Made by a program: the position numbers and the translations under genes. From NCBI RefSeq assembly GCF_026571515.1, contig NW_026859477.1, positions 1 to 64,000 of the forward strand: a stretch of 64,000 nucleotides of DNA, read 5' to 3'. Under the pieces are notes generated by a model that was not told the origin of the DNA, made no database searches, and saw nothing but the letters and a program-made list of their open reading frames with translations. Within the stretch, counting starts at the first letter, position 1. Every line of letters begins with the position of its first letter. This DNA is from Ruditapes philippinarum. Its lineage: Eukaryota. Positions 1-64,000 of the stretch are shown piece by piece.

Positions 1-100
1 TCCACTGTCTGTGAAAGTCCATATATCGATGTATCGCGACGTCAATATTTGTCTCTCGATATATATCAATAACAAAATTTTCTCATCAATGACAGCCCTA
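1..100. mobile_element. Right end of a non-autonomous hAT-like DNA transposon, truncated by the window
   Basis: Ends in TCAATGACAGCCCTA, matching the terminal inverted repeat of the element at 23508-24944; similar ATCGAT-rich subterminal sequence. Confidence 0.6.
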
Positions 101-270
101 TTAAAAGTGTATATTATGCATAATACTAATGTCTCCCTGGATTAGAAAATTCCCCATGAATGCTTGGTGTATATTATGTTAAATTCTCAATTTGAGTGCA
201 TGCTATGCATTTTTCCCAATTTGTTTGGTACCAGGCACGATTAACAAAGTAGGGGGGAAAATGCTGACAC

Positions 271-670
271 TGGGACCAGTGACTTTTCATAGCAATCAGT
301 GACTGCTAAGTAGCAATCTATGACTTTACAAAGCAACCAATGACTCCCATAGCAACCATTTACTTTCCATAGCAACTAGTGATATTTCATACTAACTGGA
401 GACTGCCATAGCAACCATGACTTTCCATGATGAAATTGACTTCCCTTAATAAACAGTAATTTCCATAACAACCCTTGAAATACATTTCTCAAGAACATGT
501 ACCTATTATTTCTACCAGCATCAACTTAGTCCTTAGTAACCAGTGGTATCCATAGCAACTAGTGACTTATTTTCCAAAGCAACCTTTATCTTTCAATAGC
601 AACTGTTGGCTTTCTTTTCTTTTCATATCAGTTACAGACTTCATAAGAACCAGTGACTTCCATAGCAAAA
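271..670. repeat. Degenerate ~20-bp minisatellite (GACTTTCCATAGCAACCAGT-like)
   Basis: Recurrent CATAGCAAC motif; resumes at ~1879-1916 after the inserted element. Confidence 0.75.
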
Positions 671-1878
671 TTTTATTAGTCCCCTACCGGTTTACCGGAG
701 GGGACTTTAGGTTTACCCTCCGTCCGTCAGTCCGTCCGTCTGTCCGTCCGTCAGTCCGTCCGTCCACAAAACTGGATCCCGCGTTAACGCAAAAAATACT
801 GAAGATATTTTAATGAAACTTGATATATGGATAGATGGCAGTATGGAGATTATGCACGTCTTTTTCTTTTCTTCCTATGTTGAAAATTCTGGTTGCTATG
901 GCAACAAATAGACTGAAAATATGGCAAATTTTACACATAACCTGGATCCCGCGATAACGCAAAAAGTACTGAAAATATTTTTATGAAACTTGATATATGG
1001 ATAGATGGCAGTATGGAGATTATGCACGTTTTTTTCTTTTCTTCCTATGTTGAAAATTCTGGTTGCTATGGCAACAAATAGACTGAAAATATGGCAAATT
1101 TTACACATAACCTGGATCCAGTGATAACACAAAAAGTACTGAAAATATTTTTATGAAACTTGACATATGGGTAGATGGCAGTATGGAAATTATGCACATC
1201 CTTTTTTATCTTCCTATGTTGAAAATTCTGGTTGCTATGGCAACAAATGGACTGAATTTCAAGATTTCTGATTCTAGTTTTTAAGTTTTTTCACTATAAG
1301 TTCTTTATTTCTTAAGGTATTTTCTATAAACTTTAAATATAAGTTGCTTGTCATCAACCACATCATATGTGACAAGGTTTACAACTCTAGCACAAAATTT
1401 ATCAGAATTACCTCCCTTGAACTTAAAATTTTCATGAAAAAAACATTGTTTTTTTTAATAACTTCTTTTTCTGAATGTATCTTCTTCAAACTTCATATAA
1501 ATGTTTCTTATTGTCACTCAACATTTGTGAGTGTTCAATACTCGAGCAAGACTATTTCCAGAATTATGCCCCTTTTGAACTTAGACTTTTTTTTGAGAAA
1601 TTGGTAATTTTTACTCCAACTTCTTCAATCATGATAGGATTTTTAAAATGTTATATTTTGATAACAGGGATGTTTAAAAAATAACTTTAGAGTGTCCTTC
1701 AGTCCGTCTGTCTGTACATAAAAACTGTTTCCTGTGATCATTTTTAAAGAACTTTTTCAACAAATTTACTTAAAATAGGAACCTAAGTGAATGGCCAATG
1801 GCCCTTCAGAATGTTGCTTGGGCTCTTACCGGTAGGGGACTTATGGATTGCTTGCAATACTATGATAATTGCTTGTTT
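671..1878 (+). mobile_element. Helentron-associated non-autonomous element (HINE/DINE-like) with internal tandem array
   Basis: T-rich ends; subterminal inverted repeat AGTCCCCTACCGG ... CCGGTAGGGGACT; (CCGT)n microsatellite at ~720-765; three ~170-bp units starting at 772, 942 and 1111. Confidence 0.75.
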
Positions 1879-2170
1879 TCTATAGCAACCAGTACCATTG
1901 ACTTTCATAGCAACCTGCTGGTCAGCCGGAATCGTAGCCACTGCAGCATTTACTACCAGTAAAGAGCCAGGCTTTATTGTTAGCTAACAAAATTGATAAT
2001 GGAAGTTTTATAAATGAAAGCTAGACAAAGTCTATTTCAGAAATTTAGCAGGTTTAGCATTTATCTGTATTTATTTACTCTTATTATTTTCCTAAAATGT
2101 AAATACTATAACACAATTGAATTAGTTTGTAATGGTACAACAGTTAAAAAATAGTTGCTTAAAATTTCAG

Positions 2171-3450
2171 GGTCCAATCCTGTAAACTGTCAGCCAAGCA
2201 AAATAGATGTGATGGAGGAGACAAGTGATAACAAACTAATCAAAAGAAGAAATGTAAGTGAATTGACTATCAAGTACAAAGTTGTTGTAGTGTTTAAGGG
2301 ATTTTAGGGTTTTAACTTCTGCATGAATGATAGGATTTCAAAATGAATTGGTTAATGCAGCCACCATTAGTAGATGATGTTTTGCGTGCTGTACTTAAGT
2401 CCCTCGGTCAAAGTCATAGCAGTGATGCATTATGTCAGGCATGAGCAGGTACCTGAGTAGATAAACCAACATTCTGTAAGCTTGTTTGATTTATGTAGTT
2501 TCCTCACATGAAAGTACACAGAGTCATCAGTGGTATTCAAACTCAGAGCAGTGAGTTGCAAGTGATTTGAAGTCAATTTATCTATGCCAAGCACACCCCA
2601 TTGTCTGCTTATCTGAACTCTGTTCTTTGAATTGAATATACATCAAATATCTGATATTGGTTGAGACAGTATTGTTCCAGTTACTACAGCATTCCTTTGG
2701 ACCACATTAAATATGCATTTGTTAATTGTTATAATGTAAATATTAACCACATTTCAGGTCATATCTTGGATAAAAATGGTTACCTTCAACAACTAGATAT
2801 ATTGGTCACAGTTAAATTAAGTAAGTACTTGTACAATATCTACAAAATGTGCTAAAATGATACTTTAGACAGTACTTTACCAAATACAATTCTCTTTGCC
2901 TGTTTTGTTCATCAACCATGTGAAACTCTATAGTCATCACAGTCCTCTTGTCTTGAGGAAATTTAAGGATCAATTACTCTTTTATATATCACCTCTAAAG
3001 AGAGCATATATTTTGTTAAGTAAAAATAGCTTGGGTCTATAAAGAAATTTGTCAATGATTCCTGTCCTTAACCTCTCACTTACACAAAAAATAATGATGC
3101 AATAAAATTTTTTTATATGGACTATAATTAATATGCAATTGTAGATATAAATAATTAATAATCTTAAGTTTAGTTAGAAAATTTGTTTGAATAATTTGGC
3201 CTCTAAATAAATGTCTGTCTTTTAAAGGCCATGCATATCTTATTCAGAATTTAAATTTATTTAAGAATTATCATATGAAGTACTTTATTTATTAAATTTT
3301 GAAATATAAATAAGGTAAAATAGTTTTTTTGTTTATTTTCAGATATTGTTGTCAAGAAGATTTTCCCTATTCATCGTAGAGGAGCAGAAACATGTTTGGA
3401 TGGAACATGTGCTTAAACCTTGCTTAAGTTTTGTTGAAACTTTCATTTGA
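2171..3450 (+). other. Two putative terminal exons (2171-2253 and 3343-3450) of an unidentified upstream transcript
   Basis: TTTCAG|GGTCC...AAT|GTAAGT and TTTTCAG|ATATTG; phase-0 splicing gives ...SNPVNCQPSKIDVMEETSDNKLIKRRN-ILLSRRFSLF...FI*. No recognisable domain; may be non-coding. Confidence 0.3.
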
Positions 3451-3756
3451 TATACTGAAGATGGTTGTTGAATATTGTTTGTTAACAATATCTATATGGC
3501 TATATGGCTGTAAAGAGAGATGTTGAAAGGTGCAATTTTAGTGCAAAAATGTGCATGTTTAACAACATGTTGAATGAACAAACATTATAATGCAGTAAAA
3601 CACTAGGAATCATTATGTTTTCAAAACTTTATAACAACTTAGTAAATGTGTCGGAATGTCCATATATCCATCCACCAAAAGGAGGTATCTACATGTTAGT
3701 GAAACTTAATACATTATAGATGGATAAATCTCATTGGGGAGAAATGATGTGTTGAA

Positions 3757-4503
3757 TTTTAATATGCCCGAAACAATTTCGGGCATATTATGTTATACCC
3801 CCTGGCATCTGTTCCTCCGTACGAACCCAGAGGTACTTGTGTGACTGGGTAACAGTATATAAATAACACATGGGTTTGTTGGTAACAGTAAAAATATCAT
3901 CCCGAGGAAAATACTGTTACCCGAGGATGATTGTCCATATTATTATTAGGTAGAAGACACCTATTGATTTTGAGGTCACAAGATCAAAGGTCAAGAACTG
4001 AAAACAGTTTCCGGAGCATAACTTAAGTTCCATTTGGCCCACAGTGTTCAAACTTCATAGGATGATTGTCTATATTGGGTAGAAAATCCCTATTGATTTT
4101 GGGGTCACAAGGTCAAAGGTCAAGGTCATTATTACTTTAAAACTGAAAACAGTTTCCGGAACATAACTTAAGTTTCATTTGGCCCACAATATAAAAACTT
4201 CACAGGATGATTGTCCATATTGGGTAGAAGACCCCTATTGATTTTGGGGTCACAAGGTCAGAGGTCAAGATCATTATTACTTTAAAACTGAAAACAGTTT
4301 CCGGAACATGACTTAAGTTCCATTTGGCCCACAGTATTTAAACTTTATAGGATGATTGGCCATATTGGGTAGAACACCACTATTGATTTTGGGATCACAA
4401 GGTCAGAGGTCAAGGTCACTATTACTTTAAAAGTGAAAACAGTTTCCGGAGAATAACTTAAGTTCCATTTGGCCCACATTTGGCCTAGCGGTGCTCTTGT
4501 TAG
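3757..4503 (+). mobile_element. HINE-like element with 145-bp tandem units
   Basis: 5' hairpin AATATGCCCGAAA-CAA-TTTCGGGCATATT; AAAACAGTTTCCGGA recurs every 145 bp (units at ~3996, 4141, 4286, 4431); ends CTCTTGTT. Confidence 0.7.
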
Positions 4504-5103
4504 TTTTCAGCTCAATTTTTTTTAAGAATAAAAGAGTGTGAGCTATTGCTATGTACAGTCATGCCTTACTTTCTTGTTGTCATCCTAAAACTTTAACATT
4601 GGCAATTATTTCATTACAAAATGGATTCAATTTTCTTCACAACAACCCTTTTGACAAGACCTTCAAGTAGACCAGACATTTTTACCTCATTCATCATCAA
4701 ATTTTGTCACGATGCTTGTCTATGTAATTGCTTATATATAAAACTAGGTCACAGGAGCTAAAAATAGAAAAATCTTGTTAACACTCTAATGGCTACTGTT
4801 TTCATCCAAATATCCTGGACTGAAAGTTTGTTATGATGATTTTTATGTCAAATTTGAATATGTGTCACCTGGGGTCAAAAACTAGGTCACACTGCTCAAA
4901 TATGGAAAATCCTTGTTAACACTCTAGTGGTCACATGTTTGACTCACCTGTCATGAAACTTGGTCAGGATGCTTGTCTAGGTAATTGCTCGGATGAGTTC
5001 GAACATGTGTCATCTCAGATGAAATACTAGGTCACAGGAGTTTAATATAATATGGGTTTGATGGGTCAGGTGAGCGATCTAGGGTCATTTTGGCCCTCTT
5101 GTT
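4504..5103 (+). mobile_element. Degenerate HINE/Pearl-like element
   Basis: 3' end CAGGTGAGCGAT...GGCCCTCTTGT; internal AAAACTAGGTCAC units shared with the minus-strand copy at 52386-53208. Confidence 0.65.
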
Positions 5104-5258
5104 GGCTGTAACTTTGTAAGTAATCAATGGAGTATTTTAAACTTAGACAAAACAACCATTTGGACAAGACATGCTGAAAGATTGAACAGACCTTGACCCT
5201 GAGCTTTAAATCACATTGACTGTCAAGTTCAAATTATTGAATTTTGGTTAAGTTGTCA

Positions 5259-7520
5259 TGAGGGAATGGTTCCCTCTTGCCAGTAACATGGCTCTAAATT
5301 TCTATATTACTGCATTTTATTCTATCAAATTGTTATACATGTATCTGTTTTGTTAAGGGGAACGGTTCCACTTTAGAAAGTTTGTTATAGATAAGTTTTG
5401 AAATTTATTTTTTATTTTGAGGAGGGAATGGTTCCCTCTTACTGGTAACCTGGCTCTAAATTTCAAAATTATTGCATTTTATTCTATCAAATTGTTATAT
5501 CTATTTTGTTAAGGGGGAACGGTTCCACTTTAGAAAATGTGTCGTAGATAAGTTTTGAAATTTATTTTTTATTTCGATGAGTGAACGGTTCCCTCTTACC
5601 ATTTACATGGCTCTCAATTTCTAAATTATTGCATTAATTGTTATATCTGTTTTGTTAAGGGGGAACGGTTCCACTCTAGAAAAAGTGTTACAGATAAGTT
5701 TTGATATTTATTTTTTATTTCGATGAGGGAACGGTTCCCTCTTACCTGTTATATCTATTTTGTTAAGGGGGAACGGTTCCACTTTAGAAAATGTGTCGTA
5801 GATAAGTTTTGAAATTTGTCTTTTATTTCGATGAGTGAACGGTTCCCTCTTACTTGTAACCTTGTTCGTAATTTATAAATTATTGCATTTTATTCTATCA
5901 AATTGTTATATATTTTAAGGGGGAACGGTTCCACTCTAGAAAATGTGTCATAGATAAGTTTTGAAATTTATTTTTTATTTCAATGAGGGAACGGTTCCCT
6001 CTTACCGGTAACATGGCTCTCAATTTCTATATTACTGTATTTCATTCTATCAAATTGTTATACATGTACCAGTTTTGTTAAGGGGGAATGGTTCCACTTT
6101 AGAAAATTTGTTATAGATAAGTTTAGAAATTTATTTTTTATTTCAATGAGGGAACGGTTCCCTCTTACCGGTAACATGGCTCTCAATTTCTAAATTATTG
6201 CATTTTATTCTATCAAATTGTTATAGGGGGAATGGTTCCACTTTACAAAATGTATCATAGATAAGTTTTGAAATTTATTTTTTATTTCAATGAGGGAACG
6301 GTTCCCTCTTACCGGTAACATGGCTCTCAATTTCTATATATATTACTGCATTTCATTCTATCAAATTGTTATACATGTTCCAGTTTTGTTAAGGGGGAAC
6401 GGTTCCACTTTAGAAAATTTGTTATGGATCAGTTTTGAAATTTATTTTTTATTTTGAGGAGGGAACGGTTCCCTCTTACCATTTACATGGCTCTAAATTT
6501 CTAAATTATTGCATTTTATTCTATCAAATTGTTATATCTATTTTGTTAAGGGGGAATGGTTCCACTTTAGAAAATGTATCATAGATAAGTTTTGAAATTT
6601 ATTTTTTTATTTTGATGAGGGAACGGTTCCCTCTTACGGGTAACCTTGCTCTAAATTTCTAAATTATTGCATTTTATTCTATCAAATTGTTATATCTATT
6701 TTGTTAAGGGGGAACGGTTCCACTTTAGAAAAAGTGTTACAGATAAGTTTTGAAATTTATTTGTTATTTTGATGAGGGAACGGTTCCCTCTTACTGGTAA
6801 CCTGGCTCAAATTCTAAATTATTGCATTTTATTCTATCAAATTGTTATATCTATTTTGTTATGGGGGAACGGTTCCACTTTAGAAAATGTGTCGTAGATA
6901 AGTTTTGAAAATTGTCTTTTATTTCGATGAGGGAACGGTTCCCTCTTACTTGTAACCTTGTTCGTAATTTCTAAATGATGGCATTTTATTCTATCAAATT
7001 GTTATATATATTTTAAGGGGGAACGGTTCCACTCTAGAAAATGTGTCATAGATAAGTTTTGAAATTTATTTTTTATTTCGATGAGGGAACAGTTCCCTCT
7101 TACCGGTAACATGGCTTTAAATTTCTATATTACTGCATTTCATTCTATCAAATTGTTATACATGTACCAGTTTTGTTAAGGGGAAAGGTTCCACTTTAAA
7201 AAATTTGTTATAGATCAGTTTTGAAATTTATTTTTTATTTTGAGGAGGGAACGGTTCCCTCTTACCATTTACATGGCTCTAAATTTCTAAATTATTGCAT
7301 TTTATTCTATCAAATTGTTATATCTATTTTGTTAAGGGGGAACGGTTCCCCTTTAGAAAATATGTTATGATAAGTTTTGAAATTTACTTTTTATTTCGAT
7401 GAGGGAATGGTTCCCCCTTAAGCATAATGTATCTCTTATTACTGAAAAATTGCTTTTTATTTATCAAAACATGTTGTATTCTGTACATGGCTTTTGTTCT
7501 ACGGGGGAACGGTTCCCCCG
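5259..7520. repeat. ~160-bp satellite array (~14 units) with two palindromic motifs per unit
   Basis: GAGGGAACGGTTCCCTC at e.g. 5985, 6148, 6292, 6459, 6617, alternating with GGGGGAACGGTTCCAC. Confidence 0.92.
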
Positions 7521-10500
7521 AAAACATTTGCAAAAGAAACAAAAAATAAAATTTGGATGTTTACTTTAGCTGTTTGTCTTTTACTTTTCACAAAACAATA
7601 CCATTACTTTAGCTGAAAATAATGTAAAAATAGTGCCTTAAAAAGGGGAACGAGTGTATTTCCCCTTTTTAAAATATATCGAGTTTTACATGTTATCAAG
7701 AAATATAAAACGTAAAATGTCATTCCCGATACCTTGAAAAATCTGCCATTTTGTCAATACAGCATCACGTGACTAGAATCTTAACAAACTATTGGTTCAG
7801 AAGTTACGATATTATGGACTGTATTTTTATCACAATTTTTGGACTTACAGCACTCTGACCCATTCAATATATTGTTACAGGCATGAACCAGAGTGATGTT
7901 GTTCTTACCATTAGATAGAGCAAAAAATTACGAACATTTTGATACCAAACACTCATTTTTTTCAAAATTGGAGTTACGACACTCTGGAATTAGGGCGACG
8001 TGTTGTTTAAATGTTTTTATAACTTTAGTAAACCTGTGTTAATTATATCTTCAGTCATTATATAAGTACAATGTATAGCAGTAATGATTTACGATATAAA
8101 CAAATATAATTGCCCAACAATATTGTTCTTAAAGAATCAGTATTAAATTGATAAATTACCATGTAAAAATAAGTTAAATATATTATATAAGAACATAATT
8201 ATTTTAAACAACATATGTTCATTTATATTCAATACTATACCGTTTTAAGAGTGCTTCCATTTTGGCGATTTATGAAGTACTGGCGCACGTCTTGGTCGAC
8301 AAGAGACATGTTTACTTGAATTGCGGCTTGCCTGTCAAAGAAAAAGAAATAAATAAATTCAAATTTCAATGAATTCAAAATTCGTATGTTATGGAAAGCA
8401 TTTGATTGAAGCTATTGCAGTATAGTCTTTAACAGATATCCTCTTTTGTAAAGAAAACTATAAATAAAAATATTAACATCTCTATCAAAACCTAATAAAC
8501 ACGTGATTATTCCCTTTTACAACCATTCAAAACTAAACGTTTCAGTTGCATTTATAGTGAATCTTTTATAAAAACGATTGAAAGGAGATTAACCTTATCT
8601 AGTAGGACAACTGAAGTGATTTTATGGTAGATCAGACCACGTTTATAGTAAACCGTCCCTGTTCAATGATCAGATGCCATTTGACAAAGATATAGAAGGA
8701 GTCAATGCGTCACTAGCGCAAAGATCGTGAGAACCGCAGGGGCGTATACAATAAATCTGCTAACGAATCGTTGAACTTATTACTTACGATAGTGATATGT
8801 CTATCCACGAAAAGATTAATTTCTAATATTTCTTTTTCGTGTTTCAGAGTGATATATAGCTAACCCAACGATTTTTTTTCTCACTTACCTGGTACAAAGG
8901 AAACTAATTAAAGCTTGCAATGAAATAGTTGTGAAACTTCTTTAAACGCACACTGAAATTATTTGCCAGATCACAAGCATGCGGGGCGGGATATGGGTGA
9001 TTGACGTACGTTTCACAGCTAAAAACAAGAATTTTATCATTTGAAAAGAATTTCTATAGATTCAGTCAATATGACCAAAAAAATCGATAAAAATGAATTC
9101 AAGTGAAATTCATTACTCAGAAACATTTTATCGTTACAAAAACATAAATGTTTACTCGTAACAAGTGTCAAATATTAGTGTTTACAGATAATTCAGTCTA
9201 CTGATGACAAAAAGCATTTTACCATTTGAAATGATCCAAATTATTGATCAAAATATGAAGGGTACGTGAGTCCCTAGCACAAAGTTACGGCTTGAAATGT
9301 AATCCATTTGCTTGGCACCAACAGCTGTCATTCTTGCTTCCTCTTTTTCATATGATTGCCTCGTGTAATTGTGCATATAGGATCTCAATGGCCGTCGTAC
9401 AATGACATTCTTTTGGCTCAAACTCATATATTTGGCTAATACTCAGTTGAAATTGCGCGGAGATAAATTATCACCACTTAAATTGTTTTTCAAAAATAAC
9501 CTTTTAAAGCTATGTTTGGTGACATGTCCAAGGTTCGTACTCGACAGCGAAAGCTCATTTTTCTGCATTAACGTGGGTGAACCCTCATTAAATATAAACT
9601 ACATACACACAAAGGAATGGCGAGACTTATCGGTGGTCCTATATGTTACTGGGTAATGTTGAGGTTGTATTCATTGAAGGCCGCCCTTCCTTGTTGATGT
9701 CAATACGCAATATATATTTGCGCCTTATATATAGTATTTATCATATCTGTTAAGATTGAAGTACTAGCTGTCGTTCTAACCGATTAATACACTAATACGC
9801 TATAGTTGTATGAAAGACTAGTGGACCTTTATACTGAGACTTTCGTCAGCAAGCCTCTATTGATGAAAAGTATATTAAGTATATTAACAGTTTAGTGTAA
9901 ATGTTCGCTGAGTATTAATTTAAATTAAAACTTGGTCTCTTACGATTTGGACATAACCCCGGTCATTTTGGCGCCATACTTAAACCACGGCATTGACCTG
10001 GCAGTGCGGGACGGATAAACGGTAAACTCAACGTGAATTCCATATCCTTTCCAAGAGGATGGGTGGACTACATAGTTAAACTTCATTATTGTATAAGTAA
10101 CATTTTTACAATTTCCCAGAATTATTGCTGCAGTAGTAGTGATCGAGAAAGTTGGTTTATACGCAAATCATAAGTAAACCCGACGTGCAAATGCAGTGTA
10201 AAGTTTCGGAAACGGTACTTATTGGTGTATGTATATATAGCTCAACCAAAGAATTAATATAATCGACTTACTCAATCAAACCGAGTCTGCAATTTTCATG
10301 TAATTTTGCTCTTTAGTTTAATCATATTTTAATGTTTAGTTTGTACATGATTATTTTACAAAATCTAAAATAATTATCTTAATTCTAAATATAATGTTGT
10401 ACCAGAAACTTAGATATGTTATCTATGTCTCTGAATGTACACACAAAAGGGTTAATTTGACCAAATGTCATACCAACATTATCTAGGGTCCTCCCCTAAA

Positions 10501-11615
10501 GGTCTATCTTTTTGGCTTAATGGTTGCATAGTAGGTGTGGTTTTTAGAAATTCTGAGAAATTTATATGATAAGCGATATAAGTTTCATATATATTTCTAA
10601 CTGGTAAAATAGAGATCGCTTAACCTAATAAAAAAATGACTTAATGAGATAAATGAAAATATATATATAATTTAAACGCAGCGACCCTTGATTTGATGCA
10701 GTTTTATAATAAACAAATAATAAAAATAAATATAGTACATGTATAAGCATACTTAGATAAACCTTCTACTTCTTTTGATGTGGTTGTGATTAATGCTTCC
10801 AAGGGATCATTTTGTTGTTCAGTAGTATAAAGCATCTCATCTTCTCTATAACATTCTTGTTATTTTGTGTCCATGTAAGTCACAAGTGTTACAGATTTGC
10901 TACTTTTATGACAAGTTACATTCATTGCGGCCACAGAGCTATATTTATAAATAAATCTATGATGCTAGCTGTTTTCCACAAGTTCCCACCATATTTAGAT
11001 GTATATAGATTCTGTATAACAAACAGGAGATATAAAATCGCATTCATTTCCGTGTGTTAATAATATACTTGTTTGTGAGGAAAATGTATCAAAAATTTCC
11101 TAATTGAAATATTTTAGCCTCCATTATCTATTTAAAGTTATTTTCGCGTAAAAAAGTCCTTTCGTATAATAAATACCGGAAACGAATCCGGACGGGATAA
11201 AGATAGTCCTTTAACCGGAAGGTCACGGACATTTTTGTGAGACCACGAAAACAAGGAAGACAAAAACAATGAATATTCTTCATTTGTTATATGTATTTTA
11301 CTCTCAGCCAATACTCAACTTGGTAATAGCATTTAGATAATATTCAAGATTTTTTGCTTTTAATCTATTTACCGTTTTAGTTTGTTACTGTCAATACAGT
11401 AAATAACCTAGCTCAGCTACTAGCTGCAAAAACTTTGTAAGCGAATTTTTGATTTTTTTGTTTTCCATCTGATGTGGCAGTTAAGTTTGTGATCAGACCG
11501 GCGGTTCCGTCACTAATTCTAATGAGAATAACATATGTTGATTTAAGCCTAACCTTATTTTTTAAATTAAGCTATTCCAGAAAATATCCGCACCCCCCAT
11601 AATACCTATGGAAGG

Positions 11616-13373
11616 CACAGGGACCCAGCACAGTGTTGGGATAGTGTAAAAAAGTAATTTTAAAAAATATATATATTGTATGTATAATATATAGACAAGG
11701 GGTTGAACTCGCCAAATCGGCCGAATGCCCCTAGTCCAGTATAAGTCAAAATTGCAAAGCCATTCTTGCGTAAATTATAGAGTGGGTGGACCAACGCTCG
11801 GCGTAAAAATACTATATTTGATATGACAAATTCAAATCAACGTCAACAAACCTCAATGTTATATGCCCATTTTCAAGACCGATGATATTGTTTTAAATAG
11901 CAATTGTGTAAAATTCGCTAATCACATAATGATGTGCATGGCTGGAGCTATAGATAGTCCGGATAAAACAAGAGTGGTTTGCGTGAAATTTGTACCATAA
12001 GCTCGGCGTACAATACTTACATTATGCAGGATTGTTTTTCGAATAAAATCTCTTTTTTATATTATGCAGAAAACATATTGAATAAATTGTAACAACCAAA
12101 TTAGGTTCATACATTTACAAGTACCCAACTTTTAGTTTAAATTTTACAGCCCCAGAACTCTAGTGTTAAAAGATTTTTAATAATTTATTTCATGGGGATT
12201 ACATACGGTTGTTCGTCTGCTATAAGCATTGTCGCGTGACTTTACCAGCAGTGAACCACACCAGGATAAATTGGTGAAAGATGTAAATAAAAGCACCAGT
12301 GACCTAAATCGGAGATAACTCATGACATTTTCATATATTCTAAAAAAAATATTTTTTTACGCCGAGCATTGGTATGCGCCGAGCATTGGTCCAACCACTC
12401 TATAAAGCTATATATCAAATTGCAGCTAAATGACATCACTAGACGTTGACAATTACATTACTGTCCCCACTTTAACCGTTTTTGAACAACAAACCCATAT
12501 TTCGGATGAAACATCATATTTTTGCTAGGGCGGACACAACTGTGCAACCTGTCAACACTCGATTTTCTACGTGTAAAAACGCAATTCCAGACCATGTCAT
12601 TATACCAACCCGCAATAAATCGATAAAACAAAACAAAATAAACAACTTACCGCTGGAAATTGTTCCAAAACCAATCAATTATAGCAAACATTCATTTCTT
12701 TTTATTTTTCTTCCGTCAAAATATTTTTTGAAGCCATGATACATACTCGGCAACAGTTGTTAGACATCGTTTGATTGGACGATTCTGTGACCCAGCAATG
12801 CTTTGTATTTTAATCAACCAATGAAATAATCCGTTTCAAATTGGTCACGTGATAGCCAATGGATGCTGATTACAACTTTCATTTTCACATTCAGGAATAA
12901 ATTGTTGCATAGTAGGTGTGGTTTTTGGCTATAAAACATTTTAAAAATCAACTTCCGGCGGTTAGTTGTTTCTTTTGTTTTGTATTATCGATTTATTGCG
13001 GGTTGATATAATGTCATGGTTTGGAATTGCATTTTTACATGTAGAAAATCAAGTGGGGACAGGTTGCACGGTTGTGTCAGACCTAGCAAAAATACGATGT
13101 GTCATCCGAAATATCGGTTTGTTGTTCAAAAACGGTTTAAGTTGGGACAGTAATGTTATTGTCATCGTCTAGTGATGTCATTTAGCTGCAATTTGATATA
13201 TAGCTTTATATGATTTACGCAAGAATGACTTTGCAATTTTGACTTATACTGGACTAGGGGCGTTCGGCCGATTTGGCGAGTTCAACCCCTTGTCTATATA
13301 TTATATATAAAGTATAAATTTTTTCTAGAATTACTTTTTTTACACTATCCCAACACTGTGCCGGGTCCCTTTG
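11616..13373. mobile_element. Foldback DNA transposon with ~430-bp TIRs (P-element- or hAT-like, non-autonomous)
   Basis: CACAGGGACCC ... GGGTCCCTTTG termini; 8-bp TSD ATGGAAGG (11608-11615, 13374-13381); left arm 11616-11779 + 12401-12663 is the reverse complement of ~12950-13373. Confidence 0.88.
11780..12400. mobile_element. MITE nested in the left TIR of the foldback element (TA TSD, Tc1/mariner-like)
   Basis: TIR GAGTGGGTGGACCAACGCTCGGCG ... CGCCGAGCATTGGTCCAACCACTC; the intact right TIR shows the empty site, implying a 2-bp TA duplication. Confidence 0.82.
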
Positions 13374-13436
13374 ATGGAAGGCAAACAGATCATCGTTTTT
13401 ATTAGTTCTGACTTCCACAAGTTAACTTAAGGTAAA

Positions 13437-14066
13437 GGGTCAACTCAGCCCTATACCAACTCGGCACGGGTCAATTCTGCACAGGTCATTTCGGCCCTCT
13501 ATTAAAAACCTACAATGTATTAGCATGCACATTGTTTAGATTGTTTTGTTTATAGTAAATTAATAAGTATTCAGAGGAATGATCACTATCAAACAGAAAT
13601 TGAAAAAGTTGGCAGTGCACATGTACGTATTATTTGAAATTATCTTTGTTAAGAAGGAATATTAAGACAATAAATGTTAAATAGATCTGAAAACTGAATT
13701 TTAATGACAATAAATGTAATTGTATTTAACACTGCTTTTTCTTTACGGACCAATGCTGTATGAGCGATATATTGTACAAAAACATCTCAAGTGGACAAAA
13801 CATGCATATATAAATTGTAAATTCTTCCCATCTCTACAAATTTTCATACAAATTGGTACTTTCATCTTTTAAACTTTTCAATAACATTGAGTAGAGGTCT
13901 GTTACTGTGAAAATGTTAAACAATGAAAGTTATGATGAAAACATAGAAAAAGTAATAAAAGTAATCATTACCAGTTACATATCATTATGGGCCAAGTTGA
14001 CCCGTGAAATAGGGCCAAGCTGACTCGGGGGCTGAGTACGTTTAAGGGATAAGCTGACCCTGATTC
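13437..14066. mobile_element. Degenerate MITE with short subterminal repeats
   Basis: GGGTCAACTCGGC-like repeats at the left end and inverted GCCAAGTTGACCC-like repeats at the right end around an AT-rich core. Confidence 0.55.
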
Positions 14067-14264
14067 AAATAAAAATACCATTTGAAAAACAAATGTTCAA
14101 AAATATAGACTGAAGAGTACAAAATATATCTTAACTACCGGTATTAAAATGGTTTTTGTCCAGATAACACAAATTGATTGAATTACTGCATGACATAAAT
14201 ATGTCACAGACAGTTCTGGTTGACTTTTGATATGTGTTTGGCTTGAGGGAACAGGTCTAGCAGT

Positions 14265-14454
14265 CAGTGTCTATTCTAGGAGGGGCGATGAGGGGGATTC
14301 ACCCCTATTTTTGAGAATTCACACCTATATAATATATTGAGAGGAAGGGGGGAAATTTTACATAGACAAAGAAGGAAAAAGATCAACAAATGTAATAAAT
14401 TCTCATTTTTTGATAAAAATCCCCCCTGTTTTTCGAATCCTAGAATAGACACTG
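14265..14454. mobile_element. MITE with 17-bp TIR and 6-bp TSD
   Basis: CAGTGTCTATTCTAGGA ... TCCTAGAATAGACACTG flanked by AGCAGT on both sides (14259-14264, 14455-14460). Confidence 0.82.
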
Positions 14455-15033
14455 AGCAGTAAGTACTATAAAACCTGTTTGCTGAAGTCTCTTTAGCTAA
14501 GTTTTTATATGCACTTTAAGTGCCTTTTCAGCTTTTATTCTTGTGCATCATTCAATATATCAGTTATTTAAACATCAATCTAATTAAGGAGGACTGATAT
14601 TCAATCAAGTAGGACGTGGAGCTTATAAATAGGGTATCTAAGTTAGAGGGTAAATAACATCATTCACACTGTCAAAAGCCTCAAATAAAACAACTGTATA
14701 CACTGTACTTATATATTAATAAGTATATATATTTATAAAGTGAGCTCTATGATACCATTTTCACACCGGTTCATAACCTTAGTACACTTCATGCAAAATA
14801 GGGAGAGAATCTGATAATTTTCTCATCAAAATTATGAGTTTTATAGATATTAACATTTTGTCTCTCACAAAATTACATGAATAAAGTGTTACTACCACCT
14901 TCAAGAATAATAAGCAGACATATGACCATAAGAATGTCTAAACCAGGCAACAAACATCCTGTTGGCTATTAATTTTGCATTGTTTTTTCTTGTATATTTT
15001 CAGAATATGACTGGTTAAACAAGCTGTCTAAAA

Positions 15034-16704
15034 ATGGTGTCTATAATGTTTCTTCAGATTCTTGTGCTAACTGCATCAGCTGTGGATGGCATTTATGTAC
15101 CAGATGCTAGTACGGACAACACCGACCTAAACCTCATCGCTTCTAAGTGTCCAAAAAATTGTAATTGCTCACACCAGCTGATGACCGCTCATTGTCACTT
15201 TAATTATGGGGAAAACAATGATAGAGATTTTTCTGCATGGCACGTCACCAGTCTTAAAATTCATGGAGATAGTTCTACGTGGATTTTTGCGACTTCAAAA
15301 CTGTCAGTGAGAGAAGTGTTGTACCGAGATATGCTTGAAAAAGATGAGAAGAATTTTAGACAAAGCCTTGCCGGATTAACTCATCTTGAAATAAGTTATG
15401 TCCCAATTAGTCAGATCTCCGATACTGATTTTGGTGACCTTAAAAAACTGGTGTCTCTTTCGTTAACTAATGATAATATATCTTACGTAGCACCGCATGC
15501 CTTTGAAAATTTGCTTCATCTTGAAGATTTGAATCTGGACAGCAACCAAATACAGAAGCTTTCTGATAATGTTTTCAAAAAATTAGAAAATTTGCAAAAT
15601 CTTCAGCTTAGAGGCAATATGTTGAATGTGATAAAAGGGAAAGTATTTGAAGGTTTACCTAACCTTAAATCGCTTGATCTAAGAAATAATCAGATTGAGT
15701 ACTTGGATACATTTGTTCATAGTTTAAATAGCCTAAATACATTGGATGTACGAGGGAACGAAATTTCGTATGTGTCGGAAAATACTGTTGAAAAACTGCT
15801 CCAGTTTGGTCAAGTTTTTCTCTCTAAAAATCCATTTTGGTGCTCATGTTCATTAAAAGAATTTATCCGAGCTTATCAGTTTAAATCATCGTCAATGGAA
15901 GATTCCCTAACATGTTTAGCTCCAGAAGAGCTAGCGCATGTGAAATTTGAGGATTTGAACTTGGACAGTCTTCCTTGTCATGGTGCCAATGTGACGTCAT
16001 TGGTAAGGTCTTCGAGCACCCTTTACCAGCAGTCTCTAGTTTTAGACTGTCAGGTTTCTGGTGATCTACCATTGGCACTTTACTGGATTACACCATGGGG
16101 TGAAAATTTTACCAACACAAGATCTAAATTAACTTTTCCCGACGACTTTGAAGCCATGAAAAGCGAAGAGTCAATTTCTGCACTTAATTTATTGGTGACC
16201 TCAAAGGTATACGTTTCTAAAAATGGATCATTACATATTGAGAAGTACAGAGGTTATTTTGCAGGAGATTTTACTTGTGTTGGAGTCAACTTGAATGGAC
16301 AAAGTAACCAAACATTGTACGTTACAATAGAACATAAACTGCCTATGATACACATTACAAGTCTTTTCGTTGGTGCTTTCTCGGGAGGTTCAATGTTTGT
16401 ACTTGCCATTATTATCGGAATGGTGCGATTGTTCGTGAATAAATGTCTTCATTCGGACACGTGTAACTGCTGTTGCTGTCATTGTGATGATGTGGAAATT
16501 TATGAATATGATGAAAAAGTCAAGATTGAGGACCTTGACATGGAGATTGAGGTCAAGACGAATGAAAGCGATTGTTCGCCGGATTTCTCGGAATATGATC
16601 CGAGCCTACCACCACCGGATCCGCCTGTTAATTCGCCACAACTTAGATTGTCTCCTGATAAGTGTACAACTCCAGATAATGAAGAAAACTCGGACCAAAC
16701 TAAG
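15034..16704 (+). CDS. LRR-Ig single-pass membrane protein (LRRN/LRIT/LINGO-like architecture), coding exon 1
   Basis: Signal peptide; LRRNT CPKNCNC; several LxxLxLxxN repeats; LRRCT NPFWCSC; Ig domain (LDCQVSG...YW...GDFTC); TM segment; Cys-rich juxtamembrane tail. Acceptor TTTTCAG ends at 15003; donor AAG|GTTTGT after 16704 (phase 0). Confidence 0.93.
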
Positions 16705-17934
16705 GTTTGTATGCAATAGATTTACTCCGGAATTCAGAATATTTACATAAGATGTGGTTAACTTTATTATGCTTTCTTAGACGTTACGAAGTAAAATATT
16801 AAATTATAGTTGATTGCCAGCTTGTCCATTCAGACAACTTTTCCTACTCACAAATATGCTGTTTCCAAACCTTTTCCTAGCCATTTTAGGAAAAAGTACC
16901 TTGCATCCATGTAATCAGCTAGTAAAGGACTGATCACATCGTTTGGCAGAAAAAAGGATTTTTTTTTCTGTCTGTAACAATTTCTATTAATGTTTAGTAT
17001 TACATATAAATTTTATTTCCCAAAAAGCAAATTTAAAAAAAAAACCTGTTAACTTAAGGGTCTTCTGTTTTTGGTTTAAAATTCAGAATTATTTTTTAGG
17101 GGTTGTTTTTAAATAGGTGAAAAGTATGTATTAACCAGGGACGGGAATGGAACCGAAGATTTACCCCCAAAATAAGGAAATGAAGGCCCCAATAGTACAG
17201 TCTGACTATGTACATGGTACTGTTCAAGTGTTGGCTGCAAAATTTTAACATTTTGATATACATGTAGAATCTTATAAAACTTACAGTCATGTAAATTGAT
17301 TTTTAATTCAGATTTAATTAGTCTATGCATTGGGCAGAGCATTATATGTAAATACATTAAAGTTTATTAGGCCATTGTTTAAAACTATACTTGGGTAATG
17401 CAAACTGCATGGATAGGTGTGCGATTTACAATTCAGCCATTGTCTACTGTGACCTCATTAAAATTATTGACAAAAAAAAAAATTCAATAACCTGTCAGCC
17501 ATGCACTGAAATGGGCAGACTTTGAATGAAAATAAAAACCAATATATGGCAGGACCTCAATAATTTTATACTGTATATGCATACTAAGTGCAGTTGTACC
17601 ACAAAGGTTTAATGATATCATATAACACAAGTTTTTTTAAATTTCTTATTCAAGGTTTGTGGTATTTAATTACAAATTTGCAAGGGAATATCGTGAACTA
17701 TATAAGTTGACTTTTAAATTATATATCATATCTAAATTTTGTGTTGCGCTTTATGATTTCTGCAAAGATATGTTACCTTTTAGTAATATACTGTATTGAT
17801 TATAAAAATACTGAAGAAAAAAGTGTCCAAATCAAATGTAATTAGATACTAGTTGTTTTGTATTCAAATTTACAGAAAAAGTACAATTATCTGATATAAT
17901 ATAGGTTTTATGATCTGACCTGAATCAGAAGCAC

Positions 17935-18566
17935 ATCAGTTACCTATAGCTTTAACCATTTTTCCATAATTATAGACCCACTAAGTTAAACCAGTAAATC
18001 CAGTTACCTATATATACATTGTACATGTATGATAATAGCCTTAACCACTTTGCCATGTAGACCAACTAGTTAGTTACCTGTAGTAGCCTGAGCCTTAACC
18101 ACTCAACTATGTAGACCCACTAAGTTAAGCCCATAAAACCAGTTACCTATAATATTTAGCCTTAAGCACTCTGCCATGTAGACCCACTAAATTAAGCCAA
18201 TAAAACCAGTTACCGAAAATAGCTTTTACGACTCTGCTATGAAGACCCATTAAGTTAAGCCAATAAAACCAGTTACCTATACTAGCCTTAAGCACTTTGC
18301 CATGTAGACCCACTAAGTTAAGCCAATAAAACCAGTTATGTACATGTATAGCCTTTACCATTCTGCCATGTACTAAGCTAACTAAGCCAACCAGATACCT
18401 ATAATAGTCTTAACCACTTTACCCTGTACATGTAGAGACCCACTAAGTTTAGCCAATAAAGCCAGTTACCTATAATAGCCTTTACCACTTTGCCATGTAG
18501 AACCACTAAGTTAAGCCAATAAAACCAGTTACGTAATGTATAGCTTTAACCACTCTGCCATGTAGA
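17935..18566. repeat. Intronic ~60-bp tandem repeat (~10 units)
   Basis: Recurrent GACCCACTAAGTTAAGCCAATAAAACCAGTTACC...GCCATGTA. Confidence 0.88.
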
Positions 18567-19137
18567 AAAGTCTTCATTTACCAGACTCTTGTTTTACCAT
18601 TAGTCACCGAAAATAGTCAAGCATACTGTTCTACGGACAGTTTTTGTTTAATAAACACACTTGTATATTTCTGAGTAGGGACTCTAATATTACTTTGGCT
18701 GTAAAAAATCATTCATATTTACATAGTATAATTTTCATAAACTTTTTAAGCTTTTGTAAAAAAATATAATCCATTTAAGTTTGCTATCTTTGATGAGGAT
18801 TTATCACGCTTCAGTGACCAATCTATCTTCACGTATTTACTTAAACTTGTAAAGTATATAGGTTTGGTATAATATTTCATGGACAATTTTGTAAATTTAT
18901 GTAAACTCCATTAAATGGATTTTTATGCCCACGGATCAATTAAGACCAAGATCAGGAGGGCATATTGCTTATGGTGTGTCTGCCTTTTTTGGAACAAGGC
19001 CTTAAGCTTTATGCCTTTAAACATAGCATGGAAGTCCTTCCTTCTACAGCTTCCACATCATTTACATGTATCTTGACTAATTCTACCCTCTAGTCTCATT
19101 GAGAGGTCACAGGGGCAAAGATTAAGGACACCAGGGA

Positions 19138-19864
19138 CAGAGCTGCATCAGTACTCAGGGTGTAGTACTTAAGTACCAGTACCAGTACTTGGCAAATTAT
19201 GCAGTACCAGTACCAGTACTAGATTTTAGCTCGGTACTGCAGTACCAGTACTTTTTTTGGTGAAGTAATTAAGTATCAAATCTTTTATTTAAAACACAGC
19301 AGTCTTTTGTTGCCTTTCACACCTTCACACCTCTGTTCAATTTATACCAAAAGTAAATAACAACTTTTTATGGTGCTAACAATATCACTTTTTTCACTTG
19401 AAATGGGATTATTTAGAATAGAAGAAATTAATTAGTGTTTATTTTGCTCTTTTAATAGTAAATACAAAGTAATAACAGATTTTAATAAGGATATTTTAGG
19501 GTAAAGAGTTATTGAGTCTGTTTATCTTAATTTAATTTTTACTTTAAAGTCTTTGGTGCTTTATATGATGAATACTATGTTAACATTTGAAGGAATATTG
19601 CAGCAAATTATCTTTAGATTCGATAACTTACTTTTTCACAAAAATAAAATAAAGTTAATGTAATTTACAGCTTTATTTTATGAGAAAAATTGATGCTATT
19701 TTTAATTTTTATCAAAACCAAAAGTACTGGGTAATGCAGTAGCAGTACCACTTTTTCAGACAGTAATGCAGTACCAGTACCAGTAGTAGCAAAATTTTGT
19801 AAGAGTAATTCAGTATCAGTACCAGTACTTGCAAAATCGCTGCAGTACCAGTAATGCAGCTCTG
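19138..19864. mobile_element. hAT-type MITE
   Basis: TIR CAGAGCTGCAT ... ATGCAGCTCTG; exact 8-bp TSD ACCAGGGA; subterminal CAGTAC repeats. Confidence 0.9.
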
Positions 19865-20049
19865 ACCAGGGATAGGGCCCCCTCACCCCACCCCTGGGGT
19901 ATGAGACATGGTCTAAAACTTTACATTAATACAAATGTAATTGCCTTATACAACTGGAAATTTGCAGGAAAAAGCAAAACTTTTTGTGTTTAAAAATTTT
20001 TATCAACATTTTTTCAATCTTTACCCTATAACTTTTTTTTTTTACAAAA

Positions 20050-20184
20050 AATTTAACGGGAAACCCGCCCCCAATTTGGGATCGGGTTTGATGAAGAAAG
20101 GGCCCAAGGTTACCGATGTGTGCAGGGAAAATGGGAAGGGAAAGTTGGGATCTCATGTTAAAGGACCCATTACGGAAAAACAGG
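20050..20184 (+). CDS. LRR-Ig protein, inferred coding exon 2 (sequence corrupted by homopolymer errors; boundaries approximate)
   Basis: Exon 1 ends in phase 0 and exon 3 starts in phase 1, so an intervening exon is needed. After a poly-T tract, collapsing homopolymers gives approximately DE.RARLRCGAGKMEKVGSHVKTITET-G followed by a GT donor. Confidence 0.6.
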
Positions 20185-20902
20185 GTTTTAAAATTTTCTT
20201 TAAAACCATTTACACTTTGTAAAAAAATGGGGAAAATTTTTGCTAAACGTGGATGCATTGTAAACAGAAAAAAATGTTTTTGTCACTGCTCTCTACGTTT
20301 TTTTTAATCAGACTACCAACTGTTTCTAAAGATGTGAAGTAGCTTCATTTTAGCTTGGCTATTTTGTAAGATAGTGGGGTGATCATACTTGCCTATGCAT
20401 CTGCATAAAACCTGTTATAGGGTTTTGTACCAAAAAGTCTTAATCAACTGTTTAAGGTCTACGCTTGAAACTTCAAACATGTCTTTCAGGTCGTAATTCA
20501 AGTTCTCTATCCAAGGCCTGTAACTCTAGCAATGCTGCATGGATATGAACTGAATTATAGACCTTTGTGAAAATATTAAGGAATGAATAACTTCGCATGG
20601 ATATTGAAGGAGACATTCCCCTTTGTAAATTCCTATGATATAAGCAAGGCTCTTGTTTTAATTACAAACACTGAGAATATTAAAGAACACTGGCGGCACT
20701 TGTAGATCATGATCAAGATTACCCGTGTCAAATGTAAAAAAAAAATGAAAAAAAGTGAAATCCCTAATTTTTTTTTGTTACAAAATCATGTCTAAGTTTA
20801 CATAACTTGTGGAGCAGACTTTATCAGATACTTTATAAAGCGTTGGAGTATAAGCTTCTAGATACCTAAATTGAAAGAGTTGCTTTTTGCTTTTATTTTA
20901 AG

Positions 20903-21021
20903 GTACTCTGAAGATAAGGAATATTAAGGACGCAGGAAGTATGAAGATACAGTCTATAAAGGAGACTAGTTCAAATGCAGCTTCGAAGGTGAAGAAAAAT
21001 GTAGCCAGTGGAATGGTACAG
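20903..21021 (+). CDS. LRR-Ig protein, coding exon 3
   Basis: TTTTAAG|GT ACT CTG ... GTA CAG|GTACGT; open frame (G)TLKIRNIKDAGSMKIQSIKETSSNAASKVKKNVASGMVQ; phase 1 to 0. Confidence 0.85.
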
Positions 21022-21065
21022 GTACGTCATTTAGACATTCAATGTGTTTTCTAAAAATATACTGA

Positions 21066-21318
21066 CCACTTGTGGCTGAGGGGTTGCCTTTATGGGTTGC
21101 TGCATCTGAATTGCAGCCACTGTTTAACCCTGCGTAAAATTAATGTAAGAGGCGACTAAATGGGTTCGAATTACTGGAGTCTATGCATTTCTTACCTCCA
21201 GCAGGTGAGGTGGTATTGACCCCTGGTGTTGCTTAACATATTTAACACCCAATATTGCCAAAATCATCTTTCCTGTTTTGGCAATGTATGACCTAAACTG
21301 TGTTGGTGCACTGTAATC
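21066..21318 (+). mobile_element. Short retroposon without a tRNA head (copy 1)
   Basis: Alignable to 29742-29975; 3' ATGACCTAAACTGTGTTGGTGC...TAA resembles the tail of the SINE at 24641-24928; followed by C and A tracts. Confidence 0.65.
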
Positions 21319-21708
21319 CCCCCCCCCCCCCCCCTCCCCTCCCAAAAAAAAAATTCAAAAAATTCTGTCCACTTGCTCAGCTCAATAGGGAAAGCATGCT
21401 ATTTATAACCCAGTAGTCGCTGGTTCAATCCTTGGTATAACAAAATTTCTAGGATAAATTTGCTCTACAGAAGTTATACTTACTTTATGACTTGTTTGTA
21501 TTGATCCCATAGGTTATGCATTGCTTCGTCCAGAACAAGGGCAGATAACTTGAAAATGAGGACGGTGACCCCAAATTTGTTTTTGTTAAGATATTCTAAC
21601 AACATGCCAAGGATAAAGAAATTCTATTGAACAGTTTTAATTTTGCCTATATGTTTATATGAAAACTCCCGAAAACGTCCTTAACTTGATTTTTTTATCA
21701 TTATGTAG

Positions 21709-21849
21709 GTGAAATATGGGGTGCAATCTATCAAAGAGTTTTGTGGGACAAGCGACATGGGACCAGGAACCATTTCCATGGTATCTATATCCACTGATGT
21801 TGATACAAAAGAGCAAGTTCAGATGGTCAGATCGCACACATTCGTGTGA
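21709..21849 (+). CDS. LRR-Ig protein, terminal coding exon
   Basis: TGTAG|GTG AAA TAT; VKYGVQSIKEFCGTSDMGPGTISMVSISTDVDTKEQVQMVRSHTFV*; in phase with exon 3; ends in T-F-V (class I PDZ-ligand pattern). Confidence 0.87.
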   Translation: MKYGVQSIKEFCGTSDMGPGTISMVSISTDVDTKEQVQMVRSHTFV

Positions 21850-21904
21850 AGCAGTAAATCCAGGAAATTAGACTAGGTTCTGTTATATATAGAATATTCC
21901 ATTT

Positions 21905-21988
21905 TATGGTCATCTGATCACTGAATATGGTCATGTGATCGCTGTTTATGGTCATGTGATCACTGATTATGGTCATGTGCTCACTGTT
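21905..21988. repeat. 20-bp tandem repeat (4 units) in the LRR gene 3' UTR
   Basis: TATGGTCATGTGATCACTGA-like unit x4. Confidence 0.8.
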
Positions 21989-23528
21989 CGGGGGATCCCA
22001 GGTAGTGATAATGTGATCACTCATTATTGTCAGGTGAATACTTATTATTTCGTATGATGTACAGCTTTTGTGTTTTTATTTTCAAATTTTGCATTGCATC
22101 ATATATTGTGCCTAATAAAGTTATGTAAAAACAAAAGAAAATTTCCAATAGTTGACGCTCATGAAAATCCAGGTATAGTAAATTCTGAAATTTACACAAG
22201 GAATTAAATTTCACTTAAATGTTAGTTTGATATCTGCCCTATGAATTTTGCCAGTATTTAATCCTCGCCAATTATTGTCATGAAATTTCAGTATACAATA
22301 ATGTCTGACTTTACAGCATATTAAGCAGTAAAAATGTTATATAAAATTATTTTTATCAGTGAAAATAGTCTGTTTTTAATCAGTGAAAATGTCGGTTAAT
22401 TATACAGTAATGGCCTTTTGGGTGTTTTTTGGTGGGGGATTGGGGAGGGGCTATGGTAATTAAATGGTATAGAGTTAAATTAAACTTTGGCTGACAGAAT
22501 AATTATTTACATCATGTTAAGAATCATATCAAAATAGCTTAATGCAAAGAATGATTTTTGTTATTTCTGTGAAATAACTTCAGATATATAGCCTTACACT
22601 CTTTAAGCAAATCTTAAACGTTCTATGTCTAACTTGTAGCCTTCAGTCTATTCTCACTTTCACTGTTTCTTACCCTTTTAAAGTAATTGCACTGTCTTCA
22701 TTTATCAAAAAATGAAATATTACAAAAATAGGCACTTTTTTAAAAATTGCTAAAAAAAATCAAACACTAGGAAATTTAAATGTTCTCTAGCTGTTTATAT
22801 AAATAAACTTTTATACTTGATGTATCATTGCACCTTTTTAAGCTTATACTATATTGTTAATCAAATACATCAGTCTTTGTCATTTTTACTCAAACAGATT
22901 TTTTATTTCCCCTTTTGTGCAAGTACTTATAGATTTGCCTTAGCTAATATTAATAATCAATGTGGCAACACCAAAGCTTTAAGGAACTTAACTCTTGTGA
23001 AAAAAAATGTAACTCGCATTTCAGTGAGCAATATATGGCCATCTCGGCTTTCTTGTTTATATTTTGTTTATCATCTTTTATAAATATGTGATAAAAAATG
23101 TATATGAGCTTCCAATTCTTTTCAGTCTAGGGTTTTATTTTTGGGGGTGTGTTGTGTTTTTTTGTTCTTTTAAAATAAATTGTTTTCTTAAGAAGCTTGC
23201 AAAGTGAAGTGAAAGCGTCATGAAGGGAAGTATTTTTGTTTTTCATATTTTTATATAATTAATAATCACAATTGAATAATACTGCTTTTTTTTTAAGCTA
23301 TTAAAATATTGTTTCAGTCTAGAAACTGGTTTTGTTCAGGATACCTATTATGTTAGTCTAGAAACTGACTCTGTCCCAAAACAGGGATTATTTCAGTGCT
23401 TTTTCTATGACATTATAAAAGGTTTAGTATTATGTGCTTTATACATGTTTTTTATACATTCCAAACTTCTGTGATAGTGTGCAATAAAAAAGATTGATGT
23501 TAAAATAAGGGCTGTCATTGAATATAGC

Positions 23529-23975
23529 TTCAGTTTCAGTTTATTTCTAGTAATATGGGCCTCAGGCCCAAAATACAAAGTACAACAATACATCAAACAG
23601 CAGAGTGATAAATTGCAAAATACATTTGTTACTAGATGTAATGAATTGAATTTGTAAATAATTATACAGTATTTAGCTCTTCATTTCTTACATTCATTGC
23701 ATAATATATATATATTTAGCAATAGATATTACTTCATTTGTTATTGTTGATGACATGAGAGAATAAAATAAATGGTGAGAATGATGATGTAACCATGTAT
23801 CTTTAAAATAGACAGCTCTAATATTGTTATATAATGAACATTCAAAGAAAAAATGATATTCATCCTCAATAACATAAATATTTGTCTTTAGGCAATGAAA
23901 GCAATATCTTAAATCTCTATCTATTCCAATATGTCTACCTTTCTCTATCATAAGATTATGACATGAACAGCGAAA
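23529..23975 (-). mobile_element. 5'-truncated non-LTR retrotransposon (RTEX-like 3' end)
   Basis: Encodes FRCSCHNLMIEKGR...CFHC...IEDEYHFFFEC (ORF2 C-terminal Cys/His domain); 3' AATAAACTGAAACTGAA tail; 12-bp TSD ATTGAATATAGC (23517-23528, 23976-23987). Confidence 0.88.
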
Positions 23976-24242
23976 ATTGAATATAGCGATAATGATGAAT
24001 ACGGTGATAATCGATTAATCATCGATATTCAATGTTCAAATGTTCAATATCAATTCACGATTTAAAGTAATGTTACAATTTAAAATCTATTATCCCTGTT
24101 TTGTGAAAAAATCTCTCTATTTTATCTGCAGAGAGGTCACTTCTCATCTTTTTTTCTTGGCCAATTGTTTAACTTTGAACTCTGCATTTAGATTTTAGAG
24201 GTCAGTGAGAAATAATAAAAAAAAAATCCTCTAAGTCATATA

Positions 24243-24473
24243 TGAGCCGTGTCATGACAAATTCAACATAATGGGTTTGCCACCAGCATGAATCCAAACC
24301 AGCGGATGCGCAGGCTGGTCTGGATCCATGCTGGTCGCTATCAGTTTCTCTACTTGTAATAGGGTTTGTAAGCGAACAGCATGGATCCTGATCAGACTGC
24401 GCGGATGCGCAGGCTGGTCTGGATCCATGCTGGTCGCAAACCCATTATGCTGGTTTTGTCATGACACGGCTCA
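24243..24473. mobile_element. Palindromic ~235-bp MITE (TGAGCC...GGCTCA family), copy 1
   Basis: Almost fully self-complementary; four copies in the window. Confidence 0.9.
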
Positions 24474-24640
24474 TGTGTGTATAATGTTTGTTGAATAAAA
24501 AAGCATGCATACCATCATGGTGTCAGTTAAAACATAATTACAATGTATATTATATTTAGATGGTTTTCAAGCTATTTTATTTGATATATCGACATATTGC
24601 CAATATTTGGCTTCTGATATATTGATGCAAAAATTTTCAA

Positions 24641-24928
24641 GGGCCATCCATGGCCAAGTTGATTTAAGTCGTTGACTTCCAACCACTTGCACCCTCACCG
24701 CTTTGGGTTTGAGTCCCGACATAGACTTTCTTTTTTTTTTTTTTCAAGTGAGGAAGTTATCATGCAAGCTTATGGACATCAATGGTTCTATTTCTTCCTG
24801 AAATAATGCAAGGGTGAGAATGGAGAGGTCTACCTCCTCCAGTAAAGCTGGAAAGTCACAATATGACCTTAACTGTGTTAGTGCAGTGTAAATCCCAATC
24901 CAAAAATAAAAAATGATAATAATAATAA
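24641..24928 (+). mobile_element. tRNA-derived SINE
   Basis: A-box-like TGGCCAAGTTG, B-box-like GGTTTGAGTCCC; 3' ATATGACCTTAACTGTGTT...TAAATCCC and A-rich tail. Confidence 0.75.
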
Positions 24929-27478
24929 TTTCAATGACAGCCCTTGTTAAAATATAATGGAGGAAGAATAAGTCTCATTGGATAGAGAGATATTTTAAAA
25001 AAAGATTAAGAACATGAAATGTATAATTATTTTTTATATAAATGTACCCTAATATGTGTAGTATCAATTGTTTATTTACTTATTTTAAGTGCAAAAGTAA
25101 TGAAATACTTTTTTTTGCGATATATGTGGAGTATAATTAGTTTTGCTGTAAACATTACATGAATTTAACTTTAAACATTTGTACTTTGATGTTAGAATAT
25201 TCCATGTTGATTAGAACGCACAGATTTGTTAATTTGTTTTTATGACCATTATAGTAAATAAGATATGAAAATAAGATCATTTTATTTGTGATATCAAAAT
25301 ATTGCATTGAATTAAGGACTAAATAAGACTTCATAATATGAAATTTAAAATCTTAGCACAGTCCTTGTGTTAGTATTTGAAGTTCTGTTACTGAAGACAA
25401 GGGAAATAAAAATTGTCACTAATAAACTGGTTTTTGTAAGAGTACCTTCCCCTTTATGATATTTAAGTTACTGTGACATTATGCCCAGTTTTTCATTGTT
25501 AAGCTGAAATGAATAAGTTGTATATTTCAAAAGACTGACTATTTAAATGGCTATTGAACTTTAATTGATAATTACAAATGTTAATGATAAAATATAAAAA
25601 TTGCCTAAAATGTAAATAGACATGTTAATGCCCCATTTTTATTATAAATTGAACATTACCAATAATTTTCAAAGGATATCTATAGATATTTATGGTAGTC
25701 ACAAGGTTATTGATTACTCCGGGGAAATTTATTATGAAATTGTAAACAAATATGACGAAATGTATTTTTGTCTTTACGGAACACTTACCATTTACTCTTG
25801 GATTGGCATAATGTCACTATGATGCAATGAGTACCGGGTATATAATTGTAAACAGGTAGAACCTAATGCCTTAATTTTCAATAAAAATTTATGTTTATAA
25901 TGTATTTTTTTCTTTATTTCATGTATATTTTCACTATTAATTTTTGTCTAGCATTAAATGTTATGGCAATTATTTTTATAAGTATGTGGCTGTCTTAGGG
26001 CACAATATACATATTAAGGTATAATTGTATTTTACTGTTGGAGATATTATTTGTATCTTATTGTCTGATATTTGTTGTTTTTTTTAATATGAAGGATATC
26101 GCATAATTCAACAAGGTCTGATTTTTTTACAAAAAAAATAAAAAACAAGATTGACTTTCTTATATTAAAGAAATGTGTTGTTTTGCACACAATTCAAAGG
26201 TATTGATCCAGTATGCGAGACGTATTGATGATAGTGTGTTAAAACGTGACGTTGATATTTAATCGAGGAATAGGTAACGTCACGGTTTTGTTGACTTCTC
26301 AACTTCTTTCAATGAAGTCTTTCTATTCCGTTAGAACCATTTTTACACTTTTGTAATTGTCCATAATGAATATTATTGTTTGAAATTTTGCTCTTTTTAT
26401 TGTGTATTGACAGTCTTTTGCATTAGCCTATGATTCTAATGCCTTATAAATTAAACATGTAGGTGTGTTGAACAAAAAGAAGCGAGAAAGTAGCAACTAT
26501 AAAAAGTCATAGGTATTACTCTTTTGTTAAAATATGTTGCTATTCACCAAAGTAACAATTGTAACTATGAGGTTATAGGAAATCCTCTTTTTGTTAAAAG
26601 CCAGAGAGGTGTTGTTCATTATGAAGAGGTTTTGTTCACTTTTGAATGGAGCTGATAAATGTTGAAAATCTTGCTGTAGCAACAGAATTTCCTTTGAGAA
26701 TATGACAAGGATGATTTTTTTGGTTGTTGTTTTTTTTTGTTTTTTTTTTTTTGTAACAGATTTGAAAAAAAAAAATGTATGAAATTATCTAATATTATAA
26801 AGCCATTACTAACTGGTACTAAAAGTAATATTTTCTTTTAAATTTCTACCAGTTTTATACAGACCACTGTCACCAGTTGACACATCTCTATTTGTTTTTC
26901 AAATGTAGGGACATATACATGGGTTTTCAGGCTTTTGTCTGAAGTTCAAGTTTTTCTTAACTCCTGAAAGCTCTTTTTCTACACAGAACCAATTGGAATG
27001 TTACTTAATTCAGGACTTTTAGGTTTTCTGCCATTTTTAACTTGCACCCATGCATGTACATGTATACCTTCACTCTGGGATATGACATCTATTGAATGGT
27101 TTATTGATTTTCTTTTCGTAGTTTTAATATTATTAATTTTGGTTTCATGTTGGAAAAAATTTATTTTATCCTTACTCAGGTGATTTTCTTTCAAAAATAT
27201 GTAGGCTTTGATATATTGACTTACCACCACTTATCAGTGTTGTTATATTTGTCTGGCCCTTCGGGATAATTGATTTCAGCATGTCAATGTTGTTATGAAG
27301 ATTAAATACTGCTTAAGCCAGTGCTAGGGGTGCATGAGGGATGTTGCACTTTTCCATTATCCCTCATGAACAGACTCAATCAAACCGAGGCTGAAATTTT
27401 CATGCAATTTTATTGTTTTCATTACTTCTAAGAGGATCACTCCTTTTCCAGATGTTTTTGATATTCTTCATCATTAAA

Positions 27479-27715
27479 TAAGCCGCGTCACGACAAAACC
27501 AACATAGTGCGTTTGCGACCAGCATGGATCCAGACCAGCCTGCGCATCCGCGCAGTCTGATCAGGATCCATGCTGTTCGCTTATAAACCCTATTACAAGT
27601 ACCAAAACTGATAGCGAACAGCATGGATCCTGATCAGACTGCACGGATGCGCAGGCTGGTCTGAATCCATGCTGGTCACAAACCCACTATGTTGGTTTTG
27701 TCGTGACACGGCTCA
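27479..27715. mobile_element. Palindromic MITE, copy 2
   Basis: Same family as 24243-24473; long TIRs. Confidence 0.9.
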
Positions 27716-28695
27716 AATAATGTGAACAATAACTTGTATAAATATCGGTATTTTAAAGTATATTGCATTCCTATAATTCTTGGAAATGTCAGAGGCAAAT
27801 AATATATCCTATGGTTATACAATAATGCATGGGTCTGGCATTAAAAACTGTTAAGAGCTTATTGTCTCGAAGCATCCATCCTTATCCATGACGTCTTGTT
27901 TGAAAGTTATATTGACATGAAAATCAAACTCCATAAAATACCCCCATATACTTGTAATGTGAACTTTAGTGCTGTTGACAACAAAATAGCTGCTGTTATT
28001 GGTGATTTTTATTATTTTTTTGTACAAATTTACAAGTTCTTTATTCTTTTGTTAATATGCAATTTAAAATATGTTTTTTATTGGCTGTGGAACAGATTTA
28101 ATTAATTTGTTATACAGTAAAAAGTGTACCTTGCTGATTTTTACTTGGTAGCAGAATATTATGTCCTTGATGTAAGTAACTTTACATGGTTGATTTGTAT
28201 TAAATATGAAATAATTTTATTGTAGATAAAAACTGGGGAAAAAATTAAATATGAATTTTGTGTAATACCGTCTTGTTAGATGAATTAAAGTCTATTTGAA
28301 TCAGAAAATTATGTTTGACCATTTGGTGTCTGGGACCAATTATTTGTTTTTAAAAAATTTGAAGTAAAAAGGGACCAATGGTTATATATAAGGACTTAGA
28401 TTAAGGTCCATAAAATCCATAAAAAATTTTGTTTGGGTTCATAAAACATCTTTTTTGTACAGCAAATTGACATTAAAATCAAGAACTGACTTATGTATAT
28501 GTAAAATCATGCAGTTAATTAAAACAGTATCCAGATATTAAAAGTGATCTGTTAGCCTTTGCCACCAGTATTGCCAGCATAGCCTGCACATTCATGCAGT
28601 CTGACCAGGCTCTGTACTGTTGGCTGGCTTAATTCAAATGTTCATTGGATAAAAGAAAGCAGAAAACTAGCTTATGGAAGGTTTATGGTCTCATT

Positions 28696-28932
28696 TGAGC
28701 CCTGTCACGACAAAACCAACATAATGTGTTTGCAACCAGCATGGATCCAGATCAGCCTGTGCATCCGCGCAGTCTGATCAGGAGCCATGCTGTTCGCTTT
28801 TAAACCTTTTAACAAGTAGAGAAACTGATAGCGAACAGCATGGATCCTGATCAGAATGCGCTGATGCGCAGGCTGGTCTGGATCCATGCTGGTCGCAAAC
28901 GCACTATGTTGGTTTTGTCGTGACATGGCTCA
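28696..28932. mobile_element. Palindromic MITE, copy 3
   Basis: Same family; TGAGCC ... GGCTCA termini. Confidence 0.9.
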
Positions 28933-29741
28933 TTTGTGCTTGAATGAATGTTCTAAGGTGAGCCTGAAGAATCTCTCCACCAGTAAAACTAGAAAGACAA
29001 CAAATTTACCAGTTTTGTATAACTTTAAAGTTCAAGCCAAGCCTATCTTTATGAAATATATTGGATAAATCATAATTGCAACCTTTTATTAGTGGAATCC
29101 GAATGATTTAGAAGGTCTTTGTTTGAGCTTTCAATTTATTTTTTGGCTGGGGATGAAATAGAATCTACATGCTACTTTGTATTTGTGATTGAAAGTTTGT
29201 ATACTAAAAAGAATAATTTGATCTGCTGGGTTTTTGTTTTTGTTGTTTTTAGTTCTATACATGAAATCCATAAGGAATAAATTCTAGCTTAAAAAAGAGA
29301 AGATGATAGCTATGTATTAATTATTCTAATGTAAAATTTGAGATTGAACAGCATGGAATGTATCATTCCTTTGACAATATTGAAATATTCATACATGTAT
29401 AAGATAAGGATAATAAAGTTTTCATATGTTTAAGGTACTATAAGTTTTGTATGTTAATATACTTTTATTTTCATCATTTATATTCAGAGATAGTTTGCAT
29501 ATCTATGTTTATATTATTCAATGAAATTGAATAAATATTTGAAAGAAATAGATTTAAAAAAGGTCTGTTATCTATTCCCCTGCACCTCTTTGGTTTTTGA
29601 ACAAACTATTGAAATGATTTATAGGTGTCTCTATTTAAAAAGTATATTTATAAGAGTATAGAAATGCATTAGGTCTGATGCACAACAAAGCGAGCACATC
29701 TTAAACATCTCCTTAGAAACTGCAACACACAGAGCATGTGT

Positions 29742-29975
29742 CCCCTTGTGGCTGAAGGGCTGCCATTACAGGTTGAGGCATCAGTTTTGCAGCAGCCGTT
29801 TAACCCTGCGTGATCGTAAGAGGCGACTAAATGGAGTCAATACATTTCTTAGCTCCAGCAAAATGAGGTGTTTTTGACCCCTGGTGTTGCTTAAAACTTG
29901 TAAAGCTTAAGGTTAGCCAAAATCATTTTTCCAGGGCCTAAACTGTTTTGGTTCGCACAAATAAAAAATAAGAAA
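29742..29975 (+). mobile_element. Short retroposon without a tRNA head (copy 2)
   Basis: Shares CTTGTGGCTGA, TTTAACCCTGCGT, GTAAGAGGCGACTAAATGG and TTGACCCCTGGTGTTGCTTAA with 21066-21318; A-rich tail. Confidence 0.65.
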
Positions 29976-30052
29976 AAAAAGTGTTTGGTCCTCTACAAAA
30001 GTCATGTAAATCCTGACCTTGAGGTCATATTAAGGCCCTTCCTGGGGATTAC

Positions 30053-32200
30053 TTTTTATACCCCTGCACAACAAAGTTGTAAGGGGGGTATACTTGAATA
30101 GGCTTATAGGCTTGTCTGTCCGACTTAACTAAAAATTCCTTTGACCCACAGTCTTCATATTTGGTATTGAGATTGGTCATGATAAGTATATGACCTCTTT
30201 TGATTTTGATGTCACAAGATCAAAGGTCACATGGGCCTTGACTAAAATAAGCTTGTCCGCCCAGTAACTTAAGAATCCTTTGACCCACAGTCTTCATATT
30301 TTGCTTTGAGGTTATTCATGATTATTAGATGACCCTTTTTGATTTTGAGGTCACCCGGTCAAGGTCACAGGCCTTTAGTTGAAAAGATTGTCCCCCAATA
30401 ACTTAAGAATCCATTTACCCACAGTCTTCATATTTTGCATGGAGGTTAGTCATGATTATAAGTTGACCCCTATTGATTTTGAGGTTAAAGGTCAAGGTCA
30501 CAGGAGCCCTGACTAAAAAAATATTTTCTGTCCAACGATCCTTTGACCAACAGTCTTCATATTTGGTATTGAGATTGGTCATGATTAGTAGATAACCCCT
30601 AGGGATTTTGAGGTAACCAGGTCAAGGTCACAGGGGCATTTAGTTCTTAAAGCTTGTCCGCCTATCCGTCCTACTGTAGATTTTCCCTGTCCACCTAATA
30701 ACTTAAGATTCCTTTGACCAACGGTCTTTATATTTGGTATTGAGATTGGTCATGATTAGTAGATGACCCCTTTTAATTTTGAGGTCACCTGTTTCAAATG
30801 TCACAGGGGCCTTTTGTTCAAAAAGCTTGTCTGCCCAATAACTTAAGAATCCTTTGATCCACAGTCTTCATATTTGGCATGGAGGTAAGTCATGATTATG
30901 AGATGACCCATATTGATTTTGAGGTCACAAGGTCAAAGGTCTAGGTCACAGTTACCTTGACTTCAAAAAGTTTGTCCACTCAATTGCTTAAGAATGCTTT
31001 GGTCTTCATATTTGGCATTGAGGTTGGTTATGACTTGTACATGACCCCAATTAATTTTGAGGACACTAGGTGAAAGGACAAGATCACAGTGGCCTTGACT
31101 AAAAATTATTGTCCGCCCAATAACTTAAGAATCCTTTGACCCACAGTCTTCATATTTGGCATGGAGGACATTCATGACCATAAGTGACCCCTTTTGATTT
31201 TATGTTCACTGGTCAAAGGTCACAGGGGCCTTGACTTCAAAAAGTTTGTCTGCCCCATAACTTAGGAAACCCTTTACCCATATTTTTCATGGAGGTTGGT
31301 TATGACTAGTAGATGACCCCTTTTGATTTTGAGGTCAAAGTTCAAGGTCACAGGGGCCTTGGTTAAAAAATCTTGTCCGACCAATAACTTAAGAATCCTT
31401 TGACCCACAGTCTTCATATTTGGCATGTAGGATATTCATGACAATATAAGTGACCCCTATTGATTTTGAGGTCACTGGGTCAAAGGTCAAGATCACAGGG
31501 GCACTGACTTCAAAACATTTGTCTGCCCAATAACTTAAGAATCCTTAGACCCACAGTCTTCGTATTTGGCATGGTGGTTGATCATGATCATTGGGTGACC
31601 CCTATTCATTTTGAAGTCACTGGGTCAAAGGTTAAAGGCACCTTTAGTACAAAAAGCTTGTCCACTCTATTGCTTAAGAACGCTTTGGTCAACAGTCTTC
31701 ATATTTGATATTGGTTGGTTATAACTAGTACATGACCCTTATTGATTTTTAGATGACTGTGTCAACCGACTCCGTGGTCCAGAGGTTAGAGTCGATGACT
31801 TCTAATCCAGTTACCTCTTTGGCGTGGGTTCGATCCCTGGGGGATGCTTTGGTAGTTTAGCTCGGAGGAAGGTAGTCTAGTACTGGTGTAACTATCCAGG
31901 AACGATGGTTAGGAAACTATATACCCGCCTATATGACTGAAATACTGTTGGGAAAGGCGTAAAATGAAACAAACAAACAAACAGATGACTGTGTCAAAGG
32001 TCAAGGTCGCAGGGACTTTTCTACAATTAGGTTGTCTGTTCTAATGCTTAGGAATGCCTGCTACAGTGTATTGATTTTGACATTTTCACATTTGAAGCAT
32101 ATAATTATGTTCTCAAATATTCATCATAAAACATCCCCAGGCAAAGCTGCATGAATGGGTTCGGGGGGTATTCGAGTCATACAGTGGCAGTTTCAGTTTT
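30053..32200 (+). mobile_element. HINE-like element with ~12 internal ~140-150-bp units
   Basis: TTTTTATACCCC start with hairpin; repeated TAACTTAAGAATCCTTTGACCCACAGTCTTCATATTTGGC...GGTCAAAGGTCA; 3' GGGGGGTAT subTIR and AGTTT end. Confidence 0.78.
31766..31982 (+). mobile_element. Full-length tRNA(Arg)-like SINE inserted in the HINE array
   Basis: A box GTGGTCCAGAGG, anticodon loop CTTCTAA, B box GGTTCGATCCC, (AAAC)n tail; exact 15-bp TSD AGATGACTGTGTCAA. Confidence 0.92.
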
Positions 32201-32502
32201 GAGATCAGTAAGTCAAAGGTAAAGGTCACTTTGATTTTTGCCACCAAAAACATGTAGAGTACATAACTTAGCAATGCACTGGCTTACTACCCTCTCAGAT
32301 TTGGCAGGGAGGTCACATGTCCTCTAAATGACTACTGTTGATTCTGACAAAGTGGTATGTTGGGATATTCATCACGTGGCAGTTCTAGTTGTAAATATAT
32401 ATTGTCTTCTTAAAAAAGAACAAAACATTTAAGAATATGATTTGATAAGTTCAAAATGGCCTGCCGCTGTATCACTTATTACATGTGTAGAATATTGCAA
32501 TG

Positions 32503-32712
32503 GGTGAAGAATTTTTACATTTTCTAGCAGAGGATGAATTTTGAAGAATCTTTACATTTTCAGCTATGGATGAAGAATTTTTACATGTTCTAGCAAACGA
32601 TGAAGAATTTTTACATTTTCAGCAAAGGATGAATTTTTACATTTTCAGCAATGAATGAATATTTTTTACATTTTCTAGCAATGGATGAAGAATTTTTTAC
32701 ATTTTCTAGCAC
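32503..32712. repeat. ~30-bp minisatellite (~7 units)
   Basis: GATGAAGAATTTTTACATTTTCTAGCAATG-like unit. Confidence 0.8.
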
Positions 32713-33277
32713 TGGATCTCACTTGAGCGATCTTGGACTTACAGTTAAGGCCCTCTTTTTCAATATATTTTAAATGCTTTCGGTTTCAGTATTTATATGC
32801 TATGATCCAACATTATTTGCATTTCTTTCCACAATGCATATTTTCTAGGAAAAAACTTGTACATGCAAAATATGGAAACAAAGATCAACAAGGAAAGGAG
32901 ACGTTCAATGAACGCATCCCCCAAACAATCAAGCAACACAGGATTACCGGCAAGAAGCCCAGTAGGCATACTTAAACAAATGTTGTTGTTGTTTTTTTTC
33001 TACATAAATTGAATTTACACACAAATTACCATACGATATCATAAAATAATACGAAACACTATGAAGTGAACTAATATTAGTACAAAATTGGTGTAAATAT
33101 TTACTATGTAGAGTCAGTAATGTATAAGAAAATTAACGAAACATCTTTGCTTTGAATATCATGTATTTAAAAATTTATATACAGTATGAATATGTTTTGT
33201 TTGTCCATTTCTGTTACATTTTGTATATACAGTTCAAATTGCATTTATATACCATATATACCTGCAAATACCTCCCC

Positions 33278-33770
33278 GTACACACGCAGTCAATTTCACC
33301 TTAATTATAATATAAATATAATACACTAATACAACAAAATATGTGCCTTCGATCGTACACACCCTATCAATTTCACCTTAATTCTAACATGGGCTCAATA
33401 TACACACATAAACCAAAAGATGAGTCCTTGATCGAACACAGACTGTCAAAATTACCTTAATTCTAGCATAAGTTCAATACACACATATAACAAAATATGT
33501 GTCCTCGTTCACACAGTCAAAATTACCTTAATTCTACATAAGTTCAATACACACATATAACAAAATATGTGCCCTCGTTCACACACTGTCAAGTTTACCT
33601 AAAATCTAACGTTATTACAAGTTCAATACACACATATACATGTACCAAAATATGAGTTCTCGTACACACAATGTTTTTCACCTTTATTCTAACATAAGTT
33701 CATACAAATATATAACAAAATATTACTCCTCGTTCACACACTCTGTCAATTTCACCTTAATTCTAACATT
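33278..33770. repeat. ~70-bp tandem repeat just downstream of the GPCR stop codon
   Basis: Recurrent CACCTTAATTCTAACATAAGTTCAATACACACATATAACAAAATATG. Confidence 0.8.
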
Positions 33771-33785
33771 AGTTTAGAAATAAAG

Positions 33786-34964
33786 CTATACTCTTGATGT
33801 AATTCTGTTTATAATCAACATCAAAGATTCTTTAAATTTTGGATCCATTACACCATAAATAAACGGATTGATCACGTGATTAATAAAATATAGACGCAAG
33901 AAAAAGAAATACACTGCCTTCTTAACATCGCTTAATGTTTGTAGAATATCGTCCGAGCTGGCGATAATTGAGACCAAAATTAAGTAAACAATGGTTGTAA
34001 CGATAAAAGCCAAAGTAACACTAAACATTATCATCGTTTTGCTACGCACTCGTTTTCTCCTCGCCAGCCTTGTCGAATTGAGCCTCCATGGGGTCAAAAC
34101 ATGTTTAATTTTCAGTTGCTGCTGTGACGAACTTGAAGCTGATACATCTTCCTTCTCAACATCACTCGTATCGGTTGCTTTATCACTGACCTCTAGTACA
34201 CCAGGATTTGTGTCTATGTTCTGTTTTAATCTCATAGTCTTATGTAGTCGCCTTTCTTTTATAATTGCTACGAGAACGTACGTATAACTACAAAGCATTG
34301 ACAGCAGAATGGACGTAATCACACAGCTTACCAATGATATATATATAAGAGGATAATTTGTCGTTTCGAATTTTTCATCCTTTTCGCATATTGTTACTTC
34401 CCCCGTGATATTTTTAAATGTTTTCGTTAAGGTACGTTCACCCCAAAGAAAAGGGGTTGGTAGAGCGACTAAAGCTGATACGAGAGGTATGATAAGACAA
34501 ATAAATTTTGTCTGTTGCGCTTTGATTTGCCATGCTAATGGTTGACATACTTTTCTGTAACGGTCCACCGCAATTGCTAAGAGACATAATGCTTCTGCAG
34601 TAAGTGTGAACACATTACAGAACGATTTCATTTTACAGAGTAAAGGGGCACTGTAAACGTACCAATAAATTTGAGTAATGATCTCTCCAGGCATTGTAGT
34701 AACCGTTGTGAAAATGTCAATTACTGCAAGACTTAAAACAAAGTATTTGTAATTGCACACACGGTAGCGGAAGCTAAACACGTAAAGAACGAGAAGATTC
34801 CCGATAAATCCAAGCAGCATCTCGATTCCAACAAAGATGATAGTTGGCAACACCACTTTCCTTATATCTTCATTAAGATATTCAGCCAGTTGTTCTGAAC
34901 TCATATCTTTGCTTTCATCATATACTAGTACAATGCTCGATGTTGATGATAAAGATAATTCCAT
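33786..34964 (-). CDS. Intronless class A (rhodopsin-like) GPCR, orphan neuropeptide-receptor-like (CCK/orexin-receptor-like annotation class)
   Basis: 392-aa ORF with seven hydrophobic segments; TM1 GN, TM2 LAVID, ECL1 W..., TM3 C and DRY, ECL2 C, TM7 NPFIY. Confidence 0.95.
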   Translation of the reverse strand: MELSLSSTSSIVLVYDESKDMSSEQLAEYLNEDIRKVVLPTIIFVGIEMLLGFIGNLLVLYVFSFRYRVCNYKYFVLSLAVIDIFTTVTTMPGEIITQIYWYVYSAPLLCKMKSFCNVFTLTAEALCLLAIAVDRYRKVCQPLAWQIKAQQTKFICLIIPLVSALVALPTPFLWGERTLTKTFKNITGEVTICEKDEKFETTNYPLIYISLVSCVITSILLSMLCSYTYVLVAIIKERRLHKTMRLKQNIDTNPGVLEVSDKATDTSDVEKEDVSASSSSQQQLKIKHVLTPWRLNSTRLARRKRVRSKTMIMFSVTLAFIVTTIVYLILVSIIASSDDILQTLSDVKKAVYFFFLRLYFINHVINPFIYGVMDPKFKESLMLIINRITSRV

Positions 34965-37900
34965 GATAATTCTTTATTCCTAATAAAGACAATTTCTATT
35001 TTAGCTCTTTAGGTTGACGATTCAAATATTTTCAATGTTTATTACCTTCCTAGTTTACCAAAGAACAGCTTTGTTTGATATGAAAAAACGATGTATTGTT
35101 AAAAGTAAATGTTACATGGAATGCGTTATATTCTACACATAACATAATTAACACTGCTGTAAACCTATTTAAATACCATTAGCAGTTGGCAAGTATGTAA
35201 TAAAATTGAAACAATTAAAGATATGATCAGGGATAGTGTTATCTAGATTAATGGGAAGTCATTCAAGTATCTATATAATCAATGTGTTATAACGTCAGTT
35301 AAAGGATATGTACTATCGTATGTTTGTATCTTAGGCCCGTTAATTGACTGCATTACGTCATACACATTGGTTAACGGTGATGAGCATTGCGAAGAAAATG
35401 AAAAGTAAATTTATTTGATATAGATATACATAAAAACTCTGACCCCTTGTCAAAATTACATTATATTTAGTTCCGCTCATTGTATTTTTGTTTAATGCAG
35501 AGAAAATCACACTATTCTCAATCTCTATGAGGTGCCACATTGAAGATTCCACAATCACTCACAGTTGCGGAGTCTTCTTATGGCTATATAAACACCAAGT
35601 TTGTACTTTAATGTCAAATTCTATATTAAGCCGATGTAAGGGGCGAAGATATTAAAAATTTCGTTTACCATCTGTTCTAGTCAGCTTGCACCATCTTCAA
35701 CGTTGACATGTTTGGTGTACCATCTTCCCATTTATTTGGTCATTGTTCTTTGATATCTATGACTTTGTTTCCTCTTTCCTATCACCATCTTTTAAAATAT
35801 GCATGTAATTCTACACAATAGTCCACCTCATGTATGTAGAAATAAAAAAGGCAGATCAAAATTAAGTACTGCAATGTTTAACTCGTATATAAAGAGAGCC
35901 GGTGCTAGGGGGCGTGAGGGATGTTGCACTTATTCATTATCCCTCATGTGCAGACTCAATCAAACCGAGTCTGCAATTCTTATGTTATTTTGTTATGATT
36001 TATGCTTCCGAGGGATCACTTTGTTTCCAGAATCTTATATAAAGAAGCACATTTCCACGCCTATACTCTTTTGATCAAAATTTAGATAATGTTTATTTAC
36101 AGAAAAATATTCAAATAAAGGATAATAGAAAATCTTCTTTTAGAGAAAAATGATGTCAAATAAACAGCTAATAAAAAGTTAGCTGGCAAAATGCATTTAC
36201 AAATCACAAAACACCCTTTAATAGTGTCAACATTTGAAAACCAAAAAAGTATAATAATAAAATGTAAAGCCGGTCAAATTTTATAGCTATTTATACCGTA
36301 TGAAGCATATAATTGCGTGGATAATTTTAATTCTTCTTTTTTGCGCATTTCTTCTCCTTATAACATTTTCTTTTGAGTTTTTAAGAAATTTTTTGATTCA
36401 CCTTAAAGTTGTGAAACATTTAAATTTTGGCCTCTTTGTGTTACATTGTAAATATCAAGAGATCGCAAATTACGGATGTACTAGGAAATCTTTGTCATCA
36501 ATCGCAGCATCCTTGTATATTTCAATCATATTATAATTATGCTAATTTATTTCTCCAATTTTCATTGGCTTACACGATTTGTATACAATGCCGTCTACAC
36601 CGTGAATGCGCACGAATAACAACGTTAATTACAAGTACATATAATAATAATAATACTAATAATCATAATAAAGATAATAATAATAATGATAAATGTAATA
36701 TTAGTAAAAGATCAAAATGATGATGATGATGTCTTTCTTTTAAGAAGGTAACATATAACCATATTGCATCGTACGAAAGACAAACTATATTTTAAGTTTA
36801 AATGTGGCTCTCTGAACGCTTTCAAACAACAAAAAGAACATAGACAAAAAGAAGACAAAAAACATTCCCAACAAATATAACAATAATCAATTTATATAAC
36901 AAACAAATTTGACAAACACTGCCATTGAAAAATAAATATTATTTGTGAATTTCTTGAACGGATACTAAATGGTATTGAATTTCTTTGCAACAAAAGTATT
37001 TTTACTCTGTTTATGTATGTATGTCATTATGTGTGCTGCATGCCTCCAGATGAGCAAAACTTCCTTCAAGAAAATCGAACTTAGAGAATAATGTACAAAA
37101 ATTTAAGTAAAGTTCAAAGGTTCATGATTCACACAAATTACTTTCAACGTGCGATTGGTGACTAATTTTGTATCATATTTCTACTGCGTGACTTTTTTAT
37201 GTGATAAACACGTCGCGTGCGTCAACAACTTAATAAGAAGCTAATAATACGAACGAAAACGTTTTAAATAGCTACAGTCGAGCCTACGTCGCTCGTTTTG
37301 AGCTGTATAAATCGTCTATAAGCCTAACTAAACAAGGTGTGTATTTGATTCAAGTAATAGCAAGATGCTAATAAATAAGAAACAAGAGTCAATAGGATCG
37401 TGCGCTCGACTATTAAACATCCTGGATAATGTAGAATTTTCTAAGTTCAAAAATTATGAAAAATAACGTTCCGGAAATGACCGATTTATAACGATATTGG
37501 TCGATATTAGAACTGTTTTGACGGGAAAGCATTGCAGTAAGACTACCTTAAATCAATGCTGTTCTACTGTTACATCTCTTTCGTTTCGATATACTACACA
37601 GACAAAAGTATTCGTTTTGTTTGCAAGACATTTAATGAGTTATCCCAACAGGAGAACTATGTTTGAATCGTAACTTTTCGGCTTTTTCCGTCAGTCCTCG
37701 TTATCAAAAATAATAGCCGAGGACGTTCGATTTAGAACATTTTGCTAATACTCGGGCAGCGTAGGCGGAACCAATGGTAGACCGTTGTTTTATTTTATTT
37801 AAAATCTAGACATTGTTTCTATTCTGTATTTTTTTGTTATTGGTGTTTTGCATCTTTTAGAAACAAGGCTTGCCAAATATAAATTATAACAAATCGATAC

Positions 37901-38772
37901 GCCTATTTTTGACACCTTAGATGGTAAAACAACGCTCCCATCTCTGGTGCTCTTGTTTGATATTACGTATATTATCCAAAGAATATGAGTGGGTTTATTG
38001 TCCTTTACAGCCTTATTGCATACACAATTTAACCTACATTTTCTAGTGACACAGGCATCTACTTGTAGTAATAAGTGCATTTTCCTAACTGTGATGTATC
38101 CAAGTATTATAAAGCTCTAGCCTAAAGACAGTTCTGTCCTATTTAAGAGTTGGTCCACACAGAGATGGGAAGACTGACTATAGTTTTATAACACATAACA
38201 AAATGTCCACTGATGTCTTTAAACTTTGAATACATATACATTATGTGTCTTGAATAATAAATTTATGAAAACCGTGGTTAAGATGCGGCAGAAGAATATC
38301 AACGTCTGCAAGACGTCTATCTTCAACCGAGAAAACAAACAAAACCATTCTCGACAACAATGTATCTTATCTTTATTGTAATACATACATTATAAGTCAT
38401 AATCAGTATCTAATTTTATAAATTAAATACAAATCTTTCAAACATTAGCAACATTTAATGGATGTTGTACATTCGTGATATAGACACATCAATTTAATTT
38501 GCAATTATATGAAATCAAATCCAAGGACCAGATTCAGCAAGTCAAAAATAAATTAACATAACTTGATAAACACATTATATTTATATACTAGGATATGAAA
38601 GTTCGCGACAAAGATAAAATTGGTTTATACGTATATGATGACACTGTCAAAAGTGCGCACACAGAATGATGTTGGAGCACCATACTACTAGTAAATATCG
38701 TATTCCGGTATATACCGGACACGGTGCTTGTCTTCCCACACGTCGAAATACACTTTAAAACGTCTTATTCAT

Positions 38773-39084
38773 GTGTGTGTGTATTTGCGTTTATTTATAC
38801 TCGCCACCGGTTGCCCATATGGGCGAGTCCCCCAGAATAATATTAGTCATTTTAGATTTTTGGAGGATAGTGCAATTACACATACAGAAAGATGCCCAAA
38901 TTCCAGAAGCTTCTCCTGGTTCTTTAGCGTGCCAAGTGTTTAAGCACCCATACACGGGACCTCGATTTAAAGTCTCATCCGAAAGACTGATTAGTAATTT
39001 TAGTTGGCCAGCCCGGGAATCGAACCCACAATGTCGAGATTACAAGTCTCGCGCTCTAAACGATTGAGCTATGCGGGCTGGCTT
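38773..39084 (-). mobile_element. tRNA(Thr)-derived SINE with Deu/Nin-like central domain
   Basis: Head GCCCGCATAGCTCAATCG...GAGACTTGTAATCTC...GGTTCGATTCCC; core CTTTCGGATGAGACTTTAAATCGAGGTCC; 12-bp TSD CGTCT(T/A)ATTCAT; empty site present in the duplicate at ~46994. Confidence 0.88.
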
Positions 39085-39130
39085 CGTCTAATTCATCTCT
39101 TCACATCGATTTATTTACAATCGTAAAATT

Positions 39131-40049
39131 CTCCCCGCTTCTTTTTCAAGTAAAAGAAATATTCAACAACTGGTGTTCGGTTGAGTTGTACCGCCTTATT
39201 GTAAACACGTGTCCACTTTTTGTTGCGAAGTTCAATGTCTTGCTATAACTTACTCCTGGAGGGTAACTTTGCTCACAGTTTGTTTTGATTGCACATATAA
39301 CAGGCAATGTTGTTAAATACGGTGGACTCTTCTGTATACGAATGTTTAGAAATAACGGGCAAATGATACCTAGTGCAAGCTGCTACAGTATCAATGTCGG
39401 TGCCGTTCGGGCACGATTTGACGTCAACTTTTCTACATCTAGTAACATCTAGTAAAGTTTGCAACCTGATTCCTTGGTTGATAAATTAAATTACAACCAT
39501 AAATTTGGGTGTTTGAAGTCATACATCTAAGCAAACTATATGGTTCATACGTGTCTTCGAGTGTATGACGTGCGTTAAAGGAGATAAAAATTACGTCCCA
39601 CAATATGGCGTCTTGTAATACGTCATCCCCTTTGTTACAAAGTAAACAATATTCATTTTTATACGTGTAGTTGGTTTTTAGCGAAGTCACAGGGACAACC
39701 ATATCAGGTCCAACATTATTCATTTTTGTCTGTTTTATTTGGATATCAGCATAGCATTTCTTTTTGATGTCGTCTGCGCCGTTGAAATCTTTCGGACACT
39801 CTGCTATCATTTTGTATGCTTGCGGGTACTTATCTTCCTCCATATGAAAGTCTTTGCTTACTGCCTTAGATCTTACGCAAAATATGTTGTCAGTTTGGTT
39901 TTCATTTGTCTCATCGCTCGATAAGTGTTGCGTTCAGTTTTTCAAACAATTGGGATATATTGAATATAACATTTAGCTTTTGTTATAATCCTATCATTTA
40001 GAAGAACAAACAAAATATGAATATAATATATGGTAGTTTTTATTTTCAT
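39131..40049 (-). pseudogene. Decayed duplicate of exon 1 of the Cys-rich membrane protein gene
   Basis: Near-identical peptide MEEDKYPQAYKMIA...GCNLIYQPRNQVAN; frameshifting duplication at ~39435-39455; SMB-like segment deleted; exon 2 absent. Confidence 0.88.
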
Positions 40050-40481
40050 TTTGATATTTTCACAAAATCGATTCTCATACATAACGTCTTTTTCTGCAGT
40101 ATCACTTAAATGATAAAAGGTCAGTAATTCTACTAATTCTCCTTCAATTGTAAATGGCGTGGCCAAAGTTTGACCGTAATTTTATACAGTATCATTGATA
40201 TCGTTTCTGGCACATGATAGTAGTGTAAGACATACCGCTTGTTATATTAACTCTCACAGATTCTCGTCATAAATGGCTTAATGCAAGGAACATGATGTTA
40301 ACTTTTCATAAATATTTATAAAGTAGATGTTAGCAAAGGTTCAACCTACAATCACATAGTTGTAATATGTGTGACGCAACCTGAATTAAAACCGTGTGTC
40401 TACTACGTGTACATTGTTTCAACAGACGATAAAAACACAGTACAAATACTGTTATTTCTACTTTTAGTTTAGGCAGGAAAT

Positions 40482-41398
40482 ATCACAAAAGAAGATATAG
40501 AATCGAACAGGGGAATGTTAATGACGTGTCACAAAAGAAGATATAGAATCGGACAGGGGAATGTTAATGAGGTGTCACAAAAGAAGATATAGAATCGGAC
40601 AGGAGAATGTTAATGAGGTGTCACAAAAGAAGATATAGAATCGGACAGGGGAATGTTAATGAGGTGTCACAAAAGAAGATATAGAATCGGACAGGGGAAT
40701 GTTAATGAGGTGTCACAAAAAGAAGATATAGAATCGGACAGGAGAATGTTAATGAGTGTCACAAAAGAAGATATAGAATCGGACAGGGGAATGTTAATGA
40801 GGTGTCACAAAAGAAGATATAGAATCGGACAGGAGAATGTTAATGAGGTGTCACAAAAGAAGATATAGAATCGGACAGGAGAATGTTAATGAGGTGTCAC
40901 AAAAGAAGATATAGAATCGGACAGGGAATGTTAATGAGGTGTCACAAAAAGAAGATATAGAATCGGACAGGAGAATGTTAATGAGGTGTCACAAAAGAAG
41001 ATATAGAATCGGACAGGAGAATGTTAATGAGGTGTCACAAAAGAAGATATAGAATCGGACAGGAGAATGTTAATGAGGTGTCACAAAAGAAGATATAGAA
41101 TCGGACAGGGGAATGTTAATGAGGTGTCACAAAAGAAGATATAGAATCGGACAGGGGAATGTTAATGAGGTGTCACAAAAGAAGATATAGAATCGGACAG
41201 GAGAATGTTAATGAGGTGTCACAAAAGAAGATATAGAATCGGACAGGAGAATGTTAATGAGGTGTCACAAAAGAAGATATAGAATCGGACAGGAGAATGT
41301 TAATGAGGTGTCACAAAAGAAGATATAGAATCGGACAGGGGAATGTTAATGAGGTGTCACAAAAGAAGATATAGAATCGGACAGGAGAATGTTAATGA
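40482..41398. repeat. Homogeneous 46-bp minisatellite (~20 units)
   Basis: AATGTTAATGAGGTGTCACAAAAGAAGATATAGAATCGGACAGG(A/G)G. Confidence 0.96.
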
Positions 41399-41589
41399 AG
41401 AGTATATCAATAATCTGTCTAAATGTCAGTCTCTTTTTTTCATAATGATCTGTCATTTATTGTTGTTGGAGACAAATTAAGCCATGTTCGAATTATCTGT
41501 TTGTCCATTTCTTTTTTTTTCTTTCACCCTGACGTTGTTGGAAAATTGGAATTATGAAAGGATTTACTAGAAAAGCATTGATGCAAAGC

Positions 41590-42183
41590 ATCAAAGGCGA
41601 CGCAAAATATAGTTGATCAAGACTTGCATTTAAACACCTTTACTTTATATCAGTACCAATACATGCGACATTGAGGCTACGACCTTTTGTTTAAGTTTAA
41701 ACTTGGACCCAAATAGAATATACTCTGTCTTACAGAGATTCAAAAGAAATTTATTGTCAATTAACGAATCACTAATACGACGCATGTATTAAGAGATAAT
41801 TTCTTCAGATTTTATTTTACCAGATACAAGGATACCTGAAATATCGACATATAACAAAAGCGTATTCCTTAGGGTTGCAAATGTCGTTGACATATATGAG
41901 AAATGAAAAAGGACCTAAAATAGATCCCTTGGGGACAGTAAAGGTAAATAGAGCAGTAGTAGAATGAGTACTAGCCACATCAACCTGTTGCTGTCTATCA
42001 GAGAGATGATTTGAACCATTTACGAATATGCCAGATGCTTGAAGTTTTATGTGCAGTACGGTGTGGTCAACTGTATCAAATGCCTTTTGAAATCTAAAAG
42101 TATCATGCCTACAATATTGCCTTTGTCCATTTCAAATCTAATATAATCTCTTAAAAGAATCAAACATGTGTCAGTTGAAAAAA
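41590..42183 (-). mobile_element. Degraded CR1/L2-group LINE reverse transcriptase fragment
   Basis: Frameshifted translation includes STDTCLI, GMILLD..KAFDTVDH, DRQQQV and VPKGSILGP..FLIYVND. Confidence 0.85.
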
Positions 42184-44282
42184 ATTATTGATATTTGTCT
42201 GCTACAAAGCAAATGTTAATTAAACTCTGGGTTATATGCAGTCACAGGAAGTGAAAAAAAATGCAACAAAGCCAGACCTTGGACCGGTGACTAACAAAAT
42301 CATATTCCGCGGCTGTAGCGATTGAGCTATGTGGCCGCTCAACATTTTCTCCCTTAAATAGTGAACAGTTCTAAACCGTGACTGATACTTTTACGTATTT
42401 TAATCAACAGGTAGATTAAATCTTAATAAAAAAAGAAAAAGAAAAACTTACATATTCAAAGTCTTGATTAAAATAACAATATATATATTTTTATAACTAT
42501 TTTTATTATAAAGGGCTGAGACAGTTATTGATAGTGTTATTATTTATATCAGGTCAATTTAAAAGTGAAAAAAACGGTACTTATACATGTTCTATATCTG
42601 ATTCTTTGAAAGATAAAACAAGATAAAACAACTAACATTCTTAATTTTATGGTGTCTGATTTGTGTCATGTTGTATTTTTGAATTAAGAGCACCGCGTGA
42701 AAACAAGGAACCACTTTGTGTTATTTTCGTGTTTTCATCTGGCAACCGGTTACTTTTCGTACATTGTCGGTTTTAGTGTGGCACAAATCAGCCACAAATA
42801 GTGCACAAATTTATTCAAGGGCAAATATAAACATAGAAACATCTCTTGGACCTCACAGACCACCTTAAACTGGCGAAAAGACGGTGTAAATAACAAAAAA
42901 AAACAATGCATTCTTAACTTAGAATGAATAAACATTGAAGACGAAAAATTAACAGTAAAAAAAACTAAACAAAAAATGAAAATACCAGGATATTTCAAAA
43001 TTGACATTAATGTACACCACAACGATATTGTGAGTCTGGCGTTTAGTATTAGTAAAATTGACTTAAATCTATTGTTGATTGCTCCCCATACCTTAATACC
43101 GCCTCCCCGAAGCCTCACCTCTTAGTGTTACGTACGTTCGTATGTGCCCTTAGGAATAGAATAAGTTAACTAAAAACGACGTTATGATTACGAGCCCATA
43201 CATGTTTTTCTTTAAGTAATATACATGTACTCTATAAAAACGGTATTGCACGACCGTCCAAAAATTGTAACGTTCTTAATGGGAGCGTCACATTTAAAGC
43301 ACGTCAAAAAGGAGACTTTTTTACTGTCAACAGTTCTTATTTTGGAGATGTGATGAATATGTGCTAGGTTCAAAAATGACGTTTGCGTCGGCATGGTCGT
43401 TGATTCTGACACCAATATTTAAAAGAAGCCAGATTAATGCTGATGTCTTGTCAACTCAAAAGATTAAGTCATCTGCACGAGTTTCAAAAAATGAGTGTGT
43501 TTAAACCTGCCGGAAGTGAGGGTTATATTCTTTCTTGATCGTTCGATTCTGATTGGCTCCAGAGTCTAAACAAAATCAATACTACTATAGATTAAGTATG
43601 TCGCCTCCGAAAATTTGTCCTATGTTTAAAAATGAGCTTAACGTATCCTGCCGAAAGTGTGGGTAGTATCGACTTGATTTTTCGATTATGATCGACAAAA
43701 TAGCTAGATGAATACTGACAGTTTAAGCGCCCTAAATGCAATCTGACAGGCCAAATGCATGTTTGCTTAGTGCAAAAGTAAGGGGTTGACGAATCCTAAA
43801 ATTCTGTTAAGATATAATTTTCTGAATGGATCGGATCCGATTCACTTAATATTGACCCCTTTTCAGCATCTGGTTCTATTCCTAAACTTACAGATAAAGT
43901 AATACAAATAACACTTAACTTGTAAATCAAGTATTACAATATCATTAATCAAGTGACACCATGCACTTTTGGGTCTATTAATTTCAATATCATAAACTTG
44001 TAGATCAAATATGTCAAATAATCCTAAAAATGTAGAATTATTATGTCCAATATTCCTTAACTTGTATATAAAATATATGCAGTATTCCTAAAATTGTAGA
44101 ACTTCATGTAGTAGTTCTTGTTTCCTAAACTTTTCTATCAATTTTTTCTAGTATCATAAACTTTATTAAGTATTTTCAATATTCCATAACCATAGATTAT
44201 AATAGCTCTCAGTGTTCTTCGAACAATCAAAAATTAAACGTTTTAAACAGCATAGACACGACTGTAGCTGTTTAAGGCCATT

Positions 44283-44519
44283 TGAGCCGTGCCATGACAA
44301 AACCAACATAGTGGGTTTGCGACCAGCATGGATCCAGACCAGCCTGTGCATCCACGCAGTCTGATCAGGATCCATGCTGTTCACTTACAAACCCTATTAT
44401 TAGTAGAGAAACTCATAGCGAACAGCATGGATCCTGATCAGACTGAGCGGATACGCAGGCTGGTCTGGATCCATGCTGGTCGCAAACCCATTATGTTGGT
44501 TTTGTCATGGCGCGGCTCA
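44283..44519. mobile_element. Palindromic MITE, copy 4
   Basis: Same family as 24243-24473. Confidence 0.9.
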
Positions 44520-46354
44520 TTTAATTACTAGCTAACTTAGTCATTGACCTTCTTTTTGTATACGTGCATAGTGTTTTAAATAGACGCAGGCCGTGTAAAA
44601 AATTATTAAATAAACAAAGACTAATCATTTTTGAAACGGAAGGCAAAACATATATAGGTTTGCTTTTGATTGAATTTTCTGTATCGACACCATCGAATAC
44701 AGACAGGTCGTTTAAAAGCTTCTTTAAAGTAGTCAGGGTAAATTAAGTATCAGGGCCACGACTGCAATGGAAAATATTTGGTACCGGTGACAAAAGCAAA
44801 TGATTTATTCACTTCTAATTTATCAATAAATATTTAGTTTTAACTTTTTATACAAAAAATATGTATTGGCATTTAGATTAGTCATTTTCACTTTTAAATT
44901 TTCGTTCCGGTTGTCTTCTTTATTATACATAATAGTCGAAGACGTTCCGATTGGAATATTTTGCTAATTCCTGTGCGTCGGAACGAATGGAATAACGATG
45001 TTTTATTTTATTCAAAATCTAGACATTTTTTTGTAATTTGTATTTTGCTTTGTGCTTTTGTATCTTTTAGATGTAAGGCTTGCCTGATATAAACTATAAT
45101 AAAACGATACTTCCATTCATGACACCGTATATAGTAAAACAACGCTTTCATCTGTGGTGCTCTTTATAATATTCTGTTTATTTTCCAAGTAAAAGGGTGT
45201 GCTTTGATTGCCCTTTATAGCCTTATTGTGTATATACAATAAAACCGACACAGACATCTACTATTGATAGATATTGATAAAAAGTCTGGTTCAAATCGAC
45301 AAACAACTTGTGTGGTAAACAGAGCGTCATGAAATCTATTTATTAAGCTAGTATAAGAATTAAATGTTTAATTAAGGAAAGGAAATCAGAAGAACACGAA
45401 CTATTTCAAATTTGAAAAATCTGGCAATAAAGGCGGTGAAGTTCCTGTAGAAACCAATTACATATTGAAATACTTAAAATTGTGGCCCATTTTCAAAATC
45501 ATGTGATGTTTACTACAAGTTACTGTCATATTTTAGTGTGAGTCCACAGAAAGACTGAAAATATTATCAAAACATAACGTAATAAAACAGCAATGGGAAG
45601 GCATAAAATGCATCCAAATTATAATGTGTCTTGGGTAATAAATTTCTTGACACCGTGGTATGGACATCCAGACAGCTAATCTTATTTCTGCAGCCGAGAA
45701 AAAACAAAACCATTCTCGACAGCAATGTATCTTATCTTTTTGTATACATATATTACAAATTCAAATCTTTACCAACATTAGTATCATTTAATGGCTGTTG
45801 TGCATGCGTGATACAGACACATCGCGTTAATTGGCAATCATATGAAATCAAATCCAAAGACCATATTTAGCTAGTCAATAAAAAACGTTAACTAATATTT
45901 GCATGTTATTATACTAGTACATAAAAGTTCATGACAAAGATAATATTGATTTATACGCATGATCACACTGTCAATCAAAGCACAGAAGGCGCTGAATTTT
46001 TTGGGTCTCAAAATGTCAGACAGGTGAAGGTTATGAGATTATAAACCATTTGTTTTGTATAGTGCAACGAATGCTGTTTCCAGTGTTAATTGAGTAAATC
46101 GGCTATAAGGCTAATTGCAACACTGATATTCAATTCAACGTTTGGCTTAAACATTTCAAAAAATCAGCTGCCTTAACTGAGATTTAAAATCCAAACCTCT
46201 CGCTTCCTAAACGACCGTGGAGTCCCTCGACCACGGGGAAGTAATAAGATAATAGCCTGAAGAAAACGACCTTATTCTAAATTAGGGTTTGTAACCCTTA
46301 TTAATTTCGAGATATTTTGTTCACGATAGACCTGTTGTTTAACACAGGTGTTTT

Positions 46355-46552
46355 TTGTTTGTTTGTTTGTTTGTTTGTTTGTTTGTTTGTTTCATTTTAC
46401 GCCTTTTCCAACAGTATTTCAGTCATGTAGGCGATTAGTTCCCTAACCATCGCTCCGGGAGAGTTTCACCAGTACTAGACTACCTTCCTCTGCGCTACCA
46501 AAGCATCTTCCGGGGATCGAACCCACACCAGAGAGGTAACTGGATAAGAAGT
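46355..46552 (-). mobile_element. 5'-truncated SINE, same family as 31766-31982
   Basis: Reverse complement matches CCAGTTACCTCT...GGTTCGATCCC...ATGACTGAAATACTGTTGG...(AAAC)n. Confidence 0.85.
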
Positions 46553-47236
46553 TATAAATAATCATGGAGATAATATAAGCATGTATATCTGTAAAGAATT
46601 ACACAATATAAAAATCTTCGACCATCGGAAACTACTTTTTCTTCCCCGAGAAAGCTTGAAAATAAATGCGCCTGTCATTTGACAATCTTTACGCAGTGAT
46701 CTCCCTTTTTATTTTTTCGGCGTTAGTGGACTTAAAAAGGGAAATAACCGCTTCGAGGAGTTCGGACTACTTTCGAACTTTGCAAATAAGTATATCAGGA
46801 TCTGAAATTTCGCTATCATCATCTGTTTTTTCTGAAGACCCAAACAAATAAAAAGCGAACACACAGTGGATTTTGTAAGGAATGAGGTTGGAGCACCTTA
46901 CTAAATACCGTATTCCGATACATACCGGACACGACGATTGAATGACTAAATGTTTAAGTCTCCCCTTTTCGCACATCGAAATACACTTTAAGACGTTTAA
47001 TTCATCTACACTGATTTATATACAATCATGTATGAACATTTGTATCTGAATGAATCACAAATGAATATATATTGGAGCTTATAGATTTATACATAATGTA
47101 GAGAGAACAAAATCAAAATTTATAATGTTCAGACAAATGTCAAAAACCCCAAACAAATTTGAAACCAAATAATTCACGTACACATTTAGAAACGTTAACT
47201 TATAGTTAAGGTATTGTATCATAAAACGTGCGAACC

Positions 47237-48163
47237 TCATGTTTCACTGTTATTCCTTTGCCCTCTTTTGACACTTATAAACTGTAAAAGACAAATACAG
47301 ATTACGACACCTGCAAACACAAGAAATATTACAAGTTCGTTCGGAAGTTTAACACCCAAATCTTTTATTGGTTTCGGATCATCTGAATCCTCTGCTGATG
47401 CAGTTTTCTTCTTGAACTCCGCAATCTTCAGCCTGGCAAATGCGCTGTATCTTTTAAACATGTAACTATCTTCAATGTGCTCATTCACTTCGTCTATACA
47501 CGTTGTGACGCCTTCAAAGTCTCGGAGCTCTCTAATGCTGGCAGAGGTCAAAGCCATACCCGTTTTGTTCAATACAACAGTCCCATATTCCATTTTGTAA
47601 ATGTCAGAGGGATCCAATTTTACCCGGTAACATAAATGAGGTTTATCGATATTAATGTCGGTCATACGTTTTAAAATCGCACCGCTGCTGTATATATTTT
47701 GTAAGGCATCATCGCGAATTCCGTGGACAAATGATCCATATAACTTTCCAGAAAGTAGGCGCGGCCGAGAGTCATCTTCAAACAGTGATGTTACAACTTC
47801 AATGGACGATGATCCCGTTTCTATTTCAAGAAATGCGATTTTTGTCAGACAGTCAGATATTTGTTCAAGTAAATCGATATAGGTGGATCCAGGTTTTGTC
47901 ACCGTTAGCAGGAGTGCATCAGTGTTTTCTGCTAGTTTCCACAGAGAGAAAGTGAAGTTTACGGAAATATTAGCAAGTATCTTTTCGACAATACCTGTGT
48001 AGGCCCTGTAATATGCGTATTTTTCAATGCTCTGCATTCTACGAGAACGAATAACCTCCAAGACAATGGTAAAGCATACATTAGTCATTCGATGAAATGT
48101 TGGAATACACGAGCCATCTATAGGATAGAAATTGACTGGACAAAGCACAAGTCTGCATAAAGC
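47237..48163 (-). CDS. Cys-rich somatomedin-B-like single-pass membrane protein, exon 2 (308 codons)
   Basis: Acceptor TTTTTCAG|GCT TTA TGC (phase 0); 210-bp intron; C-terminal TM LVIFLVFAGVVICICLLQFISV and short tail KRGQRNNSET*. Spliced product 711 aa. Confidence 0.87.
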   Translation of the reverse strand, partial: ALCRLVLCPVNFYPIDGSCIPTFHRMTNVCFTIVLEVIRSRRMQSIEKYAYYRAYTGIVEKILANISVNFTFSLWKLAENTDALLLTVTKPGSTYIDLLEQISDCLTKIAFLEIETGSSSIEVVTSLFEDDSRPRLLSGKLYGSFVHGIRDDALQNIYSSGAILKRMTDINIDKPHLCYRVKLDPSDIYKMEYGTVVLNKTGMALTSASIRELRDFEGVTTCIDEVNEHIEDSYMFKRYSAFARLKIAEFKKKTASAEDSDDPKPIKDLGVKLPNELVIFLVFAGVVICICLLQFISVKRGQRNNSET

Positions 48164-48373
48164 CTGAAAAAATATGTAATTGAGAAATGGTGTAATATCA
48201 TGTATGCAATTAACCCAATGGAAAAGAAAAGAAGAAAATAGTACGAAATATAAACGTTTTGATAAGTTCAATTAACCAGAAAAGTCGCCGTCGCGCTCAA
48301 ACTTTACACTTTCATTTTTTATATACATAGGAATTTCAAAAAGAACACAATAAAATAAAGATATTCTTGGTAC

Positions 48374-49582
48374 CGTTTCATGGATTGGTATGAATCCCTT
48401 CTCGCACTTTTCCCCACTTCTTTTTCCAGTAAAAGAAATATTCAACAACTGGTGTTCGGATGAGTTGTACCGCCTTATTGTAGACACGTGTCCATTTTTT
48501 GTTGCGAAGTTCAATGTCATGCTATAACTTACTCCTGGAGGGTAACTTTGCTCACAGTTTGTTTTGAATGATCTTTTGTTGTTGCACATGTAACAGGCAA
48601 TGTTGTTATATACGATGGACTCTTCTCTATGTTTAGAAATAACGGGCAGATGATATCTTGTGCATACTGTTTGAGTATCAATGTCGGTGCCGACTGGGCA
48701 TGATTTGACATCAACTTTCCTACATCTAGTAACTAAGTTTGCAACCTGATTCCTTGGTTGATAAATTAAATTACAACCATAAATTTGGGTGTTTGATGTC
48801 ATATAGCTAAGCAAACCATATGGTTCATGAGTGTCTTCGAGTATGTGACGTGCGTTAAAGGAGATAAAAATTACGTCCCACAATATGGCGTCTTGTAATA
48901 CGTCATTCCCTTCGTTACACAGTAAACAATATTCATTTTTATACGTGTAGTTAGTCTTTAGCGACGTCACAGGGACAACCATATCAGGTCCAACATAATT
49001 CATGTTTGATTGTTTTATTTGGATATCAGCATTGCATTTCAGTTTCATGTCGTCTGCGCCTTTGAAATCCTTCGGACACTTTGCTATCATTTTGTATGCT
49101 TGCGGGTACTTATCTTCCTCCATATGGAAGTCTTTGCTTACTGCCTTAGATCTTACGCAAGAGAAGTTGTAAGTTTGGTTGTCAGTGGTCTCAACGTGCG
49201 ATAACGATCCATTATCTTCATGTAAGTCTTGCTGAAAGGTTGCGTTCAGTTTTTCAAACCATTCGAATATATTGAATATACCATTAGCTTTTGTTATATT
49301 CCTATCAATTAGAAGATTGGCAATATGATAATCCGGACAACAGTTGCCAAAGTCCTTGCAATCTGTTTCGCAGGAGCATGCCTTGCAACAACTTGACAGC
49401 GGCGTTTTCACGGAAGTGTTTACGGATGTACTTATCGTACACATACCTGTACTCGGACAGTGTTCTCTTTGAAGGTCCATCAAAGTAAGGAGTGAATTTT
49501 CCGTGTTTGGCACCGATTCACAAGATCCTCTTTGAAGAACATGCAAAATAATAATATAATACATGGCAGTTTTCATTTTCAT
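48374..49582 (-). CDS. Cys-rich somatomedin-B-like single-pass membrane protein, exon 1 (403 codons)
   Basis: Signal peptide; SMB-like CCKACSCETDCKDFGNCCPDY; repeated Y(K/N)NxxCxxCN motifs; donor ACG|GTACCA after 48374 (phase 0). Confidence 0.87.
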
Positions 49583-50361
49583 TTTTATATTTTAACAAAA
49601 TATATTTTTATACTTAATGTCTTATTCTTCAGTATCACCTATAAAAAGGCGAATCATCCTTCTTTTATCCAATATCTTATTGTTAATGGCCGTGTTCAAA
49701 GTTTGACCGTAATTTTATACAGAGATCATTAAACAGCGCTTGACACGTTATAGAAGTGTAAAACATACCGATATATCAACTATCGCAGAATTTAGTCATA
49801 TTCTACGAGAATAAATAGCTTTATGCGATGATCATGATCTTACCTCTTCATTAATATGTATAAAGTAGAGGTTAGTGCAGGTTTAACTTACAAGCACATA
49901 GTTTTAATGAAGAATATATATATATTTTGCAATGACATTGGTCAAAGAACTATACAGCTGCAGAAATAGTTTGTGTTTTTGTATTTACTCATAAGTAAGA
50001 GTCACGTTATCAATGTGAGGCACACGTCAAGCCTCTCTCAAAACTGTTAACACCTTGAATTTTGTCATGGACATAACTTGAGAACTATTAAAGCTATCAA
50101 CTTGAAACATTGTAATTAGATAGATCGCACTTTGTAGAAGTGCACTGCTGAAGAACGAACTTTTACCCTGCCTACCCTAATTTTGGAGTTATTGCCCTTT
50201 GTTTAATTTTACACTTTGAACTTTGTCCAGGACAAAATTGAGAACTACAAAAGCTATCAACATGAAACTCTGTAGGTACATGTAGATACATCTGTCTGAG
50301 TAGAAGTGTAGAAATCTCAATGTGAAAGAATGTATTGCCCTTAAAAGAAGTCATGAAAATT

Positions 50362-53308
50362 CGTTTTTCTGACAAGCGCGTGTAGGGGGTTTTCGGCGCT
50401 TGTGACAATTTTAGTTTGATGTGTTGCTCACTTTTCTTTATATTGCTTTATTTTTTTCTTTTAGTTAGGCTTTTATCTGGCTATTCCCTTTAAAAGAACA
50501 GTAGAATGGTCACATCAACAATATACATTGCTTCTACATAGTATAGTCTATACACTTGGTGTATTGAAGTTGTCTGTCACGAGCCCACTTGCTCAGTAGG
50601 CCAGAGGTTCGGGTAAACCGATCTTTCCATGGCCGCATTTGATTGAAAGACATTGTATTCTTTGACACCATTTAGTCCTTCCTGTCGGGGCCCGCATCTG
50701 TCAAAAGAAACGTATTGGTCACACCATGTGGGACCATATTTTGCCGGATTAATACAGCTGTGTTTTATTGCCATTATTACGTTTCTGCAAAATTTGGTCG
50801 TAACATGCCCTGATCCTTATATTGCTAACCACATTTTTCCACATTTATCACCGTCGTTTTAATCTACCTTCATCAACGTAAATAATTCATCATCATCATC
50901 ATCAACAACAACAACAAACACATCATCATCATCATCATCAATGATGTATCATCATCATCACAAATCGACAATATATTTGTTTAAGTCCATGCCGCCTTGC
51001 TTATCATTTTACCATTAAGATGATTACTGTATCAGTACAGTGTGACTGGCTTTGTCGAAAAGATGTGCAAAATATTTTGGAGATTAATATTTATTGACTT
51101 GAAGATAAAATATCGAATTTTATGCCCAAACTCTGAGGGGGAGGGGGAAGGGTTAAACTTTTTACCCGTGCCTGAGTATGTGTGTCTGGCCGTCCCAGAA
51201 TCTTAAGTGTTGCTATATTAATAATTTAGTTAGGGTCATAAAATTTTAAATGAACGTTGGTCAGCATTATGTTATTGTGCTTCTGGGATTTCGCTTGTCG
51301 ATCGGGCAGTCATGCCAGAGTAATTGCCCTTGACTAAGTCATATCGGAAATTGTCAACTTGTGTCGTGTGTAGCATCAACAGTATTTGAACTAGGGGCAT
51401 GGTCGTGATACTTGTAAGCTTATCTAACGCACACAAAACGTGATTTTGACATGTACTTTACAATAACGTTATCCCACTAAATAGAATTAATTGTTTAACG
51501 CCGTGACTTAGATCTAAGCAAAATATTTTTCTTTAATCACGAAAAACCGATTTTTAAACATTTTCATGACACTGCAAACCAGATGTATAATTTTACAGTG
51601 GTGAGTACGAAAGGGGATAGTATGAATGGCGTTCTGTTCACACTCCAGATTTATAACTTGCTCCTCAAACGTTATGTTATGCCTAAAACCATCATTGTTT
51701 ATAGATGACGATTGAATGCGTTGAGGTTTTTTCAAATTAATTGTTTGACATACTTAAGAATGCATTCTACATTTGCTTTTAGCATGGTTGTATGATCCAT
51801 TAAAGCTCTAGCAAGATGTGTTTTTTTCCTGATGAATCACAAAGTATGGATGATACAATAATAACTCTAAAGGTGTTTTATAAGTGGATAACTTTTATTA
51901 ATCGCATAAGAGTCTCCTTCTTGGAACTAACTGGTTTCAAATGAGGAATCATAGTCGTAATCCGAGTCGGGATCTAGCCAACAATTCTAGGGTTGAGAGG
52001 CAAACATTTTAGCCATTTGGCCACCACACCACTACCCCTTATTATTCTATCATCCATACTTTGTGATTCATCAGGAAAAAAACACATCTTGCTAGAGCTT
52101 CGTGACACATATGCTACAACCATGCAAAAAGCAAACGTAGAATGCATGCTAAAGTATGTCCAACATTTTTTTGAAACAACTTCAATCGTCATTTAGAAAC
52201 ATACAATGATGGTTTTAGGCATAACATAACGTTTAAGGAGCAAGTTATAAATCTAGACTGTGAACAGTACGTCATTCAAACACCAAGTGTATAGACTATA
52301 CTATGTAGAAGCAATGTATATTGTTGATGTGACCATTCTACTGTTCTTTTAAAGGGAATAGCCAGATAAAAGCCTAACTAAAAGAAACAAGGGGGCCATG
52401 ATGGCCCTGGAACGCTCACCTGACACAACCGCATCCAAGCAAAGTCTTAGACAAGCATCATGGCCAAGTTTGATGACAACTGAAAAATCAAACATGTGGC
52501 CTCTAGTGTGTTAAAAAGGTTTTTCCATATTTGGGCAATGTGACCTAATTTTTGACCGGACACGACCCATATTCAAATTTGACCTAGAAATCATCAAAAC
52601 AACCTACCTGACCAATTTCCAGGAAATTTGGATCAAAACTGCAGCCACAAGAGTGTTTACAAGATTTTTCTATTTTTAGCTCCTGTGACCTAGTTTTTGA
52701 CCGGACATGACAAATCTTCGCACTTGAACCAGAAATCATCAAAACAATCTTCCTGACAAATTTCCAGAATATTTGGTTCAAAACTGCAGCCACTAGAGTG
52801 TTAACAAGCTTTTTCTATTTTTAGCTCCTGTGGCCTAGCTTTTGACCGGAGATGACCCATCTTCGAACGTGACCTAGAAATCATTGAAACAACCTTCCTG
52901 ACAAATTTCCAGAATATTTGGATGAAAACTGCAGCCACTAGACTGTTAACAAGCTTTTTCTATTTTTAGCTCCTGTGACCTAGTTTTTGACCGGACATGA
53001 CCCATCTTCGAACTTGACTTAAATATCATCAAAACAACCTTCCTGACAAATTTCCAGTATATTTGGATGAAAACTGCAGCCTCTAGAGTGTTAACAAGCT
53101 TTTTCTATTTTTAGCTCTTGTGACCTAGTTTTTGACCGGAGATGACCCATCTTCGAACTTGACCTAGAAATCATCAAAACAACCTTCCTTCGTGGTCAGG
53201 TGAGCTAAAAATTAAAGCAATATAAGGAAAGGTGAACAACACATCAAACTAGAAATGTTCACAAATGCCGAATACCCCCCCCCCCCTACACGCGCTTGTC
53301 AGAAAACA
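50362..53308. repeat. Local inverted duplication
   Basis: 51622-51863 is inverted at 52040-52279; ~50362-50561 is inverted at 52280-52387 + 53207-53308, split by a later HINE insertion. Confidence 0.85.
52386..53208 (-). mobile_element. HINE/Pearl-like element with 145-bp units
   Basis: AACAAGGGGGCCATGATGGCCC...CGCTCACCTG at one end and CAGGTGAGCTAAAA at the other; GACCTAGAAATCAT-like motif with 145-bp period (52581 to 53161). Confidence 0.85.
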
Positions 53309-53359
53309 TTTTTAGTTAATAATTTCGCTCATAGGGAAAATGGATTAGTTTTTTATTTA

Positions 53360-54195
53360 GCTACTTCTGTGCTTTTGCTACTGCTGCGCTACAGCAATTG
53401 CTGCAGTACTGCTACTGCTGCGTTACCGCCAACTTCACGCTCTATAATTTTGCTACCGCTACTGCTACTGCCAACTTCATGTTTTATCATTTTAATACTG
53501 TTTCTGCTGTGCCACTGCTACTGCCAACTTTACGTTTTATAATTTTGCTACTGCAACTGCTGTGTCACTGCCACTGCCAACTTCACGTTTTGTAATAAAG
53601 CTACAGTCGCTTCGCAAGCTCCGCTCCTTATTAGCTTTCTTATTTGCGAAGAACACCCAATATGCACTCTAACCTATACGTGTTTATTATCATTTTACTA
53701 CTGCTACTGCTGTGCAATTGCTTCTGCTACTGCTTATTAAATGTTTTATAATTTTGATACTGCTACTGCTGTGCTATTGCTACAGCCAACTTCACGATTT
53801 ATAATTTTGCTACTGCTACTGTTGCGCTACTGCAAATGTTGCGCTACTGCTACTGCTCTGCTACCGCCAACTTTACGTTTTATCATTTTGCTACTGCTAC
53901 TGCTGTGCTACTGCTACTGCCAACTTCACGTTTTATAATTTTGCTACTAATGTGCCGATGCTACTGCCAACTTCACGTTTTATCATTTTGCTACTGCTAC
54001 TGTTGTGCCACTGCTACTGCCTGCCTCCCGTTTCATGATTTTGCTACTGCTACTGCTGTGCTACTACTACTACCAATTCACGTTTCATAATTTGCTACTG
54101 CTACTACTGTGCCACTTCTCTACTGTCAACTTCGTGATTTATAATTTTGCTACTGCTGTGCCATTGCTACTGCCAACTTCACGTTTTTTGTTTTT

Positions 54196-54235
<40 letters not shown>

Positions 54236-54893
54236 TCTGCTCCTTCTGTGCTTATGCTGCTGCCAACCTCGAGTTTTATCATTTTGCTACTGCAACTGCT
54301 GTGCTACTGCTGCACCACCGCTACTGCCAGCCTCACGTTACATGATTTTGCTACTGCTGTGATACATGTACTACTTCTACCAATTCACATTTCATAATTT
54401 TCTACTGCTACTGCTGTGTCACTGCTACTGCCAACTTCACGTTCTATTTATTTATTTTTTGCTACTGCTACTGCCAACTTCACGTTTTATAATTTTGCTA
54501 CTGCTACTGCTTTGCAACTCTTACTGCCACTTTCACGTTTTATAATTTTGCTACTGCTGTGCCATTGCTACTGCCAACTTCACGTTTTATAAGTTTGCTA
54601 CTGCTAGTGATGTGCTTTTGCTACGGATACTGCCAATTTAATTTTTATAATTTTGCTACTGCTGTGTCACTGCTACCGCCAACTTCACGTTTTGTAATTT
54701 TGCTACAGCTGTGCCACTACTACTGCCAACGTCACTTCAAATTTTGCTACTGCTGTGCTGCTGCTCTGCAACTGCTACTGCCAATTTCAAATTTTATAAT
54801 TTGGTACTGCTATTTCTGTGCTACTGCTGTGCTACTGCTGCGCTACTGCTACTGCCAACTTCACGTGCTGTGTCACTGCTAACTGCTACTGAA
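53360..54893. repeat. Low-complexity (CTGCTA)n-based minisatellite
   Basis: CTGCTA runs interspersed with CTGCCAACTTCACGTTTTATAATTTTG. Confidence 0.9.
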
Positions 54894-55006
54894 AATTTTT
54901 AACCGACCGACCATTTACATATAAGAAGGGAAAATGAAAGAGAAAAGACATACTGGCATCACCTGGATTTTATTATTATCTAACTTGAACAAAATTAATA
55001 TCTACA

Positions 55007-58000
55007 TCAATAAAATCGATCTCGCCAGAGATTAAAATTGATACCAAATTGGGTACTGCAGCTCCTCACATTGTTTTTTGTAAATCTGTAATGAAAAAAG
55101 AGGGCCATGATGGATTACCTATCTCCGTGACCATACGACGCTTTTCATGGAATGACAAAAACATGTCTCGTTGAAGGTTCCATGATAACCGTCATATGAA
55201 CACATTCACGGATGTTTATGAATTCAAATTTCACCACTTCCATGAATAAATGTTGAATTCTGCTAAAACCGGTGCTAGGGGTAGTGGACGATAGCTTGCT
55301 GTTATTAGTATCGCCCATGAACAGGATCATTCAAACACACACTCAACCTTTTCAATATTGCCCTTTTACTTAAAAGGGTAATATTTTTATAACAGTAAGT
55401 ATATCATTTGTTAACATTTGGTTGGAGCAATTTTGTCAATAAGGTTATCATTTATATAACTTTATAAGAAGTCCACTAGGCAATGTTACATGATTAATAT
55501 CAGAGTTCTGTAAAATAAATTTTCAAGAAAGTTTAAAATGTCTTCCTATATAAGTCTAACTAAGCTATGTCGCCTCTAAAACACATATTTCGAAAAGCCG
55601 CAAAAGTTGTGCTACATTCAAAATATTTAAGCTCTGCAATTGGCAGTTTCTTTAGAGACCGGTTTTTTTTTTAAATCCCCAAATGGCAAGATTTATTTTT
55701 GTAGAAGTTCACAAGGCAATGCATTTTGCCAATGCACAAGTTCTGGAACATGTTTGGCATATTGCCTTGTTCAGGTTGAAATTTGAACCAAGATGATAAG
55801 CTGAAATAAATTCTAGAACTTACATCAACCCCCCCCCCCCCCGCACACAAAAGGGAAAATTAATAAGAAATTAAAAATAACAAAACGTAAATGTGAATTT
55901 AAAATGATACCGTGTATGAACATCACGCTGTAGGAACACGTTTTCCTGAATGCTTTCAAATGAAGTGTTCAAACATAAAAGTGTTGACATCTTCACTCTC
56001 TTTATTTCCATAAGCTCAGCTGGAAATTGAATATAAAATATATGCAATGTTAGAGCAAAGGATAATCATTCAAAAATGCCAAATGATATATCTACATAGC
56101 TTTTCAACAAATCTTGTTCACTAACACTACGGTGTTTGTGACGTCACTATATGAAAGGAAAATATTTCCTTTTCATCGTATGTTTTGGATTTAGCCATAA
56201 AGTGGTAATTTGTTCCCTATATAATGATTCTTTTTATTCCTCTATCAAATTAAACGTGTTTACATGCAACCGCAGCTATGAAACAAAAATAAATAGGTGA
56301 AAATCGCATGCTCAGTTTGGATTGATCTGGGGCCTTATTCATTAAACTCCTTAGTTTCTATGGGAAATATTTCCTTATCTTGAAGGAAACTCCCTACTAA
56401 ACTTTGAAGTCAAAAATCCCTGAGGCAAGAAATTCCTTAATTTTATTTTTGTCTTAAGGAGTTTTATGCAACTAAGGAAATTCTTTAAAACTAAGGGAAA
56501 TCTAACGTATTTTAAGGAAAATCTTAGAATCTTAAATTTTTCCCTTAGGAGCTTTGTGAATTCGGCCCCTGTTCAACAAAATCTGTATAATTATGTAGTA
56601 TAATATTTCGCATGCACTCTAGCACCGTCTTTAGCCGTATATAACATTTCCCTCCGATAAATGTAATGCAGTTCGTGGAAAACGTTACATTACATTGTAA
56701 CTGTACACAACACTTACACTTTTGTACGTTGACAAGAAAAATAACACAAAGAATAATTGAATATGTTAGTGTATGAATCAACTGACTATTTCAATATTTT
56801 ACTCAAAATGTGATGATTTTAAAGAAATGGCACTATTTAGAAAACTGTAAAGTTTCACCCAGAGTAAATAAAAAAATATTTGTAAACCTTTATCATTACG
56901 AGTCTTTATAGTTTTTAACTTAAGCAATTGCATTTTTAAAGATTGTTTTGTTTCTCTTTTGTAGAATAAAAAACTAATAATATCCTGGAATTCTGTGACA
57001 GTTTTTTTTTTAAGAAAACATGAAAAGTCATCAGAAGAATATCATATTTCGTGTAACAGATCCTGTCACATGTATTTTAAAACATTGTATGTGAAAGGCA
57101 GCTATTAATTCCCATACAAACACAACTCATCGTTCTACTAATTTTCTTTCTCTGACAAATATTTTGTCCCACTCATTTTGTATTTGTAATCGTGCTTTTT
57201 TATTTCATTTGTGATATAGAAATAATATAACATGATGAAATACTATGTTATCAGGAGTTTGAGGATAGAAAACCTTTGGCAGACATTGAAAAGCAGACAC
57301 ACACTCCAAAATCAGTGCCTCCAGCGCTTTGATCTAGATAAAGGCTCAGTGTTTCAGCCAAACTTGTTTAATGCATCATATTTCATTTTAAATAAGTATA
57401 TTGCGTGTTGCTGACACTATATCTACCTGTTGTAAAACCGATCCATGGCTGATGGCTGTCCCTTCTCTCGAAGAAGAACCTATCCCCATCCCGAAGTCGC
57501 TTAAATTGTTTTGCAAGAATACACTGACCCGTGGGACCCAAAATGCTCCCAGCTGCACGACGCTCACTTAAATGCCCTGTGAATAAGTCAATATCCTCTG
57601 GACATCTAAAATAAAACGGCAAGCAATTGTATATCTCGTTTATAAAGTAAGTTACCAATTTCATCACCATATTTACAATAATTTTTTTTAAACAATATAT
57701 TCACATGTGTACCATGTTGCCTGTCGGACAGATGTTGACACAGTATACATACTAGCGCTTATGTTAAGAATGATAGCGTTATTGAAAATACAAGTCTTTA
57801 CTGTTTTAAAGCTGCATACCTCCAAATGAGCCAAATATTTCCAGATAATCAAACTAAAAAAAATGTACTGGGAATTTAAGAAAAGTAAAACAGATTCAAG
57901 ATTCAAGTAATGATTTACATGTATCATATGAACGATTAAAGACTGACTTTGCAGTATTTATCACCGTATTTCTATTGCTTGAATAACGCTGTCAATGATT

Positions 58001-61000
58001 TGTTTGCATATTTTTTTGTACTTTACGTGGAATGAAACTGCCGAGTGCAAAGTGTAAGTTACTTTCTTTGTTCACTTTATCATTTGTCAAACTTTTCATC
58101 AAAATTAGCATGAACCTGGAGGCAAGCTGCTTTAAGTCAAGCTTTACCAAAATAGTTGGCTACAAAGCTTCAGGTAAATCAACCTTTATCTGCTGCCGAT
58201 AGCAGATTCTACCCATTAGACCCGTGCAGACCGAGATTATCCGTGCAGTCTTATCATGGTTCGCATTGTTCGCTATTTAGTCAGTATGTATCTTGAAACT
58301 TGTTTCATACAAACGATCAATGGCTTAGTCCACGGAGGCCGAATAGATCAATGGCTTAGTCCACGGAGGCGGAATAGATCAATGGCTTAGTCCACGGAGG
58401 CGGAATAGATCAATGGCTTAGTCCACGAAGGCGGAATAGATCAATGGCTTAGTCCACGGAGGCGGAATAGATCAATGGCTTAGTCCACGGAGGCGGAATA
58501 GATCAATGGCTTAGTCCACGGAGGCGGAATAGATCAATGGCTTAAGTCCACGGAAGCGGAATACATAGAGATAAAACAAATATTGTGAATGCATCAGTTA
58601 GAGTCAATGAGGATGATAATTCTGATAGAAAAATATTGAAAACTATTTACATACGAGTAAACTTGGCTAAGGAGATCAGCAATATGTGGATCGTGGTCAA
58701 CAAGTCCTCCATAATCTGTACCAAAATGAGTCACGTCTGAAAGACCACATTGTTTCCTGAATGCATTGTATCCCGGTATGCCATGATCTCTACCTCTGAA
58801 ACGTATTCGAATATAAATTTGTATGTTTATATGATCTTAATACGAACTGAAGTTGCAATATAGTAAATCTAAGGTAACATAGGCCTATATGAGATATTTG
58901 TTTGTTTGTTGTTTTTTTTTTTTGTTGTTTTTTTTTGGGGGGGTGGGTTTCTTTGTATTGCAAGACCACTCGTGACAAATTGGATGTTGTGTTCTCACTC
59001 TGTTAAGTATAATTTGATCTTGCATGACAAACAAACACTTTTTCTGATTATTTTTTACCTTTTTAAATCGTGAATAAAGCCATGTAGACTGACCTTCCAC
59101 GTAAGGTCATGCGATCTTCTTCGTCGAGAAAAAAATCTGTTAACAAAGGTCATCCAAGGGAGAGGCCAGACATGTCCTTTAAAGACAAATGGTCTTTACT
59201 TGGAGGTAACTTTTAATAATCAAATAAGGGATTGCCTCAGAGGTGGCCTTTAGCACGGGTTTGGGTGATTTTCACGATAACTGTACTTGTATTTCAATTT
59301 ATAATTTTCAATTTTAGGTTTTGAACAGTGAACATGTAAAAACGCTTGGCGATGTAAACAGTCAAAGCTACCGAAGCTGGGTCCAGTAAAGGACTTCGAC
59401 CTTTGATTAACATAAAGTCTGTGATTCCTGTAAAAAGTGTGTTTCAAGACTGAAGAAACATTAACAATATAGTTACGTTCTTATATTCTCAATGTGCCAA
59501 ATTATTAAGAACACCTATGAATGAATTATAGACAAATCTTTGACAAACATGTATAATTTTTATCTTTGTAGCTGGCGTATGGGCGTGACAATTCTGCTTA
59601 TTCCCCACACAATTATGCGTAGATATTTCAGAAATCCATCAATAAACGACAGAACTGATGACCAACGCAATCATCAATGTTCTTTTATGAAATTGTACTT
59701 TTAACGTGTTAGTGTGTCCTTGACCTTTGAGCTTTCAAGTTGTTCTCACACATCACACTCTGTTTACGTACAACATACTTAAGCCAAGTACTAAATTTTT
59801 AAAATTTGTCAATGAATGACAAATATATGGACTTAACATGACCATTAATGTGCTATTATTTTATAACTTTTGACATTAATGTCTGATCTTGACCTTTGAC
59901 CTCTTATACTAGCACTTGTTCATTACATTTTTTTTCCAAAATTCATACAGGAATAAAACTTATGTACAAAACACGGCCAGTTTTTCACAATCATGACCTT
60001 TACCTTTGAGAAGATTTAATAATTCACCGATTATATGACTTACAATAAATAATATATTTTTGTTCATGTGTTTACATACCTTTGCACGTGTTTACATACC
60101 TTTGCACGTTTAGCGAGGCTAAATCCATGGAGTCGTTGTTGTGATCTTGGAAGAGCAATGTCTGAACGGCTGGTTCTAAATGTCTGAAATTAAATTAGAT
60201 GTCTGAACGCCGGGCTTCTAAATTAATGTCTGAAATTAGATTTCATGTCTGAATGTCAATGTCTGAACGCCGGGCTTCTAAATGTCTGAAATTAGATTTA
60301 ATGTCTGAACGCCGGGCTTCTAAATGTCTGAAATTAGATTAAATGTCTGAATGCCGGGCTTCTAAATGTCTGAAATTAGATTAGATGTCTGAACGCCGGG
60401 CTTCTAAATGTCTGAAATTAATTAAATGTCTGAACGCCTTGTTCTAAATGTATGAAATTGAATTAAATTGAATGCCTAGTTCTAAATATCTGAAATTAAT
60501 TAAATGTCTGAACGCCGGGCTTCTAAATGTCTGAAATTAGATTTAATGTCTGAACGCCTGGCTCTAAATGTCTGAAATTAATTAAATGTCTGAACGCCTT
60601 GTTCTAAATGTATGAAATTGAATAAAATTAAATGCCTAGTTCTAAATATCTGAAATTAATTAAATGTCTGAACGCCGGGCTTCTAAATGTCTGAAATTAG
60701 ATTTCATGTATGAATGCCTGGCTCTTAATGTCTGAAATTAATTAAATGTCTGAACGTCTTGTTCTAAATATCCAAAATTAGATTAAATGTCTGAACGCCT
60801 GGCTTTAAATGTCTGAAATCAAATTCTATTTGATATACAAAAAACGGTCTTTACGGCAGCCAAACAATTTACTGAAGTGATCTAGGCGTATGTGTCTCTT
60901 AACAGGGTGTCCTTTAAAGATGAAAATGGGATTTGGTTTTACAGACAAGCTGTCAAGATTTCTTATCTATAAAATGCTATTTTACAACGATTATTGTACT

Positions 61001-62707
61001 TGCAAGAATCGTACCTGTCACTGAAGGGACACTGGGTTGAACTTGTCCATAGCAGAACTTGCTCTAATCCATAGCCGTCATTAGTATGGTAAAGCTCTGG
61101 GTCGAAAAATAAGTTATGTAAACGTCTTCGTGAATCAAACTCCTGCCCGTCATTAGCCATCATGGAAACCTCTCTATGTATGAGGGTATGACCAAAACGA
61201 AGACCAGCAACCGCGAAACTGTTAGAAATAGTAGCATCAACTAGAGGACTGTAAGTGTCTTTATATCCATAATGCTGAAAATATTTATTTATTTATTTAA
61301 ATAAAAATTTATTCATTTATATATTCATTTAAATAAAAATGCATTAAAAAATTATTTATTTATTTATTTTAAATAAAAATTTATTTATTTTTATATTCAT
61401 NNNNNNNNNNNNNNNNNNNNNNNNNNNNNNNNNNNNNNNNNNNNNNNNNNNNNNNNNNNNNNNNNNNNNNNNNNNNNNNNNNNNNNNNNNNNNNNNNNNN
61501 NNNNNNNNNNNNNNNNNNNNNNNNNNNNNNNNNNNNGTTTGTGTGAAATTTGCCGATACGAGGATTGAGAATGTTAACTGGATTAGAAAGAATAAAAAGC
61601 ATATCCTATATATTATAGCATTTGTGAAGACTTAGCTCAATGTCCCTCCCACCATCACCCTGGGGATTTGGCTAGTATGTAGAGGTCATCTGAGATGTGG
61701 ATATCAACTTAAAAAAATTTTAGTGAAAATCGCCCACACATTGACTTGTTTCCTCCTCAGGAAAACTAGTTTATTTCCAAACGCCCTTCTACAATAAGCA
61801 TTTACCCTTGTTAAATTTTTGAACCCCTCTTAGAAAAAAGTCATGGAGCCGCACTTGTAATTCTAAATGCAAGGCCAGTTTTTACGAATGAACGGACTGA
61901 CGGGCGACATTATGTTATGGTGTTATTTCTTTGATCTCGAAAACTACCATAAGCAAAATTTTCGGATCTCATTAGCAATTTTTTACCCCCTTAATAAGGC
62001 GTAATTTGGTATAAAACCATGAAATCAACTTGTGCATTGACGCATACACCTTACTCATAAAGAAGGGCGTTCGGATGTCCGGACGGACAAATAGACAGGC
62101 GGACGGATGGCTACCTTCCCCTTTACCTGCAATTATTTATGATAATAATAATAATAATAATATTTTCATTATTTCTTATCAGAAGGTAGCACATTAAACT
62201 CACAGGGACCCAGCACAGTGTTGGGATAGTGTAAAAAATCATTCAAGAAAGAAATATATACTGTATATATAATATAGTCTATATATTATATATACAGTAT
62301 ATATTTTTTTTCTAGAATGACCTTTTCACACTATCCCAACACTGAACTGGGTCCCCGTGATTAAATTTATAGAAATTTAGGCACAAGCGTATAAATATTT
62401 ACTGATAGCCTACAACAGATAAGCATTTATAGTCAGTAATGATGATAATAATTTTCTTAAGCTCAACTTACCGCAATATCCAAGTTATATTCTCTCATAA
62501 CAAGAGGCCCGAGTATTAATGGTAGATATTCGGAGTATACTATATTCTGCCACTGGGCAATGTTTATCTTCCTCGCTTCCTGATACAAGCGTTCATCTTC
62601 CCAGTGAGGATTAACGGCAGATAATCCCTCTGCCAGGCGGTTATGTTCGCGCATTAGAATTGTATGTATGGATGAAAGGCCGGGTTGTTCGTTCACTCGT
62701 TCGTCCC
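55007..62707 (-). CDS. Animal heme peroxidase (peroxidase-cyclooxygenase superfamily; peroxidasin/chorion-peroxidase-like), last 7 exons: 62707-62472, 61274-61015, 60183-60100, 58795-58655, 57605-57427, 56019-55911, 55085-55007
   Basis: All introns GT-AG and phase-compatible. Motifs [32 protein letters not shown] (proximal His), [35 protein letters not shown]; C-terminus ...[18 protein letters not shown]; AATAAA at 54974-54969. No upstream exons were found in the window. Confidence 0.93.
56330..56568. mobile_element. PIF/Harbinger-like MITE
   Basis: GGGCCTTATTCATTAAACTCCT ... AGGAGCTTTGTGAATTCGGCCC; 3-bp CTG TSD. Confidence 0.75.
58315..58563. repeat. Intronic 31-bp minisatellite (8 units)
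   Basis: GATCAATGGCTTAGTCCACGGAGGCGGAATA x8. Confidence 0.95.
60157..60820. repeat. ~41-bp minisatellite derived from a peroxidase intron/exon junction
   Basis: Unit AATGTCTGAACGCCGGGCTTCTAAATGTCTGAAATTAGATT; the first unit overlaps exon 60183-60100 and its acceptor. Confidence 0.92.
61401..61535. other. Assembly gap
   Basis: Run of N within a peroxidase intron, next to an AT-only tract. Confidence 1.
62201..62359. mobile_element. 159-bp hairpin deletion derivative of the foldback element at 11616-13373
   Basis: Same TIR CACAGGGACCCAGCACAGTGTTGGGATAGTG; 8-bp TSD ATTAAACT/ATTAAATT. Confidence 0.87.
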
Positions 62708-62817
62708 CTAGTGATATTACAATCATTATTACATCATATAACAACAAATATTGATTACCTTGCATAGTTTTACTAGTACAGTTTAACAATATTACTAGTG
62801 CAGTTTAACAGTGATAA

Positions 62818-63259
62818 CCTTTTACCCCATGAGCATATTGCGAAAAATGGCCGTTTTCATTGAAAAGCCTCCTGTAACAAGTTCAAACTGCTATGAAACT
62901 ATGAAAAAATGCTTCACTACTGATGAAACTTGGCACAAGTGTTGACTAGACCATAGCCTCTGTATCATAAACTTCCTGTTACCATGGCAACGGGGGACGT
63001 CTCAAAATTGCCAACAATCACTATTTTTGCATTGTTTTTTCTCAATGAATTGAGAAGGGGGGGGCAAATCCCCCTTCTGGCAACCCCCTGATGTAACATT
63101 GGCTGGGGGCGCCGCAAAAAAGTGGTCACTTTTTAAACAACATTTCTCAATCGAAAAACAGTGATTGGGGCCTAAATAGGGTATTTTTTCACTGTTTGAG
63201 GCCTCAAAAAGGGGGGGGGGGCAAAAAGCCGTCGAAACACGCTTATATAAGGGAAAAGG
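62818..63259. mobile_element. piggyBac-like MITE
   Basis: (ATAA)CCTTTTACCC ... GGGAAAAGG(TTAA); the right half looks homopolymer-noisy. Confidence 0.55.
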
Positions 63260-64000
63260 TTAACAAATATGAAATTAGAAAGGAACATAAGAAAAAAGAA
63301 AGAAAAAAGTAGTTTTATAAAAAGTTGCTGTTATAAAGTGGCATATATTTTCTTCGAGTTATGCCCCTTCTCGGAAGAAAATTTCTATCACTTGCAACTC
63401 CGAGATTTTATTTGAAATACAGTAGTTTTATTTAGTTCAACAATAGAAGGAACATAACTATTCTAATTAGAAACATTTCATAGCCACCCCCTCCCTATAC
63501 AGGTATTTGAAAAATGAACTTCTTGCTTTTAATGATTGATGCTGTCATAATATACCTGATCTTCTAGCAAATTAATACATTTATAGTTTTAATAAAATCA
63601 CAGTGACATCGACACGCGAACTAATTTGTATAGTTACATGTAGCACATAACAGGCTGTCCAGCATCCCTAAAATTCCTAAGAAATCCTTTTTTTAGTTTG
63701 GCTAAAATTCCTAAAAAATAAAAAAATTCAAGGCGATTCCTAAAAATGCCACATTTTCTCACTTGAATTCCTAATTATGTTCATCTTTTGTTATAAACAT
63801 ACTTATAACTTTGAAAATGTTTTCATTTTATTTCTGTTTTAAAGCTCTTTTATAGCCATAATCTATGGTGTACAATACCAGACAAACATTGACGAACAGC
63901 CTATAACATTAACACATTGATATGGCCCTGTGACATATGTCACGGCCAGGGGCGGCAAATTGAGTTGTCCGTATTGTCCAAGTTGTCCCACAGTCTGTTC

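What the first reader, a model, noticed from the sequence alone, without database searches (positions are those of the whole stretch)
60157..60820. Minisatellite made of a splice acceptor: about a dozen decoy 3' splice sites ahead of a peroxidase exon
Seen: on the coding (-) strand each ~41-bp unit is TAATTTCAG|ACATTTAGA...CGTTCAGACAT, i.e. the acceptor plus the first ~25 nt of exon 60183-60100, amplified into the upstream intron. About 12 units keep TTTCAG intact. Only the last, most downstream one continues into the conserved [14 protein letters not shown] frame. The decoys I translated hit a stop quickly (A CAT TAA, or ...GAC ATT TAA). Inference: the spliceosome must skip many near-identical AGs, or the array acts as a copy-number-variable dial sending transcripts to nonsense-mediated decay.
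Basis: partly seen in the sequence, partly recalled or inferred. Interest (0 to 1): 0.7.

Follow-up and report, generated by a model that had tools for sequence, protein, structure and literature searches.

The report
Splice-acceptor "mirage" repeat in clam peroxidase
A roughly 41-base stretch covering the start of one exon of a peroxidase gene (likely from a clam) is copied 15 more times into the intron before it; the assembled RNA seen is spliced only at the last, genuine copy, so this is likely harmless clutter of a kind already known from lancelet and human genes.

Summary
Observation confirmed. On the minus strand, 15 copies of the intron end plus the first 26-27 nt of an 84-nt peroxidase exon lie upstream of the real acceptor; 12 of 15 keep TTTCAG, and all 12 lead to a stop. 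Spliced contigs from 3 of 3 runs (three studies) join 61015 to 60183, with no decoy joint; contigs drop rare forms, and raw reads were too shallow. The exon start is ancestral (RHLEP shared with Mercenaria), so the repeat came from the boundary. Another run holds the array with a different allele, so it is no assembly artefact. This is a "mirage", described in amphioxus and, for donors, in human genes. Stops after decoys are not special: 187 of 187 upstream AGs in three other introns also give stops. Arrays abut 3 of 168 peroxidase match ends here against 2.1-2.6 by chance. The scan found this repeat type before on other DNA of this genome. The decay-dial idea has no support but is not excluded. 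Ordinary; low interest.

The parts
60184..60827 (-). Intronic part of the array: 15 copies of [last ~15 nt of the intron + first 26-27 nt of exon C], spacing 38-42 nt (56 and 46 next to the exon); 12 keep TTTCAG; a 160-bp higher-order block is duplicated
   Evidence: 153 of 160 bases identical between 60769-60610 and 60609-60450
60100..60183 (-). Exon C, 84 nt, phase 2 at both ends ([29 protein letters not shown]); its first 26-27 nt are the source of the repeat; its acceptor is the one used
   Evidence: joints 61015/60183 and 60100/58795 in X1, X5, X6; 19 of 28 residues identical to P0026; same length and phase in the paralogue on C7753
60068..60109 (-). 20-bp duplication of the exon C donor; the second GT donor (exon end 60080) would shift the frame and is not the one seen
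61015..61274 (-). Exon B (260 nt), whose donor pairs with the acceptor at 60183
   Evidence: PF03098 E 1.2e-10; covered by spliced contigs
62472..62707 (-). Exon A (236 nt) of the animal haem peroxidase gene; the gene's earlier exons lie beyond the window end
   Evidence: PF03098 E 1.5e-34; contig pieces; upstream exon end found in L013
58655..58795 (-). Exon D (141 nt, RGRDHG...)
57427..57605 (-). Exon E (179 nt)
   Evidence: PF03098 E 6.4e-17; loose end of the X1 contig matches its start

Best explanation
This is a minisatellite copied from an intron-exon boundary (a "mirage"), and the spliced RNA seen uses only the last copy, likely because only that copy is followed by the whole exon and its nearby donor. 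Shown: the unit is the intron end plus the exon start; the exon start is ancestral; the array varies between haplotypes; the dominant transcript joins 61015 to 60183. Inferred: a local tandem duplication across the acceptor was expanded by slippage or unequal exchange (a 160-bp block was copied as a whole); copies could only pile up on the intron side, because the last copy keeps the full exon; the short exon between two long introns (831 and 1304 nt) is likely picked by cross-exon pairing with the donor 84 nt away; any rare decoy transcripts would carry an early stop and would likely be destroyed. The array is therefore likely close to neutral.
For: Junctions: 3 of 3 spliced-contig runs (X1, X5, X6; studies P1, P2, P3) show 61015/60183 and 60100/58795, no other splice-type joint, and zero depth over 60292-60996. 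Ancestral exon start: RHLEP identical in Mercenaria P0026 and no gap in 4 of 4 homologues aligned; the paralogue on C7753 has the same 84-nt exon and no repeat in the intron tail shown. Allelic variation: X19 has 60212-60275 replaced by three letters, plus substitutions at 60795 and 60799. The used site is not the best-scoring: 2.7 against up to 5.5 for TTTCAG decoys on a crude matrix, so position, not site sequence, likely decides. At the duplicated donor the copy nearest the exon body is also the one used. No special selection signal: stops follow 68 of 68 upstream AGs in this intron and 187 of 187 in three other introns; arrays at 3 of 168 match ends against null means 2.1-2.6. Precedent: amphioxus mirages reported not to disturb splicing (PMC3087553; PMC3902484).
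Against: Contigs drop rare variants and decay would hide decoy products, so 'only 60183' holds for the dominant form alone. Raw reads gave no junction. In human data competing 3' sites favour the upstream site overall; exon definition only reduces that preference (PMC9225289 section 9), so the proposed mechanism is not a strong prediction for acceptors. Most decoys have kept their AG (12 of 15), so there is no sign of purging. With the widest window (-30..+45) arrays abut 7 of 168 match ends against 3.55 expected (P 0.065). In human 6-16 and CBS, nearby pseudo-donors are used as well as the real one (PMC1557585). The exon-definition step was not tested in this animal.
Confidence: 0.82

Rival explanations
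1. The array is a length-variable dial: more or better decoys divert a real share of transcripts to early stops and decay, or promote skipping of exon C, and so tune peroxidase level.
For: 12 intact decoys, all with stops more than 120 nt before the next junction; decoys score as well as the used site; alleles differ next to the exon; human precedent for an intronic VNTR whose length tracks splicing and expression (ABCA7, PMC5954066, abstract) and for use of nearby pseudo-donors (PMC1557585).
Against: No decoy or skipping joint in 3 of 3 spliced-contig runs; stops are the default for any upstream AG here; no enrichment of arrays at exon ends; three more such arrays in unrelated places of paralogues point to a general mutational habit.
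Confidence: 0.08
2. The choice of the last acceptor rests on a local feature (branch point or RNA structure) that the decoys lack, not on the downstream exon.
For: The real site's last 15 intron bases (ctaatttaatttcag) differ from every decoy at positions -10 to -15; a CTAAT branch-like motif lies there (consensus recalled).
Against: CTAAT or TTAAT motifs are present in most decoy units too; the region folds no better than shuffles (z -0.75, 3 of 20 shuffles as good); positions -9 to +7 are nearly the same in all units.
Confidence: 0.07
3. The array is an assembly artefact, or an independent repeat that invaded and rewrote the exon start.
For: Tandem arrays are easy to mis-assemble (general knowledge); the exact copy number was not confirmed by any long read here.
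Against: Units are diverged from one another with a higher-order block; X19 contigs have depth in every bin of the array and show a different allele; X22 raw reads lie in every bin of it; the exon start is conserved in other clams.
Confidence: 0.03

Closest known systems
Amphioxus 'mirage' minisatellites (globin BflGb6, BflGb9; Adh3; troponin C; PGBD5). PMC3087553 (passages of abstract, section 16, supplement legends, references) and PMC3902484 (one passage). The original Adh3 paper was not held and is known here only through these two.
   Same: Tandem copies of an intron 3' end plus the next exon's 5' part (BflGb6); many but not all units keep the AG; length differs between haplotypes; normal splicing reported. 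Unit length here (38-42) lies within the 10-72 bp given for Adh3.
   Different: Here in a bivalve, not a cephalochordate; 16 units against 3-6 in BflGb6; both ends of the same exon are duplicated; somatic instability not tested.
Human boundary-spanning VNTRs: F7 intron 7 (37 bp x 5-9), 6-16, CBS intron 13, lamin B2, PDGF. PMC1557585 (passages).
   Same: Repeated identical splice sites of which the one attached to the real exon is used; matches the duplicated donor at 60068-60109 directly.
   Different: Those are donor arrays, explained by 5'-to-3' scanning; here the array is of acceptors and the last copy wins, which scanning from the 5' side does not explain. In 6-16 and CBS two pseudo-sites are also used.
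ABCA7 intronic VNTR. PMC5954066 (abstract and outline only).
   Different: Shown by genotype and expression data in people; nothing of the kind is shown here.
Chorion peroxidase-like protein of Mercenaria mercenaria (P0026), Pfam PF03098
   Same: Closest named homologue: 86% identity over exon A; 66 of 78, 52 of 87 and 19 of 28 residues over exons A, B, C.
   Different: The database protein ends at the end of exon C; its genomic intron could not be examined.

Membership tests
Mirage minisatellite (PMC3087553) | Head-to-tail repeats whose unit spans an intron-exon boundary of the host gene | tested here: met
   Unit = ~15 nt intron end + 26-27 nt exon start, 16 positions; boundary confirmed by spliced contigs
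Mirage minisatellite (PMC3087553) | Repeat derives from the authentic boundary, which stays as the terminal unit | tested here: met
   Exon start conserved in homologues and paralogue
Mirage minisatellite (PMC3087553) | Many but not all units keep the splice dinucleotide | tested here: met
   12 of 15 upstream units keep TTTCAG
Mirage minisatellite (PMC3087553) | Regular splicing is not disturbed | tested here: met
   Dominant form only: 3 of 3 contig runs use 60183; rare forms not visible
Mirage minisatellite (PMC3087553) | Length differs between haplotypes | tested here: inconclusive
   X19 shows a different arrangement next to the exon (64 bases replaced by 3) but collapsed contigs give no copy number
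Mirage minisatellite (PMC3087553) | Somatic instability (Adh3) | not testable with these tools
   Needs several tissues or single molecules of one animal
Splicing-modulating VNTR (ABCA7 type) | Array length correlates with splice-form ratio or expression | not testable with these tools
   No paired genotype and expression data
Splicing-modulating VNTR (ABCA7 type) | Alternative junctions involving the array are detectable | tested here: inconclusive
   None in contigs; raw reads too shallow
Animal haem peroxidase (PF03098) | Exons match the profile above its cut-off | tested here: met
   3 of 3 exons scanned: 41, 119.9 and 61.7 bits against cut-off 25; enzyme activity not tested

The most novel reading that the evidence does not exclude
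A length-variable array of 25 near-identical AG sites sends an allele-dependent share of peroxidase transcripts to decay, and since this clam genome carries many such boundary arrays (4 in its peroxidase genes alone), they would form a widespread, fast-mutating layer of expression variation and a natural test set for how the spliceosome picks the last of many equal acceptors.
Probability: 0.08. Interest if true: 0.55.

Novelty: new member of a known kind. Interest (0 to 1): 0.15.

Why it matters
As it stands it matters little: one more boundary-spanning minisatellite. Two modest points remain. First, mirages were described as possibly a cephalochordate habit (PMC3087553); here they occur in a bivalve, and my searches (listings seen, 15 of 35 rows) showed no paper on them in molluscs, though the library misses most subscription journals. 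Second, the count suggests a plain reason for them: the genome is rich in minisatellites, and those that happen to cross an exon end are tolerated. If decoy use did scale with array length, the locus would be a simple natural dial for an enzyme's level.

Tried and rejected
Raw RNA reads X21-X24: 48, 53, 3 and 12 reads laid from 4-12% of each run, no joints, no depth on exon B, most reads only partly fitting; says nothing on acceptor choice. One search listed no holder on record as RNA; the runs used are marked 'RNA?' and I count them as RNA only because their contigs skip the introns at GT..AG. I laid 8 of the 24 runs listed. Homologue search with exon B found nothing; exon A worked. The protein atlas gave no result. 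DNA search of the own genome with 60050-60260 found only this array: no second haplotype or dispersed copy was scored, which does not prove absence. Folding showed no structure beyond shuffles. The acceptor matrix was trained on 44 sites picked for being T-rich, and three known acceptors of this gene score -1.5 to 3.4 on it, so it is a rough guide only. The AG control could not be counted for the intron between exons A and B (0 sites evaluated). The enrichment test uses profile-match ends as stand-ins for splice sites, covers one gene family (84 matches, 348 kb) and has low power; exon C itself is not among the 84. Of 7 arrays near match ends, 4 did not carry the splice signal on inspection. 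Orthologous introns in other species could not be fetched (no relatives held). A search for experiments on duplicated acceptors gave only PMC9225289 (abstract, section 9) and PMC8724738 (passages, not useful). Supplements of the papers were not opened; the BflGb6 alignment in PMC3087553's supplement could refine the comparison. Rejected: repeat invading the exon; assembly artefact; in-frame protein-length variants (none of the 12 decoys stays open).

Full report
What is there. The minus strand of 55911-62707 carries six exons of an animal haem peroxidase (PF03098 in 3 of 3 exons scanned); joined, they give an open frame of 335 residues. The closest named homologue is a chorion peroxidase-like protein of the clam Mercenaria mercenaria, 86% identical over exon A, so the animal is likely a venerid clam; earlier notes of the scan call it the Manila clam (not tested by me). 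The intron between exon B (ends 61015) and exon C (60183-60100) is 831 nt long, and about 640 nt of it is a tandem array.

Anatomy. The unit is the last ~15 nt of the intron plus the first 26-27 nt of exon C. There are 15 upstream units and the real boundary; spacing is 38-42 nt, with 56 and 46 next to the exon; identity to the real boundary is 62-88%. Because the exon itself holds a second TTCAG|A at +22, most units carry two AG sites, 25 upstream in all. A 160-bp block was copied as a whole (153 of 160 identical). The donor of exon C is also duplicated, 20 bp x 2.1. All 12 decoys give a stop within 2-28 codons, 123-664 nt before the next junction, which by the usual 50-55 nt rule (recalled) would mark them for decay.

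Direction of copying. Residues RHLEP at the exon start are identical in the Mercenaria protein, and the exon aligns without gaps to 4 of 4 homologues. A paralogue on C7753 has the same 84-nt, phase-2 exon with no repeat in the intron tail shown. So the exon start is old and the repeat was copied from it.

Which site is used. Contigs of runs X1, X5 and X6 (three studies) all join 61015 to 60183 and 60100 to 58795, at depths 17.9, 30.1 and 5.2, and have no depth over 60292-60996; one X1 contig runs through exons A to D without a gap. No decoy joint is listed. These runs are only guessed to be RNA, but their contigs skip introns at GT..AG. Contigs drop rare forms, so this speaks for the dominant transcript alone. 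Raw reads of four RNA runs were too few to show any junction.

Is it real and variable. Run X19, which covers introns, has depth in every bin of the array, one contig from 60762 to 61274 with 17 other letters, and a contig in which 60212-60275 is replaced by three letters. Read with its flanks, that gives a regular 41-nt unit just before the real site. So the array exists in another haplotype and differs there. Its copy number was not measured.

More than chance? Two controls say the striking features are ordinary. Stops follow 68 of 68 upstream AGs in this intron, but also 68 of 68, 44 of 44 and 75 of 75 in the next three introns; the first intron could not be counted. And among 84 peroxidase profile matches in this genome, whose surroundings I fetched (348 kb), repeats of period 10 or more cover 9.7% of the bases, three further arrays repeat a splice signal at an exon end (two acceptors, one donor), and 3 of 168 match ends have an array crossing or touching them against null means of 2.57 and 2.08 (P 0.47 and 0.34). 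With a wider window the count is 7 against 3.55 (P 0.065). The test is rough and covers one family, but it fits a genome rich in minisatellites in which those that cross an exon end are tolerated.

Mechanism. A duplication across an acceptor leaves the full exon attached to the last copy only; further copies pile up on the intron side and are removed with the intron as long as the last site is chosen. The used site is not better in sequence than the decoys (2.7 against up to 5.5 on a crude matrix; positions -9 to +7 nearly the same), and the region has no unusual fold. The likely cue is therefore position: cross-exon pairing with the donor 84 nt downstream and exon sequence beyond +27. This step is inferred. 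Human data support it only in part: the abstract of PMC9225289 says sites closest across the exon are preferred between large introns, while its section 9 shows an overall preference for upstream 3' sites that is merely reduced in that setting. At the duplicated donor the first copy is used, as in human F7 (PMC1557585, passages).

What is known. PMC3087553 describes 'mirages' in amphioxus globin and Adh3 genes: tandem copies of an intron's 3' end and the next exon's 5' part, many keeping their splice signals, varying between haplotypes and not disturbing splicing (passages); PMC3902484 adds troponin C and PGBD5 (passage). This array meets the features I could test. I reached this reading, before looking at earlier notes; those notes (8 shown of 118 that fit the words) report the same kind of array at several other genes of this genome, unchecked by me. 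No note lies near this locus.

The dial. ABCA7 shows that an intronic VNTR can track splicing and expression (abstract), and pseudo-donors are used in 6-16 and CBS, so the idea is possible. Nothing here supports it beyond the presence of intact decoys and allelic variation. I give it 0.08.

Verdict. Observation confirmed; interpretation partly supported; a new member of a known kind; interest 0.15.

Noticed in passing
window 60068-60109 (-): The donor of the same exon is duplicated (20 bp x 2.1); the second GT would add 20 nt and shift the frame; contigs use the first.
   Followed up: yes
G000:C6350:27620-27953 (-), in L071/L072: Peroxidase paralogue with a 59-bp x 5.7 array repeating its acceptor and exon start (6 copies; only the last continues the frame). 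No RNA check.
   Followed up: partly
G000:C12909:126148-126265 (+), in L052: Peroxidase paralogue with about 3 copies (44 bp) of an acceptor and exon start. No RNA check.
   Followed up: partly
G000:C9243:308473-309822 (-), in L061: Peroxidase paralogue whose exon end is followed by 42 copies of a 32-bp unit carrying a GTAAG donor-like site. No RNA check.
   Followed up: partly
P0026: The Mercenaria database protein stops exactly at the end of the exon C equivalent (523 aa); likely a truncated gene model, possibly a problem at that donor.
   Followed up: no
window 32542-32717 (+): 29-bp x 6 repeat whose units contain TTTTCAG or TTTCTAG; could be another acceptor-like array; no exon was identified.
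   Followed up: no
window 40483-41398: Very homogeneous 46-bp x 19.9 minisatellite (97% matches), purine-rich on the + strand.
   Followed up: no
window 58315-58563: 31-bp x 8 minisatellite (97% matches) inside the intron after exon D, not touching a boundary.
   Followed up: no
window 60192: Raw reads of X22 (4 of 5) show another letter at position -9 of the real acceptor; likely an allele.
   Followed up: no
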